Assembly: GCA_964621785.1 (NCBI GenBank)
Contig: CAZUPD010000021.1
Location: 2,009 to 66,008 of the forward strand
Reading direction: 5' to 3'
Source: an uncultured Nannocystaceae bacterium
GTDB lineage: Bacteria > Myxococcota_A > Polyangia > Nannocystales > Nannocystaceae
DNA: 64,000 nt
Positions 1 through 64,000 of this stretch are shown here, piece after piece. How positions within the stretch are numbered: position 1 is the stretch's first letter; every line of letters begins with the position of its first letter. The position numbers and the translations under genes are program-made. A model generated the notes under the pieces. The model did not search any database. It saw only the letters and a list, made by a program, of their open reading frames with translations, and was not told where the DNA came from.

Positions 1-251
1 AAGGTCGACAGGAGCACGCCGTGGACCACGTGTCTGTCACGGGTTGCGCACAGAGCCAGTATCAAGCCAATACCGATCTCGAGCCCGCCGTACATCGCCC
101 GGATGTCGGCGCGGGCCATCGGTGACGTTGCATCGATTTCGACGACCGCCGCCATCTCCGTCGGACAGGCGGCAAAGGCCACGCCAAAACCGAGGAAGGT
201 CAGTGCACTGGTCCACAAAACGACGCGGGTCAACAAAAGCGGCTGGGCCAT
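1..251 (-). CDS. small membrane protein, DUF4345-like (N-terminal part; gene continues past window start)
   Basis: Own minus-strand translation from ATG (rc of 249-251): MAQPLLLTRVVLWTSALTFLGFGVAFAACPTEMAAVVEIDATSPMARADIRAMYGGLEIGIGLILALCATRDRHVVHGVLLST. It has hydrophobic helices. It is not in the ORF track because there is no stop inside the window. Confidence 0.5.
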   Translation of the reverse strand, partial: MAQPLLLTRVVLWTSALTFLGFGVAFAACPTEMAAVVEIDATSPMARADIRAMYGGLEIGIGLILALCATRDRHVVHGVLLST

Positions 252-281
252 CGCGCTCGATAGTACAATCGCCGGCGAACG

Positions 282-737
282 ATGGGGGAGTCCAAGTCGA
301 TCCGTGTCCGCGAAGGGGATCCGCGAGGATCTGCACCGGCTGTCGCGCAACCGCAGAGCATTCGTTGGCCACTTGTGTGGGCGGTGGGCGTATTTCAGAT
401 CAAGTTGTTGGTCGATGGCCTCAAGGACATCCTACTGTTTCCACTGTCGATGATCGCGGCCGCCATCGACCTCCTCGCTGGCAATCCGGTGCACAAGGGA
501 CTGTTTGCGGTGGTGTTGCGCGCGGGTCGGGGATTTGAAAATTGGGTCGATCTGTTTGCAGCCGTCGAGTCGGGAAACGATTCCCCGAATGGGCTCGATG
601 CCCATCTCGGCCAAGTCGAGCGACTGCTCCGCGATCAATCCAAACGCCAGGACCTGACCGCACGCGCACGTCGAGCCGTCGACGATGCTCTGCTGGCGCT
701 GCAGCGTGCGCACGAGGGCGAGCGGTCCGATCAGTAG
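282..737 (+). CDS. hypothetical protein with one or two hydrophobic helices
   Basis: ORF track 151 aa. Segment WPLVWAVGVFQIKLLVDGLKDILLFPLSMIAAAIDLLAG is followed by a helical charged tail. Start is uncertain (ATG 282 or in-frame GTG 375). No family recognised. Confidence 0.5.
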   Translation: MGESKSIRVREGDPRGSAPAVAQPQSIRWPLVWAVGVFQIKLLVDGLKDILLFPLSMIAAAIDLLAGNPVHKGLFAVVLRAGRGFENWVDLFAAVESGNDSPNGLDAHLGQVERLLRDQSKRQDLTARARRAVDDALLALQRAHEGERSDQ

Positions 738-1051
738 TCGAGTTTGTGCGCGGCCGCGAGACACTCCGGATCGGCACACAGGGTCTCGATCCAGCCCTTG
801 ACGGCAACTTCACCCGCCGACGTACCGCCACAGATCTGGCATGTGTACGCACTGATTTCCTCGACTTCGGCGAGTCGCTCGGCGACGGCTGGTGGCGCGT
901 CCCAGATGTCGAACCGCAACACCCCCCATTTTTGGTAGACCTGTACGACGACACAGCCGACTGGAAGATGGTCGAACACGCGGTCGACCAGCGGCAGCCA
1001 ACCTGGCCCGCACACTCGTCGAAGATGGTTTCGCGCCTCGTCCCGTGTCAT
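731..1051 (-). CDS. hypothetical small Cys-containing protein
   Basis: ORF 731..1189. I prefer the internal ATG at 1051 (MTRDEARNHLRRVCGPGWLPLVDRVF...CQICGG...LCADPECLAAAHKLDY), because the upstream 46 codons look non-protein-like and it leaves room for a divergent promoter with the gene at 1211. Confidence 0.5.
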   Translation of the reverse strand: MTRDEARNHLRRVCGPGWLPLVDRVFDHLPVGCVVVQVYQKWGVLRFDIWDAPPAVAERLAEVEEISAYTCQICGGTSAGEVAVKGWIETLCADPECLAAAHKLDY

Positions 1052-1210
1052 CTCTTGGGGGTCCGTATTTTGCTCGAAGCACCGCCTCGTTGGCCGCGTT
1101 GTCGAGGATGGCTTCGCCAATCCTACCGTCGCGCCATGACGGTTGTCATTCACAGAAGTCATTTGCGAACCTGGCAAGTGCGTGGCCACTCGTAATTTTC
1201 ATGGACCGCG

Positions 1211-2515
1211 GTGCAGGCCAGCCTGGAGCAGAGTCTGCTAAGGTTTGCTGTGGCTGCGAAATCGGGAGTGTTTGGTTGGCTCGACCGCCTGCAAAAGTCG
1301 CACAAACGGCATCAGCAGCGTCACCGTCCGACGGGTTTTGGCTATGCCCTGACCGACGACATCGACATGGTGCGTCCCGACCATTGGGACGCCGTGGTCG
1401 CCCACGGTTCGATGTGTCTCGGGCGGCCCTACCTCGGCACGCTGGCCCGCTTTGGTCCCCGTGGGGTCAGCTATCGCCAAGCGTTGATCTACCGCGGCCG
1501 CCAGCCGATCGCGGCGGTCTCAACCCAGTTGATCGCGATCGCGGCCTCGCAGGTGGTCGACGGGATCGATGTTGATACGGGGCTCCCACTTGCAGATGCA
1601 ACTTCGAAGCTATCCAAGGCCGCGCTCGAGAAGTTGCGTCCTCGGGTCATGGTCTGTGGCGACCTGCTCACCTGGGGCCGGTGTGGGGTGGCCTTTGTCC
1701 CCGATGTCGACCCCGGAGACGTATGGCCCGCGGTCGCCGAAGCGCTGTATCGAATGCGCCGGGCCGACCGTCTGCAGGGACAGATCGACTATGTGATGGT
1801 CAAAGACTTCCCCGAGGGAGAGCCCGGGTTGGACGCCCTGCATGTCTACAGTTACCGACCGCTTGTGACCGAGCCGGACATGGTGCTGACACTCCAGCAG
1901 GAGTGGGGAGGGTACGACGATTACCTCAAGAGCCTGAAGACCAAATATCGCAAGGCGGCCCGCAAGTTGGCGCGCCAGGTCGAAAAGGCCGGGTGTGTGA
2001 TCGAGCCGCTCTCCGACCTCGTGCCCCACGCGGAGCGCCTCTATCAATTGTATCAGCAAGTAGAGTCGCGGGCGAGTGTCCGCCTCGCATCGATGACCCC
2101 GGACTTTCTGCCCCAGCTCGCACGCGCACTCGGGCCCGAGCTGTTTCGGTGTTCGGTGATCCGTCGCGGCGATGAGATCCTCGGTTTTGCCACCACCCTG
2201 CGCGACCGCACCCGCGCGGTCGGGTTCTATCTTGGATTTGATTATACAACAAATGAGACAGTCCCATTGTATCTGCGACTGTTGCAAGCGGTGATCGCCG
2301 ACGGGATTTCGCTCGGCGGTGACGTCCTCTCGCTCGGGCGAACAGCCCTCGAGCCAAAGGCCCGTCTCGGGGCGCAGCCGCGTCCACAGCAGATCTGGGT
2401 CCGTCACCGGATCCCGCTGATCAACGTGGTTGTCCGCGAGTTGTTGCAGGTGATCCCGCATGCCGAGGCTCCGGAGCGCTCACCGTTCAAAACAAAACCG
2501 TCGGGTGGCGACTAA
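1211..2515 (+). CDS. GNAT/FemAB-fold acetyltransferase-like protein (Acetyltransf_6-like, tentative)
   Basis: 434-aa ORF (GTG start). Length and C-terminal half (FLPQLARALGPELFRCSVIRRGDEILGFATTLRDRTRAVGFYLGFDY...PLYLRLL) resemble BioF2-like/FemAB-type GNAT proteins from memory. No search was run. Confidence 0.5.
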   Translation: MQASLEQSLLRFAVAAKSGVFGWLDRLQKSHKRHQQRHRPTGFGYALTDDIDMVRPDHWDAVVAHGSMCLGRPYLGTLARFGPRGVSYRQALIYRGRQPIAAVSTQLIAIAASQVVDGIDVDTGLPLADATSKLSKAALEKLRPRVMVCGDLLTWGRCGVAFVPDVDPGDVWPAVAEALYRMRRADRLQGQIDYVMVKDFPEGEPGLDALHVYSYRPLVTEPDMVLTLQQEWGGYDDYLKSLKTKYRKAARKLARQVEKAGCVIEPLSDLVPHAERLYQLYQQVESRASVRLASMTPDFLPQLARALGPELFRCSVIRRGDEILGFATTLRDRTRAVGFYLGFDYTTNETVPLYLRLLQAVIADGISLGGDVLSLGRTALEPKARLGAQPRPQQIWVRHRIPLINVVVRELLQVIPHAEAPERSPFKTKPSGGD

Positions 2516-2645
2516 CGGCTTCGTCGAAGTTCGAGCCGTAGCTCGCAAATGTCGCGCGAAGGAGCGAAGCGATTGTGCCGGACTGCCTCGGGCTCCCGGT
2601 TGCAAATGCACCCAAGCAGGGAACGACCCTGTTAGGCTCTCGCCG

Positions 2646-3533
2646 ATGATCATCGTCACCGGAACCAAACGCTCGGGCACTTCGATGTGGATGCAGATAC
2701 TTCGTGCGGCCGGCTTTCCGGTGATCGGTGAGGCATTTCCGGGGCAGTGGGAACGCTCGTTACGAGGCGCCAACCAGGAGGGTTTTTACGAGTCGCGGTT
2801 GCGCGGTGGCATCTACTACGCGACCAATCCCGACCCGGAAACCGGTGTGTTTGTCCGCCCTAGCCAGACCCCGCACCACGCGGTCAAGGTGTTTATCCCG
2901 GGTCTGGTTCGCACCGATTTCGGCTACATCGATCGGGTGATCGCGACCATGCGTCACTGGCGGGAGTACACGCGATCACTGCGGCGGTTACACGCGATCG
3001 AGGATGCCTTTCACGCCGAGCGTGAGGCCGCCGGCGAGGTCGACCCGCGCGACCGCGAAACCCGGGCACGGTTTTGTCGCAACCGATTGCATCCAGCCCT
3101 CGAGTGGTGGTTTGAAAATTACGACCTGATCCGTGACATCGCCGTGCGTGGGTACGCCGTCCACATGCTGACCTACGACCGCCTACTTTCCGATCCTCAC
3201 AGGGAGATCCACCGCGTTGTGCAGTGGCTCGGTGCCGGAGATGCCGAGGCCGCCACGCGGGTGGTCGATCGATCCCTGCGCACCCAAGACCGAAGCGAGT
3301 CGTCCCTACAGGAACAAGATGTGGATGCACGGATTACGCCTGAGCTCGCAGCGACCTTCGATACACTTTACGCCGCCGTCCACAGTGGCGCGGGGTTGAC
3401 CGCTGCTCTCATCGAACAGCTCAATCAAACCCATGCCCAGCTCGAGCCGATCCTGCTCGACCATATCCAGACGGAGCGCCGACGGTTGCGGGAAAGCGAG
3501 CTTGACGCCCTGTTTGGCGAGGCACCGTTTTGA
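2646..3533 (+). CDS. sulfotransferase family protein
   Basis: Internal ATG at 2646 gives MIIVTGTKRSGTSMW (PAPS 5'-phosphosulfate-binding P-loop-like motif). The rest is typical of small bacterial sulfotransferases (HAVKVFIPGL, MLTYDRLLSDP). Upstream ORF residues look non-coding. Confidence 0.7.
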   Translation: MIIVTGTKRSGTSMWMQILRAAGFPVIGEAFPGQWERSLRGANQEGFYESRLRGGIYYATNPDPETGVFVRPSQTPHHAVKVFIPGLVRTDFGYIDRVIATMRHWREYTRSLRRLHAIEDAFHAEREAAGEVDPRDRETRARFCRNRLHPALEWWFENYDLIRDIAVRGYAVHMLTYDRLLSDPHREIHRVVQWLGAGDAEAATRVVDRSLRTQDRSESSLQEQDVDARITPELAATFDTLYAAVHSGAGLTAALIEQLNQTHAQLEPILLDHIQTERRRLRESELDALFGEAPF

Positions 3534-3539
3534 CACGAC

Positions 3540-3562
3540 GTTGTGTTTTGTGCACACACAAC
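3540..3562 (+). terminator. hairpin just after the sulfotransferase stop
   Basis: GTTGTGT (3540-3546) pairs with ACACAAC (3556-3562), 7 nt after the TGA at 3531-3533. There is no clear U-tract, so this is weak. Confidence 0.25.
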
Positions 3563-3816
3563 TGTTGCGTACTCACCCACGAGTGCCCGTCGTGATCAAC
3601 GACTCCGGGTCATCACCTCACTTGCGCAAGTTCGCAACTCTGCGTGGGGAGATATGGTCCTCCGACGTGGGTCGGCTCGATAGGCGTGCCCGGGGCCCGT
3701 CTGGCTGCATTTTAGAACTGTGCTTGGGCAAGAAAGTGTTTGATGTCACGGCCGCGTGCTTGTCCTGCGTTCGCACAATTTGGGGTCACCTGCTACCGTC
3801 CGCCTCTGAGGTGAAC

Positions 3817-5052
3817 ATGGCGTCTTCGCAACTGCAAGCTCTCCCCCTTCGATTGTTCCTGACAGCTGTGCCATTTGTTCTCGTGGCCTGTGGCGATAGC
3901 GAGGAAGGATCTTCAGACAGTGTATCTGCATCGAGCTCAGAGTCCGCCACGACGGCCGAGACAACTGCAGAGACGACTGACGAGAGCACGGGTGGTGAGG
4001 TCACAACCGACGAGCCGACGGGTGGCAATTCTGACTCCGAGACCGCCGGGCCGACGACGGACCCGAGCACGACGGACCCGAGCACGACGGATCCGAGTAC
4101 CACGGACCCGAGCACGACAGATCCGAGTACGACGGACCCGAGTACGACGGATCCAACGACCACGACTGATTCGGACACCGAGGGCGAGACTGACACGGGG
4201 TCGCAATTCGGTGTCGTCCGGTTTATCGCCCTCGGCGATGGTGGCGAAGGCAACGACACCCAATACCAGGTCGCCAACGCTGTCGAAATGATCTGTGCCG
4301 ACCGCGGCTGCGACTTCGCACTCTACTTGGGTGACAACTTCTACGACGAGGGGGTCGATTCACCACAAGACGGCCAGTTCGAGACCAAGTTTGAGATGCC
4401 CTACGCCGACATCGGTTTCCCGTTTTACATCGTGTTTGGTAACCACGACTACGGCTTGATCGCCAACCAGTGGTACAAAGCCGAGTACCAGATCGAGTAC
4501 TCCGACTATAGCGACAAATGGACGTGCCCCGCAAAATGGTATGACTTTCAAGCCGAAAACGTTCACTTCTTTGGGCTCGATACCTCGCGGATTTTCTGGG
4601 ATTACGAGTGGGACGAACAAAAGGACTGGTTGCTCGATGGTATCAACAGCTCCGATGCGACCTGGAAGATTGCCTTTGGTCACCACCCGTACATCTCCAA
4701 CGGCGAGCATGGGAATGCCGGCAACTACGAGGGCCTGAGCTTCATTCCGATCGTCAACGGCGCCACGGTCGAAGATTTTATGGATGAAGCTGTGTGTAAC
4801 AACATCGATATTTACTTCTGCGGCCACGACCACAACCGCCAGTGGCACGAAAAACGCTGTGGGACCGAATTTATTGTTTCGGGCACTGCCGCCAAAACAA
4901 CCGACTTTGCCCACCGTGACGACAACCCAGTACTGTGGGAAGACGACCAACGAGCCGGGTTTATGTGGGTCGAAATCGACGGCAACCAAATGACAGGTGC
5001 TTTTTACGACGCCGAGGGGAACCTCGAGTTTGAGCACACGATCACCAAGTAG
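3817..5052 (+). CDS. metallophosphoesterase (calcineurin-like/purple-acid-phosphatase-like) lipoprotein
   Basis: ATG 3817 gives MASSQLQALPLRLFLTAVPFVLVAC (lipobox). Motifs present: GDGGEG, GDNFYDEG, GNHDY, GHHPY, GHDHNRQ. A (TDPST)x7 linker follows the signal peptide. Confidence 0.85.
   Translation: MASSQLQALPLRLFLTAVPFVLVACGDSEEGSSDSVSASSSESATTAETTAETTDESTGGEVTTDEPTGGNSDSETAGPTTDPSTTDPSTTDPSTTDPSTTDPSTTDPSTTDPTTTTDSDTEGETDTGSQFGVVRFIALGDGGEGNDTQYQVANAVEMICADRGCDFALYLGDNFYDEGVDSPQDGQFETKFEMPYADIGFPFYIVFGNHDYGLIANQWYKAEYQIEYSDYSDKWTCPAKWYDFQAENVHFFGLDTSRIFWDYEWDEQKDWLLDGINSSDATWKIAFGHHPYISNGEHGNAGNYEGLSFIPIVNGATVEDFMDEAVCNNIDIYFCGHDHNRQWHEKRCGTEFIVSGTAAKTTDFAHRDDNPVLWEDDQRAGFMWVEIDGNQMTGAFYDAEGNLEFEHTITK
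4057..4161 (+). repeat. 15-nt tandem repeat x7 encoding the TDPST linker
   Basis: acggacccgagcacg units are repeated head to tail with a few third-position changes; counted directly in the sequence. Confidence 0.9.
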
Positions 5053-5061
5053 CTGCGGTCG

Positions 5062-5802
5062 CTATCCGGTTTGACGGGGGCTCCGCAGGCGGATGATGAG
5101 CGAGCCAAAAGCACCTTGGGCGTCGCGCTCCGGCGCCCAGGAGACCACGGATGCGGCACCGGGTCCTTCGCAATAGGCGATCACAGCGGGTTTGAGAACT
5201 GGATCGCCGCGACTCGACAAGCCCTTGCCCGTGATCACGCGGACGAACCGAATACCGCGGGCACGGTGGTGGGCGATGAACGCAAGCACCTGTTCGAGGG
5301 CCCGGATTCGCGGGAGTTTTCGGATGTTGAGCTCGGGGAGAGGACGGGTCTTGGCGGCCTGGCGCAGCAGGGTGCGCTGGGGCGGGGTCAACGGCTGTGC
5401 ATGTAAATGCAACAGAGCCGCAGGAAGTCGATCACGCCACGATTGGCCGGTAAACGAGTGGAGCTCGAGGCGTTCGAGGGCCGACAGCAGGGGATCGGGA
5501 GGGGGCTCGGGTACCGGTGTCGCCTCCGGAGGTTGCAGTTGTGGTGTGTGCGTCCGCCGGGCGAGCGGGAGCTCGACAACGGTCATCGCATCGAGGTCGA
5601 GGTGTTCGCCTGTCAGTAGAGATGTATACGCAATTTTCATGAGCTCCGATTCCGTGACCTCATAAAATGGTTCGGGCTCAGGTTGGGGTTCAGGGATCGG
5701 GAGGCGCTTGAGTTGTTCGAGACGGTGCACCAGCGGCTCACAGGAGCGCGCTCGCGTGCCACGGGCGATGCGCTTTTTCTTCCGTTTGCGTCGGCGAGGC
5801 AC
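5062..5802 (-). CDS. Smr (small MutS-related) domain protein
   Basis: C-terminus LEQVLAFIAHHRARGIRFVRVITGKGLSSRGDPVLKPAVIAYC is Smr-like. The ORF runs to 5919, but that would overlap the divergent gene, so I prefer the in-frame GTG at 5802 (VPRRRKRKKKR...). Start is uncertain. Confidence 0.7.
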   Translation of the reverse strand: MPRRRKRKKKRIARGTRARSCEPLVHRLEQLKRLPIPEPQPEPEPFYEVTESELMKIAYTSLLTGEHLDLDAMTVVELPLARRTHTPQLQPPEATPVPEPPPDPLLSALERLELHSFTGQSWRDRLPAALLHLHAQPLTPPQRTLLRQAAKTRPLPELNIRKLPRIRALEQVLAFIAHHRARGIRFVRVITGKGLSSRGDPVLKPAVIAYCEGPGAASVVSWAPERDAQGAFGSLIIRLRSPRQTG

Positions 5803-5910
5803 GGTCGCGGTGTAGCACTCAGGTGGCAAAACTAAAAACGCTGTCCGGGCCGAGCCTATCGAGACTGCAGTCCATCGCCGAATACGGCCAAGACCTGTTA
5901 GGATTTGACG

Positions 5911-6723
5911 ATGGGACATCTACTGCATTGGGCTGGAATTTTTGCAGTGGCGTTTGTCGCCGCGCTTGTGAGTTGCGCGGACGAGGGCAAGAAATTCGAG
6001 GATGCGTGCCTCGACTATTGCGATGCCCAAGAAGCGGCTGGGTGTGCACAGCAGTTCATCACGGTCGAACAGTGCCGGGCATCGTGCGGTTTGTACGAAT
6101 CCCAACTCGGGGGCCTGTGCCTCACCGAGTACACCGCGACGTTCGAATGTTCTGCGGCTGCGGGGTTTGAGTGCATCATGGGCTATCCGGCTCCGAAGGG
6201 TGGAGCCTGTCTGTCCGAGACGAACGCGTTGTTGACGTGCCAAGAGCAGGCGAGCTGTATCAGTTACTGCTCATCCGCGGTCGATGCAGGCTGTGGTGGC
6301 AGCGATACGGCGAGCTGTGAAACGCAGTGTCAAGCCGAGCGTGAGGACTTGGCCGACCCGTACTACTGCGATTTTGAGTACGACGATCTTCTCACCTGCT
6401 GGGGGGAGACCGGAGTGACATGTTCAAATGGTCAAGCTGTTGCGGGCGGATGCGGTGAAGAAGTACTCTCCGTCGGCGATTGCATCGGATTTGATAACCT
6501 TTGCGCCGGGTACTGTTGGGCCGCCGAACGGTTTGAGTGCGGTGCGGAGACCTGCGCCAGCGATTGCTCGGTCAAGGCCGGAGATCCGACCTGTGGCCGC
6601 GATTACGAGGATCTGCTGGAGTGTGTCCTGCGCGAGTACGAGGCAACCTGCGTCGACGGGTTGTTGTTCAGCGAATTTTGCGACTACGAGCGAATGCAGT
6701 ACGAGCAGTGCCTCTCGGGTTAG
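5911..6723 (+). CDS. Cys-rich secreted lipoprotein with three internal modules
   Basis: ATG 5911 gives MGHLLHWAGIFAVAFVAALVSC (lipobox). About 30 Cys are arranged in three ~85-aa modules with the recurring pattern C..YC...C...C...C...Y(D/E)DLL.C. No family recognised. Confidence 0.7.
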   Translation: MGHLLHWAGIFAVAFVAALVSCADEGKKFEDACLDYCDAQEAAGCAQQFITVEQCRASCGLYESQLGGLCLTEYTATFECSAAAGFECIMGYPAPKGGACLSETNALLTCQEQASCISYCSSAVDAGCGGSDTASCETQCQAEREDLADPYYCDFEYDDLLTCWGETGVTCSNGQAVAGGCGEEVLSVGDCIGFDNLCAGYCWAAERFECGAETCASDCSVKAGDPTCGRDYEDLLECVLREYEATCVDGLLFSEFCDYERMQYEQCLSG

Positions 6724-6845
6724 GTACCTACGGCCACCATTTTTTGTGTGGAATGGGATCGAATGGGCTCGTGCGGGCTCGTTCGCGGACGTGAACAAGA
6801 ATATGTATTTGCAAATGTAGAGTTCTCGCAATAGCAGGTTGTCGC

Positions 6846-8423
6846 TCAGTGCTTTACTTCTGCGTTTTTTCGCTGCAACTCGATGGCTGCCTCGTCGCCG
6901 ACGGCCTCTGCCTCCTGCAGCAACCAGCGGAAGATCGGCATGGCGAGCGCGTATTGTTTGCGTTCGTTCCACAGCCAGACACCGTGGGCACAGCAGGCTG
7001 CGTGGACCTGTGGGAACAGCACTCTTCGGGCATCCATACCCCCGATTTTTGTTGCATGTTCACATGATTCGCGCAGCTGGGTCCACTCGCGCCACTCGTC
7101 GATCGGGAGCTTTTCGCGACCGCCGCGGACCCGGTTGTGCAGCGTGTCGCACAGTTGCTCAACGGTGACGAGCAGGCGGCTACGCAGGACGCGGATCGCC
7201 TCGGCTGCGAAGCTCTCGGGCTCGTCGGTACCGACGGTATCGACCAACGACAGACCCGCGGCCTCGGCATAGTCGGCGATGTCTTCACAGACTTGCTTGC
7301 GATAGCGGGCGAGGACTTCGGCGGGGTCGAGTGGGGCTTCGAGGTTGAGGACGCGTCGCCGCAGGTGCTCGAGCAAGCTGTCGCCGGCGAACACTCCTTC
7401 CCAGGCCGTCACGAGCTCAGCGAGTTTGTGCGGTCGCAGTCGCAGCCATACGGGACCCTCACGCCGGAGTTGGGCATGGCGGGCGAGTGCTCGCTGCAGC
7501 GGCGTACCTTCGGGTTGTGGATCGTCCTGGGCACCCGTAGATTTTGGTTGCCGTTTGGCGTAGAGAATCCGTGGGCAGGCGAGGGCGCGGTCTCGCCACA
7601 CGAGCGTGTCACGGCGTTTACCCGCGCGAAACCACAGGGCGATGAGGTTGATATCCGGCGGTGAAGGTTGCTGATACAAGCGAGCCGCAACCACCGTCAA
7701 GAATCGAGCCTGGGGCGAGGGTTCGCGGTTGCAGTGACCGAGGCGGACCACTTCGTCCCAGTTGCCCAAAGCTGCGGCGTCGGCCATCAACCAGTCCCAG
7801 GCGATCGTCAGCGCGAGTTGTGGGGTGTCGTCGTTGCGCAGACTCGAAGCGCTGAGCATCAGCTGGCGCGCCTCATCACGGTCGCCGCGATTGGCCGCCA
7901 ACAACCCCTGGGCGACCACACCCGCGCCGGCGAGCGAGGGCAGGGCGTGGAGTTTGTTCTCGACCCAGGTGGCATCGTCGGGGTCGTAGATCGGTTTTGC
8001 ATAGGAGGCCCATGCGGCCGCCAACACGGCGCCTCCCTGGCGATCTTCAGACCAGGTATTGGCGGAGATCCGCGCGAGGTGATAGGCGAGCCACGTCTGT
8101 CCGCCGGCGATCGCTCGACGAGCGAGGGTCCACCCCAGGTCGGCTACTTTTTGCCAGTAAATCGCAAGGGTGATGAGCCCGACCAACAGCGCCCAGGTCG
8201 GTGGGCGTTGGAGCTGGGCCGCGAGGTCGGTGTGGGCGGCTAAAATTGCAAGTGCAAGGAACGGGCCGCGCGCAGGATTTTGCTGCCAGCGCCCATCCGT
8301 CGACGAGTGATTTTTTGGTGGAACATCGGCCAAGTGGTGATGCTTGAACGGACGTGGTCGCATCCGGCGATGACGCTGATTCGCGGACCAAGCGAGTGCT
8401 GCCAGGGCAGCGAGTAGGAGCAT
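6846..8423 (-). CDS. membrane-anchored alpha-helical-repeat protein, third gene of the Hsp70 operon
   Basis: ATG at 8423 lies 8 nt after the upstream stop (8432). The N-terminus has three hydrophobic segments (MLLLAALAALAW, GPFLALAILAAH, TWALLVGLITLAIYW), followed by about 450 aa of helical, TPR-like-looking sequence. No family recognised. Confidence 0.65.
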   Translation of the reverse strand: MLLLAALAALAWSANQRHRRMRPRPFKHHHLADVPPKNHSSTDGRWQQNPARGPFLALAILAAHTDLAAQLQRPPTWALLVGLITLAIYWQKVADLGWTLARRAIAGGQTWLAYHLARISANTWSEDRQGGAVLAAAWASYAKPIYDPDDATWVENKLHALPSLAGAGVVAQGLLAANRGDRDEARQLMLSASSLRNDDTPQLALTIAWDWLMADAAALGNWDEVVRLGHCNREPSPQARFLTVVAARLYQQPSPPDINLIALWFRAGKRRDTLVWRDRALACPRILYAKRQPKSTGAQDDPQPEGTPLQRALARHAQLRREGPVWLRLRPHKLAELVTAWEGVFAGDSLLEHLRRRVLNLEAPLDPAEVLARYRKQVCEDIADYAEAAGLSLVDTVGTDEPESFAAEAIRVLRSRLLVTVEQLCDTLHNRVRGGREKLPIDEWREWTQLRESCEHATKIGGMDARRVLFPQVHAACCAHGVWLWNERKQYALAMPIFRWLLQEAEAVGDEAAIELQRKNAEVKH

Positions 8424-8431
8424 CGAGGGGC

Positions 8432-8812
8432 TCACCCGACCCTCCAGTCGAACAACCGCCAAACCTCGGGCCACGGGGGATGGGCGGGATCTTCGTCGGT
8501 CTCCGGTGGCGCCTCGGTGCCTTCGTCGGTTTGGGTTAAGTTTGATGCTTGTACAAGGTCTGCCCACAACTCGTGGACAATCCGCCGCTTTGGATCGCGC
8601 AACTGTGCCATCGCGGTGCGGACGAGCTCAGGCGTTCGCGGCCGCGGACCGAGCGGTGTTGTGTAGGTCGAAGCCTTGACGACGCCGAGCTCGAGTAGCC
8701 CGAGGAGCTTTTGCCCTTCGCGTTCGATCTGCTGGCGGGAACAGCAGGGCGTGAGGCCGAGGACAAAAAACGGGTTGTCCGCAAGCGCGTCGTCGTGTCG
8801 ACCGGAGGCCAC
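8432..8812 (-). CDS. J-like domain protein lacking the HPD motif
   Basis: DNPFFVLGLTPCCSRQQIEREGQKLLGLLELGVVKAS...PELVRTAMAQLRDPKRRIVHELWA matches the J-domain helix I-III layout, but LELG stands where HPD should be. It has an acidic tail. Confidence 0.6.
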   Translation of the reverse strand: MASGRHDDALADNPFFVLGLTPCCSRQQIEREGQKLLGLLELGVVKASTYTTPLGPRPRTPELVRTAMAQLRDPKRRIVHELWADLVQASNLTQTDEGTEAPPETDEDPAHPPWPEVWRLFDWRVG

Positions 8813-8843
8813 AGGCGATTATAGGTGGTCGCGCGAGCAGCTG

Positions 8844-11312
8844 CTAGCGCACTCCGGAGTCGTGGCCGAGCCGGCGGTCTTCGGGGTCGTCGGGAAGCAG
8901 TTGCCAGAGCTTTTGGGTGATCCGGCGCAGGGTGGGCACATCGTCCTTGTTGAGGGCGATCTTTCCCTCTTTGACGAGGGCTTGGGCGGCGACCAAGTCG
9001 GTCGCTTGGTCGATCTTGGAGGCCGCGCGTTCAAACCGGTGGTGCCAGGCGTGGGGATGCCGGAGGGAGGCGGTCGAGGCCAGTCGGGTCAGCAGCCGCA
9101 GTTGGCGTTGCATCTCGAGGGCGTCGTGGGTTTTCCTTGCATGTTCAATTGCTTTAGCGGTTTCGGTGAGCAGCCGGGCCTCGTGGGGGAGGCCGAAGTC
9201 CGCGATCACAGCGGATGCCCAGATCATGGTCTCACGCGCTTCTTCGTCGAGTTTCGGCCACCGCTTCTCGAGTTCGATCTGTTCGATCTCGGCGTCGAGA
9301 TCGAGGAAGGCGCGGCGGGCTTTTTGCGCGGCATCGGTGTCGCCCCCGGCAGCTGCCGAAACATCGGTCTCGAGGCTGGCGAGCCTGGCTTCGATGCTGT
9401 TGAGACGCCCGATCGCCGAGATGACCTTGTTTTGAAAGGCTTCGGAACGCAGCTCGATGACACGCTTTTGCGTGGCCTCGAGGCTGGCGACCAAAACTTC
9501 GGGGCTGGCCTCGGGGACAAGTAGGTGGGCGACCTGTTCAAACACTTGGTCGAGCGAAGGGACGAGGGCGCGGGCTGACATCCGGCCACCGCGGTCGAGC
9601 TCGATGGTGACTTCGACTTCGGAACCGGCGGGAAGATTTTGTTTGATGGTCTCGCCGCGCAGCTCGAGCGAGCCGACTAGGCGACACAGGTGGGCATCTT
9701 CGAACTCTCCCTGGACGATCGGGATCTTGAGCAAACATTCGTCGCTGCCGGCCGGGATGGTTTCGACAGTGCGCAGGTTGAACGTCCGACGCACGGGCAG
9801 GGGTGCGCCGCGCTCGAAGTAGACCCGCACGTGGTTGTTGGCGAGGGCGACTCCGACGGTGCGCGACAGGGGTGGATCGCTGATTGTCAGTCCTTGGACG
9901 ATGGTGAATGTCGGCGGCTCGATGGCCACGGGGGACTCCGGTCCGCGCCGACCTTCGATGCGAAAGATGTTGGGGCGGCGCGGGAGTAGGGTGACTGAAA
10001 GGACAAATGCACCCTCCTCGTCGATCTCGGTCCACGGGCTTTCCCACAGACCGTCGCTGCGGATGACCCGAAGTTCCTTGGGCGCCTCGTCGGGTTCGCT
10101 GTCGACCAACTTGCCGACGACGTGGGGCGTGATGTCCGAAGACATCGCCGGGTGTTGCAGCCACACGCGTTGACCCCGGGCAATCGGTTCGGCCTTGATG
10201 GCGGGGCGTGCATCGAGGCCGGCGGTAGCGGCATAGATCGCGGCTCCGCGGGCGACCAAACTCATCGGATCGAGACCCTCGGTGGGGGTGACTTGGAGAA
10301 CCTGTGACACGCGGCGGCGGACGATCGGCATCACCGACGGACCACCGACTAGCACGACATGTTGGAGATCGCCGGGTTTGAGTCCGTGGGTTTCGGTCAA
10401 CCGTGTACATACATCGAGAGAACGATCGACCAGCGACATGCACAGGGCTTCGAGTGTGTCGCGGGACAGCGGGAGCTCGAGGTCGATGGGATCGCCGTCG
10501 GGAACCGCGAGTTCGATGACAGAGATCACGGTCGAGGTCGCCCGACTGAGTTCGATCTTTGCCTCTTCGGCGAGTTGCTTGAGTCGCGTGATCGCGGGTC
10601 CGTGCGTGGGTTCGCTGCGCGAGATGACAACGTCTTCCAAGCGTTTGATCTCGGCGAGGATCCAGTCGACGATCGCCCAGTCGAAATCGCGGCCGCCCAG
10701 AAAGTTGTCGCCGTCGTGGCCGATCACCCGCAGCAAACCATCGCGGGTTTCGAGCAGCGAAGCGTCAAATGTGCCGCCGCCTAGGTCGTACACCAGCCAG
10801 CTGCCGGTCGCCTCCTCGGCCGACCAACCGGCGGCGAGGGCCGAGGCGATCGGTTCTTGCAGCAGCTCGACCTGTTCAAACCCAGCGAGCCTGGCCGCTT
10901 CGGAGGTGGCAGCGTTTTGCGGCAACTCAAACAGTGCCGGAACCGAGATCACGGCGCGCTCGGGGACAAACCCAAATTGGTCTTCGATATCCTTGCGTAG
11001 CGACTTGAGGACCTCGGCCGACAGTTCTTCGGGCGTCTTGGTGAGGCTGGAGGCCTTGAATGAAATTGCCTGCGAAGTCCCCATCAGGCGTTTGAACTCC
11101 CCGCGGGTATTGTTGGAGTCGCGTTCGAGGTAGCGGCGGGCCCGGGCACCCACCGTGACATTGCCGCGACTATCGATCCGAACCACCGAAGGTGTCAGCG
11201 TGGCACCTTGAGCATTGCGGATGGGGGTGACCTGTTCGCCGTCAAACACTGCGGCAGCCGAGTTGGTCGTCCCGAGATCGATGCCGACATAGCGGGGAGT
11301 TGCGAGGCTCAT
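8844..11312 (-). CDS. Hsp70/DnaK-family ATPase with long C-terminal helical extension (822 aa)
   Basis: Motifs present: VGIDLGTTNSAAAV, VYDLGGGTFDASLL, VVLVGGPSVMPIV. A beta-rich region follows, then about 250 aa of coiled/helical tail. It is much longer than canonical DnaK or HscA/HscC. Confidence 0.9.
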   Translation of the reverse strand: MSLATPRYVGIDLGTTNSAAAVFDGEQVTPIRNAQGATLTPSVVRIDSRGNVTVGARARRYLERDSNNTRGEFKRLMGTSQAISFKASSLTKTPEELSAEVLKSLRKDIEDQFGFVPERAVISVPALFELPQNAATSEAARLAGFEQVELLQEPIASALAAGWSAEEATGSWLVYDLGGGTFDASLLETRDGLLRVIGHDGDNFLGGRDFDWAIVDWILAEIKRLEDVVISRSEPTHGPAITRLKQLAEEAKIELSRATSTVISVIELAVPDGDPIDLELPLSRDTLEALCMSLVDRSLDVCTRLTETHGLKPGDLQHVVLVGGPSVMPIVRRRVSQVLQVTPTEGLDPMSLVARGAAIYAATAGLDARPAIKAEPIARGQRVWLQHPAMSSDITPHVVGKLVDSEPDEAPKELRVIRSDGLWESPWTEIDEEGAFVLSVTLLPRRPNIFRIEGRRGPESPVAIEPPTFTIVQGLTISDPPLSRTVGVALANNHVRVYFERGAPLPVRRTFNLRTVETIPAGSDECLLKIPIVQGEFEDAHLCRLVGSLELRGETIKQNLPAGSEVEVTIELDRGGRMSARALVPSLDQVFEQVAHLLVPEASPEVLVASLEATQKRVIELRSEAFQNKVISAIGRLNSIEARLASLETDVSAAAGGDTDAAQKARRAFLDLDAEIEQIELEKRWPKLDEEARETMIWASAVIADFGLPHEARLLTETAKAIEHARKTHDALEMQRQLRLLTRLASTASLRHPHAWHHRFERAASKIDQATDLVAAQALVKEGKIALNKDDVPTLRRITQKLWQLLPDDPEDRRLGHDSGVR

Positions 11313-11485
11313 ATGGCCTAGCAGGGTATCGGAATTTTCAGCGTTTCGGACCTCTGGTCACTCCCTCGTGAGATCCGGCATTTCCTCTGTGTTGTCCGTT
11401 GATTGCGCCGATATCGCCGATTGCTTGGTCGCTGGCGACACGCGAGAAACACCACGCAGGTTTGACAAACGTGTGTGTGCGCGAA

Positions 11486-12082
11486 ATGTGTCGGAAAGTT
11501 GCGAGGCTTGGGACGGTCGGCGACGGTGGGACCGTGACTCGCGGATCCTTGGCTTGTTGTGCTCTCGTCCTCGCGTGTGCGGGGTGCAGCGAAGCAGTCG
11601 ACCGCAGGCCACAGCCGCGGCAAGCCACGCGATCGACCCTGTTTGGGGCGCCTGAGTTGGTGCCGACCCGGGAGGGTGAACGGATCCGTCGCGAGTTGGC
11701 AACCGCTGCAGAGATCCGCCAAACCCTCGCGGGGTTTTTGCCGTGGCGTATCCACCACGTCCAAGTGCGACTGTCCCACGAAGGAGTGCGCGGGCGGGTT
11801 TCGGTGGTCCTACAAGTAAATCCAGATGCGGCCGAGGTCGAGCCGTATGTCGACCAGATTCAGCGAATCGTCGCCGGGATTGTGCCCGAAACAGGCTGGC
11901 GAGCCGAGCAGACGACGGTGGTCGTCGGAGCCAGCGAACGCGACATCCCCGGGCCACGCGAGCCGTTTCGCCCCCGCGACATCCTCCTTGTGTTGAGTAT
12001 TTTCGGCTTTGGGGCGAGCTTTGGCGTGGTGGTCGATCGCAGTCTCCTCAGGCGACAGCGCTCCGAAAACCATATCCACTGA
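11486..12082 (+). CDS. lipoprotein with C-terminal TM anchor and a ring-building-motif-like core (tentative)
   Basis: ATG 11486 is followed by lipobox LVLACAGC. The core RRELATAAEIRQTLAGFLPWRIHHVQVRLSHEGVRGRVSVVLQVNPDAAEVEPYVDQIQRIVAGIVPE has the alpha-beta-beta-alpha-beta pattern of YscJ/FliF/SpoIIIAG-type RBMs. C-terminal TM: ILLVLSIFGFGASFGVVV. Confidence 0.5.
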   Translation: MCRKVARLGTVGDGGTVTRGSLACCALVLACAGCSEAVDRRPQPRQATRSTLFGAPELVPTREGERIRRELATAAEIRQTLAGFLPWRIHHVQVRLSHEGVRGRVSVVLQVNPDAAEVEPYVDQIQRIVAGIVPETGWRAEQTTVVVGASERDIPGPREPFRPRDILLVLSIFGFGASFGVVVDRSLLRRQRSENHIH

Positions 12083-12118
12083 AATCCACGCCCTCATACG
12101 TTCCGGTGAAGGATCGGC

Positions 12119-12523
12119 TTATTCCGATGCGGGCTGGTGTCCCAAAAATTGTCGTGTCGCCGAAATCCCACTCCCGGCGAGGGCGAGCCACGCGACCGCT
12201 GCGACCGGTCCTGGGGCGCCACCAAAGTCGAGGTTGATCCAGTGATAGAGCAGGGCGTGTGCAACAACAAGTGTAGATACAAAATGCATCGAGTGCTGGC
12301 AGCGGTGTCTCGCCGCCTCGCGTAGCGCCATCGCGATACTGACGGCGGCAGCCAGCCAGGACATACCGAGGAGCAACCCGCCGACCACATCATACTGTGG
12401 ACGAACGCCGTGAAACAGTTTGGCGAGCACGACTGCACATACAAGGAGTAGGGCGAGTTGAAAAAGGCCTGTATTGCGCCGCGGGTTCGGCGAAGGTGCG
12501 TGAAACCCCGAGTCGTTCGACAT
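12119..12523 (-). CDS. hypothetical 4-TM membrane protein
   Basis: 134-aa ORF with four hydrophobic helices (LFQLALLLVCAVVLA, VVGGLLLGMSWLAAAVSIAMAL, FVSTLVVAHALLY, VAAVAWLALAG). It lies 68 nt downstream of the sigma factor gene. Confidence 0.6.
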   Translation of the reverse strand: MSNDSGFHAPSPNPRRNTGLFQLALLLVCAVVLAKLFHGVRPQYDVVGGLLLGMSWLAAAVSIAMALREAARHRCQHSMHFVSTLVVAHALLYHWINLDFGGAPGPVAAVAWLALAGSGISATRQFLGHQPASE

Positions 12524-12591
12524 GCTTGGATCGTCGGTGATCCAGCAGCTTGTGCCAACGCTTGAGTTTGGCAGTTGCAGCGCGGCCTGGG

Positions 12592-13386
12592 CTAGGGCGG
12601 ACCGCGGTCGCTCGTTTTGTGCTTCGGGGCGGATCGTTTACCCGGCTCTGGATCGGCCATTGGGGCATCGGGATCGAAGCGTGCGCGCAAATGCAGGGCA
12701 AGTTTGCGCAGAACTCTGGCGTGGCGTCGTGAAATCGTACTCACGCTCACCCCGTAGGCCTCTTTGAGAGAGTGCATCGACTGCTCGCGTGTGTAGAGGT
12801 CGTCGAGTAACCGGCGCTCGTCCGGCGTACACACCTCGTGGAGGACTTGGTGGAGGACCTCGCGTTGTTCCACTGCGAGCACCTGATCGTCGGGCGGTGT
12901 CGCGTCGGGATCGGGTGCACTCTCGATGATGTCCGGACCCGCGGTGATGTGATTGAGCACCACCGCAGCCGTGGTTTGGCGGATGAGTTCTGCTGCTGCA
13001 TATACACGTTCATCGAGGGAACGCGGATCGTCGCTCGCCGCGGGGAAGTGGTTGCCCATCAACTCGGCCGCCGACTGGCTCATCGCCATCGTCTGGGCCG
13101 CGCGTTTGATTCGCCTGCGGTTGCGCGTACGGGAGCGGACGGCGTCGATCATTGCCCCGCGCACGCGGTAGTAGGCGTATCCCCAAAACGGAACTCCTGT
13201 ATCGGGGTCGTAACGGGCGGCGGCACGGGTCAACGACTCGTAACCGATACTGACAAACTCGTCGTAGCTGAGCACGCCGAGGTACTGGGAAACGCTGTGG
13301 GCGACGCGGCGGATCTTCGGAAGATGGGCGACGACCAGTTGGTGACGTCCGCGCGTGAGTGGAGCATCTGCGCCGTCTTGGGACAT
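12592..13386 (-). CDS. RNA polymerase sigma factor, sigma-70 family group 3 (FliA/WhiG-like)
   Basis: Region 2 (YDEFVSIGYESLTRAAARYDPDTGVPFWGYAYYRVRGAMIDAVR) and region 4 HTH (SMHSLKEAYGVSVSTISRRHARVLRKL) are present. The ATG at 13386 is preceded by AGGAGG 8 nt upstream (rc of 13395-13400). Confidence 0.85.
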   Translation of the reverse strand: MSQDGADAPLTRGRHQLVVAHLPKIRRVAHSVSQYLGVLSYDEFVSIGYESLTRAAARYDPDTGVPFWGYAYYRVRGAMIDAVRSRTRNRRRIKRAAQTMAMSQSAAELMGNHFPAASDDPRSLDERVYAAAELIRQTTAAVVLNHITAGPDIIESAPDPDATPPDDQVLAVEQREVLHQVLHEVCTPDERRLLDDLYTREQSMHSLKEAYGVSVSTISRRHARVLRKLALHLRARFDPDAPMADPEPGKRSAPKHKTSDRGPP

Positions 13387-13396
13387 CGTGTCTGCC

Positions 13397-13455
13397 TCCT
13401 GATAGGAGTCGCATACGTTGCGACGGATAGACAAGCGGCGATGCTTATCATCGCC
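13397..13455 (-). promoter_or_regulatory. three consecutive short hairpins in the sigma-factor leader
   Basis: Inverted repeats: CTCCT/AGGAG (13396-13408, overlapping the RBS), GTCGCA/TGCGAC (13408-13424) and GGCGATG/CATCGCC (13437-13455). Confidence 0.3.
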
Positions 13456-13577
13456 GGGGGTGAATAGGGCAGTCGTTATGGTCGCAAGTCAGACGGGGTC
13501 AAGCAGGCCAGATAGTTGTGCGCACAATGAATCGATCGCGCGCGAGAAAACGATGCGTATTCAAACGAATTTTGAAG

Positions 13578-13931
13578 TTAGTTAAGAACGCGGGTCTCAC
13601 AGGCCTGTAAGTAGCCGCGCAGAGAATTGAACTGTTGCTCGGTCAGGTCGTGAAACCGGATGGCGAGTTCCGACCGGCTGGCCCGCACGACAACGCCGTG
13701 AACGGGGAGGTTGGCCGATCGCTCCGGAAACGACAGGACCATCGTTACGCGTGTGCCGCGATCCTCCCAGGCCGGTCCGAGAAACCGGCACCCACCGAGG
13801 CTCAAGTCTTCGAGGATGCGGGACAAAACCACCTCCGAACCGATGACATCTGCACTCGCGCGGATCCGAAGTCGAGGGTGGTACCGAGCATCATCTGTAG
13901 AGGTGTTCACAAGTGCATCATACCGACTCAT
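13578..13931 (-). CDS. PilZ domain protein
   Basis: ATG 13931. RLRIR ... DLSLGG motifs sit in a ~117-aa protein (MSRYDALVNTSTDDARYHPRLRIRASADV...LEDLSLGGCRFLG). Confidence 0.7.
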   Translation of the reverse strand: MSRYDALVNTSTDDARYHPRLRIRASADVIGSEVVLSRILEDLSLGGCRFLGPAWEDRGTRVTMVLSFPERSANLPVHGVVVRASRSELAIRFHDLTEQQFNSLRGYLQACETRVLN

Positions 13932-14149
13932 CGCGCATGTGGGTGAATGCGCGATGGGAGAGTCGTCACATTTTCCTGGGCCGGTTTGCGAGATGGACGC
14001 CGTGACACCCGTGGGGAAATTGCTGTGCCAATTTGGCAAAGCATCCGAGCAAAGCGGCCGACACAATCGGAAAAGTCGGTGTGAATGCCTGGGTTCTGGC
14101 AACTTGGACGGTTGGCCGCGAGATTGCTATACGCATCGTCGGTCCCGCG

Positions 14150-14662
14150 ATGTCACGGCTGCACACAATACTCCTCACTCTCCTGCTGGGTATCAGCCCG
14201 GTGTTTGCCACTGGTTGCAAGAACACGCCGACGATCCCCGGCACCAAGATCCCCGACACCGAGGAAAACCGCGAGATCCTTCAGGCGGTTGAGCGCTATC
14301 GGATCGCATTTGTGCGCCAGGATGCCGCCGCTGTGTTGTCGACTGCCCACGAGACCTACTTCGACGAGTCCGGGTCCGACGACCCTGGCGACGACATCGT
14401 CTACGAACAGTTGGGCAAGACCCTGCGGTTGCGCCTCAACCAGATCGAGTCGGTGCGCTTCACCATGGAGTACCTAGAGATTTTCATCCGCAACGAGCGG
14501 GCGACCGTCGACGTGTGGATGGACGCGAGTTTTCGGATGAAGCCGGTGGTCGATGACGAGGGCAACGAACGGATCTCCGCCCGTTACGCTCGCAAACAGG
14601 ACTGGGCCCGCTTTGAGTTGGTCCGCGAAGGCGAGAGCTGGCTGATCACCAAGGGCATTTGA
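14150..14662 (+). CDS. lipoprotein, NTF2/SnoaL-like fold (tentative)
   Basis: ATG 14150 gives MSRLHTILLTLLLGISPVFATGC (lipobox). ILQAVERYRIAFVRQDAAAVLS and the C-terminal WLITKG resemble DUF4440/SnoaL-like proteins. Confidence 0.55.
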   Translation: MSRLHTILLTLLLGISPVFATGCKNTPTIPGTKIPDTEENREILQAVERYRIAFVRQDAAAVLSTAHETYFDESGSDDPGDDIVYEQLGKTLRLRLNQIESVRFTMEYLEIFIRNERATVDVWMDASFRMKPVVDDEGNERISARYARKQDWARFELVREGESWLITKGI

Positions 14663-14714
14663 GTGGGTCGCGCAACGTGGTGCCGACCTGCGGCGTTCGG
14701 TATCCGGTTGCGGG

Positions 14715-16280
14715 CTAGCTCGGCGATCGAGCATCGCTCGCAGCGCACAGGCGACACACGGCAGCCAATACGCCGGTGGTACTCGGTGTATCTGCAACAT
14801 CAGCCACCGGCAGTCCGAGGTTCTCGACTCCGCGCCGGGTCACAGGGCCGATCACGACCACCTTGGCATGTGTCCTGTGCACCAGGGCAACGCCCGCACC
14901 TGTGCCCCACGCCTCGTCGACCGCAGCCAAAAAGTGCTCAGCCGTCTTGGTACTGGCAAAACACAGCACATCGATGCCTTCGCCGCCGTCTTCGTGTGGG
15001 CGCAGGGACGTGAGCAGATTACCCGGGAGGGAGGGCCGCGAAAGTCGATACGCGACCGCAACCTGGTAGCGACCCCCAGCCTGTGTGATCGCCGTCTCGA
15101 GGACGTCGCGGCCTTCCTGTGCACGTACATGTAACCACTGCCGTGCGAGCTCCTCGGCTTCGCGCAGCTGGTCGACCATCCCCTCGGAGTTGGGTGGATC
15201 CGCGATGATATCGGGGATGATCCCGCGTTTGCGCAGTGCGCCCGCCGTGCGCTCCCCGATCGCTGCAATCTTTGTGTGTACAAGTGAACGAAGGTCGAGC
15301 TCCCCGGTGATCGCACTAAAAAACTGCTCTACTGCGTTTGTACTCGAAAAAATCAGCCCGTCGTGATCGCGGAGGGTCCGAATGGCTTGTAGCAGCAAAT
15401 CTGTTGTTGGCTCGACCCGCAGGCACGGTACCGGGACCGCATCGGCTCCGAGGTGTGCGAGTTGTGCGAGGAGGTCGTGGGACTGCTCAAACGCCCGGGT
15501 TATCACCACGCGACGCCCGAACAGCGGGCGCGACTCGATCCACTTAATTTGTTCGCGCAGCGACACCACCGAGCCGACGATCATCACTGCGGGTGGGCGC
15601 AGGTTGGCCGCCTCGATCGCATCGCCGATGGTCGCCAGGGTGCCGACGACCGTCTGTTGAATCCCGCGCGTACCCCAGCGGACAAGTGCCACATCGGTGT
15701 TGGGGTCGCGCCCCGAGGCGACCAGGCGCTCGGCATTTTTTCGACAGTTGCGGACACTCATCATCAGCACAAGCGTGCCGCCATGCCGGGCCATATGTTC
15801 CCATCCGACGCCGCGCCCGCGCTTGTCGTAGGCCTCGTAGCCCGAGATCAGACTGACCGATGGGGTGTGGTCGCGCTGGGTGATCGGAATCCCGGCGACC
15901 TCGGGTGCTGCGATCGCAGCACTCACCCCGGGGACAAACGCATAGGCGATTCCCGCTTCGCGCAACACGATCGCCTCTTCGCTGCCGCGGCCAAACACCA
16001 TCGGATCGCCACCTTTGAGTCGGACCACGTATTTGCCCTGCTGTGCGCGGTCGACTAGGAGCTGGGAGACCGCTCGCTGATCGAGGCTCATGCCCGAGTT
16101 GTGGGGGCCGCGGCTGCGCTGGATGACCTCAGCGTCGGGCCGACAGTGCAGCAAGAGAGCCGGATTGACGAGGTAGTCGGCGATCACCACATCGGCGCGG
16201 CGCAGGCACTCGAGGCCTTGCAGTGTCAAGAGTTGCGGATTCCAGGGGCCCGCACCGACCAACGAGACAAATCCCGGCAT
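14715..16280 (-). CDS. cobA: uroporphyrinogen-III C-methyltransferase fused to uroporphyrinogen-III synthase
   Basis: The N-terminal half has SUMT motifs (VGAGPWNPQLLTLQG, VVRLKGGDPMVFGRG, VPGVSAAIAAP). The C-terminal ~250 aa is HemD-like (GRRVVITRAFEQSHDLLAQL...). Confidence 0.9.
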   Translation of the reverse strand: MPGFVSLVGAGPWNPQLLTLQGLECLRRADVVIADYLVNPALLLHCRPDAEVIQRSRGPHNSGMSLDQRAVSQLLVDRAQQGKYVVRLKGGDPMVFGRGSEEAIVLREAGIAYAFVPGVSAAIAAPEVAGIPITQRDHTPSVSLISGYEAYDKRGRGVGWEHMARHGGTLVLMMSVRNCRKNAERLVASGRDPNTDVALVRWGTRGIQQTVVGTLATIGDAIEAANLRPPAVMIVGSVVSLREQIKWIESRPLFGRRVVITRAFEQSHDLLAQLAHLGADAVPVPCLRVEPTTDLLLQAIRTLRDHDGLIFSSTNAVEQFFSAITGELDLRSLVHTKIAAIGERTAGALRKRGIIPDIIADPPNSEGMVDQLREAEELARQWLHVRAQEGRDVLETAITQAGGRYQVAVAYRLSRPSLPGNLLTSLRPHEDGGEGIDVLCFASTKTAEHFLAAVDEAWGTGAGVALVHRTHAKVVVIGPVTRRGVENLGLPVADVADTPSTTGVLAAVCRLCAASDARSPS

Positions 16281-16486
16281 GGTCCGAACGTACTACAAGC
16301 GCGGTCGGACGCGACGAGATTTGCGAGGGTGATCCGCGACGAGCCGCGAGTGTCTCGGGCGCAGGTTGGCCGTGTCGTTTGGACTGAAAGAACGCGGTTG
16401 TCGGGTTTCTGTGGAGGCGACCTTTGGCAGCCTGGCAGGTCGACGCAGCGAACCGATGGGAGGATGCGACCATCACCACCGAGCCT

Positions 16487-17392
16487 TCAGTTCACACGGC
16501 GTCGGCGTAGGTGCAGCCCGGCGAGACAAAGTCCCGCGAGCGCGAGGCCTTCGATCGGCGCCAGATTTTTATTGATGCTACAACAACCACCGTGGCGTTC
16601 GGGATCGGAGATCAGGGTCGAGCACGTGTCGGACATATCGGAAGTCAAGTCGAGTCCGGCTTCGTCGCGCAGCCAGCACAGTTCACTGGCCGGCAGCGTG
16701 TAGTAGCCCCCCTCGCCGCACATCACGCCTCGAGACGTGACGCCCGCGAGCAGCCGTCGACCGTCGGAGAGCACGATAAACGCGGGTCCTCCCGAATCGC
16801 CTTGGCACGAATCCTTGCCGTCGCCTCCCGCTCGGAACTCGTGCCCCGACTCGCTGAAGTGCGTGATCTCGGTTTCGACAAATTTCTTCGTCCCGGAATT
16901 GCTTTGCTCATCCTGCCCGTAGCCGACCAGTAAAACAGTTGCTCCTACAAACATTCCCTCGTCCCAATCATCCTGTTCGAGAAGAACCTCAGCAGGGGTC
17001 GCGGGGAAGGGCTCGGCGAGCTTGAGGTAGGCGAGGTCGTGGATATCTTCTTTGCACGTGTCGAGGTCGTTGCAAAAGTCGGGGTGGGACCCGAATGCCT
17101 CGACGTCGTAATAGGGACTGCCCGCCTGATCGCCTTTGGATACGCGGATCGACCCCAACGACAGGCTATTGGGAAAACAGTGGGCAGCGGTGAGGACCAC
17201 GCGACTCGACACGAGCGTGCCGGTGCACAAAACGGAGCCCGCCTGGATCGCTACGACATCGGGATACTCGCCGGGACTCACAACCTCGCCCCCATAAATC
17301 GCACTGGGCGGAGGGACTGGCGTGGCGAGGTCGTCGCCCGAGCTCGCCACCGCGGCGACTGTTGAGAGGGAGAGGGCGATCAGATCCAACAT
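16487..17392 (-). CDS. trypsin-like S1 serine protease with MYXO-CTERM-like sorting tail
   Basis: Signal peptide, then IYGGEVV, TAAHC and DSCQGDSGGP. The C-terminus HGGCCSINKNLAPIEGLALAGLCLAGLHLRRRRVN is a Cys motif + TM + Arg cluster. Confidence 0.85.
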   Translation of the reverse strand: MLDLIALSLSTVAAVASSGDDLATPVPPPSAIYGGEVVSPGEYPDVVAIQAGSVLCTGTLVSSRVVLTAAHCFPNSLSLGSIRVSKGDQAGSPYYDVEAFGSHPDFCNDLDTCKEDIHDLAYLKLAEPFPATPAEVLLEQDDWDEGMFVGATVLLVGYGQDEQSNSGTKKFVETEITHFSESGHEFRAGGDGKDSCQGDSGGPAFIVLSDGRRLLAGVTSRGVMCGEGGYYTLPASELCWLRDEAGLDLTSDMSDTCSTLISDPERHGGCCSINKNLAPIEGLALAGLCLAGLHLRRRRVN

Positions 17393-17760
17393 GGTGCGAC
17401 ATCATACACCGGCGACCGTCACGACGGGGGTGATGGATTGTGTCGCTCGGGACAGGGACACGCGCGCGAGATCGGCTATGAACGAAGGGGGAGGAGCGTG
17501 CCGCGACAAATTCGACCGTGGACGTTGAGCGTTCGCAAGTTGGCGGCATTTCGCCAGGTGGCCAAACGGGCCGATAGCGAACCTGCCGACTGTCTCGCCG
17601 TATCACCACGATCGCACACGAGACCAGCCCCGGGCCAGTGTGCATGCGCTGTGAACCCCCGAGTGCCTCGGTTGTGTGCTCTCCACACCTTGCCCGGAGC
17701 ACCGATGTGACGCTCGACCCGAAGACCTTACCGATCGTGCATGTCGGTGCAGCGTGTGAC

Positions 17761-17910
17761 CGGCGACAGCTGGTGCCTTACGGTACATTTAGAATGTAGT
17801 TGCATGTTTGTGTGTGCCATGCTCGCGGAGCACAAACGGCGACAGCTGGTGCGCTACGGAGCATCAATAAATGTAGTTGCATCTTTACGTGCGCCGTGAT
17901 CGCTGAGCAC
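17761..17910. repeat. tandem duplication (~75 bp x2) of the 3' coding end of the 702-aa gene
   Basis: Copy B (17837-17910) encodes the real C-terminus VLSDHGARKDATTFIDAP*. Copy A (17761-17833), just downstream of the stop, would read VLREHGTHKHATTF*. The copies are roughly 80% identical by eye, with one indel. Confidence 0.85.
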
Positions 17911-19962
17911 GTGGAAGATCCGCACGCGTTTGAGCGCCACCGGTGAAAGCTGGCCCAAGGGGGTGTAGATCAGTTTTTTGCCCATGCGCCGGGCGAGTTG
18001 GCGCAGGGCGGGGCGCGGCGGATCCGGGGCGACAAACACGACAAACGTCTCCTGTGTATGGTCGAGGGCGGCGAGCAGCAACACCTCGGCCTTGGTCTGG
18101 GCGTACTGCAGGTAGTAGCTATCTTCCCACACCCCAAACATCGTGCCCGGCGGGCGGTGGAGGACAAAGCCCCCGTACAGCGCGCGACCGATCCCTGGAC
18201 CGATGATCTGCGAGTAGGGGTCGGTGGCAAAAAGTGCCATGTCCCCCTCGTCCTCGTGCTCGCCCTGCCAGGTCATCTGCCATGGGTAGCGGGGTTCGCC
18301 GTCCTCGCCCTTGCCCTGTCCGCGCCCCGGCAGCGGTTCATCTTCGAAGATGAGGATGACATCACCTGCCCGCCCCTTGAGCCTCTGGTGTATATGCACA
18401 TAGATTGTGTTCTCGTGCCAGTTGCGGATCGTTTCGCGGATGTCGATGCCGTCGTGGAGCGAGCTTGTAAACGGGACGGAGCGGCTGTTTTGGGCCGACA
18501 ATACGCGGATGCTGCGTTTTCTCAAAAAAGCCCCGTAGTGTTCTAACGCCACATCTTCGGGGGGGTAGGAGCAGATCCCGTGTCCGGGCTTGAAGCGTTT
18601 GGCCCACTCGCCCGGACGCATTTCCTTGGGCCGGGTGCGGATCACTCGCATCATGCGTTTACGGCGTTGTAACAGGCGTGGCCGGAAGCGGATCGTACGC
18701 ACATTTGGGTGGATGTCGCGGAGGTTGAGGTCGATCGGCGTGACATCTGGCTTGTCGGTCTGCCACGGATAGGTCGTTGCGACCTCCCATACTTCGTGGG
18801 CATAGCTGTCGTCGGCAAACCCCCGGGCGGCGATCACCAGTTGGTAGAGGTCGGGCCCCAAGCGGCCCTCGGTCAGTGCGTAGCGACAGGCGTAGCGCAG
18901 CAGTCCAAAAAGTGTACCCGGACGCAGGTTTTCGCCGGTACGTGTGTGGTGGCGGGTACGGGCGTCGCGGCACAGTGCCAGGAGGACACCGAGTCGGCCG
19001 GTTTTGAGATCCTGGGATGCACCTCGGGTGTCTGAGCGTTCGTCTCGATTCGCCTCGCGTTTGGGCTGTCCCCCAGGTCCTGTCGATTTGGCAAGACGTT
19101 GCCGACTGGGGTTGGCGAACAGTTGAATGATCGATCCCTCGTCTGTCGTGGGTTTCGCGGGCTTGGGGGTTGTTTGAACCCTGCGCGCGCGTTCAAAGGC
19201 TGCTTGGACAAACGCGACCTCGGTCGGAACTTCGCGGCTCGAGGACTCACTCAGGTGGTGGACCACCGCATCGTCGCGGCGAACCCGACGCAGCGGCGTC
19301 AGGACTTCGGCGTCGAGTGGCTGTAAAAGATGCTGTTGCAAGTTTTCGATGACACCACGAGCGTGGTGGAGACCGCACAGCAGCAGAATCGGTCGTTCGG
19401 GTTCGGACGTCTCGCGGGCACACAGGCGGGCGAGATGGACCGCCATGGTCTGTTCCCGGGCATCGTCGAGGGGGTCGCGCTGGCTGATTGCCGCGGCCGC
19501 CAACGCGGTCTCGAGATAGATCTTGGCACCGACGCGTTCGGCCGCCAACGGATCGGGCAGACGGTCGCGAAACGCCGGGTAGCGATCGACATCGCGGTCG
19601 ACCAGATGCACGGGAATCTCGAGTTCAGCGGCGCGGCGCACCGCTTCGACCAACGCGTCGGCGGGCTCGATCGGCAGGTACACCGGCCGTCCGTGTTCGC
19701 TGCGACTTTTGTAGGTCACGACACTCAGCAGCGGCAGCCGGGACACCGCCCGGAGGATCGGTTTGCGCAGGCTTTCGGGATACTCCACCGCGATCGCCCG
19801 CGGGCGCAGGGCATCGATCACGACGTGGGCGAGCCAGGCGAATTCGAGTCGGCCGTGGAGCACCGGCAAGACCATCACAGGCCCGCAGAGTAGCCCTAGA
19901 TCGGCAAAATCCCTGCGGGTGAGTGCGAGCTTGTCAGGTGGGTGGTAGCGGGCTTCGGTCAT
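17854..19962 (-). CDS. large uncharacterised protein, N-terminus TraB/GumN/DUF5682-like (tentative)
   Basis: 702-aa ORF located 48 nt downstream of the AAA_5 ATPase gene. The N-terminus VMVLPVLHGRLEFAWLAHVVIDALRPRAIAVEYPESL resembles the TraB/DUF5682 opening motif. I saw no VWA MIDAS motif. Confidence 0.65.
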   Translation of the reverse strand: MTEARYHPPDKLALTRRDFADLGLLCGPVMVLPVLHGRLEFAWLAHVVIDALRPRAIAVEYPESLRKPILRAVSRLPLLSVVTYKSRSEHGRPVYLPIEPADALVEAVRRAAELEIPVHLVDRDVDRYPAFRDRLPDPLAAERVGAKIYLETALAAAAISQRDPLDDAREQTMAVHLARLCARETSEPERPILLLCGLHHARGVIENLQQHLLQPLDAEVLTPLRRVRRDDAVVHHLSESSSREVPTEVAFVQAAFERARRVQTTPKPAKPTTDEGSIIQLFANPSRQRLAKSTGPGGQPKREANRDERSDTRGASQDLKTGRLGVLLALCRDARTRHHTRTGENLRPGTLFGLLRYACRYALTEGRLGPDLYQLVIAARGFADDSYAHEVWEVATTYPWQTDKPDVTPIDLNLRDIHPNVRTIRFRPRLLQRRKRMMRVIRTRPKEMRPGEWAKRFKPGHGICSYPPEDVALEHYGAFLRKRSIRVLSAQNSRSVPFTSSLHDGIDIRETIRNWHENTIYVHIHQRLKGRAGDVILIFEDEPLPGRGQGKGEDGEPRYPWQMTWQGEHEDEGDMALFATDPYSQIIGPGIGRALYGGFVLHRPPGTMFGVWEDSYYLQYAQTKAEVLLLAALDHTQETFVVFVAPDPPRPALRQLARRMGKKLIYTPLGQLSPVALKRVRIFHVLSDHGARKDATTFIDAP

Positions 19963-20010
19963 CGTGCCGACAGATGTTGTATCAGCAAATTTTAGTGCAG
20001 AAGAGGCAGC

Positions 20011-20883
20011 TCAAAGGTCGTCGAGGTCGTCGAACGTCAAGATCCGATGGCCCGGCAAGTATTGCAACGCATCGTCGCCCAACATTTGCCGGGTCGCGTG
20101 GCCCAAGACCTCGTGGCGGATCTCGTCGGTCAGCGGTTCGTTGCGGCTCGCCGCGAGCTTGAGGGCGTAGCGGGCGATGTTGATGCCGTCGCGGACCGTG
20201 AACGGTTCGTCGCGTGCGTGGGCGCGTTGCAAAAACACCGACAGGTAGTGGAGCACGCGATCGTCGGCAAACGGAAGGTTGGCACGGAGGATCGCGAGTT
20301 CCTCATCGCGTTCGGGAAAGTCGATCAGGATCTGGGGTTGCAGGCGACTGTGGATGTACTCCGGGATATCGAAGGTAGACGAGTCGTCGTTCATGGTCGC
20401 GCAGATGCGGAACTCGGGATGGGCCTTGATCTTGATGCCGGCGATCACCGACTCGACATAGCGACGGCGGTCGAGCAGGGGTGCGAGCGAAGCCCAGCTC
20501 TTTTCACTCATGCGGTTACCTTCGTCGAGGATGCACACGCCTCCGGTGATCATCGCACTGACCAGCGAGCTGGCGACATAGCGGAGCTTGCGGTCGTCGG
20601 CGATCACAGGTTGTACAAGCAAGTCCTCTGGGCGGGTGTCCATGGTCGCCTGAAACACGTAGATCGGCATGCCCAAGTTTTTCGCTGCAGCGGCGGCGAG
20701 CGTGGTCTTGCCAACACCTGGCTTTCCGACCAGACGCGGTGAAAGTGGATAGTCTTCGGGGTCGAGGACCATCCACGCGGCGAGTAATTGGCGACGCAGC
20801 TCCTCGCGTCCGACCCACTCCCAGTCGAGTTCATCCGGTGGCGTGAGGTGGAGTTCGACGCCCGATATCACGGTGGTCCGCAT
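20011..20883 (-). CDS. AAA_5 (MoxR/CbbQ-like) ATPase
   Basis: Walker A GKPGVGKTT, Walker B VCILDEGNR, and KIKAHPEFRICATMN. ATG 20883 is preferred over the TTG at 20919. Confidence 0.85.
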   Translation of the reverse strand: MRTTVISGVELHLTPPDELDWEWVGREELRRQLLAAWMVLDPEDYPLSPRLVGKPGVGKTTLAAAAAKNLGMPIYVFQATMDTRPEDLLVQPVIADDRKLRYVASSLVSAMITGGVCILDEGNRMSEKSWASLAPLLDRRRYVESVIAGIKIKAHPEFRICATMNDDSSTFDIPEYIHSRLQPQILIDFPERDEELAILRANLPFADDRVLHYLSVFLQRAHARDEPFTVRDGINIARYALKLAASRNEPLTDEIRHEVLGHATRQMLGDDALQYLPGHRILTFDDLDDL

Positions 20884-21050
20884 GCCCGGCGGTATACCTG
20901 CAGCCCGCCCATCGCCCAATAAACGCGGCTTGGGTTATGTAGGTGTATGTGGGCATGCTTGGCTCCACACGGGAGTTTGCGTGGGTTTTTTGGTTGCGAT
21001 GACCAGCTGACTACACTGCAAAGGCCGGGGCACCGCCTCGGTTTTTCCGC

Positions 21051-22607
21051 ATGCGACGTCTGTTCCCGATCCTCACCGTACTCGCGCTGGGGTTGTGCTG
21101 GTCGGATGCGACGGCGATAGCCGGGCCCGAAGTGGCGAACGCGAGAGCGTCGAAGGCCGGGAACGATCCGTCGGAGGAAAACCGGTCGGATGCGACCGCG
21201 GGCGAGTCAGTCGAGAACAAGGACTTGGTCGAGGAACAGCCGGTCGAGGACAAACCGACCGAGGAACACACGTCCGATGCGGTTGAGAAATCGGCGGAGT
21301 CGAACGCGACGGGGAGATCAACCGAGAAATTGGCGGACTCCACAAAAGGCAGTTCGGCGAACTCGAAAACCACGAAGAACTCAGCGAACTCCAAAAAAGG
21401 CAGTCCGGCGAACTCGAAAACCACGAACTCGAAAACCGAGAAGTCGGCGGACTCGCAAACCAGGAAGTCGAACTCGAAAACCGAGAAGTCGGCGGACTCA
21501 AAAACCGAGAAGTCGAACTCGAAAAAGAAGAAGTCGAACTCGAAAACCAAGAAGTCGAGCTCAAAAAACCACAAGTCGGCGAGTTCGAAAAAAAGCAAAT
21601 CGGCGGACTCAAAAACCAAGAAGTCGAAAGCCGCGAAGGCCGCGTCCAAACGCAAACCGGGGCACCGCGACTGCGAGTACCGCACGCCGATCTACGAACA
21701 CAAAGTTGAGGCCGGCGAGCATCTCGGATCGATCGCCGGGCGCTACGGTGTGCGGCGAGCCGACATCGTCGGACTCAATCCCAGCCTGCAAAAAAATCCT
21801 GATCTCATTCACCCGGGGCAAACCCTGCGGGTGTGTCCAGACATCGCCCCGCGGCGTCGCGTCGAGAAGATCCACGAGGTCGTCAAAGGCGAGAGTTTGG
21901 GCAAGATCGCCAGTCACTACGGACTGACGCTGCGCGAGGTGATCGGTCTGCAGGACAAAAAGTTGCGTATGCAACTCGAAAAAAATCCCGATGCATTGTG
22001 GATCGGCACCAAGCTCAAGATCCTCGCCGAAGAGGAGGAGCTGGAGGTCTATAAGCCACCGGACGAAGATCAGGGGCGTTTGCCGGTCGGAATGAAGCTG
22101 GGCGAGCGCAAAGGGGTGTTGATCAAACGCTCGCACCTGGCTTGGGGGACCAAGGCGACGATCAAGGCTGTCGAACAGGCGATCCGCACCTACCACCGGC
22201 GCAAGCCTGGCGGGCCCAAGGTCCGTGTCGGCGACATTAGTAAAAAAGGCGGCGGACCGCTGCGCGGGCATCTTTCGCATCAACGCGGGATCGATGTCGA
22301 TGTCGGGATCATCCACAAGGGAAACAAACGCAACGCCGAGCGATTTACCCACGCGACCAGCGAAAATCTTGATGTTGCCCGTACCTGGGCTCTGCTCAAG
22401 GCATTTATCGATACGCAAAAGGTCCGTGTGATCTTTTTGGACTATGCCCTGCAAAAACGTCTGTACAAGTATGCGCGTACACAAGGTGTCTCAGAGGACA
22501 CGCTCGCGGAGTTGTTTCAATACCCGCGCGGACGGGGACGGGCGTCGGGGATTGTCCGTCATTGGCGAAGCCACCGCGGGCATTTGCATGTCCGCTTTCG
22601 CCGGTAA
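21051..22607 (+). CDS. mepA: penicillin-insensitive murein endopeptidase (M74, MepA-like) with two LysM domains and a K/S-rich repeat region
   Basis: Signal peptide. Two LysM-like segments (HKVEAGEHLGSIAGRYGVRRADIVGLNP; HEVVKGESLGKIASHYGLTLREVIGL). M74 motifs GHLSHQRGIDVDVG and HRGHLHVRF. Confidence 0.8.
   Translation: MRRLFPILTVLALGLCWSDATAIAGPEVANARASKAGNDPSEENRSDATAGESVENKDLVEEQPVEDKPTEEHTSDAVEKSAESNATGRSTEKLADSTKGSSANSKTTKNSANSKKGSPANSKTTNSKTEKSADSQTRKSNSKTEKSADSKTEKSNSKKKKSNSKTKKSSSKNHKSASSKKSKSADSKTKKSKAAKAASKRKPGHRDCEYRTPIYEHKVEAGEHLGSIAGRYGVRRADIVGLNPSLQKNPDLIHPGQTLRVCPDIAPRRRVEKIHEVVKGESLGKIASHYGLTLREVIGLQDKKLRMQLEKNPDALWIGTKLKILAEEEELEVYKPPDEDQGRLPVGMKLGERKGVLIKRSHLAWGTKATIKAVEQAIRTYHRRKPGGPKVRVGDISKKGGGPLRGHLSHQRGIDVDVGIIHKGNKRNAERFTHATSENLDVARTWALLKAFIDTQKVRVIFLDYALQKRLYKYARTQGVSEDTLAELFQYPRGRGRASGIVRHWRSHRGHLHVRFRR
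21340..21640 (+). repeat. imperfect tandem repeats encoding the NSK(T/K)EKSADS low-complexity region
   Basis: Repeated gaactcgaaaaccgagaagtcggcggactc-type units are visible in the sequence. The protein reads ...SKTEKSADSQTRKSNSKTEKSADSKTEKSNSKKKKSNSKTKKSSSK... Confidence 0.8.
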
Positions 22608-22753
22608 GTGCATCTACATTTTGTCGTTGGATGACGATTTCGCGTAGCACCCTCTATGCGAACGGTTCGTTCCGAGTGTTTCCCGGGTTTGCTAGCGGGT
22701 CGCGTCGCTGAAGCTTTTGCCACGTCTCGGTGGAAAAACCACCGGCGGATCGG

Positions 22754-23785
22754 TCACACAAAATTCGTTCGCCCGTGGACATCGACTCGACCCGCCGGAT
22801 CGAGGCCGAGGCTGCCTCCGGGCCATAGTATGTGCATCCGCGAACGGTCGAGCCCGCGGGCGGCGACTTCGTGTGCGAGCACCCGAGGACCGGCGTCGAC
22901 CGCCTCATCGGACAGGTCAAATGCGCCCCAGTGCATGCCGACAAAGTGTTTCGCCCGAAGATGTGTAAATGCATCGAGTGAATGCTCGGGCCCCATGTGT
23001 TGGGTCTGCATAAACCACCGTGGTTCGTAGGCTCCGAGCGGCAGACAGGCGAGGTCGATGCCGTCAAACACGTCGCCTATCGCTTGAAAACCTTGAAAGT
23101 ACCCGGTGTCGCCTGAATGGTAGATCGTGTGGGAGCCCCGCAAAACAAACCCTCCCCACAGCGCACGGTTGGTGTCGATCACCCGTTGGTGCCAGTGCTG
23201 GGCCGGAACCAGGCAGATGTCGACAGCTTTGAGACGAACCGATTGCCACCACTCGAGCTCGATGATGGTGCGACAGTTGCCGGGGAGGCAGCGACCGAGG
23301 TTTGTAGGTACAATAAAAATGAGGTCGGGGCCGAACCGGCGGGCAAGAGCGCGTAGACTGGCCGGGTCGAGGTGGTCGTGGTGTCCGTGGGTGACGAGTA
23401 CAGCGTCGATCTGTGGCAGTTCGTCGGCCCCAACTGCTGCCCGGGTCACCCGCGGAATCAGACCCCCCGCGCGGCCGAAGAGCGGATCGATGACCACCCG
23501 GATCCCGTCGAGCTCGAATAGAAAACTCGCGTGGCCGATCCATAAAAGACGTGTCGTTCCAGCCAGGTGGTTGAAGGCCGCGAGTGGGTTTGCAACGACT
23601 TCGAGTGGACCGAGCCTACGAGGGCCGCGCTCGCGGGTGACTCGCCATTTGAGTACATCGCGCAGGCCGACCAGCGGCGCATCGCTCCACGGGTTGTGAA
23701 ACTGCTTGCCCCTTCGATTGGAGGCAAACATGTCTGGATAGGCATGTTTGATGCTATCCGGGATTTCGAGCGGGTGGGGCTGCAC
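22754..23785 (-). CDS. MBL-fold metallo-hydrolase (NAPE-PLD/COG2220-like)
   Basis: VLVTHGHHDHLD (HxHxDH) and the N-terminal FHNPW motif. GTG start at 23785; an ATG alternative exists at 23731. Confidence 0.8.
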   Translation of the reverse strand: MQPHPLEIPDSIKHAYPDMFASNRRGKQFHNPWSDAPLVGLRDVLKWRVTRERGPRRLGPLEVVANPLAAFNHLAGTTRLLWIGHASFLFELDGIRVVIDPLFGRAGGLIPRVTRAAVGADELPQIDAVLVTHGHHDHLDPASLRALARRFGPDLIFIVPTNLGRCLPGNCRTIIELEWWQSVRLKAVDICLVPAQHWHQRVIDTNRALWGGFVLRGSHTIYHSGDTGYFQGFQAIGDVFDGIDLACLPLGAYEPRWFMQTQHMGPEHSLDAFTHLRAKHFVGMHWGAFDLSDEAVDAGPRVLAHEVAARGLDRSRMHILWPGGSLGLDPAGRVDVHGRTNFV

Positions 23786-23981
23786 TCACGAGTCGTTGTG
23801 GACTGCAATCGCAGAACTGTCAACGCATGGCGGTTTCGATGTCGGGACGGTCGCTTTGAACTCGAGGACGACAGCGAGTCGGCCGAGTGGGTCTCGCTCG
23901 AAACTCGAACACGTGATTGAATCGAATCTGAACGGGTGAGGGCACGGGGGAGCTGGCCGCTACATAAAATGCATATACATC

Positions 23982-24743
23982 TCAAAGTAGCCAGGGTATC
24001 ACTGCACGGCGCTTTGGGGGGTAGTCCGGGAAGGTTTCGCGGTACCAGCGGTGGTGGGTGAGTGCGCGCGGGATCAGGTTGGCGGTTGTAAACACGGCAA
24101 AGCTCAGGCCCGCGAGGGACCAACAGGCGATCGCCCAGCCAAACCACTGCAGGGTTTCGCCGAAGTAGTTGGGGCAGGAGATCAACTTGTAGGCCGGGCT
24201 GTGGGGGATTTTGTAGCCGGTCTCGCCCGGCTTGCGGAGGTTGAGCAAAACTTGGTCGGCGTGGCGGTTGAGCGCGAGGCCGCCGACAAACAGGGACAGG
24301 CCGATGACAAATCGCGGATCGGTGAGCCAAGCCTCGCTGTACCCCGGACCGAGTTCGCTGAGGTAGCGGGCATTGAGGTAGGCGTTGATGGTGTTGAACA
24401 CAAAGCCCATCGCGACCACGGCCACCGGTGTCGGGCGTCCGCCGGGTTTGAGGCGCAGTGGGTAGATGAAGGTCCGGTAGAGGTAGTGGCTTTGCCAGGT
24501 CGCCAACAAGATGAGCGGGACCAGGTCGGTGGCCCGCGACCCACACAGGTAAAAGCCAAAAAACGCGAGTACAGCTGGGGATTCCATGACAACCCAGGCC
24601 AGCCGCGTGTTCATGGTCGGCCCCCAGCCTTTGCGTTGGTGCCGGCCGTAGGGGGCAGAGATCAGCAGCAAGGCGACCGCAGTACAGGCTGCGGTGAGAA
24701 ACACACCCCACAACAGGAGTTCGTACAGCGCAGGTTCGTTCAC
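23982..24743 (-). CDS. 3-oxo-5-alpha-steroid 4-dehydrogenase (SRD5A/polyprenol-reductase) family membrane protein
   Basis: C-terminus CPNYFGETLQWFGWAIACWSLAG...RALTHHRWYRETFPDYPPKRRAVIPWLL matches the Steroid_dh signature. Multi-TM. Confidence 0.8.
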   Translation of the reverse strand: MNEPALYELLLWGVFLTAACTAVALLLISAPYGRHQRKGWGPTMNTRLAWVVMESPAVLAFFGFYLCGSRATDLVPLILLATWQSHYLYRTFIYPLRLKPGGRPTPVAVVAMGFVFNTINAYLNARYLSELGPGYSEAWLTDPRFVIGLSLFVGGLALNRHADQVLLNLRKPGETGYKIPHSPAYKLISCPNYFGETLQWFGWAIACWSLAGLSFAVFTTANLIPRALTHHRWYRETFPDYPPKRRAVIPWLL

Positions 24744-25072
24744 GATGCCTCACCCTGGCGCGCACACACCTGTTTGAGCAAGGTCAGCGAGGGGTAGCCG
24801 AGGAGCAATGTCTGCAGGGTCCAGGCGGGGGCGACGGCGTGGAGGCCGTGACGAATCGCGAGGCGATGTGCAACGCGAGCTTCGAGCACATGGGCGAACA
24901 CAGCACCGATCCAGATCCCCCAGAGTACGGGCCGGCTGAACACGTCGGTGACATGCTCACACCACCACTCGTAGGCGGCGTCGCAATGGACAAGGACGGC
25001 GACCAAGCCGAGGCCGCCCAAAATCAAAATCCACCACGCGGGGTGAGGACGCAAAACTTTTGACGCCGACAT
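24740..25072 (-). CDS. small 3-TM membrane protein (TMEM254/DUF4499-like, tentative)
   Basis: 110-aa ORF whose stop overlaps the next start in ATGA (24740-24743). Hydrophobic segments: WWILILGGLGLVAVLV, VLWGIWIGAVFAHVL. Confidence 0.55.
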   Translation of the reverse strand: MSASKVLRPHPAWWILILGGLGLVAVLVHCDAAYEWWCEHVTDVFSRPVLWGIWIGAVFAHVLEARVAHRLAIRHGLHAVAPAWTLQTLLLGYPSLTLLKQVCARQGEAS

Positions 25073-25167
25073 GGGCGGGATGATGGCGTGTCCTGGTGCG
25101 GGCGTCTACGGTCTGCTCGAGTTGTCGGTGCTTGCGGTCACCTCGCATCGACAACGTTCGAGTCAGA

Positions 25168-25830
25168 TCACCACGGCAGGCGTTCGCCGTTTTGATGCCA
25201 AAATCCGCCGCTGGTCTCGAGCGTGAGCTCGTCGATTCGGGCGATCAGGCCGCGGGCCGATTCGTCGACATCGCACAGGCCGCGGCCTCCGGTCATGTCT
25301 GTTCGGACCCAGCCCGGGTGCAACAGGGCGACGGCAATACCCACCGAGCGCAGGTCGTGGGCGAGCGAAACACCGGCCATATTCACAGCCGACTTCGACA
25401 TCCGGTAGCCGTAGCTGCCGCCGGAGGTGTTGTCGGTGATCGATCCCATTCGGCTGGTGATGATGGCGACCTTCGAACCAGCGCGCAGGTGTGGGCGCAG
25501 CGTGTCGACGACCCGCAGCGGACCCATGGCGTTGACCTCAAACTGCTCGCGGATCGAGTCGAAGTCGAGGGCGTCGAGGCTGGTGCGCCGCAGGATGCCG
25601 GCGTTGTTGACGAGGATGTCGATGCTGTCGACGGACAGACGGGTTTTTAGTGTGGCGAGACTGTTCGCGTCGGCGACGTCGATCTCATCGACGATGTCGA
25701 CTCCGATGTCGCGGAGTTCTGGGGTCGCTCGACGACACAGCGCGACGACACGATCGTTGCGGGCTTTGAACTGACGCGCGAGTTCGAGTCCGATCCCGCG
25801 GTTGGCTCCGGTGATGACGATGGTGGCCAT
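25168..25830 (-). CDS. short-chain dehydrogenase/reductase (C-factor/CsgA-like SDR subgroup)
   Basis: ATG 25830 gives MATIVITGANRGIGLELARQF (TGxxxGxG). NNAG and the YGYRMSKSA (YxxxK) motif are present. Confidence 0.85.
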   Translation of the reverse strand: MATIVITGANRGIGLELARQFKARNDRVVALCRRATPELRDIGVDIVDEIDVADANSLATLKTRLSVDSIDILVNNAGILRRTSLDALDFDSIREQFEVNAMGPLRVVDTLRPHLRAGSKVAIITSRMGSITDNTSGGSYGYRMSKSAVNMAGVSLAHDLRSVGIAVALLHPGWVRTDMTGGRGLCDVDESARGLIARIDELTLETSGGFWHQNGERLPW

Positions 25831-25998
25831 GGCCGGGAGACTACCGTATGGATCGCGCACGTCGGACACGTGGTGTGTTTGAAAAAACCCTCGGCTCGGA
25901 CGGAGGTTGCACCGGCGTGGGCAAGGCACCTGTGGGACGAGCAATCCGAGGATCTCGTTGATGCTACATTGATTTGAAACCGCGCGTCGGCGAATAGA

Positions 25999-26037
25999 CC
26001 ACGCCCGGACCCTCGTTCGACGAGGAGCCGGGCGTGG
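25999..26037 (-). terminator. strong hairpin after the OYE gene
   Basis: CCACGCCCGG (25999-26008) pairs perfectly with CCGGGCGTGG (26028-26037), with an inner CTCG/CGAG stem. It lies 25 nt past the stop at 26062. The U-tract is poor. Confidence 0.4.
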
Positions 26038-26061
26038 TGGTGTCGCAATCGAGACGGGCGT

Positions 26062-27393
26062 TTAGGCGACGCTGGCCCGCTTGTTCTTCGCGACTCGTTC
26101 GTCCTGTTTCGGCGGATCTGTTTTGCGTCGGTGCACGCGGGTGCGGTTGACCTCGGGGTTGTAGCAGACACCGGGCATCCCGAGCATTTGCGGCAGGAGG
26201 CAGCGGTTGCAGCTCTCGCAGGCGGTCTTGCGGTCGGTCGGTGCGGCGGCCTCGGCCAGCAGACGCTCCGCGAGTTTGGGCTCGGCGTAGAACGGACGCC
26301 CGACGCCGACCATGTCGGCATCGCCGCTTTCTAGAATGTCGGCGATCTGGTTGGAGGTCCGAATGCCACCGACTGCAAACACGGGGATCGACGTCGCCCG
26401 TTTGACGGCGCGGAAGACCTCGCGGTTCCAGATCGGTTCAAACGGAAACCGCCGGGCCGAGATGATGGTGCCGAGACGCAGGGTCTCGAATTTGAGTCGG
26501 CTGCCGGTCGCCTGAAGGATTTTGCGGCGCAGACCTTTTTGTTTGAACGACACGCCCGGGTAGTCGCCGCGGCAGATTCCGGTGTTGGACACGACGTCGG
26601 CGGCCACCGGGGTCAGTGCATCAAAACCCGCTTGCTCGGCGAGCTTGGCATACACGAGCCCATCTTCTAATTCGATGCCTCGGAACATCGGGTTTTTTTC
26701 GACGGCCGTGAACTTGAGGAGGACCGGGTAGTCCTTGCCGGCCTCGCGGGCGATGGCTTCGCGGATGCCGATCAGAAGTTGCATCCGGGCTTCGACGCTG
26801 CCGCCGAAACGATCGCGGCGGCGGTTGTAGATCGGGCTGAGGAACTGGTGCAGCAACTTGGCGTTGGAGCCGGCGAGTTGGACACCGTCGTAGCCGGCCT
26901 CGCGCGCCCACGAGGCGACGATGCCAAAGCGTTCGATCAGTTGCTCGACTTCGGCGGTCGTCATGACATGGATGCCGCCGGGGTGAAACGCGTGCATCCA
27001 GGCGCGCAACGGACTCGGAGCCCAGGGGCCGTGGGTGCGTTTGGGGCGGTATTCGGTGTGCCACGCCTCGAGGGCAAACGCCCCGCCGTGACCCAACTGG
27101 ATCACGATTCGACCGCCTGCTTTGTGGATGGCTTCGGTCAGTGGACGCAGTGCGAGCATCCGCGGTTTGTCATCGATCACCGACATCCCGGGCGATGTCC
27201 GACCTTCGGGGGTGACGATGGTATTGCCTTGGATCACCAGTCCCAAGCCGGCTTTGACATTGGGCACGAAGTGGCGGGCGTAGACCTTGGCGGGATCAGG
27301 AGCAGAACCTGCACCTTCCAACACGGGGGCGCGGTACAGGCGATTACGAAGCTTTAGAGTTCCGATGGATAGGGAGTCAGTCAAACGGGGCAT
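26062..27393 (-). CDS. NADH:flavin oxidoreductase (Old Yellow Enzyme family) with C-terminal Cys cluster
   Basis: The N-terminus LSIGTLKLRNRLYRAPV and TIM-barrel OYE-like body are present. C-terminal CESCNRC...GVCYN resembles the 2,4-dienoyl-CoA-reductase Fe-S motif. Confidence 0.8.
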   Translation of the reverse strand: MPRLTDSLSIGTLKLRNRLYRAPVLEGAGSAPDPAKVYARHFVPNVKAGLGLVIQGNTIVTPEGRTSPGMSVIDDKPRMLALRPLTEAIHKAGGRIVIQLGHGGAFALEAWHTEYRPKRTHGPWAPSPLRAWMHAFHPGGIHVMTTAEVEQLIERFGIVASWAREAGYDGVQLAGSNAKLLHQFLSPIYNRRRDRFGGSVEARMQLLIGIREAIAREAGKDYPVLLKFTAVEKNPMFRGIELEDGLVYAKLAEQAGFDALTPVAADVVSNTGICRGDYPGVSFKQKGLRRKILQATGSRLKFETLRLGTIISARRFPFEPIWNREVFRAVKRATSIPVFAVGGIRTSNQIADILESGDADMVGVGRPFYAEPKLAERLLAEAAAPTDRKTACESCNRCLLPQMLGMPGVCYNPEVNRTRVHRRKTDPPKQDERVAKNKRASVA

Positions 27394-27411
27394 GGGGTTC
27401 TCGCTTTTCGG

Positions 27412-28077
27412 TTACGCACCGTCTTGGTGCAGCAATTCGTCGAGTGTGAGGTCGACTAGGGCTTCGATGTGGCGACGGCGTTTGTCGAGTGCACGCGTAG
27501 ACAAAACGTCGCGATCGAACAGGTCGACCAAAAGTGGTTCGTACAAAAACGGGGCGATGATGGCTCCGAACATCGAGATGATGACGTCCTCGAGACTTCC
27601 GAGGTTGGGGTGAAGCGGGGTCGCAATGAACGGTTTGAGTGCTTGTAAAAGGGGCTGCAGGTAGTTGGAGACCAGCTCGCGCAGGTACGGTTCGCGGTTG
27701 AGAAGGGCGCGTTGGATCAGCCGCGGGATGTCGCGCTGACTGGCGAGGTGCTCGAGGTACAGACCGATGGCGCGATGGATCCGGTCGCGTGGGGAGCCGG
27801 GTTGCGAAAACTCGGTCAGCAGACGCTCACGCAAACCTCCCATCGCATGGTCGAGGACGCGTCGGTAGAGGCCTTCTTTGGAACCGAAGTGGTAACGAAC
27901 CAGCGATGGATTGACGCCCGCATCACCGGCGATGTCGCGGACCGAAGCTCCAGCAAATCCGTGGGTGGCAAACGCCGAGCGGGCGGATTCAAGCAACGCC
28001 TGAGCTGTGCGGTCTCCGCGCTCTTCGCGGCCATCCATCGCCGAAGGGCTCAAATGGTCATTTAGATGGGAATCCAT
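27412..28077 (-). CDS. TetR/AcrR family transcriptional regulator
   Basis: HTH: LLESARSAFATHGFAGASVRDIAGDAGVNPSLVRYHFGSKEGLY. Confidence 0.9.
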   Translation of the reverse strand: MDSHLNDHLSPSAMDGREERGDRTAQALLESARSAFATHGFAGASVRDIAGDAGVNPSLVRYHFGSKEGLYRRVLDHAMGGLRERLLTEFSQPGSPRDRIHRAIGLYLEHLASQRDIPRLIQRALLNREPYLRELVSNYLQPLLQALKPFIATPLHPNLGSLEDVIISMFGAIIAPFLYEPLLVDLFDRDVLSTRALDKRRRHIEALVDLTLDELLHQDGA

Positions 28078-29035
28078 GGCTAGATAGAGTTTTTACACAA
28101 TCGTTTAATTTTTTCCAGAGAAAATTACACGACTGGTTAACTTTTTTCTTGGTCGACCCCGATCGCCGTGTCGACCGGCGATCCGTCGGCGCGAAGTTTG
28201 TCGGACATCCGGCGGTTCAATGCTCGGGCAACGCGGCGGGTGGCGGGACTTCGGAATCGTGAGTGGTCGGATTGCTTGGTCCTCGCGATGCAACTTCGAT
28301 GCCTGCGGGTGAGCTCGCGCGCAAAAAAATGGACCGCGTATCGAATGCAATTTCCGAGCTGCAAGCGCACGCGAAAAGGTCGCTCGGGGAGGGAAGTCGG
28401 CGCCCACAAGCAGATGTATCAGCACTTTAAAATGACAAAATTGAGGCGTTTTTTAGCGTTAATTCGATACATTCGAAAAAAGTTTTGTCGGTGGATTCGG
28501 CTGGTTCGGTGCGGACCTGGGTCGTCGACGTGGAGCGCAACTGCGAGATAGTCCCCCCCGAGTACGTTGCGACCACACTCCGATCGAGAAAGTGTACGAA
28601 GTTGGTTGACGAACTTCGGAATGTGATCGATCCTCGGCAAACCACTTTGTCGGGATGCATGACGAAGTGGCGTGGCACGTGGTCGGCCACACTGCACCGA
28701 AGCGGTGCACTGCAATTTCCGGGAGACGTTTTCTGACCACGCTTGCAGCAGGTAGCAATCGGATCACAGGAGACAGTTGCGAACTCGCCGTCACCGCGCG
28801 CACCGTTAAAGTCGTTTTCTTGACTTGGCCGTGGGCAGGCACGTCGTGCAAAATCGAGCAAAAAGGGGAGATCCTTCCGGGAAATTTCCGTTTGATCCAC
28901 AGCTCGATTTTTGTGGGAGACACCGGCCCGAGAGCTTGTGAAACGCGGCGCTGACAGCGAAAACACAGTAGAAGGCCCGTGTCAGGAAGTTGACTGGTGT
29001 GCTGAACAAATGTTAGTGGAGTTCTTGCGTTCAGT
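28078..29035. other. 958-bp region with no convincing CDS (divergent TetR / helicase upstream region)
   Basis: All ORFs here are non-protein-like. A hand count over 40 codons (28741-28860) gives 62/52/57% GC at the three phases, so there is no codon periodicity. AT-rich patches lie at 28081-28150 and 28420-28490. Also present: perfect palindrome GGAAATTTCC (~28881-28890), the AATTTCCG motif three times, and the 8-bp inverted repeat GATCGCCG/CGGCGATC at 28161-28183. Confidence 0.6.
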
Positions 29036-31648
29036 ATGAACGGAACTCGGCGAACAATGCTACAGCATTCACCAGGCTTTCCCCGCGCGCACTCCCTCCT
29101 TACCTCCGAAGCCGACCGCAGCGGTCTTGGTCGCGCTTCACCCGCCGCGGGGAAGCCTGATGTTTTTTCGAAGCCATCCTCGGTTGCTCAACAGCCCGAT
29201 CGATTGGCCGCCATCGAAGCCGCGTTGGTTCGTCGTCCCGATATCGACGTCGTAACGATCCAACGCAATCCAGGTGTGCCCGGTAGCTATGGCACTTGGG
29301 TTGCACCGCTCGATCCACGTCTGCAGCAAACCCTTTGTGAGCGTGGCATCGAGCGACCCTATCTCCATCAAGCCGAAGCGTTGCAAGCGATCGACCGCGG
29401 AGATGATGTCGTCCTCGCAACCTCGACCGCTTCCGGCAAGTCGCTTTGCTACCAAGTTCCGATCGTGTCCGCGGTGTGTGCCGACCCGCGGGCGCGAGCA
29501 TTGATGTTGTTTCCGACCAAAGCACTGGCCCGTGACCAGGTGCGAAGCCTGCGAGAACTCGCCGGCGATACGGTCGGCGCAGCTGTCTACGACGGCGATA
29601 CACCGCCGGCACAGCGACGAGCTGCCCGCGCCCGTGCCCACGCGGTGGCGACCAATCCCGACATGCTCCACCGCGGAGTGCTGCCCCATCACGATCGTTG
29701 GGGCGATTTTTTGGCCAACCTCCGCTACGTCGTCATCGACGAGTTGCACACCTACCGCGGTGTGTTCGGCAGCCATGTCGCCAACATCCTTCGCCGGTTG
29801 TGGCGAGTGTGTCGCCACCACGGATCAACGCCCCAGGTCATCGCCTGCTCGGCGACCATCGCCAACCCCGAAGAACTCGCGCGCGAGGTGACCGGTCGCA
29901 ATCGCTGGCAGGTCATCGACCACAACGCCGCACCCGCAGGTCCGCGGACATTTGTCATCGTCAATCCCCACGTCGTCGATCCGATCACGGGCGTGCGGGG
30001 TGACTACCTCAAAGCCACGCGTTCGGTCGCCTCGCTGTTTCGCCAGGCCAAAGTTTCGACCCTTACGTTTTGCCGCACGCGCAAAGCCGTCGAGTTGCTG
30101 ACCCGCTACCTCCGCGAAGACGAAGCCGGTGTGAAGCCCGACAGCGTTGGCGCAGGGGTCGACAAAGCAGCCGTCGCCCGTGCCCAAACTGCAGTGCGAG
30201 GCTATCGCGGAGGGTACTTGCCCGAGCGCCGACGAGAGGTCGAGCGTGCCCTCGTTGCTGGCGATGCGCGGATGGTCGTCACAACCCATGCGCTCGAGTT
30301 GGGTATCGATATCGGCGGTCTCGATGCCGTGGTGCTGGCGGGCTATCCCGGGACACGTGCAGCCACAGCGCAACGCTCCGGTCGGGCCGGGCGACGGGCG
30401 AGTGCCGCCCTGACGGTGTTGGTCCTGTCGTCGCGTCCGCTCGATCAAGTCGTCGCCGCCGATCCAGACTTTTTATTGGGGCGTCCACCCGAACACGCCC
30501 GCGTCGATCCTCTCAACCCCGAGATCCTCGTGCCCCACCTGCGATGCGCCGCCCACGAGTTACCACTTCGGTCGGGCGAACAAGTTGTCGGTGTCCCGCG
30601 CGACGAACTCCAACCCGCACTCGACTATCTCGCCGATGCGGGTGTGTTGCGGCGCGAAGGTGAGGGCGAGTCGGCGATGTACTTTTCGATCGGCAGCGGA
30701 TTTCCGGCCGACAGCGTCGACATCCGCGGGACTCTCGAAGAAAACTTTACGGTCGTCGAAGTCGCCAGCGGGATGGCCCACAACGGCAGGATCCTCGCCG
30801 AAGTCGATTTTGAAGACGCACCGCTGTACCTGCATCCGGGAGCCATTTACGCGGTCGAAGGGCGGACCTACGAAGTCCTTCGCCTCGATTGGAACGAGCG
30901 CAAAGCCTATGTCCGCCATGCGTCGGTCACCTATTACACCGAGGCCATGACCGAGACTCGGGTGCGGGTGATCGAGCCACTGACCGACGGGTTTGAAACC
31001 CCCGACCACAGCGGTGACGATGCTGGGCGCCACCCCCACGGCACCGGTCACGCCGAGTTGTTGCGCAAGGTGCCGGGGTTCAAAAAACTCCGCTTTCGCA
31101 GCCACGAAAACATCGGCTTTGGTCCGGTCAATCTGCCCGACTTAGAACTGCAAACGATCGCCGCCCACTGGCGCGTGCCCGAAGCGTTTTTGGCCGAAGT
31201 CGACGACCCGGGAGCGAGGGCGGCGGCAGAACTCGCGGAGAACCATGTGATCCACCACTGTGCGGCGATGGTAATGATGTGCGACGTCTCGGATCTCGGA
31301 TGCGCCATCGCCAACGCGCCCTACAGCGGGACCTGGGCCAAGGTCGTCGCGGGTCGCCCCGATGCCACACAGTTGTTCGAGGCTGCGGCAACCCCATCGA
31401 TCTATCTCTACGACAACTTTTCTGGAGGCGCCGGGTTGAGTACCCAGATCCACAGCCTCGGCTCGGCGTTTTTTGAGCGCGCGCTGCAGGTGGTCGAAGG
31501 GTGTCTGTGTACCGCCGGCTGTCCGACCTGTCTGGGGGCGAGTTTTGGCAGCGGTGCGAGCTTCGGCGGGAGGTCCCATCTCCCACAGGACGTCCGGCGA
31601 AACGTCGCCGATCTCCTGCGCGCCCTGTGCCAGCAGGTTGTACGGTGA
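29036..31648 (+). CDS. mrfA: DExH-box helicase with C-terminal DUF1998 zinc module (MrfA/YprA/Hrq1-like)
   Basis: Motif I TSTASGKSLCYQ, motif II VVIDELH, helicase C region (VVTTHALELGIDIGGLDAVVLAGYPG), and C-terminal CLCTAGCPTCLG four-Cys cluster. Confidence 0.85.
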   Translation: MNGTRRTMLQHSPGFPRAHSLLTSEADRSGLGRASPAAGKPDVFSKPSSVAQQPDRLAAIEAALVRRPDIDVVTIQRNPGVPGSYGTWVAPLDPRLQQTLCERGIERPYLHQAEALQAIDRGDDVVLATSTASGKSLCYQVPIVSAVCADPRARALMLFPTKALARDQVRSLRELAGDTVGAAVYDGDTPPAQRRAARARAHAVATNPDMLHRGVLPHHDRWGDFLANLRYVVIDELHTYRGVFGSHVANILRRLWRVCRHHGSTPQVIACSATIANPEELAREVTGRNRWQVIDHNAAPAGPRTFVIVNPHVVDPITGVRGDYLKATRSVASLFRQAKVSTLTFCRTRKAVELLTRYLREDEAGVKPDSVGAGVDKAAVARAQTAVRGYRGGYLPERRREVERALVAGDARMVVTTHALELGIDIGGLDAVVLAGYPGTRAATAQRSGRAGRRASAALTVLVLSSRPLDQVVAADPDFLLGRPPEHARVDPLNPEILVPHLRCAAHELPLRSGEQVVGVPRDELQPALDYLADAGVLRREGEGESAMYFSIGSGFPADSVDIRGTLEENFTVVEVASGMAHNGRILAEVDFEDAPLYLHPGAIYAVEGRTYEVLRLDWNERKAYVRHASVTYYTEAMTETRVRVIEPLTDGFETPDHSGDDAGRHPHGTGHAELLRKVPGFKKLRFRSHENIGFGPVNLPDLELQTIAAHWRVPEAFLAEVDDPGARAAAELAENHVIHHCAAMVMMCDVSDLGCAIANAPYSGTWAKVVAGRPDATQLFEAAATPSIYLYDNFSGGAGLSTQIHSLGSAFFERALQVVEGCLCTAGCPTCLGASFGSGASFGGRSHLPQDVRRNVADLLRALCQQVVR

Positions 31649-32640
31649 AGCTCCGCGATCGGCTCAAACGCAGGTTTGGTCCCTCACCCGACAGCCGTGC
31701 GGCCAATTCTCATGATCATACAAGGGTTGGCGAGCACGACCCATCCGCGCAGCCATCGAAGTCAGTCGCTCCAGACGAATTTGTGTGCCAGTCACCGCAA
31801 GGGCGGTTTTTCGCAGCGAAGAACGGTTCGCCGGGGATGGCGCGGCGTGCATCGGCTGCGACGCAAAGGCAAGCGCGTGAGAAATGCCCAGCACCCGCAA
31901 CCGCAGGGAAGCGTTCACAAGTCGTAGCTGGAGCGGAGGCGAAGGGTCGAACAGCCGTGTCTGCAACGGGGAAGTGCACGCAGCGAATGGCAGTCGTCGC
32001 ACCACCAAACGTCAGTACGTCTGCGGCGGATGGGCTGTTTTCCCGGCGAAGGGTCGCCCTCGAATGTCGTGTGCACACGCAGATGGAGCGCAAAGCGTGT
32101 TCGCGGACACAACCCGCACGGCGCGACCGAGCGATCGGGCGCGACGATCATCATAGGCGGTCTCTCGTGCACGTGAATCGACCGCCTCGCGAGTCACCCC
32201 CTGTCAAACATGTCGAGACAAATCGAGGGGGGTGCCATCCGGCTCCGCTCCGAAAGCGGGGAGCCGAGGTCACAGGTGAGCAAGTCCGGCGAGGTGTGGA
32301 GCGCAGAGACCCGAGTCAAACGGAACAAGGGAGCCCACGTACCCGCGATCGTGGCGAGCAATATCGGCGAAGTGTCGACACAGACAGGCGCACCGGAGGT
32401 CGAGCCGTCGGGCAGCGGCAACTCCCCCGCCTGCTCGCCCGTGCGGTGTCCCGGATCGACGGTGCGCTCCCGGTGAGTCAGTCCGAACGCACCGCAGATT
32501 CTCCAGGTTATATGCATGCACATGCATCCTGGACGCTCCGACCCGATCCAAGTCGTCCCCGGGTTGCCGGTGGAGCTGTCGCAGCCAAGGTTTTACCATC
32601 GTGTACGCGTTGGCGTGACATTTTACGCACAATTGGTTGT
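31649..32640. other. 992-bp spacer between mrfA and mrfB with hairpins and internal repeats but no coding signal
   Basis: It is stop-free in the mrfB frame, but the translation is Arg-rich junk, and hand-counted third-position GC is about 50-55% versus about 70% in mrfB. GGCGAAGGGTCG occurs at 31938 and 32045. Hairpins at 32195-32234 and 32241-32265. Confidence 0.6.
32503..32532 (+). promoter_or_regulatory. AT-rich inverted repeat about 110 nt upstream of mrfB
   Basis: CCAGG-ttat-ATGCATG-ca-CATGCAT-CCTGG. The 7-bp arms are perfect (32512-32527) and are flanked by complementary CCAGG/CCTGG. Confidence 0.3.
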
Positions 32641-34233
32641 ATGAGCAAAAATGTTCGTCCGCGTGCACAGCAAGTGCCGGCGACTCGAACCGGAGGCTCG
32701 CCGGTCGTGTTCCTCGACCTCGAAACCACTGGCCTGTCGCGCGACGCAGGCACCCTGGCCTTTCTCGTCGGGATCGCCTATGTCCAGGGCGGACAGTGGC
32801 ACGTCGAACAGTGGACGCTCGGGCAGTTGCGGGCCGAAGCCGAGATGTTGTCCGCGGTCGCGGCTCGCGTCGAAAAGATCGCCGCCGAAGATGCCATGTT
32901 CGTGACCTTCAACGGGCGCTCCTTCGACCTGCCGCTGCTGCAGACCCGGATGGCGCGACTCGGCGTCCGAAGCCGACTCGGCGACCTGCCGCACCTCGAT
33001 CTTTTGCTCGTCGCCCGTCGCCTGTGGCGCGATCGCTTGGTCAACTGTCGTCTGGGGACGATCGAGACCAATGTGTTGGGGATCCGCAGGCGAGCTGATG
33101 TGTCGGGCAGTGAGATCCCGGCGCTGTACTGGGCTTGGCTGCAGGCGCCTCAGCGACGAGATCTGCGAGCACAGATGGAGCGGATCCGCGAGCACAACCA
33201 CCTCGATTTGATCTCTTTGGTGTTACTCGGGGGTGTCCTCGCCCAGCGAGCGCGTGCCCCGTCGTGCAGCGACGAAGCGCTTCGTGTCGCGCGGATGTAC
33301 GAGGCGGGCGGCCAGTTGGTGACCGCGCTTTCGACGGTCGAGGCCGCACTCGCTGGGCTGACAGAACCTTCTGGCATGCAGATACACCCAACTGGGTCCA
33401 GTACCGGTGCCATCAGTGCACCCAAAAAACGCACGTCTCAGGACAGAGTGTCTGACGCGGTTGTTGTGCGGCTGCACAGGACTTCGGCCGATGGGTCCCC
33501 GCGGGTGCAAGCGGAACAGCGGACGGAGTTTCGCCAGACCCTGCTCGCCTTGTGCCGGTCCTCGCCGAGCTCGCACAGCGTTTTACGACCGATGAGCTCA
33601 CGAGTGTCTTCGGCCCGAGGCGACGGGTCGCAACTGCACGCCCCGGCGTCTTCGCCCGTGTGGCGCGACGTTCAACTCCACTTGCGAACGGCCGGCCGCG
33701 CACCCACGGCTTGCGAGCACTCCGAGCCAACCTGTGGAGTGTCACGACACGCTGTTGCCGAGTTTGCAGATGGTTGTCGAACGCACACGCTCCCAAATCT
33801 CCAGCCCGAGGCGACGCGCGAGAAAAACCGTGGGCTGCGAGACGAACTCCGTGAGACCACCGGGCGGATCGAATTCCCGATCTACCCAGCCAATCCAAGC
33901 GTGTTTGCGCTCCTACAGCTCGCCGCCGACTTGTACCGGCGGACCGGCGAGCGGGTGGCGGCCGCCCGGTGTTGGGCAACCCTGTGTGAGTTGTTTCCCG
34001 GCGACCCACGGGCCCATGCCGGTCTCGCCAAATACCTCGAGCACGACCTGCGGGCCTTTGCTGCGGCCCTGTGGATCGCCGAGCGCTCGGCGACGCCAGA
34101 GGTCCGGCGAGTTCAGCGGTTGCGCAGCAAGTTGCGTCGAGCCATCGCGGCTTGCGACACCTCCAACACCGGCGAGACATGGTTTGCCAAACCCGCGTCT
34201 GGGGAGGACGTGTTACCCTCGGCTTGCACGTGA
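32641..34233 (+). CDS. mrfB: RNase H-fold DEDD 3'-5' exonuclease, YprB/MrfB-like, with C-terminal TPR-like region
   Basis: ATG 32641. VVFLDLETTGLS (DxE), FNGRSFDLPLL and EHNHLDLISL motifs are present. C-terminal helical repeat: ALLQLAADLYRRTGERVAAARCWATLCELFPGDPRAHAGLAKYLEHD. The middle ~180 aa is low complexity. Confidence 0.7.
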   Translation: MSKNVRPRAQQVPATRTGGSPVVFLDLETTGLSRDAGTLAFLVGIAYVQGGQWHVEQWTLGQLRAEAEMLSAVAARVEKIAAEDAMFVTFNGRSFDLPLLQTRMARLGVRSRLGDLPHLDLLLVARRLWRDRLVNCRLGTIETNVLGIRRRADVSGSEIPALYWAWLQAPQRRDLRAQMERIREHNHLDLISLVLLGGVLAQRARAPSCSDEALRVARMYEAGGQLVTALSTVEAALAGLTEPSGMQIHPTGSSTGAISAPKKRTSQDRVSDAVVVRLHRTSADGSPRVQAEQRTEFRQTLLALCRSSPSSHSVLRPMSSRVSSARGDGSQLHAPASSPVWRDVQLHLRTAGRAPTACEHSEPTCGVSRHAVAEFADGCRTHTLPNLQPEATREKNRGLRDELRETTGRIEFPIYPANPSVFALLQLAADLYRRTGERVAAARCWATLCELFPGDPRAHAGLAKYLEHDLRAFAAALWIAERSATPEVRRVQRLRSKLRRAIAACDTSNTGETWFAKPASGEDVLPSACT

Positions 34234-35201
34234 CCGCCGTTTCCTGTCACTCGTCTGTTCGCAGATCCGCCGCTGCACTCGTGCGCGGTGGCCTGTGTGT
34301 CGTGCTCAGCGGTTGTATGAGCCTCACGCCCCAGCTCGAGCCGACCGACATCCCGGCACTCGAGCAGGTCGAAAGCCGCGAAGATCGCGAACGGCTCTAC
34401 ACAGAAAACTCGATCTATGTGCACGAGGAGCCGGCCGGAACGCGCTACACCAAGGGCAACAACCCACGCTCCAAACCCCGGAGTTGGCAATCGCTCGACG
34501 CGATCCTGCGGTCCGATGCCAACTCCTCCGCAGCCTTGCCCTACAAGCAGCTGCGCACGAGTCGGGTGTTTACCGCCCTGACGATCCTTTCGTCGATGTT
34601 GGTGGTCGCCGGAGCTGCGGCATCCGCCCGTGAAGGGCTCGACCTCAACGAAATCTCGGCCGGCGGAGCTCTGTTGATCACGGGTGGTGTGCTCACGATC
34701 GCCAGCGGCGTCACCGCGGGTATCACCTACAACCGCGCCCGCAAGGGCTACGCACGAGCTGTCGATGTCTACAACGACAGCCTCGGATTGCGGCTCGGAG
34801 TCCTGACGCCCGAAGGCACGTGGAAGCCGTCCGAAGAAGTACTGGTCGACGACGAGGGGTTTGTGATTCTACGCGACAAAGAAGTCGTCGAAGCCAGGCG
34901 TACAGGGCCTGTGCCTGTACAACAAAATCCCGCCGTCGGACCCCAGCCAGCTGCACCACAACCTCCGGTGAGCACCCAACCTGCGCAACCACGACCGGTG
35001 CAGCCGCAACCGGTTCAGCCGCAACCGCAACCGGTTCAGCCTCCGCAGCCGGTGCAGCCGCAACCGGTGCAGCCGCAACCGGTTCAGCCGCAACCGCAAC
35101 CGGTTCAGCCCCAGTCGCAACCGACCGAAATCCCGGCACCGCCACCCGCTCAGCAGGCAATGGCGAACCCGCGTCCGCTTGCCCTGCTTCCGCACCGCTA
35201 G
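34230..35201 (+). CDS. lipoprotein with central TM pair and C-terminal (PVQPQ)n repeat
   Basis: GTG 34230 overlaps the mrfB stop (GTGA). Lipobox: GLCVVLSGC. Hydrophobic segments: VFTALTILSSMLVVAGAAA, GGALLITGGVLTIASGV. The tail reads PVQPQPVQPQPQPVQPPQPVQPQ... Confidence 0.6.
   Translation: MTAVSCHSSVRRSAAALVRGGLCVVLSGCMSLTPQLEPTDIPALEQVESREDRERLYTENSIYVHEEPAGTRYTKGNNPRSKPRSWQSLDAILRSDANSSAALPYKQLRTSRVFTALTILSSMLVVAGAAASAREGLDLNEISAGGALLITGGVLTIASGVTAGITYNRARKGYARAVDVYNDSLGLRLGVLTPEGTWKPSEEVLVDDEGFVILRDKEVVEARRTGPVPVQQNPAVGPQPAAPQPPVSTQPAQPRPVQPQPVQPQPQPVQPPQPVQPQPVQPQPVQPQPQPVQPQSQPTEIPAPPPAQQAMANPRPLALLPHR
34990..35115 (+). repeat. short tandem repeats (ccggt(g/t)cagccgcaa...) encoding the PVQPQ tract
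   Basis: Directly visible in lines 34981-35110. Confidence 0.85.
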
Positions 35202-35470
35202 CAGCCCGTGGATCCTCTCGCGTCGCCTCGTGCAGAAGATTTCGCCGGAGCGCCACGACAGTTGCGATACACGGTGCCCAACCTCGACGAAATCTGCGGC
35301 GCGAGACGCCGTGCGAGCCCGTGGAGCTCCTCGACATGAAGCTTCGCTTGCCGGAGTTGGGTCCCGAATTCGCGGAAGCCGTATTGTTTGGTCGTCTGCG
35401 CGGTCCTGGGTGACGAGGCTTGCCAGTCTGATTCAGGACGCGAGAACGCGGGATGATGCGCGGCTATTAT

Positions 35471-35618
35471 ATGCATTTACAAATTTGTGAGCGTAGCGGG
35501 GGAGGTCTTGTTGGATTGTTTTTGCAGGTCACCGGCTTGCAGATGCATTTACAAGTTTGTGAGCGTAGCGGGGAGGTCTTGTTGGATTGTTTCTGCAGGT
35601 CACTGGCTTGCAGATGCA
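35471..35618. repeat. intergenic tandem repeat, 72 nt + 71 nt + partial third unit
   Basis: Unit 1 (35471-35542) and unit 2 (35543-35613) differ by 3 substitutions and 1 indel. A third unit starts atgca at 35614. Each unit begins ATGCATTTACAA(A/G)TTTGTGA, and the palindrome ACAAATTTGT at 35479-35488 is perfect. Confidence 0.9.
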
Positions 35619-35898
35619 CGTAACCCTAGATTCTGCCTCGTCGCCTGCTGCGATTTGTGTCCCGAGCGCCCACAACTGTGTGCGATGGGCGGGCGGTCCG
35701 TGACCGTCGGGTGCATCACGGTCGGCGCAGACGGTTGGCGAAACTGCGGACGAACTTGCGACTTCACTCGCCCGGAGTGAAACATCACTCTGCGAAACTG
35801 CGGTGGAACTGCCACGAGTGAAAAAAATCGTGTTCCTCGGTCGCGTTTTTCGAGTTGCAGACTGGACATTCGGCCGCGACTGGGCCATTGCCATACAC

Positions 35899-36270
35899 AT
35901 GCTCGCGGCCACTCGCCTCTCACGCGCCATCACCGTGTTGGTGGTGCTCGTCCTCGGCGGGTGTAAGGAGCCGACCGGACCCGAGAAACCGATCTCCGGT
36001 GAGCAGCTGTTTTTCCAGCACTGCGCCCGTTGTCACGGTGTCGACGGCAAGGGGTTGCCCGAGGTCTCCGGGGTCCGCGACCTCACCGATCCGCAGTACA
36101 TGGGCACCATGAGCAACGACCAGGTTCGGCGTACGATCCAGCGGGGGAAGCCGCCCAACATGCCCGCGTTTGGCCGGCAGTTTGCCGAGCCCTCGCTCGA
36201 AGTGTTGGTCGCGTTTGTCCGCGGACTCAGTTCGCAGCCCAAGCCTGCAACCCCCCCACAGGAGCCGTGA
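35899..36270 (+). CDS. class I c-type cytochrome lipoprotein
   Basis: ATG 35899 gives MLAATRLSRAITVLVVLVLGGC (lipobox). Haem motif CARCHG. Confidence 0.75.
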   Translation: MLAATRLSRAITVLVVLVLGGCKEPTGPEKPISGEQLFFQHCARCHGVDGKGLPEVSGVRDLTDPQYMGTMSNDQVRRTIQRGKPPNMPAFGRQFAEPSLEVLVAFVRGLSSQPKPATPPQEP

Positions 36271-38076
36271 GTGGGTCACAAACCCCACGACGGCGGTGTT
36301 GAGCTCATCTGGCCGGGCAAATACGACGCCGCTGGCAACCTGGTACAGCCCACAGACATTGGCGCATCGATCGAGCGCCGCACCACGCACGGCGACCCCA
36401 CCCCAAATCGTCTCATCCTCGGGGATAACCTCGCGGTGATGCAGGCCCTGTGCCGCACCCAAGCGGGCACAATTGATTTGATATACATCGACCCGCCATT
36501 TGCCACTGGCGGTAAATTTTCGGTCCTGACCCAGATCGGCGACGAAACCTCTCCCGAGGGGATCCGCGAGGTGCGAACGGTTGCCTACGACGACGCTTGG
36601 CCAGGGGGCTTCGCCGGTTTTCTACAGATGCTCGCGCCTCGGATCCGCCTGCTGCACCAGTTGCTCTCGCCGACTGGAAGTATGTATATCCATGTAGATC
36701 CGACCGTCGGGCACGCCGTCAAACTCCTCACCGACGAAGTCTTTGGACCCGGGTGTTTTCAGCGGGAAATTGTGTGGCGGATCGGTTGGCTCAGCGGCTT
36801 TAAAACCAAGGCGAAGAACTGGATCCGCAACCACGACCTGATCTTTTTTTACACCAAGGACCCGCGCAAGTTCACATTCAATAAACACTATGTCCCCCAT
36901 GCCGAGGGCTACCGCAGGCGCGACGGCAAAAAGCCGACCAGTCCCGGGATGCCGATCGAGGACGTGTGGAACGCCAACGCGTCCGAGTTTGAATTGCGCG
37001 GAGCGGACTCCCTCGACTCGATCCAAATCAAGAGTTTCTCGACCGAAAAGACAGGTTGGGCCACACAAAAAAACCAGAGTTTGTTGCGTCGGATCATCGA
37101 GGCTTCCTCCAATCCGGGGGATACCGTACTCGATGTATTTTGCGGCTCGGGCACGACTGCGGTGGTCGCCGCTTCGCTCGGCCGGCATTTTATCGCCTGT
37201 GACACCTCGCAAACCGCGGTCCACATCACCCGCAAACGCTTGCTGATGCAACCTTCTCCGGTCGGATTTGCGGTCGAAGCTCTCGATGGGCGCGAGTGCC
37301 GACTCGTTGCGACCGAGGGCTGGGAGACACGGATCATTCGCCACCACGGGGGAGTTTCTCCAAGCCCCGGCACGCCGGTCGAGTTTCCAGAAGCAGGCAT
37401 GGGCGAAGCTTCATCCGAGGTGGTGCGCGAGACAATGTCGACCGCGCTTCACGGAGTCGTCGAGGGGACCAATCGTGGAATTCTCCTCCAAGATCCAGCG
37501 AGCGGGTGGACATCCGAAACACTCGTCCGGGCGATCGCAATGTGTAAAACATGTGGGTACAAGGAACTTGATATCCTGTCCTGGGACCCCGTCCCAGACC
37601 GCAAACCATCGCCGGAATCCGACATTCGCGTGCATGCCTATCGCCTCGGACGCGAGTTGCTCGACCCTCGGTTCGCCGCGCGACCTGGCTCTGGGATCAC
37701 CCCGCGAGCTGCGGTTGTCGCCACCGTCGAACGCCTGTCCGAGCATGTTTGCGTCACACTCGTCGGTTTGCGTTACGCGACTCGACACCGTCTACCTGAG
37801 CCGATTGAGGTTGCTGTCGCCGATCCTTTGCGTCCGTCACTCGATGCCGTCGATGCCTGGGGGGTCGACAGCGAGCATCCGGATGCACCCGGCACATGGG
37901 TGCCACACGGGTTTGTGTTCCGTTCCTCGGCCTCGCGCACGCTGCCGACACAGATCGACCTCCCGCACACCCGCGGGCGTGTGCGCTTGCGTGTGACCGA
38001 TGTTCTCGGTCGACTGAACGTGTGGGTTTGGGATGGGGTGCGAGAACAACCGCCCCCGGAAAGTGTCCGCAAATGA
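36271..38076 (+). CDS. beta-class N6-adenine/N4-cytosine DNA methyltransferase (type III Mod-like) with ~300-aa unknown C-terminal extension
   Basis: The GTG start directly abuts the cytochrome c stop (TGA-GTG). ELIWPGKYD N-terminus, motif IV DLIYIDPPF, motif I VLDVFCGSGTT. Residues ~310-601 have no motif I recognise. Confidence 0.85.
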   Translation: MGHKPHDGGVELIWPGKYDAAGNLVQPTDIGASIERRTTHGDPTPNRLILGDNLAVMQALCRTQAGTIDLIYIDPPFATGGKFSVLTQIGDETSPEGIREVRTVAYDDAWPGGFAGFLQMLAPRIRLLHQLLSPTGSMYIHVDPTVGHAVKLLTDEVFGPGCFQREIVWRIGWLSGFKTKAKNWIRNHDLIFFYTKDPRKFTFNKHYVPHAEGYRRRDGKKPTSPGMPIEDVWNANASEFELRGADSLDSIQIKSFSTEKTGWATQKNQSLLRRIIEASSNPGDTVLDVFCGSGTTAVVAASLGRHFIACDTSQTAVHITRKRLLMQPSPVGFAVEALDGRECRLVATEGWETRIIRHHGGVSPSPGTPVEFPEAGMGEASSEVVRETMSTALHGVVEGTNRGILLQDPASGWTSETLVRAIAMCKTCGYKELDILSWDPVPDRKPSPESDIRVHAYRLGRELLDPRFAARPGSGITPRAAVVATVERLSEHVCVTLVGLRYATRHRLPEPIEVAVADPLRPSLDAVDAWGVDSEHPDAPGTWVPHGFVFRSSASRTLPTQIDLPHTRGRVRLRVTDVLGRLNVWVWDGVREQPPPESVRK

Positions 38077-38218
38077 CGGGTGTGAGCCTATGAAATGTGA
38101 ATCTACGGAGACCCATTAAAAATCGTCTTGCCTTCGCGGTGCGTGCCGGCCGACATCGAGTGTGCTGGGTATGATGATGGGCATGGGAGGATGTCCGAGA
38201 CAACATGTTCGTGATGCA

Positions 38219-39247
38219 ATGATTCTCGAGTCCGAACGTCGGGGCTTCCGGTTGGCGACGGCATCGCGGCGCCGGTATCCGCTGCGATGTCCCATCATCA
38301 TTGCGCTTACATGTATTTTTTCCTGTAATTCCGAAGAGGGACGGGAAACCGACAACGCCTCCCAGATCACCTCGGCGACGCAAACGACGACCACCGTCGG
38401 CGACACCGCTACGGACTCGGAACCATCGGAAACGTCCGAAACCGGGAGTGAGGCGACCGCGGGCGAAACCCAGGAGACGACGGTCGGTTCCACCGACGAT
38501 CCCTCAACCACGGAATCCGACAGCGATACCACCGAATCCGACACCAGCCCCTTCACGACCTCGGATTCGGATTCGGATTCAGACTCGAGCGGCCCAACCT
38601 CGGATTCGGACACCACGGGGCCGGACCCGTGTAACGAAATTCTCGCCGCCACGATCCGGGATATGCAACAGGCACATCCCGACTTTGAGACGTTTACTGG
38701 GGATAACGCATTTACCGGAATCGTCGAAAGTGACCTCGGTGACGACGGAAAACCTGTGTATGCACATTCTGGTGGGACCGCCCAGACGACCGGTCCAGGC
38801 GAGTTTTTTCAGTGGTACCACGACGTGCCTGGGGTCAACCAGGCGATCGAGATCCAGATTCCACTGACGGAGACCATGCCCGGGGTGTACAGCTTCAACG
38901 ATCCGGCCTTTTTTCCGATCGACAACCAGGGCTGGGGCAACGAGGGGAACTCCCATAATTTTCACTTCACGACCGAGATCCACCTCTCGTTTACCTACAA
39001 GCCCGGGCAGGTGTTCACGTTTATCGGCGATGACGACCTATGGACGTTTATCAATGGCAAACTCGCTATTGATCTCGGTGGGCTGCATCCGGCCCTCACC
39101 GGTAGTGTCGATCTCGATGCCCAAGCCGATGTCCTCGGGCTCACCCCTGGCATGACCTATTCGATGGACATCTTCCACGCCGAGCGTCACCGAGATCAGT
39201 CGAACTTCCGCATCGAGACAACCATCGACTGTTTTATTCCGGAATAG
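38219..39247 (+). CDS. fibro-slime/PA14-like domain lipoprotein
   Basis: Lipobox: IIIALTCIFSC. T/S/D/E-rich linker. The C-terminal domain has FFPIDNQGWGNEG, HNFHFTTE and FIGDDDLWTFINGKLAIDLGGLH. Start is uncertain (38162-38219). Confidence 0.8.
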   Translation: MILESERRGFRLATASRRRYPLRCPIIIALTCIFSCNSEEGRETDNASQITSATQTTTTVGDTATDSEPSETSETGSEATAGETQETTVGSTDDPSTTESDSDTTESDTSPFTTSDSDSDSDSSGPTSDSDTTGPDPCNEILAATIRDMQQAHPDFETFTGDNAFTGIVESDLGDDGKPVYAHSGGTAQTTGPGEFFQWYHDVPGVNQAIEIQIPLTETMPGVYSFNDPAFFPIDNQGWGNEGNSHNFHFTTEIHLSFTYKPGQVFTFIGDDDLWTFINGKLAIDLGGLHPALTGSVDLDAQADVLGLTPGMTYSMDIFHAERHRDQSNFRIETTIDCFIPE

Positions 39248-39323
39248 ATTGCAACGACGTGTGGCCGCCACTTTTCGGAGTGGTGCTTCGACGCCGACGA
39301 AGCGACGCACGCAACTCCTTTCG

Positions 39324-40943
39324 CTACCCATCGTGTTCAAATCCGAAGACCTGATCGTCGACTGCTCCGCCCGGTCCGTCGTGTTGGAGCTCCACGCTGC
39401 CGAGCTGGTTGAGGCCATCGGTCCACGGTGTATTTGTAAATGCAATCGCATATTCCGGGCGCATGCGTAACGTCGGCATCGGATCGGGCAGGGCGAGGGC
39501 GAGGTCGTAGGTGCCGGGCGGGGCATCCGAGGGCAGGTAGAGTGTCCCTTCGAGCACATGGTGCGCACCTGGACTCCAGCTTCGCGGGTCGATGTCGACT
39601 TCGGTGCGCCAGATGTCATCTGAACCAACGAGTACAAGTTCAACCGCTCGCGGGTTGTAGGTCGCAGCCCAGCCGACGTTGTCGAGCTCGATGACCAAGC
39701 GATGGTGTCCACCGGGCCGAGCCTGTTTGGCGCGTTCGACCGAGGTGAGCTCAAAACGATAGCCAAGGTGATTGTGAAGGGTTTCGTAACAGCCACCCTG
39801 ATGCCACCCCTCGACCACGTCGGGGTGGTAGTCGAGGTTGATGAAGCTGTAGTGAAACCGTTCAAATTCCTCGAGTGCCGTGGTGCATTCACTACGAGGG
39901 GGATTGACCGCACATGTCTCGCCACCCATCACTAAAAATTGGGTGTCCTGCTCGACAAACGTCTTCCACTGTTCGACCTGTCCTTCGGGGTATGTACCGA
40001 AATCCGTCTCGCTCGCTAAAAAACAGTCGTTGTGGTGCCCGACGCGCGCGCGCTCGCTACCCGAGTAGGCCTCGTCGATGGGCAGCGGATCTCCATAGAG
40101 TTCTTGCTTGTACACAGGATACCGCAACTGGGTCATCCGCTCCGGTGGAAATGCCCCCAGCAGCGCCGACAGGACCGTATCTTTGTCGTCGAGGAGGTTG
40201 TTGGTCGAGGTGTGCCACTCGCCCCACGCACCGATAAATCCGGCCTGGATGACCGCGAGGACATCGGCGTTTTGCGTGAGCAACGGGCTGACTTGGTCGA
40301 TGTGTGCCAACACCCAGTCGAGCGACGCATCGGGCTCGGAGTCGGGGTAGGGCCCCTCGTTGTAGGCAAATCGCAAAATTACTTTGATTCCAGCCGCCCG
40401 TGCGGCGTCGAGTCCAGCTTGGACATCGGCCAACAACGACGGTGCGATCGGTTGGTCGCGAAAGTCGTCGAGCCGGACGTAGCTGTACACCAGAGTGATC
40501 CCCTCGGCCCGAATGGCCGCGAGGTCCGGATTGTCGGTGAGTACGACATAGCGGTAGGGTCCGCGCTCGGGGTTGATGAGGAGCGCTTCACTGGGTGTGT
40601 ATACATCTATTTCGGTGGGTGCAGGGTCGACACCCGGGTCGTCGGTGGTCGCTTCAGACGTCTCGCTACTCGACTCCGTTTCACTGTCTGGACCGGTGGT
40701 GTCTGACGTTTGGCTGCTCGAATCGGTCGAATCGCCGGTGGTTTCGAGGGTCGTCGGCATGGGATCGGTGGTCGGACCAACCGTAGAAGTTGACATGTTC
40801 GTAGGGTCAGAATCTGTCTCAGCTGACTCGCCCGAACAGGACCCTGCGAGCAGGACAACGCCGAGGATCGCCGGCGCGTTCGCCCTGCGGCGTGAATCCA
40901 GATCCCGCGAGATGTGTGAGTGAAGCCAGGAAACACGAGACAT
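39324..40943 (-). CDS. DUF4874/DUF4832-type glycoside-hydrolase-like lipoprotein
   Basis: Lipobox: VLLAGSC. Acidic T/S linker. Also INPERGPYRY and GFIGAWGEWHTS motifs, as I recall for DUF4832 proteins. Confidence 0.7.
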   Translation of the reverse strand: MSRVSWLHSHISRDLDSRRRANAPAILGVVLLAGSCSGESAETDSDPTNMSTSTVGPTTDPMPTTLETTGDSTDSSSQTSDTTGPDSETESSSETSEATTDDPGVDPAPTEIDVYTPSEALLINPERGPYRYVVLTDNPDLAAIRAEGITLVYSYVRLDDFRDQPIAPSLLADVQAGLDAARAAGIKVILRFAYNEGPYPDSEPDASLDWVLAHIDQVSPLLTQNADVLAVIQAGFIGAWGEWHTSTNNLLDDKDTVLSALLGAFPPERMTQLRYPVYKQELYGDPLPIDEAYSGSERARVGHHNDCFLASETDFGTYPEGQVEQWKTFVEQDTQFLVMGGETCAVNPPRSECTTALEEFERFHYSFINLDYHPDVVEGWHQGGCYETLHNHLGYRFELTSVERAKQARPGGHHRLVIELDNVGWAATYNPRAVELVLVGSDDIWRTEVDIDPRSWSPGAHHVLEGTLYLPSDAPPGTYDLALALPDPMPTLRMRPEYAIAFTNTPWTDGLNQLGSVELQHDGPGGAVDDQVFGFEHDG

Positions 40944-40978
40944 CGCTTTGGTATGCCAAATCGCGGCCGCTTGCGTCT

Positions 40979-42319
40979 ATGATGCCCGCCGTGACTTGGC
41001 GTGAGCTCGCCACTTCGAAAGGACCCTTTCGCCGCCTGTGGTTTGGGGAGGCCGTTTCACTGTTTGGTGACTGGTTCACCTACGTCGCCGTCGGGGTGCT
41101 CGCGCTCGGTCCCGGTGACGGCAGCAGTGGTCTTTTACCGGTAGCGATTGTGTTGCTCGCCCACTCGTTGCCTCTTGCGGTGATTGGCCCACTCGCCGGG
41201 CGCCTAGCCGACCGCTACGACCGACGCCGGATTATGGTGGTTGCAAGCCTCCTGCGAGCGTTGACAGTCGTGGGGATGATTACCGCCGCATCCGTCGGTG
41301 CGTTCGGGTGGGTCTCCGGACTTCTGTTTGTCCGGATGGGCTTTGGAGCGTTTGTCGAACCAGCTGCGAGTGCCTCGCTGCCACAGCTCGTTGCACGTGC
41401 ATCGATGACCGAGGCCAACGCGCTTCTCAGCGCAACGTGGAGTGTGATGTTTGCTATCGGTGTGGCACTCGGGGGCATGTTTACGGCCGCATTCGGGCCG
41501 GTTTGGGCCCTTGCGGTCGACGGCGGGACATTTGTGGTCGCGGCGATGGTCCTCGCCACGCTGCCGCCTTTGCAGCCCGGGCAGCCCGCGACCGGCTCGG
41601 CGAATGCGGTGCGACCGAATGCGGAATCTGACGCTCGAACATTACACCAACCCGCCCCAATGCCGACCAGACAGGCTCAGGACGATGATCCGCTCGAGCG
41701 CGAACTCGAGGCGATGGGCCCGGGGTTACGCCCGGCCCTGGGCTTTGCGGTACGGCACCGCGAAATCCTGCATGCCGCCCTGGGGAAGGTTCCTGTCGCC
41801 ATGGCCAATGGTGGAGCTTGGGTGTTGATGCACCACACCGCGGCCGTCGGTGGCACGGCGGTCGGCGGAACGGCGCTCGCCCTCGGTGTGTTGCACGCTG
41901 CGCGGGCCGTCGGGACAGGTATCGGACCGGTCCTGTGGGCAAAAAACGCGAGGCTCCGGGGTTCGGCACTCGGCCTGCACGCCAGCACAGGCTTTGCCAT
42001 CGCCGCAGTGATTGCATTTACATTGAGTTCGACACCATGGCTCTCGATTGTGTTGTGCGTCCTGTGGGGCCTGGGGTCTGGTGCGAACTGGGTGACGGCT
42101 GTGACCCGGACGCAGGTTCTCACGCCCAACCGCGTGCTCGGTCGGGTGGCTTCGATCGACCTGATGAGCCACGCACTCGGTCAGGGAATCGGAGGGCTCT
42201 TGGGCGCCTTGGCTGCCGATGCCCTACAAGAACCTCACTTGAGTGGTTGGATCGGGGCTGCTACTGGCCTGTGTTGTTGGTTGATTCTAGCCCGAGTTTG
42301 TCGGCAGGGAAGGCGGTAG
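40979..42319 (+). CDS. MFS transporter (EntS/MFS_3-like)
   Basis: ATG 40979. FRRLWFGEAVSLFGDWFTYVAVGVLAL is followed by about 12 hydrophobic helices. Confidence 0.85.
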   Translation: MMPAVTWRELATSKGPFRRLWFGEAVSLFGDWFTYVAVGVLALGPGDGSSGLLPVAIVLLAHSLPLAVIGPLAGRLADRYDRRRIMVVASLLRALTVVGMITAASVGAFGWVSGLLFVRMGFGAFVEPAASASLPQLVARASMTEANALLSATWSVMFAIGVALGGMFTAAFGPVWALAVDGGTFVVAAMVLATLPPLQPGQPATGSANAVRPNAESDARTLHQPAPMPTRQAQDDDPLERELEAMGPGLRPALGFAVRHREILHAALGKVPVAMANGGAWVLMHHTAAVGGTAVGGTALALGVLHAARAVGTGIGPVLWAKNARLRGSALGLHASTGFAIAAVIAFTLSSTPWLSIVLCVLWGLGSGANWVTAVTRTQVLTPNRVLGRVASIDLMSHALGQGIGGLLGALAADALQEPHLSGWIGAATGLCCWLILARVCRQGRR

Positions 42320-43375
42320 ATGGTGCGAAGGACAACACGGGTTGCGGTGAGAGACTTACTGCTTGGTGCCAGTTTGATTGTAAGTACACTAAGCTGCCGG
42401 GCATCGCCGGCGGCGTCCGGCGCTTCGCAGCCGACGCATCATCCATCCCATCCCGTGTCGGTCGAACCTCGGGCGGCGGAAGTCCACAACCCGCCCACGG
42501 CTCCGTTGATCGATCGACTCGCGCAGCGAGCTGTCTACGACACCGCATTTGCAAAGCCTGTCCTGTACACATGGACAACCGACGAACAGGTCACACAATT
42601 GCGAACGTCTCAGGTGCTTCTTGTTGCAGATGCAACAACTGGTACACGGATCACCCTGTTCAACCGCGCTCTGATGGCGTTGCAAGACTCGCACGCTCCG
42701 GGGCATCGTGTCGCACAGCTCCTGCTGCAGCGCGATGAGCTGCGCAAGCGCAGATATGCGTGGACGAGTCCGTTTGCCACGGTTTTGGGGCTGGGTCCGC
42801 GCAGCTACGGTAATTCCCTGATCGAGGTTGAACTGCATCCCGATGCGATTGTCGCCCGGTTTGAGCCGGCAAACGTCGCGCAACCATTCTCGTTTGTGGA
42901 CCTGCGGGGACGCCCGCTCGCGCAGGACGAGGTGCTCCGTATGCCCGAGCGGATCGCGGCGGTGTATCATGTTCGAACCGGTTCAAAAGACCAGGTACCT
43001 TTCCGGGAATATGTGTTGTGCAACGAGTCGATGTTGTTTCGCTGGGCGTTGACGACCCCCGAGATTCGTGCCCGACTCGCCGAGGAAATCGAGATGTTGG
43101 AAACGCTTCAAAGGGGCCCGTTTGCCCAGTTGCCGGACGAAGCCGCCGCGGAACCGGCACAGGCCGAGTGGAAGGTTGCAAATGCACCGGTGACGTTGCT
43201 GTCGCTGTGGCATGCGAGTCTTGCGTTTGCCAACGAGCGCTACCGGCCGACGCCGGCGAATCTCGGTCGGATCGCCGACGCGCTGCGCCAGTATCACGGC
43301 GAGGGTCCACCGCTGGTCGTGCGGCCGCGGGTCGTCCGGATTCAGGGGAACGAAGACGCCCAGGCCTCGCAATAG
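42320..43375 (+). CDS. hypothetical lipoprotein
   Basis: The ATG immediately follows the MFS stop (TAG-ATG). Lipobox: SLIVSTLSC. No family recognised. Its 3' end overlaps the convergent HIT gene by 34 nt. Confidence 0.6.
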   Translation: MVRRTTRVAVRDLLLGASLIVSTLSCRASPAASGASQPTHHPSHPVSVEPRAAEVHNPPTAPLIDRLAQRAVYDTAFAKPVLYTWTTDEQVTQLRTSQVLLVADATTGTRITLFNRALMALQDSHAPGHRVAQLLLQRDELRKRRYAWTSPFATVLGLGPRSYGNSLIEVELHPDAIVARFEPANVAQPFSFVDLRGRPLAQDEVLRMPERIAAVYHVRTGSKDQVPFREYVLCNESMLFRWALTTPEIRARLAEEIEMLETLQRGPFAQLPDEAAAEPAQAEWKVANAPVTLLSLWHASLAFANERYRPTPANLGRIADALRQYHGEGPPLVVRPRVVRIQGNEDAQASQ

Positions 43376-43884
43376 CGCCGCTGCAAGTCCTGCCACTCCG
43401 CCGGCGTGCCGACATACACCCCTTCGGACCAGCTAAAAATGTCGCTCGGCTTGTCGTCGGGTTGGTAGAGAGGAATTACATGAATGTGCAAGTGTTGTGA
43501 GGTCTGGGTGAGCTCGCCCGCACTGCTGCCAGTCGAGGCGAGATAGCAGCGCAGCGGTTGTTGAACACGTTCGACCATGCGCGCGGCTTGGTGTGCCAGC
43601 AGCGAGGCCCGGGCCCACCGGGCACGATCAACCTCGAGAAAGTTGGTGACATGGTCCTTGGGCATCACCAACACGTGGCCCCAGCGACGCACGTACCGCG
43701 GGAGCATCACCAGCATGTCGTCGTCTTCGAAGATCGCATAGACCGGGCCGACTTGGCGATCTCGAACCGCACACATCAGGCAAGCCGGCTCTCCCCCTTC
43801 TGCACGGATCTGCCGTAGAGCCTGTTCACGGGTGATACGTGTCGGCACAATCGCAGAGTAGCAGCCCGCGGATGGATGCGACAC
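43342..43884 (-). CDS. HIT (histidine triad) family hydrolase
   Basis: HLHIHVIPL triad and an upstream CLMC Zn-like motif. Start is uncertain (GTG 43884 or ATG 43776). The long upstream ORF part looks non-coding. Confidence 0.75.
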   Translation of the reverse strand: MSHPSAGCYSAIVPTRITREQALRQIRAEGGEPACLMCAVRDRQVGPVYAIFEDDDMLVMLPRYVRRWGHVLVMPKDHVTNFLEVDRARWARASLLAHQAARMVERVQQPLRCYLASTGSSAGELTQTSQHLHIHVIPLYQPDDKPSDIFSWSEGVYVGTPAEWQDLQRRYCEAWASSFP

Positions 43885-44334
43885 GTCGACATGTTCGCCT
43901 CGATCTTGGCACGCACCTGGGTGTCGGCCGGGAGTCGTTCCCCAAACGGCGGTGAGACGCCGGAGACGGTTAGAACCGGAGAGAAAAAATGTTGATACAA
44001 CGACAGATTTGCGGAATCGTCGCGGGCCGTGGTGCGTACTAGCCAGAATGACCGCGTGAGCATCTGCGAGACGGTCAACGATTGCGTGCGGTAGGCTGCC
44101 ACCATGGACGATTCCCATTCCGAGTGTGTCGAACCTTGCAGCCCGCGGGCTGTTTCGATACACCATGCTTGTCCTCGATCACGCGTTCGGGCTTCGCATG
44201 GGTCCCAATCCTCAGCCCAGTCGAACGGTCCGGGCTCGAGACGCTCTCGAATGCAATCCTCGGCCTACTCGGACAGTCCGAGTACGGGGGTGAAGTTGCG
44301 GGGGAGGCGTTTGCGAAGGGGATGGCGTTCAATA

Positions 44335-46590
44335 ATGTCTGATTGGACATGTAAAAAGACATTGGGACGGGAGCACCGCTTCCGTCTCGTCAGGTTCGCC
44401 CGGCCGCTCGTGGGTGTCGCGTGGTTGACCACGCTCGCCTGTGCCGCCCACGAAGTTCCGGTCGATCCGACACCTTTGTGTCCCCAGGGGATGGCCCACC
44501 TCGAGGGTGGTCGACTCGGCCCGGATGTGATCGACCCGCTGTGCATGGATATCACCGAGGTGACGACCGCCGCCTACGGTGCGTGCGTGACTGATGGTTC
44601 CTGTCCTCCCGTTCGGGTCGAGCACTCGTCGGGCGAGCAACCGATGTGCAACGCCGGGATCGAAGGTCGCGGCAAGCATCCGATCAACTGTGTCGATAGT
44701 GCCCAGGCGGCCGCGTTTTGTACGTGGGCGGGCAAACGCGTCGTCCGGGCCCATGAATGGGAATGGGCGGCACGCGGGCGCGGGCGAGCGACCGCCTACC
44801 CCTGGGGAGATGCCGAAGTCGATGCAGTGCGCGTGTGTTGGTCCGGCGCGAGCACCTGCGAAACCGGGAGTCGACCGGCCGGAGCTTCGCCCGACGGGGT
44901 ACTCGACTTGGCCGGGAATGTCGCCGAGTGGGTCCAAGTGCAGTCGACGGGGGCGATGCACGTGCGTGGCGGGAGTTGGCGGGACACCTCGGCGACGGTC
45001 GCCGGCTTGGCCGCAGCCCATCCCGGTTCCGACCCGCAGGGAGATTTCACAATCGCGGGGATTCGCTGTGTCGTCGACCCACACACGTCCGTGAAGACGA
45101 TCGATAGCGAGGGGTGGACGCCCGAAAAAACCCAGGCACCCAAGCCTTCGCCGTTACCCGTGGTTGCGAATCGTCCGCAGGCACAGGCTCCCACGCGGCC
45201 GTTGGTCAACTTGATGCCGATGTGGCATCACCTCGCCAACCAGACAACCGCTCCGCCAAAGATGTGGCCGATTGGACAGGAGTACATCGCCATGTCGACT
45301 ACGGATGCTGCCGAGTTCGGTCTGCAGCACGGGTTTGACATCGCCAACAAACCCACGGCCCTCGCCGAGTTCGAACCGATCCACGCAGCGGGTCCTCTGG
45401 TGTTGATGAACGCAGGTTGGCGGCGTAGCGGTTCCTTTGTCGCAGTCGAACGCGACTCCTCGGCGATTCGTTGGCAGGTGAACTTAGAGACACTCGGGCG
45501 GAGCTACAACCGGCTCGTGACCCCAAAAACCCTGGTTGCCGAGCTGTACGGTCGCGATGCAGATGTGGTGGTTGGGCTCGCCTTGGTCGACGGCTCCGAA
45601 GTATTTCGCAAGACAGGTGGTGCAACCGGAAGCGAGTTTACACGTGCCCGCAAGATGTGGCAGGACGACCAGCGCGTGTATCTCTCCGGCGATCGCGGGC
45701 TGTTGGCATTCGACCCGACGACTGGAAAAACCCTGTGGGGCCCGACGGCGATCGGGGAGGGGTGCGGGGTGGCCGAAGGGGAAGGTGTACTGGTTGTCGA
45801 AAATCCGGGCGAGGGACACCGCGTGCTCGATGCGGCGACCGGTGTCGAGCGTCGACGGATCCAGACAGGTGTGAGCGGAGCGTGTCGCTGGGGCGGCGAT
45901 GCCTGGGATGGAGGTGTTGCTGAAGGGGCGGTCAGCGGCGGGAAGTTGTTCGCCTTCGATCCGGCGACGCAAGGCAAACACGGGCCGGTTCTGCGGGCGT
46001 TTGATCTGCAAAGTGGGCGCCAGCTGTGGAAACGAAAAGGTCTTTCAGGACAGGTCTTAGTTGCCGATCACGATGCCGTGTTGAGCGACCGCGACAACGC
46101 GTTGCTCGTCGGGATCGACCCCACCACCGGCGCGCCACAGACGGAAATTTCATTTGGCTATGACATCGTCGACGTCAAGGTGTACCCGGGCGGCGGGGAT
46201 GCGGGACCGCTTGTGTGGGTGCGAGATGAGCAGGAAAACGAGTGGCTCCTCGGTCGGGGCGAGACGGCACCGACGCCCGAAGCCTACACGATCCGCGGGA
46301 AACTCATTCCCGAACGCGAAACCGGGGTCAAGCAACGTCACGTGCGAGGGGTGCCGATCCGGGTTGGCGAAAAACGTGTACGCACCAAACAGACGGGAGC
46401 ATTCCAGGCGACGGGCAAGACTCTCGGCGCGGTACTCGTGTCGTATGACGGGCCCACGTCCTACGACGATTTTAAAGGCGATCCGTACTCCCGGACATTG
46501 ACCCGCTTCGACGCAAGGCTCGTGGTCTTGACCGGTCAGGGGACCTACAGGTTGGGCGAGATTCCGCTCTATGAGTGGTGGCTGGAATAG
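44335..46590 (+). CDS. FGE-sulfatase (SUMF1-like) domain fused to PQQ/BamB-like beta-propeller, lipoprotein
   Basis: ATG 44335. Lipobox: WLTTLAC. HPINCVDSAQAAAFCTWAGKRV, HEWEWAARG and VRGGSW motifs are present. The C-terminal ~430 aa has repeated G..LWK/LWG beta-propeller-like blades. Confidence 0.75.
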   Translation: MSDWTCKKTLGREHRFRLVRFARPLVGVAWLTTLACAAHEVPVDPTPLCPQGMAHLEGGRLGPDVIDPLCMDITEVTTAAYGACVTDGSCPPVRVEHSSGEQPMCNAGIEGRGKHPINCVDSAQAAAFCTWAGKRVVRAHEWEWAARGRGRATAYPWGDAEVDAVRVCWSGASTCETGSRPAGASPDGVLDLAGNVAEWVQVQSTGAMHVRGGSWRDTSATVAGLAAAHPGSDPQGDFTIAGIRCVVDPHTSVKTIDSEGWTPEKTQAPKPSPLPVVANRPQAQAPTRPLVNLMPMWHHLANQTTAPPKMWPIGQEYIAMSTTDAAEFGLQHGFDIANKPTALAEFEPIHAAGPLVLMNAGWRRSGSFVAVERDSSAIRWQVNLETLGRSYNRLVTPKTLVAELYGRDADVVVGLALVDGSEVFRKTGGATGSEFTRARKMWQDDQRVYLSGDRGLLAFDPTTGKTLWGPTAIGEGCGVAEGEGVLVVENPGEGHRVLDAATGVERRRIQTGVSGACRWGGDAWDGGVAEGAVSGGKLFAFDPATQGKHGPVLRAFDLQSGRQLWKRKGLSGQVLVADHDAVLSDRDNALLVGIDPTTGAPQTEISFGYDIVDVKVYPGGGDAGPLVWVRDEQENEWLLGRGETAPTPEAYTIRGKLIPERETGVKQRHVRGVPIRVGEKRVRTKQTGAFQATGKTLGAVLVSYDGPTSYDDFKGDPYSRTLTRFDARLVVLTGQGTYRLGEIPLYEWWLE

Positions 46591-46595
46591 CGGCC

Positions 46596-47627
46596 TTACT
46601 CCCCAATTGTGATGGTCCGCCGGATTTCGTCGGTCTTAAACCCGAGGGCCATCGGTCGCTGGACGCCCGGGAGCACCGCGACGTCGTAGAGCTCCTTGAC
46701 CACACCTTCAAACCGCAACCAGTGGACGGCATCACCGCTGCGCAGGTCGACAATTTGCAACCCACAGCGGGCCTGCGCCTGCTTGGCCGCCAGATGTTCA
46801 CCGAGTTCGAGGTCGCCAAAGGTCCGGTCTCGTCGCAGCCCCGAAACACCGATCAATGCATAGTCACCGACAAACGCGAGTCCGCGGGCGAACCCGGGTA
46901 AAAACGTGACACGCTCGAATGTGCCGTGGTCGTCGAGAAAACCCAGATGCCCGGAACCAGCCTCTAGCAGCCATAGGCGGCCATTGTGGAACCGCGGGGA
47001 GTGGGGCATCGACAGGCCCGAGGCCAGCACCTCACCGCTGGGAACCGACAGCACCACCCCGCCGTCGCGTCGAAAGTCCCGCCACCCGTCGGCGACATCG
47101 CTGCGACTGACGGCGGTCACCACCGCAGGTTTTCCATCTTGCATCGCCATCCCGTTGAGGTGACAACGATCTTCGGCCGCGAGCTTGGAGATAAACGGTG
47201 GACGCCAGACGGGGACAAAACTGTGGGTCGGGCTCGGGGTTGCCAAACAACTAAAGAGTGTATTTACAAAAATAAGGTTGCCCGCTGCGTCGATCGCGAT
47301 GTCGTGGATGTCGAGATCGCCGGTGATATGGCTCAACCGCGGGACGTACAGCCGGTCGTAGCCCTGGTGGCGATGGTCGGCGGGCAGCGCATTTTCAAAT
47401 CGCCACAGCTGGTATAGCGAGCTCATCCACAGGGTCTGGTCGGTGGCACACAACCCCATGCAGCGTTTAAATGTACGTTCAAATACCGAGAGTCGCCCGT
47501 CCGGTTGCAGGCCGAGCAAAAACAGCTTGCCGGCCTGGTAGGTCGTACAGGCCAGGCTGATGTTGTGCTCGGCCATCCACGCAGGCAGTTGGCGCGAGCC
47601 GGTGATCGTGAGGGGCGGGGTGGTCAC
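46596..47627 (-). CDS. TIGR03032/DUF4915-like conserved hypothetical protein
   Basis: LFSCLATPSPTHSFVPVWRPPFISKLAAEDRCHLNGMA matches the family signature as I remember it. Confidence 0.6.
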   Translation of the reverse strand: MTTPPLTITGSRQLPAWMAEHNISLACTTYQAGKLFLLGLQPDGRLSVFERTFKRCMGLCATDQTLWMSSLYQLWRFENALPADHRHQGYDRLYVPRLSHITGDLDIHDIAIDAAGNLIFVNTLFSCLATPSPTHSFVPVWRPPFISKLAAEDRCHLNGMAMQDGKPAVVTAVSRSDVADGWRDFRRDGGVVLSVPSGEVLASGLSMPHSPRFHNGRLWLLEAGSGHLGFLDDHGTFERVTFLPGFARGLAFVGDYALIGVSGLRRDRTFGDLELGEHLAAKQAQARCGLQIVDLRSGDAVHWLRFEGVVKELYDVAVLPGVQRPMALGFKTDEIRRTITIGE

Positions 47628-47701
47628 GGGTGCAGGTTAGCAGACCGTCGATCGCTCGACGCTTCGTGGGCTGGCCTCGCGGTTGCACGCCCGTCAACAC
47701 G

Positions 47702-49525
47702 TCAGTGCTTGACCACGAGGACCACCAACACCAAAAAACCCTTTTGCTCGCCGGATGGGATTTTGGCCATCCCGACCCCAACCGTGTCACCGAGGTCCTT
47801 GCGCCATAGATCGAGTGTTTGGAAGCTGGCGAAACGCCCCCCGATGACCATGTGTTGACTGACCTCGGAATACTCGATGGTCGGCAGCTTGGTCTTGAAG
47901 ATCTTTTCGGCTTCGGCGCTTTTGTTGTCGGCTCGACCCTCGGCGAGGATCTGGGCCAAGGCATCCGCTTGGTCGAGCCACGTGGCCTGTGCCAGCCCAG
48001 CTTGTTTGCGAATGCCGTCGACCTGTTTGCGGATCGCGGCGACCGGGTCCCGCGGGAGATCGGCACCCGGGGCCAGGTAGTAGTTCTGGGTTACAAACAG
48101 CGGGCGAGGGGCATCGGCGACGGGTGAGATCGGATCGCCGATCACCACGCCGATGCCCACGTGGCTGACGTCCTCGGCGACAATGTTGACGCGGTGCCCC
48201 GGGCTGCGCATCAACCCTTCGTGGATGTCTCTCGGACCTGTTCCAAGAGCAATGTTTTCTCGAATCACCGGGTAGCTCAGGCCGGCGGATTCAAACCGAT
48301 TGTCGACTTCGCCGGTCGTCGGCGAACGATGGCCGACAAATCCCGATTTGTACATATCGCGGCTGTGGGCACGGGCAACCTCCGCGACCTTGGCATCCCA
48401 CGCGACCGGCGCAAGGCCGCGTTGTGCCCGTGTGGCGTTGATGTACTCGAGGCCAGATCGTTCGAGATCGTTGACCGAAACCCCGGGCGCGACACGTTCG
48501 ATAACCATGTGGATCGAGTCGGGTAGTGACTCGCTGCAGTAGACAGGGAAGTTGGCCACGACTTCGGGGCCATGGCGGCCGTCGCCGAACACCTCGATCT
48601 GGTAGCGTCCCTTGCGTTCGCATGTGACTTGGGCGCTGAATTGTTCTGCCGTACCGGTCGCCGGAATCGATGCCCATACACCCTTTGGATCGACGACATC
48701 GATCCGCGGGTGCTGGCGACCTCCGAGCAGTGTGCCCGAAAGTTCGACCGTGTCCCCGCGTTCGTGGTGGACGGCGATCGGCTCTAAATCGATCCCGTGC
48801 AGGCCCATCACGCCGACGAGCAACACGCTGCCGTCTTCGCGTTTGGCGACCCCCGCACCGATCGCCGACCACTCGGCTTCGTGCACACGGGTGGCCTCGG
48901 CGATCAACGAGTCAACACCTTCGGGACAGGCCCCTGCGCGTGCGTCAGTCACACAATCACCGGCGCCGGCCGGGATTTCGAGCGACACAATTTTGGGGGA
49001 AGGACCGGTCAGCCCGGCCCACGACAGCAACCCTTCGACGAGAGTGGCGGGGACCGTCAGGCGGTCGGGAGCATGTTGCGCGAGTACTCGGGCGACTTTT
49101 GAAAGTCGAACATCGTGTGTCCCTCCGCCGCGTTCAAGCTGGCGGACAAGCGTTTGTTCGATGCCGAGCAACTCGTAGGACGCACTCGAGTCGGCGGCGT
49201 AGGTACTGGCGTGGGCACCCGGGAGCGGGATGGTTTGCTCGGAGATTTCGATACCCTTGACCGGTCGCGGCGCCCGGACCCGTGAGCCCGTCGGACCGGT
49301 TGGCGTGGTGCAGCCCGCGAGAATCAATGAAGATGCAAGAAGTTTCCCCGCGAAGGTCCACAGCCGGTGGTTTGGCTTGCCGACTGCGTCGCGTCGACGG
49401 TCTTGCGAGCACTCGTCGAGAGTTTGCGCGTCGATCGAGTGGGTTTGAACGAACGGATCCGGAGCGCAAGGTTGCTGTGAGATTTCGGCCCGCGGGTTGC
49501 TTTGGGCATCGCGACCCGACCTCAT
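47702..49525 (-). CDS. CAP/SCP domain lipoprotein
   Basis: The ATG at 49525 overlaps the upstream stop (ATGA, 49522-49525). Lipobox: SLILAGC. CAP region: YINATRAQRGLAPVAWDAKVAEVARAHSRDM...SPGHRVNIV. Confidence 0.75.
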   Translation of the reverse strand: MRSGRDAQSNPRAEISQQPCAPDPFVQTHSIDAQTLDECSQDRRRDAVGKPNHRLWTFAGKLLASSLILAGCTTPTGPTGSRVRAPRPVKGIEISEQTIPLPGAHASTYAADSSASYELLGIEQTLVRQLERGGGTHDVRLSKVARVLAQHAPDRLTVPATLVEGLLSWAGLTGPSPKIVSLEIPAGAGDCVTDARAGACPEGVDSLIAEATRVHEAEWSAIGAGVAKREDGSVLLVGVMGLHGIDLEPIAVHHERGDTVELSGTLLGGRQHPRIDVVDPKGVWASIPATGTAEQFSAQVTCERKGRYQIEVFGDGRHGPEVVANFPVYCSESLPDSIHMVIERVAPGVSVNDLERSGLEYINATRAQRGLAPVAWDAKVAEVARAHSRDMYKSGFVGHRSPTTGEVDNRFESAGLSYPVIRENIALGTGPRDIHEGLMRSPGHRVNIVAEDVSHVGIGVVIGDPISPVADAPRPLFVTQNYYLAPGADLPRDPVAAIRKQVDGIRKQAGLAQATWLDQADALAQILAEGRADNKSAEAEKIFKTKLPTIEYSEVSQHMVIGGRFASFQTLDLWRKDLGDTVGVGMAKIPSGEQKGFLVLVVLVVKH

Positions 49526-50802
49526 GGCACTAACTCCACGGTCGCGGCGTGTTGCCAGGCGTGAAAATCTGGCTTGCGCGTGGGTGTAAGCGCGAGGCCC
49601 TTGGAGCCGCGTCGGCCGGGGCGTTCGATGCGAAACACATTGGTGCGAAAGCGTGTGCCGGCCTGCGGTGGGCACGGGATCGTTGTGTGTGCACAAATCT
49701 CGGTCCAGGCGATCGCAACCTCCGCGGTCCATCCCTGATCGCGGTCGACCGGACCATCGAGGGTGCCGCGAACATTCACGGCCGTGCGCCAGGTTGAATC
49801 CCACGCCTCATCGCCCTTGCGGTAGCGGGGAAAGGCGGCGTCAAAGGTCACGTTCCGGGCAGAAACTTGGTACTCGAGGTATTTGCTGCCACTGTTGTCA
49901 CCGGCGACGAACACCTCGAATACATCTTGCCTGTACAAGGGATCGTCCTGATCGCGGTACTCGGTCCAAATGTCGGTGTCGGGGAGGTCCGCGGCGAAGT
50001 AGAGGTACTCGGTATCCCAGGCAGCCCACACGCGCGTCGGAGGGTCGGGGTCGGGTTCGCCTTCGAGGCTGGTCACCAGCTCATGGCCAGGGAGATGCCA
50101 CACGGCTTCGTCGAGCTTTCCGTCGAGCATCGGTGGTTGTACAAGTTTTTCGACGGCGAGATGTGTCGGGGTTGCGACCACGGGAACCATCGCCAACAGT
50201 CCGCGACCGTCGTCTGTCCGGGGCCCTGACACAACCGGATCTCGTGGGCACTGGACGTCGACGACGGCTTGCGACGGGTGCCACGGGGTGGGGAGTTCGA
50301 GTTTGTTGTCGCCATCGGCGAGGTCGACTTCGCGGATCCGACTGTCTGGCCTGTGGGGTGGCTCGTCACCACGGGGCACGACCTGACGTGCCGACGCGCG
50401 AGGCGGTCGCACTCCGAGGTGACAGCCTTTTGGGTCACCTTCGATGTGCAGGGAGACGGCAACCGCTTGACCTGGCTGCAGGGGCAGGGGTGATGTCACC
50501 CGGATGGCGTCGATCGTCATGCCACTCGCAAACTGGATCGTACCCGAGAATGCTCCGGCGCTGTCGGCGAGTTCGAGGTGGCGGGTCGGCTCGGGGGGGG
50601 ACTGGGCGCGCTCACTCGCGCTGCGCGGGTCTGTACAGGTACAAACCGTAAGGGCGGCCAGCAGGATCCCAGTGTAGTTACAAGATTTGTGTGTGCCCGT
50701 CGCGGTTTCGACAACGTCGCCGCCGCGATCCGAGGTTCGGCAAGTGACCCGAGGATCGGTTCGACGCGCCGTGTTCACCGAAGGGTCGCCAACACAATCC
50801 AC
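49522..50802 (-). CDS. carbohydrate-binding family 9 (CBM9/DOMON-like) domain protein, probable lipoprotein
   Basis: MLDGKLDEAVWH...AAWDTEYLYFAADL...DVFEVFV...YLEYQVSARN...FRTNVFRIE. GTG start lies 6 nt after the upstream stop. Candidate lipobox: LAALTVC. Contains a G8/C8 run at 50593-50600. Confidence 0.65.
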   Translation of the reverse strand: MDCVGDPSVNTARRTDPRVTCRTSDRGGDVVETATGTHKSCNYTGILLAALTVCTCTDPRSASERAQSPPEPTRHLELADSAGAFSGTIQFASGMTIDAIRVTSPLPLQPGQAVAVSLHIEGDPKGCHLGVRPPRASARQVVPRGDEPPHRPDSRIREVDLADGDNKLELPTPWHPSQAVVDVQCPRDPVVSGPRTDDGRGLLAMVPVVATPTHLAVEKLVQPPMLDGKLDEAVWHLPGHELVTSLEGEPDPDPPTRVWAAWDTEYLYFAADLPDTDIWTEYRDQDDPLYRQDVFEVFVAGDNSGSKYLEYQVSARNVTFDAAFPRYRKGDEAWDSTWRTAVNVRGTLDGPVDRDQGWTAEVAIAWTEICAHTTIPCPPQAGTRFRTNVFRIERPGRRGSKGLALTPTRKPDFHAWQHAATVELVP

Positions 50803-50808
50803 GGACTG

Positions 50809-51513
50809 TTAGAACCGGAACCCGAGTCCCTGGCGCTGCAGTGGGAGCCTCGCCGCAGTCATTTCGGTATCGAGGTCATCTTCGGGCGCGCTGGTGGCAG
50901 CCTTGATCGCGATGCCGGTGATCGCAGCCGCCGACGCGACGATTGCCCCGAGGGTGACCCAGAAGTACCACTTGCGGTGGATCTTGATGGGTTCCGGAGG
51001 GGGTGGCGTGTCTGCGACAACGGGCGGGGGCTTGGGCGCGAGCGCGGCGAGTTTGGCCGCCCGCTGGTGGTCGTACTCTTCGCGGTGGGTCGAAGCCGGC
51101 TCATCCTCGACAGTCCCACGGGACATGTCTTCGAGGTCTACAATCGTCGCTTCGATTTCGCTGCGTTCGGGTGAATTTTGGGGCAGGTCTTCAAGGATGT
51201 GTTTCCACGCAGCGATCGCGCAGGCGTAGTCTGCTGCCTGTTCGCACACCTTGGCGCGGTCACGCGTGCGGTTTGGATTTTCGGCTTCGGTCGGAGCTGT
51301 CAACTCGCGGGCGGTGGTCAGGTCACCCTCTGCCAGTGCGCCGTCAACCGTATCGGCTTCACCTGCTGCCGGCGGCTTTGGACCTTCGACCACACGGTTT
51401 GCGTGGGCCTGAACGGATGCCGGAACGAGGGCGACGATCGTGACGCCGGCGAGGAGCGAGCGGTGCCAACCTGCGTTTGCGCGATTGTGCTTCATGAAGG
51501 TCTGCGCGAGCAT
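50809..51513 (-). CDS. secreted protein with C-terminal TM segment
   Basis: Signal peptide: LLAGVTIVALVPASVQAHA. Pro-rich stretch, then TM WYFWVTLGAIVASAAAITGIAI. Ends GLGFRF. Starts 6 nt after the upstream stop. Confidence 0.55.
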   Translation of the reverse strand: MLAQTFMKHNRANAGWHRSLLAGVTIVALVPASVQAHANRVVEGPKPPAAGEADTVDGALAEGDLTTARELTAPTEAENPNRTRDRAKVCEQAADYACAIAAWKHILEDLPQNSPERSEIEATIVDLEDMSRGTVEDEPASTHREEYDHQRAAKLAALAPKPPPVVADTPPPPEPIKIHRKWYFWVTLGAIVASAAAITGIAIKAATSAPEDDLDTEMTAARLPLQRQGLGFRF

Positions 51514-51519
51514 ACCAGG

Positions 51520-53478
51520 TCATTCGCCGAAGTGGCGCTCGAGCAGGCGTCGGGCGACTTCCATAAAGTCACCGCCGGTGATGAGGCCCACGAGTCGCCC
51601 GTCGGAGATCACGGGCAAGCTGCTCGCTCGGTGCTTGCGCATCAACGCGATCGCTTCGAGCGTGGGCGTCGAGGGGTTCACCGTGGCCGGCGGATCGCTC
51701 ATCACATCCGAGACCAACAGCGGCTCCTCGTTGTCGCGCCGCGTCCCCTTGGCGATCAGTTTGAGGAGTTCGCGGTGCGAGATGATGCCCTTGAACACAC
51801 CGTTTTCATCCTCGACCGGAATGTGCCGAACCTGCTCCCAGGTCATCAGGTTGACCGCGAGGTCGACGATATCGTCGGGGCGCACGGTCAGTAGATCGGT
51901 GGTCATAAACTGACGGACGCTGCGGAAGCTTTCCCGCCAGTCTCGCGAGTCTTCGTCGGGCAGGCTCGCCAGGTCCCACTCGTGGACAGGCTCACCATTT
52001 AGTTGATGCTGCAACATTGCCGAGGCGACCGCCCGGCAGCGCAGATCTGAGGTTGTGTCGGTCTCGCGCAGGGCAGCAAGTGAACTCAGGATCCAGCGCG
52101 AACCGGTGCGTTGGGCCTTGACCCGGGCCTCGATAACTTCGAGGTAGGTATCGCGGTCGCGTGCGTCGATCCCAGCGAGCGTCAGACCCTGGTATGCCTG
52201 CGGGAGGAGATCCTTGAGGATCAGGTCCGCCGCCGTCCAGTTTTTGCCGCCCAACCAGCTGAACTGAGCCTGGAGTCCGTGACGTGCAGCTGCAAAGAAA
52301 TTTCCCTTGGCATCGTCAAACGCCATTTCCTCGTGGATGTGGGGGTGCTCATCGGCGTAGATCGCCATCAGACCAAAGAAGAAGGCTGCGTTGGCGATCT
52401 CGTCGCGGATGCTCGGACCTGCAGGGAGCACCCGGTTTTCGATCCGGAGGTGGGGCTTGTCGCCGGAGATCCCGTAACACGCACGGTTCCATCGGTAGAT
52501 CGTCCCCCCGTGCAGGCGCAGTGCCGACAATTTCGGGATCTCACCGCGCTCGAGTACCAGCATCGGATCTTCGTCGAGCGTACCGGCGAGCAGTAGGCGG
52601 AAGCGGGCGATGTCTTCGCGAAAGATCTCGAGTACAGATTTGCGGACCCAACGATCGCCAAAGTGCACCCGCGGGCGATGGCCGCGTCCGTGTTCGGCGA
52701 ACGACCGGGTATCGAGCGAGCGTTGAAACAGGGCCACCCGGGTTTCCTGCCACAGTCGGTGTCCGAGCAGGATCGGTGAGTTGACCGCCGCCGCGAGCAC
52801 GGGGGCGGTGACAGCTTGGGCGAGGTTGTAGAGTTTGGCGAACTCCTCGGGGCGGACCTGAAAGTGGATCTGAAAGCTGGTGTTGCAGGCCTCGAGCATG
52901 ACGTTGTCGTGCTCCATCTGCAGTTCGTCGACCCCTTTGATCAACACGTGAAACGCTCCGCGTCGCAGGTTGCACATGATCTGGTTGAGCTCGTGGTAAC
53001 GAGGCTTTGGGGTCATGTTCTCGAGCGCGAGGTCTTCCTTGGTCAGGGTCGGAAGAGTCCCGCAAAGCAGTACATCGGCGCCGAATTGGCGGGCTCCTTC
53101 GCGGGTGCGTTCGACTGCGAAGCTGAGTTCTTCCTCCATCTCGCGCAGACAACTACCGCCGAACACCCGCGGCTCTAGGTTGGCTTCGAGGTTGAACCGG
53201 GCGAGCTCTGTGGTCAGGAACGGCTCGTCGAGGAGCTCGAGGATTTCGGTGGCCCTCGGGGCAGGCCCCATGCCGCTGTCGACCAAAAACATTTCTTGCT
53301 CGGCGCCGATGCGTCGGATCCCGGCTTCGAACGAGTCGTGCTCGAGCATGTACTCGAGCGCCCGCACGTCGGCGAGTAGGGCCCGCATAAATGCCTTCAG
53401 CTGGCGCTTGTCATCCTGCTTGGGGATATTGACTTCACCCATGTCTGCGACGGTATCCCGAATCGAGACTCGGGTCAC
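51520..53478 (-). CDS. glutamate-cysteine-ligase family 2 (carboxylate-amine ligase-like) protein with C-terminal CBS pair
   Basis: The N-terminus RRIGAEQEMFLVDSG... is GCS2-like. The C-terminal ~130 aa has two CBS-like repeats (VRQFMTTDLLTVRPDDIV...; VSDVMSDPPATVNPSTPTLEAIALMRKHRASSLPVI). Confidence 0.7.
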   Translation of the reverse strand: MTRVSIRDTVADMGEVNIPKQDDKRQLKAFMRALLADVRALEYMLEHDSFEAGIRRIGAEQEMFLVDSGMGPAPRATEILELLDEPFLTTELARFNLEANLEPRVFGGSCLREMEEELSFAVERTREGARQFGADVLLCGTLPTLTKEDLALENMTPKPRYHELNQIMCNLRRGAFHVLIKGVDELQMEHDNVMLEACNTSFQIHFQVRPEEFAKLYNLAQAVTAPVLAAAVNSPILLGHRLWQETRVALFQRSLDTRSFAEHGRGHRPRVHFGDRWVRKSVLEIFREDIARFRLLLAGTLDEDPMLVLERGEIPKLSALRLHGGTIYRWNRACYGISGDKPHLRIENRVLPAGPSIRDEIANAAFFFGLMAIYADEHPHIHEEMAFDDAKGNFFAAARHGLQAQFSWLGGKNWTAADLILKDLLPQAYQGLTLAGIDARDRDTYLEVIEARVKAQRTGSRWILSSLAALRETDTTSDLRCRAVASAMLQHQLNGEPVHEWDLASLPDEDSRDWRESFRSVRQFMTTDLLTVRPDDIVDLAVNLMTWEQVRHIPVEDENGVFKGIISHRELLKLIAKGTRRDNEEPLLVSDVMSDPPATVNPSTPTLEAIALMRKHRASSLPVISDGRLVGLITGGDFMEVARRLLERHFGE

Positions 53479-53693
53479 GCAAGCGGGTGAAACTCGGCAA
53501 AGGTTTCGGCCGCGGATTGCAACTGCAAATGATGTCCGCGTCGTTTTTGAAGTGCTGAACAGAAGGCGAGTGGTCGGGAGGTCGAGCTGGCGACGATTTG
53601 CGCGGGCCTCCGGTTCGTCGGCGATTCGACGGCCATCGCAGCACGCGAGAAAATCTCCCGTCCAGCCGCGCCTGCGTCTGCTATACGCCGGGC

Positions 53694-54470
53694 GTGACTG
53701 CCAACAAGGTGAGCAGCAAGGGCCTGAAAAAGATCGAAGAACTCGCGGCGATCCTCGAGAAGTCCGGCGGCGATGCCCAGCGACTCGAGGTTCTCAAACG
53801 CACGCAAAAGTTTAAGCGCTCGTGGGTCGACCTCGCCGAGGTGCTGACCAAGGTCCGCCAGTCCGGTGCCTATAAACGCTGGGGATTTACCGATTTTTAC
53901 ACCTACGCCAGCGAAGAGCTCGCGCTCAAAAAACCGACAGCTGACAAACTCGTGCTCAGTTACAGCACGCTTCGCAACCACGCCCCCGAAGTCCTCAAAT
54001 GGGATGGTGTGGCCAAGGTGATCCCGAGCTACGAGGCGGTCAACTATTACTCGCAGGCGTTACCACCCGGTGACAGCGAAGAGGACGAGTTGCCGCGTGC
54101 CCGGCGAAAAGTCGAGCTGGTGCCCCCGGCCCCCGAGTTGCTCGCCGAGATGAAGTCGGCTGTGTTCGACGAGGGCAAGCCGGTCACCGAGTTGCGCAAG
54201 CGGTTTGATCCGGTTCTCTACCCCAAGCCCAAAGGCGCGGAGAAACTAGAGATCATCAAGAAGGCCAACAACGCCGCCCGCAAGCTCGCCGAACTGTTGC
54301 CCGACATCGACGGACTGTCCGAAAAACGGGCCCGGAACCTCGAGCGCGAACTCGGAGCGCTGCGCAACGAGCTCACCGAATTGGCGGCACCGCTCGAAGA
54401 AAAACTTGCACATGCACAAAAGCGTGGGAGGAAAAAACCTCCGCGGTTGCGCGCTGTCAACCCGCCGTGA
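53694..54470 (+). CDS. hypothetical protein (helical, Lys-rich; possible HTH segment)
   Basis: Codon pattern is good from GTG 53694. YKRWGFTDFYTYASEELALKKPTADKLV resembles ParB/KilA-associated HTH segments, but only weakly. Confidence 0.5.
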   Translation: MTANKVSSKGLKKIEELAAILEKSGGDAQRLEVLKRTQKFKRSWVDLAEVLTKVRQSGAYKRWGFTDFYTYASEELALKKPTADKLVLSYSTLRNHAPEVLKWDGVAKVIPSYEAVNYYSQALPPGDSEEDELPRARRKVELVPPAPELLAEMKSAVFDEGKPVTELRKRFDPVLYPKPKGAEKLEIIKKANNAARKLAELLPDIDGLSEKRARNLERELGALRNELTELAAPLEEKLAHAQKRGRKKPPRLRAVNPP

Positions 54471-54579
54471 GCCAATATCGATGTATCACCAATAAGCTCC
54501 CAGGCTCGGGCGTCGCCCATCTCCGGCAACTCTCGGACTCGCGCCTGTCTCGGGGCCGTGCCCGCACCGGAAAGAAGCG

Positions 54580-56031
54580 GTGCGCAAACGAACGGATGGA
54601 TTGTTCGGGGCAACTGCACGGCTGTGGCAAGATGACCGCGTGAGCTCCGAGCCCAGCCTCGAAAAGCCAGTGCCTTCGGCCGCGGATCTGACGCTGCGTG
54701 TCGCTCGCACGGCGCTCACAGGTCTGCAGCCCGAGGAAGTCAGCCGGATCCGCAGCTACCTGTTCCCCGATATTCCGCAGCACAACGTCACAAAAGGCCG
54801 CCGGATCTGGTTGTTTATCGCCTACACCCTGCGTCGGTGGTTGCAGGTTGACCGCGCCACCAGTCTGGCTTCGACCCTGTCTCTTCAGACATTGCTCTCG
54901 GTTGTTCCGGTCGCTGGGTTGTTGCTCACCGGCGTCGGTCTACTCGGGCGTGAGAGCGGTGGCAAGTTGCTGCAACAGATCGCCATCGTCCTGATCCCCG
55001 AAACCGATCGCGCGGCCCGGATCGCCGACGCCGTGTTCGACTTGGCCAACAACATCACCGTCGAGCGCCTCGGGTTGTCCGGATTTTTGAGTGCGTTGAT
55101 CGTCGCCTCGCTGTTGTTTTTGACGCTCGAAAAGACGGCCAATCGGATCTGGGGCGTCACCCGCCGGCGCAGTCCGATCAACAAATTCACGATGTTTTGG
55201 ACCCTCGCCACCCTGGCGCCACTCATCATTATCTACAGTTTGGCGCAGCCGGTGTTCTCCGAGATCACCCAACAATCGTTTATTCCCACGCCGATTTTGA
55301 CGACCGCGATCGGGCTGGTGTTGCTCAACCGGTTTATGCCGATCACCCCGGTCAAGTGGCAGGCTGCCCTGGGCGGCGGGGTGTTGTCGGCAGTGTTGTT
55401 CGAGGTCGGCAAGTGGGGTTTTGGTGGCTACCTCGCGGTCGTCTCGCTCTACGAAAGTGCCTACGGATCGCTCTCGGTGTTGCCGGTGTTCACCGTGTGG
55501 ACCTACGTCTCGTGGATGTTGGTGCTCCTCGGCATCGAAGTCTCGTTTGTCCTGCAGCATCTCGATGTGGTCGAAAAGGAAGGTTTCGTCAATCCCAGCC
55601 TGCGGCGCGACCTGTTGCGACCGGCGCCCACCGGGCGGATGGCGCTGCGCCTGATGTTGGCGATTTGCGACCACTACGACCACCGCAACGCCGGACTGAC
55701 GATCGCAGCCCTCGAAGATCGCTATCAACTCGGGATCGAGCAGACCAACGCGATTATGCAGCGCTTGGGCGAGGCAGGTTTTGTGCTCGAGACGGCGGCC
55801 GAAGAGTCCTGTTATGTGCCTGGCAGACCCCTCGACCAGATCCTCGTCCGCGATATTTTGGTGTTGTTTGACGCCCCCGACCACGCCCACATCCGGCGCG
55901 ATGACACGCTCGCAAAGTTGTTTCACAAGCTCGATGCCGACCAGGAGCGGGCGTTTGGTCAGCTGACCTATCAGGAGCTAATTTTGCAGTCTCGGCGTCA
56001 ACGCGAGGTTTCTGTGGGAGGGCCGGGGTAG
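54580..56031 (+). CDS. YihY/BrkB family membrane protein with C-terminal soluble extension
   Basis: TLRRWLQVDRATSLASTLSLQTLLSVVP and about 6 TM helices, then a ~130-aa cytosolic tail. Start is uncertain (GTG 54580 or 54640). Confidence 0.75.
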   Translation: MRKRTDGLFGATARLWQDDRVSSEPSLEKPVPSAADLTLRVARTALTGLQPEEVSRIRSYLFPDIPQHNVTKGRRIWLFIAYTLRRWLQVDRATSLASTLSLQTLLSVVPVAGLLLTGVGLLGRESGGKLLQQIAIVLIPETDRAARIADAVFDLANNITVERLGLSGFLSALIVASLLFLTLEKTANRIWGVTRRRSPINKFTMFWTLATLAPLIIIYSLAQPVFSEITQQSFIPTPILTTAIGLVLLNRFMPITPVKWQAALGGGVLSAVLFEVGKWGFGGYLAVVSLYESAYGSLSVLPVFTVWTYVSWMLVLLGIEVSFVLQHLDVVEKEGFVNPSLRRDLLRPAPTGRMALRLMLAICDHYDHRNAGLTIAALEDRYQLGIEQTNAIMQRLGEAGFVLETAAEESCYVPGRPLDQILVRDILVLFDAPDHAHIRRDDTLAKLFHKLDADQERAFGQLTYQELILQSRRQREVSVGGPG

Positions 56032-56166
56032 ACCCAGACGTAACCGCGCTCGGTTTGCGAGCCCGCCAGCGGACTTCCGGAGTTGGGCAATGTGTCCGCA
56101 AACGCAGTTGTACAGTCACACGTTTGCAAGTTGACGTGATGTGGGAACCACGCCTACCTTGTTTGC

Positions 56167-57372
56167 ATGTCCAGCTTCTCGTCGGTGACTCGGGTGGCAC
56201 CAGGTTTGTTGCTTGCGCTTGCATGTGCCTGTGGAGGCGGTGACGAGCGCGAGAGCGAGTCGGCTTCAAACGCGAGCGCACCGACGGGGATCACCTCGTT
56301 GACCTCGGGACCGAGTGGTTCAGACACAGCCCAAGAGACATCCGGGACCGAGGATGGATCCGACTCCGATGGTTCGAGCACGTCTGGGACAGACTCCGAT
56401 TCCGACTCGAGCACCACCAGTCCGTTTACAACCAGCGACAGCGAGAGCAGCGACAGCACGGGGAGCAGCGAGAGCAGCGATGGCAGCAGCAGCGACAGCG
56501 AAACCGGTTTCGGCTGTGGCGACCAAGGCGAGTACGGCTGTGACAAGGTCGATTTCTTGTTTGTCATCGACAACTCGGGCTCGATGGGCGACAACCAAGA
56601 CAACCTGATCGCGAGCTTTCCCGGGTTTATCTCGACAATCCAAAACACATTGCCCAACAACGACTACCAGATCATGGTGGTCGATACCGATGCCGGGCAG
56701 GGGATCGAACTCAACCTGTGTATCAATCAATGTATGAACAACCCAGGCTTGGAGACGTGTTTCCCGTTCGGGTATCCGTGCAGCCCCTTGCCAGATGCCT
56801 GCGATGAGACCCTCGGTGCGGGGGTCGTCTATCCGATCGGGGGCGGGTCATCGAACGAATACTGCCAGCTGTTTGGCGGCAATCGGTACATCCTCCACAC
56901 CGATCCCAACGTCGCGGGTTCGTTTGCCTGTGTCGCCAAGGTCGGGGACGACGGGGACGGGAGCGAACGCCCGGCCGAGGCCATGGTCCAGGCCCTGAGT
57001 TTCCAACAAAACCAGCCCGGTGCGTGCAACGAAGGGTTTTTACGCGACGACGCACTGCTCGTGATCACCATCATTACCGACGAGCCCGACACCAACTCCC
57101 AGGGGATCCCAGGGGGATGGGCCGCCAATGTCATCGCGGCGAAAAAGGGCGACCAAAAACGCGTGGTCGTGCTGAGCCTGCTCACCGATCCAGAACAACC
57201 CAATCCGGTGTGCAGCGAACAGCATGCACCTGCACCGTTGTTGCGCGAGTTTACCGAGTCGTTTACCAACCACATCATCGCCAGCGTGTGTGAGCCCAAT
57301 TATTCGGAATTCTTCGCCCAGGCGGTCGGACTGATCGACAACGCTTGCTGCGAGTTTGAACCGCCGCAGTAG
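56167..57372 (+). CDS. VWA-like domain lipoprotein
   Basis: Lipobox: LLLALACACGG. S/D/T/E linker. DFLFVIDNSGSMGDNQ (MIDAS DxSxS). Confidence 0.65.
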   Translation: MSSFSSVTRVAPGLLLALACACGGGDERESESASNASAPTGITSLTSGPSGSDTAQETSGTEDGSDSDGSSTSGTDSDSDSSTTSPFTTSDSESSDSTGSSESSDGSSSDSETGFGCGDQGEYGCDKVDFLFVIDNSGSMGDNQDNLIASFPGFISTIQNTLPNNDYQIMVVDTDAGQGIELNLCINQCMNNPGLETCFPFGYPCSPLPDACDETLGAGVVYPIGGGSSNEYCQLFGGNRYILHTDPNVAGSFACVAKVGDDGDGSERPAEAMVQALSFQQNQPGACNEGFLRDDALLVITIITDEPDTNSQGIPGGWAANVIAAKKGDQKRVVVLSLLTDPEQPNPVCSEQHAPAPLLREFTESFTNHIIASVCEPNYSEFFAQAVGLIDNACCEFEPPQ

Positions 57373-57415
57373 GTGTTGATACAATCAATTCAGATGTACG
57401 AGCATGAGGTTTGTG

Positions 57416-58252
57416 TCACCGACGGTCGGTCGATTCGAACAGGCGATCGGCAGAGTCGCTGACAAAACCCGAAAACAACTCGCCACCGACCGGGTGGCGC
57501 AGGGCAAACTCGTAGTAGCAACCCGGGATCGAAAGTGGACCGTCGGCGAACGGGACCGAGGTCGGGGCCGCGAGCGTCGAGGCCTGCTCGAGTCCGATGT
57601 CGGCTGTGCCCTTGATCACCCCGCCACTGTGGTTGAGGACAAATCCCGCCGCCTCGAGAATCGAGCACAACTCGGCCAAGCTAGCGACCGAGCGCAGGGC
57701 GTTGGCCGAAACCGTAAAGTGGTTGGCGCGATAGCCAAATGCAGCCATCCACGCGGCGTACTCGCTCTCGCGTCGCAGCGCTTCGTAGGTCGATTGGGCG
57801 ACCGGTGCCCACGGACGTCCACAGTTGCAAAAGGTGGGCGAGGTGATCGCGTTGTGCGGGATCTGGGCGACCAAGTCGGCGATCGTTGTGCGAGCATCGT
57901 TCGTCAGCTCGTCGACCAGTAGCTCGCTGATAAAAACCTTGGGGAGTTGGGGCTGGGGCGGGTCGTAGTGATGGGCGCGTAGTCGTTTGCGGATGAAGCG
58001 ATAGGAGCCGCCGTGGCGATAGCCCGCAGTGAGAAACGGACGCGCAAGGTGTTCGAGGCCCGCTGGACCAGCGAACGTGCGCAGGGCGATGTGGTCGTTG
58101 AGCACCACGTCGCCGCGGTCGTGCAGCAGTCGGTGAATCGCCTGCGCCTGCGGGTTGATCGCGGTGTAGTCGCGCCAGAGGTCGGCAAACAGTCGCCCGA
58201 GGTCGTGCATGCAAAAGAGGTAGCGCAAGTTCGAGAACCGTGCGCGGGTCAT
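57416..58252 (-). CDS. DUF1338 (YdcJ/HglS-like 2-oxoacid dioxygenase family) protein
   Basis: LFADLWRDYTAINPQAQAIHRLL...VLNDHIALRTF...FISELLVDEL. Start is ATG 58252 or 58210. Confidence 0.75.
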   Translation of the reverse strand: MTRARFSNLRYLFCMHDLGRLFADLWRDYTAINPQAQAIHRLLHDRGDVVLNDHIALRTFAGPAGLEHLARPFLTAGYRHGGSYRFIRKRLRAHHYDPPQPQLPKVFISELLVDELTNDARTTIADLVAQIPHNAITSPTFCNCGRPWAPVAQSTYEALRRESEYAAWMAAFGYRANHFTVSANALRSVASLAELCSILEAAGFVLNHSGGVIKGTADIGLEQASTLAAPTSVPFADGPLSIPGCYYEFALRHPVGGELFSGFVSDSADRLFESTDRR

Positions 58253-58477
58253 TTGGACGATGGATTCGGTGCACGGCCAACAGACCTCTGCGAATCGCCG
58301 GGAATGCGACGCCCCCGTTGTGGTGCCTGTAGGCCACACATCTCGCACGTCATGTCGCGGCCGGCCCAAGATCGTCGGTTCCCCAGATTCGTCGCGCGAT
58401 GGATGTTTTCGCGGGATGATGCGATACTCGAGCTCGCGCATCGCCCCCCGCGTTTGGGTTGCGGTCGAGGAGTCCCT

Positions 58478-60463
58478 ATGAAAACCCCTCAAGCCTGTTT
58501 CAGATTCTTACCCACGGCTCTGCTTGCACTGGCGATCGGCTGTAATTCGCCGACCTCGTCGGGCAGCGACAGCGACAGCGACAGCGATTCCGATTCGCAG
58601 ACGACCGACAGCGAAGACAGTGAAACCGATGGCGAGGCAGGGTCGGATACCGATGGCGGCCTGCCCGAACCGTCCGAGCTCGCCGGCTTTGACCGCTTTG
58701 TCCTGCGCGTCGATGACTCCCCACCTCCGCCGCTGACCCTGGTGATGAACCACCAAGATTCGATCGACTTCTTTGGTTCCCAGGCGGCCGAGCTCAAACT
58801 CATCGACATCGACCCTACGCCGATGTTGGAAAATGCGTTGGCCACCATCCAAAATGCGTGCGGGGAGAAGTGGAAACTCGACAACAAAAATCCACAGCCC
58901 AATTGTCAGCTGACCGATCTCGGCAAGACGTTTGGGTCCAACTGGCAACACTCGCCCGAGTATTCGATGGTGCGGCTGTTGGCGATGACGCCGGCCAATG
59001 CCGATATGCGGGGGACCCCGTTCGACAAGTTGGCCGACATCATGGACTCGAACGAACAGAACTTCCCGGAGGGATTTGCCGGGATGCTGACCGACACCCT
59101 CGAGATCGAGCGCACCGATCCACTTTTGCCACTCGGGGCATTGGTCGCGGCTGTGAAGGAGACGCTGCTCCAGCATCCCGCTGTCAATCCTGATGGGACA
59201 TTGGGGGTGACACTCGATGATGCCCTCAAGGACATGCGTCCACTGGCCGACAAATTTGGCCCGGTCGACGACCACCCGGGGGTACTGCTTCCCGACAGCA
59301 TCGATAACCCCGACGGCTTCGAGACCAAAAGCGATGCCATCAACCACGACACCTTCCAGATGAAAGTCGTGGCCGGCAGTAACCTGCGGTTTGTCGACGG
59401 GGTCGACCTGTCGCATGGCGGAGGGGACATGTTCCTCCTGCGCGACGATGCCGAAAACGTGCTCGACCTGAAGTTCACGGGGGCCAACGAGAGCAATCTC
59501 GAAATCAAAGGCATCAACGATCCTCCGACGATGGATATGCGGATGCGGATCAACGAATTTCAGGGGGACGTTGAGCCGTGCCTCACACCTTTGGAAAGTT
59601 GTCAGACCAACCTTCCAGATGCAGTCAGCAGCGACGCTCCTGAGACCAACGTCTGGCGGGTCCCCCTGTGGAGCATGGAGCGGCTCGTCGGCCAAGCGGG
59701 TTTTCGCTCGTACAAAGATGACCCCGAAGATTACTCAAAGGACATCTCCAAGGATCTTTGCATCTTCGCCGGCTCCGGGAATAGCTGCTACATCGGCCTC
59801 AAGCTCGGGCAAGACCCGGCTCCCGAAGGGTGGATGGAAATCTACCTCGACGAGGATCTCTTCAACCCCAACGGCTTCCCCAAACCCCAATACTTTTGGG
59901 AGCTATTTGTCGATATCGCAGAAGTCGCGTTCCACGATGTCGACCCCGACAATCCCGGGGACGAGATTGGCGAGGATCAACCTCCGACCTTCGCCCTGAC
60001 CAAACTCAGCATCGGGGTCACGGCCGACGAGCTGATCGCCCAGATCCGGCAGTCACTCGAGGATCAAGAAGACATCATGAGCGACTTGATTCTCGGGCGT
60101 TACTGGAAAAACAACCACGCGCTCGACTTCTACTACCGCCGTGCCAGCGACGGGCAGTTGTACCTGTTTTTCGCCAACCACGAGGATTTGCGGCCGCATC
60201 CCAACGACCCCAACACCGCGCTGCAACCGGAATATGCAAACCCCGGGTTCTTCTCGTGTCCGCAGGTCGATGAATCCTGCAAACAGTCGCAGCTCAACAT
60301 CTCGGGGGTCAGCGACGTGACCCACGAAAAACTCCGGCTCAAACGCGGATGGAACAATTTGTACATGCAAGACGATCTTGACCAAATTTACGAGGTTCGT
60401 TTCTACGTGCCGGAAAACCGTGAAGCTTCCAAGATCTGGGCCTATGTTCGTCCCGCCGTCTAA
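58478..60463 (+). CDS. uncharacterised lipoprotein, paralog 1 of tandem family
   Basis: ATG 58478. Lipobox: LLALAIGC. (SD)n linker. Shares MTPANADMRGT, YFWELFVDIAEV, LDFYYRR and THEKLRL blocks with the next two ORFs. Confidence 0.75.
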   Translation: MKTPQACFRFLPTALLALAIGCNSPTSSGSDSDSDSDSDSQTTDSEDSETDGEAGSDTDGGLPEPSELAGFDRFVLRVDDSPPPPLTLVMNHQDSIDFFGSQAAELKLIDIDPTPMLENALATIQNACGEKWKLDNKNPQPNCQLTDLGKTFGSNWQHSPEYSMVRLLAMTPANADMRGTPFDKLADIMDSNEQNFPEGFAGMLTDTLEIERTDPLLPLGALVAAVKETLLQHPAVNPDGTLGVTLDDALKDMRPLADKFGPVDDHPGVLLPDSIDNPDGFETKSDAINHDTFQMKVVAGSNLRFVDGVDLSHGGGDMFLLRDDAENVLDLKFTGANESNLEIKGINDPPTMDMRMRINEFQGDVEPCLTPLESCQTNLPDAVSSDAPETNVWRVPLWSMERLVGQAGFRSYKDDPEDYSKDISKDLCIFAGSGNSCYIGLKLGQDPAPEGWMEIYLDEDLFNPNGFPKPQYFWELFVDIAEVAFHDVDPDNPGDEIGEDQPPTFALTKLSIGVTADELIAQIRQSLEDQEDIMSDLILGRYWKNNHALDFYYRRASDGQLYLFFANHEDLRPHPNDPNTALQPEYANPGFFSCPQVDESCKQSQLNISGVSDVTHEKLRLKRGWNNLYMQDDLDQIYEVRFYVPENREASKIWAYVRPAV

Positions 60464-60487
60464 CCTCGAAAAAGCAGCGCACCTACC

Positions 60488-62272
60488 ATGACGAATCTGT
60501 TTGGCAAACTCCGTCCCCTCCTCAGCTGTGTGGCGCTCGGCCTGTGCCTCAGTGCCTGTGTGCAAGAGGTCACCCTCGAAGAAAAACCCGATCCGGTCGA
60601 GATGGAGGTCGGGGAGGTTCGCACCGTCGAGATGCGTCACTGGCGGTTCGAGGTGAAAAAGTTCGAGATGCAACTCGACCTAGAGGCCCTCAAGGCGATG
60701 CCCGAGAAGGTCCTGCGCGAAACCTGGATGGTCGACTTGGACGTCCGTCCGCTGATCATCAACTCGCTCGACAAGCTGCTCAACATGCCGCCCGACGAGA
60801 TCGATCAGCTCCCGGATGCCGAGTACAACATGTGGCACCTGCTGACGATGACCGCCGATACGGCCGATCTGCGGGGGACCAGTTTGGAGTCGCTGTTGGA
60901 GGTTGGCGAGGGGGTCGGGCTCGCGCCTTCGCGGGTGCTCGCCGATCTCGTCGAAGTCGAGGTCGATCAGCCGATCATTCCGCTCGAGATGATTGCAGAT
61001 GCAGTGATCGTCAACATGATCGAGACCCACCCCAGCGCCCAATTTCGCCGGGGTCCGGTTGACGAAGCCCATCCCGACGGCCTCTACCCGGTCACCCCGG
61101 GCACGCTGCCGGTGAGTATGTGGGATGTGGTCACCGACTTCGCCGAGCTGCCGATCCAATTCGGCCCGTCGCCCATCGCTACCGAGCACGGGTACCATCC
61201 CGGCTTCATTGCAGATACATCGGGTCTCAAGGCGACGACAGCCGACTTTTCGATGGCCGTTCAGGTCGACCTCAATGCGTTTTCGTATGAGGGCCTCGAC
61301 ATGTCGACCACGAGTATCGGCGCCGTCAACAGCACCGCCAGCCAGATCCGCGATGTGTTCGACTTCAACAATCCCGACTGGCTCAAGCTCGAAGGACTCA
61401 AGCAGGATTTGGTGATCGACGAGCTGACAATGTCGATTTTCGAGGCGCCGGTGTTTATCTCCGGGGGCACGTCGCGCGACCCGGCCCCGCTCGGCAACTC
61501 CGAGGTATGGGACCGGGCGCCGTGGGAGTTCGAACGCCTGCTGGCCGATGTCGCAGTGTTGCGGGCGAGCGAGGTGTCGGAGCACTGTACGGTGTACCAG
61601 CCCGAGGGCACGTTAGAAGAACCGTTTGATGCCGTGCAGGCCTGCTTCGAAGCAGACGCGTGGGTGTCGATCTCGGTCGACCAAAAAGTCGAGCTCGACG
61701 AGCAGCCGCCACCGCCATCCTACTTTTGGGACATGTTGCTAGAAATCGCGCAGTCCCTCCTCCACAATGGCGGAATCGCCGAAGGAGCCGGAAGCGTTGC
61801 CCTGACCCTCCGCGATATCCCAACCGGTGTGGATACAGAGGAATTGGTCAACGAAATCAAGACCAACATCATGAGTAATCCAGAGGCGATGGCCGACTTT
61901 GCATCGCTTTTAAACAAGAGCCACATCGGCGACCCCGACTTCTACTACTATGTCCCACGGGTCGACAATTCGGATGCGATCAAGGGTGACTACCTCTACT
62001 TCATTACACCGCGAGACCTTCGCACCGATGACGATGGTTTCGCCGTGCGCCCATATACGTATCAAAAGCCGGGTTTTTATAGCGACCGTGCCCTCAGCCA
62101 AAAGGTCTCGAACCGAGACGATGTCGATGGCGATACTGTCCACGAAAAGGTCAAGATCGAAGCGGGCGATGTGTTGTACATGCAAGATGAAGATCTGCGG
62201 GTGTACAAGCTCAGCGTGCTCGACAAGCCCAGCGGATACAAAATCGCACTCGATATCGAGCGGGTCGAGTAG
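60488..62272 (+). CDS. uncharacterised lipoprotein, paralog 2
   Basis: Lipobox: ALGLCLSAC. Colinear with paralog 3: MTADTADLRGT, HPDGLYPVTPGTLPV, APWEFERL, PPPPSYFWDMLLE, GDPDFYYY, THEKVKI. Confidence 0.8.
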   Translation: MTNLFGKLRPLLSCVALGLCLSACVQEVTLEEKPDPVEMEVGEVRTVEMRHWRFEVKKFEMQLDLEALKAMPEKVLRETWMVDLDVRPLIINSLDKLLNMPPDEIDQLPDAEYNMWHLLTMTADTADLRGTSLESLLEVGEGVGLAPSRVLADLVEVEVDQPIIPLEMIADAVIVNMIETHPSAQFRRGPVDEAHPDGLYPVTPGTLPVSMWDVVTDFAELPIQFGPSPIATEHGYHPGFIADTSGLKATTADFSMAVQVDLNAFSYEGLDMSTTSIGAVNSTASQIRDVFDFNNPDWLKLEGLKQDLVIDELTMSIFEAPVFISGGTSRDPAPLGNSEVWDRAPWEFERLLADVAVLRASEVSEHCTVYQPEGTLEEPFDAVQACFEADAWVSISVDQKVELDEQPPPPSYFWDMLLEIAQSLLHNGGIAEGAGSVALTLRDIPTGVDTEELVNEIKTNIMSNPEAMADFASLLNKSHIGDPDFYYYVPRVDNSDAIKGDYLYFITPRDLRTDDDGFAVRPYTYQKPGFYSDRALSQKVSNRDDVDGDTVHEKVKIEAGDVLYMQDEDLRVYKLSVLDKPSGYKIALDIERVE

Positions 62273-62290
62273 TCAGGAGCTGCCATAGCC

Positions 62291-64000
62291 ATGTCTCGCG
62301 CGCCACGTTTCCATCACCCCCTGCGCGCGGCCGCGGTCGCGATGATCATTGCTGGTACAAGCTCATCTTGTATCGTCAAAGAAGTCACCTACGAACCGCC
62401 CCCGGAAACCACCGAGATGGCCCAGGGCGAGACCCGTAGCGTGGTGTTGCTGTACAGCCGCTTCGATGTCGAGGACTTTGAGCAGGTGATGACGATCGAG
62501 GATCTCAGCCGCCTGCCGCTTGCGACCTTAGAAAAGGTGTGGCTGCTCGACTACGATCCGTCGCTGCTGATGAATGCCGTGCTCGAGGACCTCAAAAACC
62601 TGCCGCCCGATGAGGTCGATAAGCTGACGGTGCCGGCCCAAAACATGCGCAAGCTGCTGAAGATGACGCCAGATACGGCCGATCTGACGGGCACCAATCT
62701 GGAAGAGGCAATCTCACTGGCCCAATCGGTCAACATCCCTCCCGCACGGGTGCTGGCGGATTTGCTGGGGGTGGGGGTGACCGAAGATGTCCTGACGCCG
62801 GCGATCGCGACCGAGGTGATCCGACAGTCGCTGATCGGCAGTCACCCCAACGGACAGACGCGCAAAGGAGCAGTCACCGAAGATCATCCCGACGGAATCT
62901 ACGAGGTGACGCCAGGAACCATTCCCGTGACGCTCGCCGATGTCGTGACCGAGTTCAAAGCCCTGCCCGAACGCTTTGGCCCGATGCCGGTCGACCCCGA
63001 AGATCCCGATAGTCCGATCCACCCGGGTTTCATTACCGCCGCGAGCGGGATCCCGTGGGAGACGACGATGACGGTGAAAGCCAACATCAATGCGCTCCCC
63101 TACGAGGGGGTCGATCCGACCTACACCACGATGAATTACGTCAACAGTGTGCCGTCGCAGATCGACACGATGTTCGACTTCAGCGATCCAGAGTGGATGA
63201 AGGTCGAGGGCCTGGGCGGAACCATCGTGATCGAAACAATCACCATGGGGATCGTCGAAAACGACAGCTTCATTCCGGGTGGTACGGCACAACAACCGGA
63301 GGGCGTCGGGGATTCGCCGGTGTGGGATCTTCCGCCGTGGGAGTTTGAGCAGATGATCGCCGGGATGGCGAAGCTCAAGGCCGACGAGATCCCAGCACAC
63401 TGCGACGAGTACAAGTTCAACACGGGGACCGTGGCCTTCCGCGCGTGCATCAGCGAGAGTGCCGAGGACGATCCAAAACCCGAGGTCCCCTGGGCGTGGA
63501 CAGAACTGAAGTCGTTCGGAGATATCGGCGATCCACCACCGCCGGCCTATCTCTGGGATGTGCTGCTCGAGGTGGTCCAGGTCCGGTTGCACGACGGAGG
63601 CCTGGCCGAGGGACAAGCGGATGTCGAGTTCACGCTGAAGGATGTCGAGATCGATGTCGATGAGGCCGAAGAAAAGAAGTTGGTCGACGAGATCAAAGCC
63701 AACTTCCAAGAAGACCCAGGGGCGTTTGTCGAGGTCGCCAAGACGCTGGTCGACAGCTCCACCGGCGATCCCGATTTCTACTACTACCGACCCGAACTCG
63801 ACAACTCCATCGATATCCAAGGCGACTGGCTGTACTTCGTGACCGAGGCCGATATCCGAGTCGATGACGAGGGGGAGCTGGTCCGACCCTACGCGTACGA
63901 GAAGGTCGGTTTTTACGCGGACGAGGGCCTGAACGAGAAGGTTTCGTCGACGATGGAGGTCGACCTCGATACAACCCACGAGAAGGTCCAAATCCATCCC
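62291..64000 (+). CDS. uncharacterised lipoprotein, paralog 3 (3' end beyond window)
   Basis: Own translation from ATG 62291: MSRAPRFHHPLRAAAVAMIIAGTSSSC... with MTPDTADLTGT, HPDGIYEVTPGTIPV, PPWEFEQM, PPPPAYLWDVLLE, GDPDFYYY, THEKVQI. It is not in the ORF track because there is no stop before 64000. Confidence 0.8.
   Translation, partial: MSRAPRFHHPLRAAAVAMIIAGTSSSCIVKEVTYEPPPETTEMAQGETRSVVLLYSRFDVEDFEQVMTIEDLSRLPLATLEKVWLLDYDPSLLMNAVLEDLKNLPPDEVDKLTVPAQNMRKLLKMTPDTADLTGTNLEEAISLAQSVNIPPARVLADLLGVGVTEDVLTPAIATEVIRQSLIGSHPNGQTRKGAVTEDHPDGIYEVTPGTIPVTLADVVTEFKALPERFGPMPVDPEDPDSPIHPGFITAASGIPWETTMTVKANINALPYEGVDPTYTTMNYVNSVPSQIDTMFDFSDPEWMKVEGLGGTIVIETITMGIVENDSFIPGGTAQQPEGVGDSPVWDLPPWEFEQMIAGMAKLKADEIPAHCDEYKFNTGTVAFRACISESAEDDPKPEVPWAWTELKSFGDIGDPPPPAYLWDVLLEVVQVRLHDGGLAEGQADVEFTLKDVEIDVDEAEEKKLVDEIKANFQEDPGAFVEVAKTLVDSSTGDPDFYYYRPELDNSIDIQGDWLYFVTEADIRVDDEGELVRPYAYEKVGFYADEGLNEKVSSTMEVDLDTTHEKVQIHP

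Follow-up and report, generated by a model that had tools for sequence, protein, structure and literature searches.

Hsp70 chaperones can be dedicated to particular clients: HscA/HscB serve IscU, and DnaK controls sigma-32. The E. coli system of HscC and DjlB/DjlC unites a specialised non-heat-shock Hsp70 with a J-type partner of its own and with a component anchored in the membrane, a combination that probably recurs in the three-gene locus described here. In the mitochondrial presequence-translocase motor (mtHsp70, Tim44, Pam18, Pam16), Hsp70 is tethered to the membrane and is accompanied by Pam16, whose HPD-less J-like domain is an established regulator. The C-terminal EEVD tail of Hsp70 docks on the TPR co-chaperones Hop, CHIP, and Tom70, of which Tom70 is membrane-anchored. 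Myxococcus xanthus carries 15 genes of the Hsp70 family, and few of these have a known role. Here we describe an Hsp70 gene that is followed by genes for a small J-fold protein and a helical third protein in a 64-kb stretch of DNA (the window) from a Nannocystaceae bacterium.

Results

Three genes conserved as an operon

The trio was kept with the same order and strand in 68 of 82 related loci, with stops and starts adjacent or overlapping, in Sorangium, Chondromyces, Minicystis, Nannocystaceae, Kofleriaceae, Haliangiales, and Archangiaceae. Flanking genes varied between these lineages, and only the trio was common to all. Exceptions included L030, L038, L076, and L078, where the J-like and third genes stood without an adjoining Hsp70 gene, and L012/L084, where the trio was split by ~19 kb. 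The distribution was almost restricted to Myxococcota, and no Myxococcus genome was found among the best 80 loci. The three genes are a real, tightly packed conserved operon, beyond chance; co-occurrence across genomes had been proposed as a check by the sequence-only reading, and the genes were found together and adjacent in many species. No published description of the three-gene operon was found in the literature.

For the Hsp70 and the J-like protein, public gene calls agree with these ORFs (P0001 and P0121; 100% identity and coverage), whereas the third protein is called as 529 aa (P0218) with its start at GTG 8435. This GTG overlaps the TGA stop of the J-like gene (GTGA) and has GGAGG-N5 in front; judging from the junction sequence, it is at least as likely a start as ATG 8423. 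Such an overlap would imply translational coupling rather than a gap. The ORFs, their strand, and the 31-nt spacing between the Hsp70 and J-like genes (8813-8843) therefore stand as first read, whereas the 8-nt spacing between the J-like and third genes (8424-8431) depends on use of the ATG. Neither GrpE nor CIRCE, both already reported as missing nearby, nor a canonical J-protein was found in the window or in the flanks of any locus.

Table 1. Features of the operon, with positions in the window.
Feature	Positions	Strand	Basis or description
Hsp70 gene, 822 aa	8844-11312 (including stop)	-	ORF; ~820-aa homologues; Pfam HSP70 match
NBD, residues 1-366	10215-11312	-	35% identity to E. coli DnaK NBD; catalytic residues intact, J/allosteric contacts replaced
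Family-specific ~110-aa insert, residues 367-478	9879-10214	-	Alignment to DnaK; conserved in 23 diverse members
Divergent SBD-beta, residues ~479-590	9543-9878	-	hhalign; weak phmmer/blastp matches in the same register
C-terminal region, ~230 aa, residues 591-822	8847-9542	-	Conserved in 23 members
J-like gene, 126 aa, GTG start	8432-8812	-	ORF
HPD-less J-fold protein, 126 aa	8432-8812	-	Predicted J-fold ~10-96, Pro-rich linker, conserved C-terminal G-W motif
E41-L42-G43 and conserved 20-residue loop, residues 41-60	8633-8692	-	Alignment A4; DSSP on model
Third gene	6846-8423 (525 aa, ATG) or 6846-8435 (529 aa, GTG)	-	ORF; public call; junction sequence
N-terminal hydrophobic helices, residues 1-21, 53-70, 76-94, with basic loop 22-52	8142-8423	-	AlphaFold2, hydropathy, charge counts; probable membrane anchor
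Predicted all-alpha TPR-like solenoid, residues ~96-521	6861-8138	-	AlphaFold2 pLDDT mostly above 95

The Hsp70 has an intact catalytic site and replaced contact residues

Full-length homologues of the Hsp70 (~820 aa, ~60-86% identity) occur across Myxococcota, and the Pfam HSP70 match of this copy is confined to residues 9-362 (E 4.7e-83). We compared 70 family members using E. coli DnaK numbering. The ATPase residues D8, G10, N13, K70, R71, P143, E171, D194, T199, and D201 were kept in 70/70, in agreement with the earlier observation that all ATPase motifs are present. Residues for J-protein contact or allostery were changed: R167E and N170Q in 70/70, D208R in 66/70, E217R in 69/70, Q378Y and D148L each in 68/70, and D481G in 70/70, with residues 209-211 deleted in 70/70. 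The roles of these residues in DnaK-DnaJ are taken from a description based on 5NRO (PMC8215388). Because the canonical J-binding residues are systematically replaced, the proposal of a dedicated role rather than general proteostasis gains support. Moreover, with the allosteric residues D148, D326, and D481 missing and a break in the canonical linker, this Hsp70 may lack classical allostery.

The protein scored far under the DnaK and HscA cut-offs of NCBIfam and formed a separate branch with ~35% identity to E. coli DnaK, HscA, and HscC. For the HscA equivalog, the score stayed below the cut-off (254 vs 708 bits), and there are no isc genes nearby. Placement of the NBD against these E. coli proteins, as suggested in the sequence-only reading, and the differing make-up of stkABC probably put this Hsp70 outside the characterised clades with described partners.

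The ~250-aa helical C-terminal extension noted earlier is real as extra length but is not a single C-terminal block; it is divided between the insert and the C-terminal region. Using hhalign, the family C-terminal profile matched the SBDs of E. coli DnaK, HscA, and HscC (probability 91.7%, E 7.6e-7), with residues 480-588 in register with DnaK 395-494, which places the insert between the NBD and SBD-beta. The insert, which appears beta-rich from its sequence pattern, ends in an invariant TIVQG (within ...TIVQGLTIS) directly before SBD-beta and had no match in PDB or Pfam. The C-terminal region replaces the DnaK lid, to which it has no detectable similarity, and it had no significant PDB or Pfam match; its sequence and weak matches to helical repeats led us to assume that it is helical. 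Its conserved tail, RRLGHDSGVR (8847-8876, minus strand), includes residues S232, G233, and R235 (alignment A8), which were invariant in the 23 members.

A predicted J-domain fold that lacks HPD in the small protein

In the small protein, E41-L42-G43 aligns with DnaJ H33-P34-D35, and HPD was missing from 58/58 aligned homologues. Loop residues A47, Y50, T52, P53, G55, R59, and T60 were invariant or nearly so (alignment A4), and DSSP on the AlphaFold2 model assigned a beta-hairpin to the loop (strands 49-52 and 55-58). In helix II, an invariant Glu30 occupies the position of DnaJ Arg22.

The J-domain fold was predicted with high confidence by AlphaFold2 (pLDDT 84 overall; 96-98 over residues 11-90), and the top ~35 Foldseek matches in PDB were almost all J-domains (probability 0.85-0.96, TM (target) up to 0.69). 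The ORF noted earlier as J-like with HPD replaced thus models as a J-domain and not as another known fold. Two motifs of alignment A4 correspond to those of alignment A1, namely N-P-F-x-V-L-G-L to D-Y-Y-x-I-L-G-V, and A-M-A-x-L-R-D-P-x-R-R-x-x-H-E to A-Y-E-V-L-x-D-x-x-K-R-x-x-Y-D. J-domain homology is without support from sequence statistics: the protein had no match in Pfam, NCBIfam, or PDB, and hhalign against a poor three-sequence J alignment gave a probability of < 2%. Of its 97 homologues, one carries the UniRef name 'J domain-containing protein'.

The third protein is modelled as a helical solenoid with hydrophobic N-terminal helices

The third protein belongs to a family with 726 representatives of 450-545 aa at 50% identity and had no match in Pfam, NCBIfam, or PADLOC. 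AlphaFold2 predicted an all-alpha protein (pLDDT 89.4 and pTM 0.83 for the whole), with low to moderate confidence in the N-terminal helices. Foldseek neighbours of the solenoid were weak and of generic TPR type (LGN, TTC7, P58IPK, OGT; E 0.01-0.2, TM < 0.25), with no specific relative among them.

The model agrees with the helical-repeat body of the sequence-only reading, whereas its three N-terminal TM segments appear weaker in this copy: the hydrophobic stretches are only ~15 residues each (1-15, 55-69, and 76-90), and all stay below Kyte-Doolittle 1.6 in a span of 19 residues. By this threshold, at least one TM segment was predicted in 116/119 family members, usually two or three; these two numbers were about equally frequent, and there is thus no single consistent topology. 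From the hydrophobic N-terminal helices, the third protein is probably membrane-anchored, and a solenoid on the cytoplasmic side would be consistent with the basic loop that follows helix 1.

Discussion

A model for the three proteins

We consider it somewhat probable that the trio is a self-contained specialised Hsp70 machine, probably membrane-associated, with a private charge-inverted J-type partner. The J-fold protein would be a private co-chaperone or regulator of the operon Hsp70. In DnaJ, Arg22 and Lys26 face Asp211 and Glu217 of DnaK (PMC8215388). From the alignment registers, docking may be roughly canonical but through an inverted electrostatic interface, in which invariant Glu30 and Gln34 of the partner would meet Arg217, Arg208, and the deleted 209-211 loop of the Hsp70. 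Because these positions do not vary among family members, the charge inversion is not backed by covariation. The helix III contact looks retained (partner Arg65 for DnaJ Lys51; Hsp70 Glu477 for DnaK Asp477), and the D35-R167 contact of HPD may be replaced by Hsp70 Glu167 and the 20-residue loop, of which the invariant Arg59 is one candidate. Such an altered contact would insulate the pair from the DnaK/DnaJ network of the cell.

The third protein would hold the machine on the cytoplasmic side of the inner membrane and act as a scaffold or client selector, and its solenoid may bind the two conserved tails, ...GHDSGVR on the Hsp70 and ...GW on the J-fold protein, in the way that EEVD is bound by TPR proteins. 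A gene for a nucleotide exchange factor is absent from the neighbourhood, and the Hsp70 may therefore cycle independently of such a factor, which has also been proposed for HscA and HscC.

Alternative explanations

The third protein could instead be a client, or the assembly platform of a client, which the Hsp70/J-fold pair would fold, insert, or regulate in a dedicated chaperone-client operon, comparable to the IscU and sigma-32 cases. This reading, which we regard as unlikely, is favoured by the coupling of the J-like gene to the third gene, the tightest in the operon, with overlapping stop and start; these two genes stay together even where the Hsp70 gene is distant or absent. Moreover, a large, helical, probably membrane-associated protein is of a class that often needs assistance. 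However, the solenoid is modelled as very well-ordered and stable (pLDDT above 95), and the conserved C-terminal tails and the large Hsp70 insert are not obviously needed for one solenoid. Slightly more doubtful is that the small protein serves as a J-like regulator or tether that positions or restrains the Hsp70, with stimulation coming from an HPD J-protein elsewhere or from the client. The small protein could be non-stimulatory: all its aligned homologues are without HPD, and Pam16 is a mitochondrial precedent. Replacement of the HPD His or Asp abolished stimulation in every system tested (reviewed in PMC8215388), which also favours this view. Against it, the Hsp70 acceptor sites for HPD and helix II are themselves replaced (R167E, E217R, Q378Y, and deletion of 209-211), which makes it improbable that this Hsp70 could respond to an ordinary HPD J-protein, and no second J-protein was found in the operon or its flanks.

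It is very improbable that the enlarged Hsp70 does not cycle as a chaperone but, like Hsp110, serves the housekeeping DnaK as a holdase or nucleotide-exchange factor. Although its 822 aa, insertions, extended C-terminus, and lost allosteric and J-contact residues recall Hsp110/Grp170 (for general background, see PMC13580251), the hydrolysis residues are all strictly conserved, the insert precedes SBD-beta instead of lying inside it, and the private J-fold and membrane-anchored partners are foreign to Hsp110 systems. We give equally little credence to an anti-phage or conflict system built on an Hsp70-type ATPase. Some predicted conflict systems do contain Hsp70 components (PMC7159879), and the variant locus L078 adjoins an AEP-TOTE conflict-system gene. 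Nevertheless, PADLOC had no match for any of the three proteins, no viral copies were found, and no effector-like domain is present; the flanks are ordinary housekeeping or metabolic genes that vary by lineage, and there are mostly one or two copies per genome, in syntenic positions within a family.

Comparison with described systems

The preferred reading, a specialised Hsp70 machine with a private partner, has a close likeness in HscC. In both, there is no GrpE, the NBD has a deletion around DnaK residues ~77-100, and the D211 loop beside the J-binding site is lost; TPR-like (Sel1) genes lie in the neighbourhood of hscC. However, HscC has 556 aa and a normal linker, and its NBD is only ~34% identical and on a separate branch. 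DjlB/DjlC are tail-anchored proteins of ~480 aa with an HPE motif, in contrast to the soluble 126-aa J-fold protein with E-L-G, and the membrane anchor of the trio would lie on the separate solenoid protein, which has no similarity to DjlB/C, DUF1266, or Sel1 proteins. HscA/HscB likewise consists of a specialised, GrpE-independent Hsp70 and a single dedicated J-partner encoded adjacently, but HscB has HPD.

By analogy only, as no sequence relationship is expected, the trio may resemble the presequence-translocase motor, in which a dedicated tether holds Hsp70 at the membrane and an HPD-less J-like protein accompanies it; its true HPD J-protein Pam18 and exchange factor Mge1 have no counterpart in the operon. 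Similarly, a strictly conserved Hsp70 tail encoded beside a TPR-like solenoid protein recalls EEVD/TPR docking, although the tail is unrelated to EEVD and no TPR can be recognised in the sequence of the solenoid.

The stkABC and sglK/grpS loci of M. xanthus share non-heat-shock Hsp70 paralogues in small operons with non-canonical partners. The published stkABC operon encodes StkA (540 aa) and, after it, an SCP2-like protein of 141 aa and a further protein of 89 aa; SglK is a PRK00290-type DnaK adjoining a GrpE homologue. By this published make-up, both were set apart from the trio as different architectures. The trio would thus be a specialised Hsp70 system of a make-up that, by description, is matched by none of the M. 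xanthus loci compared.

Gene organization of the trio and its flanks

The three minus-strand genes described in the sequence-only reading were borne out by ORF calling in both coordinates and size, and proteins identical to the Hsp70 and to the 126-aa J-like protein are present among public gene calls. For the third protein, the public call is 529 aa long and uses a GTG start at 8435. The gaps of 31 nt and 8 nt reported earlier hold for the ORFs listed in the table; with the GTG start, the second gap is replaced by an overlap with the TGA stop of the J-like gene (GTGA). This start is preceded by GGAGG-N5, and the J-like and third genes are therefore probably translationally coupled.

Genes of the trio and neighboring genes in the window
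Gene	Coordinates	Strand	Features
Hsp70	8844-11312	-	822-aa ORF
J-like protein	8432-8812	-	126-aa ORF, 31 nt downstream of the Hsp70 gene
Third protein	6846-8423	-	525-aa ORF, 8 nt past the J-like gene
Lipoprotein-like protein, credible upstream neighbor	11399-12082	+	227 aa; divergent from the trio; lipobox-like LACAGC, hydrophobic C-terminal segment; no Pfam match
Downstream neighbor	5905-6723	+	272 aa; convergent with the trio; Cys-rich, probably secreted; no Pfam match
Sigma-70-family factor	12592-13434	-	regions 2 and 4; upstream of the trio, same strand
PilZ-domain protein	13578-14102	-	stand-alone PilZ domain; upstream of the trio, same strand
Calcineurin-like metallophosphoesterase	3433-5052	+	predicted secreted; long Thr/Asp/Pro/Ser-rich tandem repeat (TTDPS)n before the catalytic domain

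Given the orientations of the upstream and downstream neighbors, the three genes are apparently transcribed as a unit of their own. As a possible fourth operon gene, we considered and rejected the minus-strand ORF 11318-11779, whose end lies 5 nt before the start of the Hsp70 gene; it looks non-protein-like and was found in the closest relative only. The plus-strand lipoprotein-like gene is the more credible of the two, which again leaves the trio apparently on its own. Scanning for promoters and terminators gave nothing above shuffled expectation. The usual partners of canonical DnaK are DnaJ and GrpE, and their genes are often close by. Neither the 64-kb window nor any of the locus flanks gave a tblastn match with E. 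coli GrpE or DnaJ J-domain queries, and no CIRCE element was found in the window even with three mismatches allowed, in agreement with the previous statement that neither GrpE nor CIRCE is nearby.

The two immediate neighbors are conserved in the closest relatives only. The upstream sigma-factor and PilZ genes are syntenic within Nannocystaceae only, and their arrangement recurs only in the Nannocystaceae-type loci L003, L005, L011, L029, L066, L072, L073, and L084. PilZ-DnaK fusions (CsdK1/2) exist in M. xanthus, so a link between c-di-GMP and Hsp70 paralogues is conceivable by analogy. The metallophosphoesterase gene is also a neighbor of the trio in the related loci L003, L011, and L012.

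Conservation of the trio

Full-length homologues of the Hsp70 (~820 aa, 60-86% identity) are present across Myxococcota, with examples from Nannocystis, Enhygromyxa, Plesiocystis, Minicystis, Chondromyces, Sorangium, Byssovorax, and one Archangium MAG. In Archangium and Chondromyces, the Hsp70 gene is followed by a gene for 120-147 aa and then by one for 464-493 aa, whose products are 52% and 32-38% identical to the second and third proteins of the window, and the flanking genes are completely different. We scanned species-representative genomes with the J-like alignment, which gave 173 relatives, and kept the best 80 loci. Among these best 80 of 173, 78 are labelled Myxococcota, 'delta proteobacterium', or 'Proteobacteria bacterium', and the other two are MAGs labelled Acidobacteriota. 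The best 80 included no Myxococcus locus, and an M. xanthus orthologue was not identified; MXAN_5323 (925 aa, annotated with an NBD only) is a candidate, and no mention of its neighbors was found in the literature. Relatives of the trio were absent from viral contigs.

In 68 of 82 loci, tblastn and ORF mapping showed the Hsp70, J-like, and third genes on a single strand in this order, typically with adjacent or overlapping stops and starts, and most of the 14 loci without the full ordered trio are truncated contigs. A search of the loci with every ORF from the window's first 22 kb showed the trio alone to be broadly common. The three genes therefore co-occur as a set, a test that had been proposed from the sequence-only reading, and their flanks are not shared across lineages.

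Some loci depart from the simple arrangement. The Polyangia MAG 8_bin.71 carries two complete paralogous trios (L003 and L024), with Hsp70s 83-87% and 48-56% identical to that of the window, so the module has been duplicated as a unit. In the Polyangia MAG Co_bin.371 (contig JAUIKS010000033.1, L012/L084), the Hsp70 gene lies ~19 kb from the J-like and third genes, and among the genes in between are those for a hybrid histidine kinase, a metallophosphoesterase, and an LRR/DUF924 protein; here the operon is split by insertion or rearrangement, and the J-like and third genes remain adjacent. In the Kofleriaceae MAG locus L080 (5750-6900), the Hsp70 stop and the J-like start are ~1.15 kb apart, compared with 0-40 nt in other loci. 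A divergent subgroup from Myxococcales/Polyangia MAGs (L030, L038, and L076) keeps the J-like and third genes adjacent, with 45-47% and 27-29% identity, and has no Hsp70 of the trio's family within 7 kb upstream; the gene upstream in L038 lies on the opposite strand and is without a Pfam match. In L078 (~840-9740 of a MAG labelled Acidobacteriota), the gene order places a third-protein homologue (5490-6962) ahead of the J-like gene (7001-7318), no Hsp70 was found within 7 kb, and a large AEP-TOTE primase/helicase conflict-system gene is located at 841-3378. A 799-aa 'ASKHA' ORF of L078 with a Pfam Hydant_A_N match, situated after the J-like gene, was considered as an alternative ATPase partner and rejected, because its translation showed a spurious Arg-rich over-extension around a frameshifted hydantoinase gene.

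An Hsp70 with an intact ATPase site and a remodelled interdomain region

Within the trio, the NBD of the Hsp70 was the only part with a Pfam, NCBIfam, or PADLOC match; Pfam HSP70 (PF00012) matched residues 9-362 (E 4.7e-83) and nothing beyond. Aligning 70 family members to E. coli DnaK showed that the ATP-hydrolysis residues D8, G10, N13, K70, R71, P143, E171, D194, T199, and D201 (DnaK numbering) are conserved in all 70, which extends the earlier reading of intact ATPase motifs to these family members. SBD-beta was located at residues ~480-588, aligned to DnaK 395-494 (hhalign probability 91.7%, E 7.6e-7), a region that was not significant by HMMER alone (i-E 0.92). Because of this placement, the ~250-aa helical C-terminal extension proposed previously had to be corrected: the C-terminal region has ~230 residues and ends in a strictly conserved tail (...RRLGHDSGVR), and a further ~110 aa lie between NBD and SBD-beta as a conserved, family-specific insert (residues 367-478). 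The insert ends in ...TIVQGLTIS, with invariant TIVQG, a linker-like segment just before SBD-beta; the short DVLLLD-type hydrophobic linker that directly joins the two domains in canonical DnaK is not present. Profile searches with the insert and the C-terminal region gave no meaningful PDB or Pfam match. A PDB match to a designed tandem-repeat protein (E 8e-6) was rejected as repeated alignment to a single helix.

The Hsp70 scored far below the DnaK and HscA cut-offs. With the DnaK NCBIfam models (NF001413 and TIGR02350), its scores were 293 bits (cut-off 648) and 290 bits (cut-off 823), with only the NBD aligned, and with the HscA equivalog 254 bits (cut-off 708.55); isc genes were absent from the flanks. 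In a neighbor-joining tree, a narrow comparison with three reference sequences, the NBD formed a separate branch outside E. coli DnaK, HscA, and HscC, ~35% identical to each (34% to HscC); the sequence-only reading had called for a placement against these clades and that of StkA.

In the DnaK-DnaJ structure 5NRO, J-domain residues R22, K26, R27, K48, and K51 pair with DnaK E206, D211, E217, and D477; within the HPD motif, D35 forms bonds to R167 and Q378, H33 contacts L391, and P34 contacts P419 (PMC8215388). The J-contact and SBD-beta-clamp residues of DnaK are replaced almost uniformly in the family, and the set R167, D211, E217, and Q378 of canonical DnaK is not retained. Because of this near-uniform replacement of the 5NRO contact residues, the canonical J-docking surface is, as judged from the alignment, charge-inverted and not merely degraded.

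State of DnaK J-contact and SBD-beta-clamp residues in the Hsp70 family
DnaK residue	Family	Members
R167	E	70/70
N170	Q	70/70
D208	R	66/70
209-211	deleted	70/70
E217	R	69/70
Q378	Y	68/70
D148	L	68/70
D326	A/S/T/Q	66/70
D481	G	70/70
D477	E	69/70
P419	P (kept)	70/70

A J-like protein without HPD

The J-like protein had no Pfam, NCBIfam, PADLOC, or PDB sequence match; one homologue is named 'J domain-containing protein' in UniRef. PF00226 matched none of 58 members, phmmer and hmmsearch against PDB gave nothing significant, and hhalign against J-domains gave a probability below 2%, with a poor alignment of three E. coli HPD-centered segments as the reference, of which the DjlC segment is an incidental HPD and not a J-domain. 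AlphaFold2 with the 58-sequence alignment gave a pLDDT of 84 overall and 96-98 over residues 11-90, with helices at 14-18, 26-42, 61-72, and 74-96. In a Foldseek search of 350,542 PDB chains, J-domains made up almost all of the top ~35 matches, including DnaJ, Sis1, Ydj1, CbpA, and the DnaK-bound J-domain of 5NRO (probability 0.85-0.96, target-normalized TM at most 0.69, rmsd ~3 Å over 72-75 columns, E-values only 0.1-3). The protein is thus predicted to have the four-helix J-domain fold. Read from the alignment, N-P-F-F-V-L-G-L in helix I matches D-Y-Y-E-I-L-G-V, and A-M-A-x-L-R-D-P-x-R-R-x-x-H-E in helices III and IV matches A-Y-E-V-L-T-D-S-Q-K-R-A-A-Y-D. The evidence for J-domain homology consists of the predicted fold and this motif reading.

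J-type helices lacking HPD had been noticed in the window's copy, and the same holds for the family: E41-L42-G43 occupies the aligned HPD position, and HPD occurs in none of the 58 aligned homologues. After E41-L42-G43 comes a conserved loop of 20 residues that is predicted to contain a beta-hairpin and in which A47, Y50, T52, P53, G55, R59, and T60 are invariant or nearly so. In the alignment register, DnaJ R22 corresponds to invariant E30, K26 to invariant Q34, R27 to K35, and K51 to invariant R65. From E30 and Q34, the charge of helix II therefore appears to be flipped, facing the E217R/D208R surface of the Hsp70, and the contact between helix III and SBD-beta (R65 with E477 of the Hsp70) would keep its polarity. 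These registers suggest charge reciprocity between the Hsp70 and the J-like protein. The C-terminus consists of a Pro-rich linker and a conserved G-W motif.

The third protein

Searching 1.84 billion representatives with a profile gave 726 relatives (representatives at 50% identity) at E≤0.001, nearly all 450-545 aa and aligned end-to-end, and no Pfam or NCBIfam model, including the TPR and Sel1 models, matched at E≤0.1. AlphaFold2 (119 sequences; pLDDT 89.4, pTM 0.83) predicted N-terminal helices at 2-21, 53-70, and 76-94 with low to moderate confidence, a disordered basic loop at 22-52, and an all-alpha solenoid at residues 96-521, mostly with pLDDT above 95. Its PDB neighbors are generic TPR-type solenoids, namely LGN, TTC7, the co-chaperone P58IPK, and the OGT TPR domain (E 0.01-0.2, TM <0.25). 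The earlier description, three N-terminal TM segments and a helical body, was confirmed for the body; TM prediction is weak in the window's copy, where the hydrophobic stretches are short (~15 residues). By standard prediction, 116 of 119 family members carry one or more TM segments, mostly two or three, and the last segment ends at a median of residue 81. An Arg/Lys-rich loop following helix 1 is consistent with the solenoid being cytoplasmic, which would put it on the side where the Hsp70 and the J-fold protein are assumed to be. Kinship to proteins of the E. coli hscC locus was also considered; hhalign against YbeR/YbeU (DUF1266), YbeT (Sel1), and DjlB/C showed no relation.

Comparison with known Hsp70 systems

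In function, HscC with tail-anchored DjlB/DjlC comes closest among bacterial systems; it has the theme and some NBD deletions in common with the trio, although such deletions are also found in other Hsp70s (PMC8215388). HscC is 550-580 aa long and its partners are HPE-bearing membrane J-proteins, whereas the Hsp70 of the trio has 822 aa, differs in linker and clade as well, and has a partner unlike DjlB/C. At the hscC locus of E. coli K-12 (L085, 676000-690000), the N-terminal J-domains of DjlB and DjlC carry H-P-E and not H-P-D; two Sel1-repeat and two DUF1266 proteins are also encoded there. Specialized bacterial Hsp70 systems thus already tolerate variation at the third HPD position. M. xanthus stkABC encodes a 540-aa Hsp70, an SCP2-like 141-aa protein, and an 89-aa protein, and by this description the trio has a different architecture (PMC4319316). 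Judged by their descriptions, sglK/grpS and the PilZ-DnaK proteins CsdK1/2 do not match it either. With the mitochondrial PAM motor and with EEVD-TPR docking, the resemblance is one of analogy only. Reviews of 2021 and 2026 list DnaK, HscA, and HscC as the only characterized bacterial Hsp70 types, with other derivatives unexplored (PMC8215388, PMC13580251), and no published description of the trio operon was found in the literature.

Discussion

The trio operon is real and is a variation on the specialized-Hsp70 theme, not a new kind of system. The interpretation offered from sequence alone stands with two corrections, namely the position of the extra length in the Hsp70 and the strength of the TM segments in the window's copy. 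From gene linkage, domain content, residue conservation, and predicted folds, we infer that the trio is most likely one machine, in which an ATP-hydrolysing Hsp70 would work with its own private J-fold co-chaperone and with a TPR-like scaffold anchored in the membrane. The Hsp70 would retain ATP hydrolysis with its interdomain region remodelled, and may work independently of an exchange factor. The J-fold protein would bind the canonical site via inverted electrostatics and the new loop replacing HPD, and the pair would therefore be orthogonal to DnaK/DnaJ. The scaffold would localize the machine and select clients, perhaps via the two conserved C-terminal tails.

A more specific form of this mechanism is possible, and we put it forward tentatively: the J-fold protein may be a true ATPase activator despite lacking HPD, acting through the inverted helix II and the conserved loop in a pair insulated from the housekeeping DnaK system, and the TPR-like protein may anchor a motor at the membrane that pulls or remodels envelope, secretion, or motility proteins of myxobacteria, as a bacterial equivalent of the mitochondrial import motor or of Tom70 docking. 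That the solenoid is a client and not a scaffold seems rather doubtful. It is unlikely that the J-fold protein is a non-stimulating regulator like Pam16; a predicted J fold without HPD is what a Pam16/Tim16-type protein would have, but proteins of this type act paired with a genuine HPD J-protein, and no J-protein with HPD is encoded in the operon or its flanks. An Hsp110-like role of the Hsp70 has little support and seems highly improbable. We give equally little credence to a defense system, which found no support from the neighborhoods, the viral scan, or PADLOC-DB, where no trio protein had a match at E≤0.1.

The trio is of interest mainly because the Hsp70-J interface has been rewritten in a co-ordinated way, with HPD lost, in a natural and widely conserved module. 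On the J-fold side, HPD is replaced by E-L-G and a new conserved loop, and Arg22 by Glu; on the Hsp70 side, the changes are R167E, E217R, and D208R, and the ATPase site is intact throughout. Two sizeable families also come to light with the trio, one of the J-fold protein and one of the solenoid protein (the latter with 726 representatives at 50% identity), and neither has a Pfam or NCBIfam model. The trio further gives one Hsp70 derivative a defined three-part genetic context with concrete candidate contacts. If the pair is functional, it would show a route to an Hsp70/J couple orthogonal to the housekeeping network, would be useful for engineering insulated chaperone pairs, and would bear on how cross-talk is avoided in cells with 10-15 Hsp70 paralogues.

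Follow-up and report, generated by a model that had tools for sequence, protein, structure and literature searches.

What do the three tandem lipoprotein genes at the end of this locus encode, and do they work as a fixed set? The window, i.e., the whole stretch of 64,000 nucleotides that was analysed, belongs to an uncultured Nannocystaceae bacterium. A sequence-only reading had described three same-strand open reading frames (ORFs) of a family it did not recognise, with lipoboxes AIGC, LSAC and SSSC, and had offered two explanations, a multi-subunit envelope machine or a diversifying surface/contact family. We found these ORFs, their lipoboxes and their 24- and 18-nt spacing as claimed. Their features are as follows.

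58478..60463, + strand: copy 1, A-type lipoprotein (661 aa; signal peptide and lipobox with Cys22, a disordered acidic linker, then a family domain of ~590 aa)
58478..58543, + strand: lipoprotein signal peptide of copy 1, which ends in LAIG-C22; the Cys is conserved across the family
58544..58660, + strand: disordered tether of copy 1, residues 23-61, rich in S/D/T/E/G and including (SD)4
60488..62272, + strand: copy 2, B1-type lipoprotein (594 aa; lipobox LSA-C24)
62291..64000, + strand: copy 3, B2-type lipoprotein (lipobox SSS-C27; 570 aa and no stop, the ORF being cut by the window end)

Each of the lipoboxes LAIG-C22, LSA-C24 and SSS-C27 is preceded by n- and h-regions, and 163 of 167 family sequences have the lipobox Cys. 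The gap between copies 1 and 2 is 24 nt and that between copies 2 and 3 is 18 nt, and a search of the + strand between the three genes revealed no terminator-like sites. We propose, from the genes rather than from observed transcripts, that the trio is co-transcribed. Copies 2 and 3 are colinear, as had been noticed, with 44% identity over 562 aligned aa (E 2e-159); the shared motifs quoted for them are all present, except that the final one reads T(V/T)HEKV.I and not THEKV.I. Copy 1 is 24% identical to copy 2 (E 1e-24) and 25% identical to copy 3 (E 5e-19), and although the A type is diverged, its homology to the B type extends over the full length (hhalign E 5.7e-84). Thus the description of copy 1 as a diverged member with an (SD)n linker holds. 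The (SD)4 of its tether is encoded by a perfect (CAGCGA)x4 at 58564-58587, identified by a tandem-repeat search, and residues 1-61 have pLDDT <50 in the AlphaFold2 model and are disordered. In the closest relative, whose A gene is 76% identical, the paralogs are 665, 598 and 604 aa long, the last being the orthologue of copy 3. dN/dS values of the three copies against this relative are 0.14, 0.09 and 0.08, indicating that the genes are genuine and constrained. The lipoproteins of the window trio are genuine, conserved paralogs, and their myxobacterial family has not been described before. All named family members belong to Myxococcota. None of the named hits is attributed to the genus Myxococcus, and one member from a metagenome-assembled genome is labelled Hyalangium sp.

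Does the family resemble anything characterised? The three copies gave no match beyond noise against Pfam and NCBIfam, nor did 46 aligned B-type members against Pfam, and searches of PDB sequences with single-sequence and profile queries gave no match. Two AlphaFold2 models, covering both types, are confident (pLDDT 88 and 82), and Foldseek found nothing at E<0.05 for both models against PDB or for the B model against BFVD; no PDB chain reached E<=0.001, the threshold for membership of a solved fold. The top Foldseek matches (chalcone isomerase, PGM1, BamB and PAS fragments) had very low TM-scores or very short alignments and were discarded as noise. Literature on a characterised homologue yielded analogies only, namely VolA, BamG/H and MXAN_7039/7040. 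The earlier remark that no recognisable domain or catalytic motif is present therefore agrees with Pfam, NCBIfam, PDB sequence and Foldseek searches, and the profile match to a characterised family that was to count against it was not found in Pfam, NCBIfam or PDB. The A/B domain would add a candidate new protein fold.

Many B-type members carry the NCBI name acetyltransferase. It is extremely unlikely that this name describes their function: it has nothing but the database entry in its favour, no acetyl- or acyltransferase model was matched at E<=1 by the 46 B-type members (Pfam) or by the three window copies (NCBIfam), and A-type paralogs are named 'hypothetical' or 'lipoprotein'. A protein that is lipid-anchored outside the cytoplasm is not known to have access to acetyl-CoA.

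Among 167 A and B sequences, each of ten polar residues (H181, H237, H426, E319, E349, E432, D271, D484, D510 and S541) is kept in at least 93%, which points to a functional site common to A and B. The invariant His/Glu/Asp set is a putative binding or catalytic site. A-type sequences have six additional invariant Cys. An SGNH-type reading of the 'GDS' tripeptide in the B type was ruled out, because the A types do not have the tripeptide and Pfam does not support it.

The three His, three Glu and three Asp conserved in all paralog classes also raise the question of whether the paralogs are mainly enzymes working outside the cytoplasm (metal-dependent lipid hydrolases or modifiers, for instance), with their product rather than the bound substrate feeding a FadL channel. 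They would then be analogues of VolA built on another fold, and VolA, a surface lipoprotein enzyme co-expressed with FadL, is a precedent (PMC3656444). We regard this as unlikely. No catalytic motif or enzyme family was detected by Pfam, NCBIfam, PDB sequence or Foldseek searches, the GDS-like tripeptide is not shared between the classes, and two or three paralogs kept in a fixed order fit structural subunits better than redundant enzymes.

FadL enters the argument through the genomic context of the family, which is what is new here. We compared 82 related loci from different species, and all of them have one A-type gene and one or two B-type genes on the same strand. A gene for a PF03349 FadL/TodX barrel adjoins the A/B genes in 76 of these loci, and the remaining 6 are cut by contig ends. 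These FadL genes were identified by tblastn with two operon FadLs, from loci L083 and L001, as queries, both of which match PF03349 above the gathering score (E 6.5e-31 and 2.3e-38, respectively). The window itself ends inside copy 3, before any FadL gene. Two gene orders, A-B-(B')-F and F-A-B, occur among the loci, which means that the FadL linkage persisted through a rearrangement; copy 2 takes the position of the second gene of the A-B-B'-F operons. Spacing varies: all four genes including FadL overlap by 1-4 nt in L085, with overlapping stop and start codons, FadL lies ~2 kb downstream in the closest relative, behind an inserted RibD_C gene and repeats, and it is 7.5 kb from the lipoprotein genes in L047. 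The 82 loci contradict the picture of homologues that are always single-copy and scattered, which had been named as grounds for giving up the idea of the tandem array.

The number of copies is also fixed within narrow limits. Each locus has two or three family members and never more, and orthology by position holds across orders. B1 and B2 form ancient clades whose members are orthologous by position and were differentially lost, as judged from a neighbour-joining tree with short internal branches and no bootstrap; this makes A, one B and F the minimal set. The closest relative has exactly three copies and then FadL, so that the window array almost certainly ends at three copies, contrary to the expectation that it continues downstream; FadL is the next gene of the system there. 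A diversifying surface antigen or a contact-dependent family was the other explanation of the sequence-only reading, and the tandem arrangement of the paralogs, their lipoboxes and the (SD)n linker encoded by a repeat could be cited for it. The low dN/dS (0.08-0.14), the many invariant columns, 45-50% identity of orthologues across genera and the constant copy number and order speak against it, and the linker repeat has a period of 6, so the reading frame is kept. There is next to no chance that the family diversifies in this way. Since FadL stands beside the family in related loci, the three proteins most likely belong, as fixed subunits, to an envelope complex that handles lipids and do not make up an open-ended array, and the proposal of a multi-subunit envelope machine fits both the FadL linkage and the ancient, position-conserved A, B1 and B2 classes.

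Other neighbours are less constant. Two further genes precede the trio in the window.

54580..56031, + strand: YihY/BrkB-family inner-membrane protein, a recurrent upstream neighbour
56167..57372, + strand: lipoprotein of 401 aa (acidic linker of S/D/T; VWA/MIDAS signal weak); a minus-strand gene lies between it and copy 1

All-against-all clustering of ORFs from 85 loci gave only A/B and FadL as universal neighbours. YihY/BrkB (31 loci), PAS-histidine kinases (14 loci, of Nannocystis type) and Ser/Thr kinases are lineage-specific, and no substrate-related enzyme (fadD and the like) is conserved nearby in the same clustering. Only the closest loci keep the VWA-like lipoprotein upstream of A; it adjoins the A gene in three, and two minus-strand genes separate them in L083. 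It may be an accessory protein and does not belong to the universal core.

What kind of FadL is the partner? The operon FadLs keep an N-terminal hatch-like motif, 'ASG(L/F)DAP...DAAA.(H/Y)WNP(A/G)', directly after the apparent end of the signal peptide (cleavage was judged by eye). This motif was compared by the numbering of E. coli FadL. The operon FadLs show no obvious BamG-like extension at the N terminus. An NPA-like hatch motif and the absence of an N-terminal extension of ~10 residues distinguish transport-type FadLs from BamG (PMC12578637), and the retained NP(A/G) motif together with the missing extension fits a transport-type FadL. In Bacteroidota, FadL homologues bind surface lipoproteins via extracellular loops (PMC12578637). 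BamG-BamH and the paralogous pair Bt1785/Bt1786 resemble the system proposed here in that a FadL-homologous 14-stranded barrel is joined to a large surface lipoprotein (PMC12578637). BamG differs in its conserved ~10-residue N-terminal extension, which passes through the lateral opening, and in being part of BAM. By analogy with BamG, a FadL homologue that binds a surface lipoprotein, the barrel and the lipoproteins could have a structural or biogenesis role as accessory parts of another envelope machine, with no transporter involved, and one operon FadL does have a weak match to the NCBIfam BamG model (18.5 bits against a cut-off of 250). We consider this very unlikely, given the hatch-like motif and N terminus of the operon FadLs, the absence of both bamA and bamD near the examined operons, and lipoproteins that have no fold match to any PDB chain.

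The locus can also be compared with known partnerships of barrels and lipoproteins. The proposed module shares with SusC/SusD a nutrient-uptake barrel with one or more obligately co-encoded lipoprotein partners and an adjacency conserved throughout a clade. However, SusC is a TonB-dependent 22-stranded transporter of Bacteroidota, whereas the barrel here is of the FadL type and is found in Myxococcota. FadL-type barrels are passive lateral-diffusion channels. No SusD/RagB domain was matched in Pfam, and the neighbouring barrel belongs to PF03349 and is not a TonB-dependent transporter. In clearing the Pfam gathering threshold and keeping a hatch-like motif, the partner barrel is like stand-alone PF03349 channels, but no dedicated lipoprotein subunits have been described for classical FadL, TodX and TbuX, whereas the linkage is invariable here. 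In Vibrio cholerae, the surface lipoprotein VolA is co-expressed with FadL (PMC3656444). VolA is similar in that its gene is co-transcribed with that of a FadL channel, the evidence here being same-strand adjacency in 76 loci and the overlapping stop and start codons of L085, and in the proposed logic of a lipid that is captured or prepared by a surface lipoprotein and imported by the FadL next to it. VolA is, however, a single lysophospholipase with a recognisable lipase domain, whereas there are two or three ~600-aa paralogs here, and no lipase or esterase domain was found in the 46 B-type members (Pfam), the three copies (NCBIfam) or PDB. Unlike VolA, the fixed paralog classes suggest a hetero-oligomer. 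Within myxobacteria, the lipoprotein MXAN_7039 and the FadL MXAN_7040 of Myxococcus xanthus are co-transcribed, and both proteins turned up in the outer-membrane fraction (PMC3222651). A transposon screen lists MXAN_7039 with the cell-envelope genes needed during development (bioRxiv 10.64898/2026.08.28.747804). This pair is a parallel at the level of description, as a lipoprotein co-transcribed with fadL in a myxobacterium.

On which side of the outer membrane do the lipoproteins lie? Lys at position +2 is an inner-membrane retention signal of M. xanthus lipoproteins (PMC3222651). The +2 residues of the three copies are N, V and I, although the Lys rule comes from M. xanthus and is unvalidated in Polyangia. 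Distant members of 840-1020 aa have Ig-like domains (Big_7, Glucodextran_B and Big_13; E 2.9e-22 for Big_7 and 2.3e-10 for Glucodextran_B) inserted in tandem between the lipid anchor and the family domain, which form spacers of 300-470 aa; a Pfam scan found none in the three window copies. The lipobox Cys, the lack of Lys at +2, the A-type Cys, the tether and the Ig-like spacers are counted in favour of a predicted extracytoplasmic, projecting architecture. Tethers and disulfides fit surface and periplasmic orientation alike. The same operon partnership could also operate with the lipoproteins in the periplasm, on the inner leaflet of the outer membrane, where, downstream of FadL, they would collect a hydrophobic molecule from the barrel or the membrane and relay it; if a hydrophobic product is exported, they would instead work upstream of FadL. 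The inner leaflet is the default destination of Lol-sorted lipoproteins, surface export in Myxococcota has no known signal, linkage to FadL agrees equally well with this orientation, and an inner-membrane protein of the YihY/BrkB family recurs upstream in 31 loci. Nevertheless, the long tethers and the Ig-like spacers would span or exceed the periplasm and are more typical of surface proteins, and the documented contacts between FadL homologues and lipoproteins are extracellular (PMC12578637). A periplasmic location thus seems rather improbable.

In the reading that we prefer, at somewhat less than even confidence, the lipoproteins make up a hetero-oligomeric module that probably faces the cell surface and supplies a FadL lateral-diffusion channel with a hydrophobic substrate, which the module captures or processes. 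A, B1 and B2 would be the lipoprotein subunits of a Myxococcota-specific outer-membrane module, and its fourth, universal component, a FadL/TodX-family 14-stranded barrel, would be encoded just past the window end. Each product may be lipid-anchored in the outer membrane, with its large domain of unmatched fold held off the membrane by a tether; in this locus the acidic disordered linker presumably has this role, and in distant relatives the tandem Ig-like domains do. A hetero-oligomer of the paralogs would sit on the FadL barrel, most likely outside the cell, where it would capture a hydrophobic or amphipathic substrate, such as a fatty acid, lipid or similar molecule, and perhaps process it. 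The substrate could then be handed to FadL and pass through the hatch and the lateral opening into the envelope. We infer the physical complex, the surface orientation, the direction of transport and the class of substrate. A bolder version is possible but doubtful: a Myxococcota-specific machine in which two or three paralogous lipoproteins of a new fold, with a His/Glu/Asp site that binds or processes lipids, form a hetero-oligomer that caps a FadL channel at the surface. It would be a 'SusCD for lipids' made from unrelated parts, possibly harvesting lipids from prey or the environment.

Hydrophobic molecules generally cross the outer membrane of Gram-negative bacteria through FadL channels, which are mostly regarded as stand-alone proteins; the only known examples with a lipoprotein partner are isolated ones, namely VolA in Vibrio and BamG-BamH in Bacteroidota. 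The analysis also corrects a propagated database name, as 'acetyltransferase' is unsupported for the B type. If the proposed module is true, a clade-wide, obligatory association of FadL and lipoproteins would bring the 'barrel plus lipoprotein' design into lipid transport and into a further phylum, and it would provide a concrete handle on lipid acquisition or exchange by myxobacteria with a predatory or cellulolytic way of life, among them Sorangium, Nannocystis and Chondromyces.

The three lipoprotein genes at the window's end lie on one strand, separated by gaps of 24 nt (copy 1 to copy 2) and 18 nt (copy 2 to copy 3), and no terminator-like site was found between them on the + strand. Their products belong to two subfamilies, A type and B type.

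58478-60463, + strand: ORF of copy 1, A-type lipoprotein, 661 aa
60488-62272, + strand: ORF of copy 2, B1-type lipoprotein, 594 aa
62291 to window edge, + strand: incomplete ORF of copy 3, B2-type lipoprotein, 570 codons

A lipobox closes each signal peptide (LAIG-C22, LSA-C24 and SSS-C27 in copies 1, 2 and 3), and with the coordinates and gaps this confirms the tandem lipoprotein array described by the sequence-only reading. Identity between copies 2 and 3 is 44% across 562 residues (E 2e-159). The shared motifs that had been listed are all present, except that the last reads T(V/T)HEKV.I and not THEKV.I. Copy 1 shows 24-25% identity to copies 2 and 3 over ~500-580 residues (E 1e-24 and 5e-19). 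Because the A and B subfamilies match in profile-profile comparison (probability 100%, E 5.7e-84, 509 columns), copy 1, which had been described as a diverged member, is a full-length diverged homologue. Its (SD)n linker was also borne out; a perfect (CAGCGA)x4 hexanucleotide repeat at 58564-58587 encodes (SD)4, which falls inside residues 1-61, disordered in the AlphaFold2 model. The repeat period preserves the reading frame, so slippage would alter tether length and would not turn copy 1 off. No additional paralog or FadL gene was found elsewhere in the window.

We searched for a known family or fold. Neither Pfam nor NCBIfam gave a meaningful match to the three window copies, 46 aligned B-type members scanned one by one against Pfam gave scattered noise alone, and PDB sequence searches with single-sequence and profile queries found nothing. 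AlphaFold2 models from family alignments reached pLDDT 87.7 and pTM 0.80 for the B type and pLDDT 81.7 and pTM 0.72 for the A type. Foldseek against the PDB gave best E values of 0.12 (B model) and 0.97 (A model) with negligible TM-scores, and BFVD structure search gave no match. This agrees with the earlier failure to recognise any family; the lipoprotein family is previously undescribed, and on the predicted models its domain is possibly a new fold. NCBI labels many B-type members 'acetyltransferase' and the A-type paralogs 'hypothetical' or 'lipoprotein'. The window copies match no acetyltransferase model in Pfam or NCBIfam, and neither do other B-type members in Pfam; we take the name to be an annotation propagated without support, and at the level of sequence this reading is effectively excluded.

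A word-indexed search returned 102 B-type and 25 A-type clusters, and exhaustive HMMER over 1.84 billion representatives returned 308 clusters at E<=1e-3, 252 at E<=1e-10 and 177 at E<=1e-30. All members bearing organism names are Myxococcota, mainly of the class Polyangia (Nannocystis, Enhygromyxa, Paraliomyxa, Sorangium, Chondromyces, Polyangium), with one 'Hyalangium sp.' MAG and one 'Bradymonadia bacterium' MAG. Distant matches include a third architecture, lipoproteins of 840-1020 aa in which the lipobox is followed by 300-470 aa of tandem Ig-like domains (Big_7, Glucodextran_B, Big_13) and then the ~530-aa family domain.

Genome context links the family to an outer-membrane barrel. In a Nannocystis genome, paralogs of 670, 604 and 587 aa are followed by a PF03349 (Toluene_X/FadL) gene, as are paralogs of 618 and 608 aa in a Sorangium genome. 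We surveyed 82 loci, two initial genomes plus 80 further loci (one genome per species), assigning gene classes by tblastn. In all 82, one A-type gene shares its strand with one or two of the B type; the homologues are thus not scattered single genes. The FadL-family barrel (F) is present in 76, and in the remaining six the contig breaks off precisely at its expected place. The order is A-B-(B')-F, B' being the second B gene, in Nannocystis, Sorangium and Chondromyces, and likewise in the window; it is F-A-B in Enhygromyxa, Paraliomyxa and marine Nannocystaceae MAGs. Therefore, the linkage outlived a rearrangement. The metagenomic locus L085 reads A+Ig, C+Ig, B, FadL, with overlaps of 1-4 nt throughout the four genes. 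In Sorangium So ce1078 (L019, 13769-15511) an extra A-type gene directly follows FadL (A-B-F-A), the only second A-type copy among the loci surveyed. All-against-all clustering of neighbouring ORFs found no other universal neighbours.

In the closest relative (locus L083), whose A gene is 76% identical to copy 1, there are exactly three paralogs (665, 598 and 604 aa), after which come repeats, a RibD_C gene that has been inserted and, ~2 kb downstream, FadL (PF03349, E 6.5e-31). Thus, the window array, for which a continuation had been suggested as possible, almost certainly stops at copy 3, judging from this relative; copy 3 almost certainly lacks just ~34 residues, and the next component would be a FadL barrel, not further copies. 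The L083 repeats (15682-16113, a 147-bp unit x2.9 with 96% match; 17022-17220, a 94-bp unit x2.2) flank the RibD_C gene, and the repeat element appears to have split the operon.

Four genes of the window ahead of copy 1 are of note.

49522-50802, - strand: CBM9-like domain protein (PF06452, E 5.9e-10)
54580-56031, + strand: YihY/BrkB-family inner-membrane protein with C-terminal extension (PF03631, E 1.2e-37)
56167-57372, + strand: 401-aa lipoprotein (lipobox ...LALACAC; weak VWA_2, E 0.0028)
57416-58492, - strand: HGLS-family 2-oxoadipate dioxygenase/decarboxylase-like protein (PF07063, E 1.6e-25), divergent from copy 1

Synteny with the window is closest in L018, L031 and L040, where the gene order is YihY/BrkB - VWA-like lipoprotein - A - B - B' - FadL and the upstream genes correspond to 54580-56031 and 56167-57372. 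The VWA-like lipoprotein has an S/D/T/E-rich linker from imperfect 9-nt repeats (56439-56499) and an NCBIfam 'MIDAS family adhesin' match far below cut-off (E 1e-5). Its homologue lies upstream of A only in the loci nearest the window, adjoining A in L018, L031 and L040, with two minus-strand genes intervening in L083; the protein may be an adhesin-like accessory particular to this lineage. In 31 related loci, Sorangium among them (~25% identity), the operon is preceded at a distance of a few kb by a YihY/BrkB homologue, and a functional link is possible. The CBM9-like and HGLS-family genes seem unrelated to the system.

In a neighbour-joining tree rooted on the A clade, with short internal branches and without bootstrap support, B-type proteins form two clades. 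Copy 2 falls in B1, together with the second gene of A-B-B'-F operons and the lone B of Sorangium-type A-B-F operons; copy 3 falls in B2, which unites the third gene of A-B-B'-F operons with the lone B of F-A-B operons. This clade membership is moderate evidence that the B duplication is older than the divergence of these lineages and was followed by differential loss. The minimal set is A, one B and FadL. Rough dN/dS against the closest relative, with dS near 1, is 0.14 (A), 0.09 (B1) and 0.08 (B2), by which estimate selection is clearly purifying. Since copy number also never exceeds three, the diversifying surface family once proposed is ruled out. The other early idea, an envelope machine, is supported and sharpened to a fixed A/B1/B2 set plus FadL.

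The lipobox Cys is kept in 163/167 family sequences. The three window copies lack a +2 Lys, which is reported to retain lipoproteins in the inner membrane in M. xanthus (PMC3222651). A-type proteins have six additional invariant Cys, which would fit disulfide bonding in an oxidising compartment. The acidic disordered linker of copy 1 and the Ig-like arrays of the long forms suggest tethers holding the family domain off the membrane. The A/B lipoproteins most likely face the cell surface; that they are oriented to the periplasm, or that the module works in export, is a less likely alternative. Ten polar residues occur in >=93% of all A and B sequences (copy 2 numbering: H181, H237, H426, E319, E349, E432, D271, D484, D510, S541), which suggests a putative common functional site in every paralog; an enzymatic role for A/B, instead of binding, is likewise a less likely alternative. 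Operon FadLs share a conserved N-terminal segment, 'ASG(L/F)DAP...DAAA.(H/Y)WNP(A/G)', directly after the apparent signal-peptide end, which we take to resemble the hatch NPA region of transport-type FadL (E. coli FadL). The N-terminal extension that distinguishes BamG (PMC12578637) is not evident in them, and a BamG/H-like structural role is very unlikely, less likely than either the periplasmic/export or the enzymatic alternative.

The type of system, an outer-membrane barrel with lipoprotein partners, is already known. The lysophospholipase VolA of V. cholerae, whose expression accompanies that of FadL (PMC3656444), is a precedent for a surface lipoprotein paired with FadL, and in Bacteroidota the FadL homologues BamG and PorV bind surface lipoproteins or cargo (PMC12578637). 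The myxobacterial precedent, alike in its gene pairing, is the M. xanthus lipoprotein MXAN_7039, whose gene shares a transcript with fadL (MXAN_7040); the outer-membrane proteome contains both proteins (34 and 13 peptides; PMC3222651), and a transposon screen places MXAN_7039 among cell-envelope genes required during development (bioRxiv 10.64898/2026.08.28.747804). The best-supported reading, which we hold tentatively, is a dedicated outer-membrane module for a hydrophobic substrate, in which A and B lipoproteins would form a hetero-oligomer that works with a FadL-type channel and would capture, and possibly process, that substrate.
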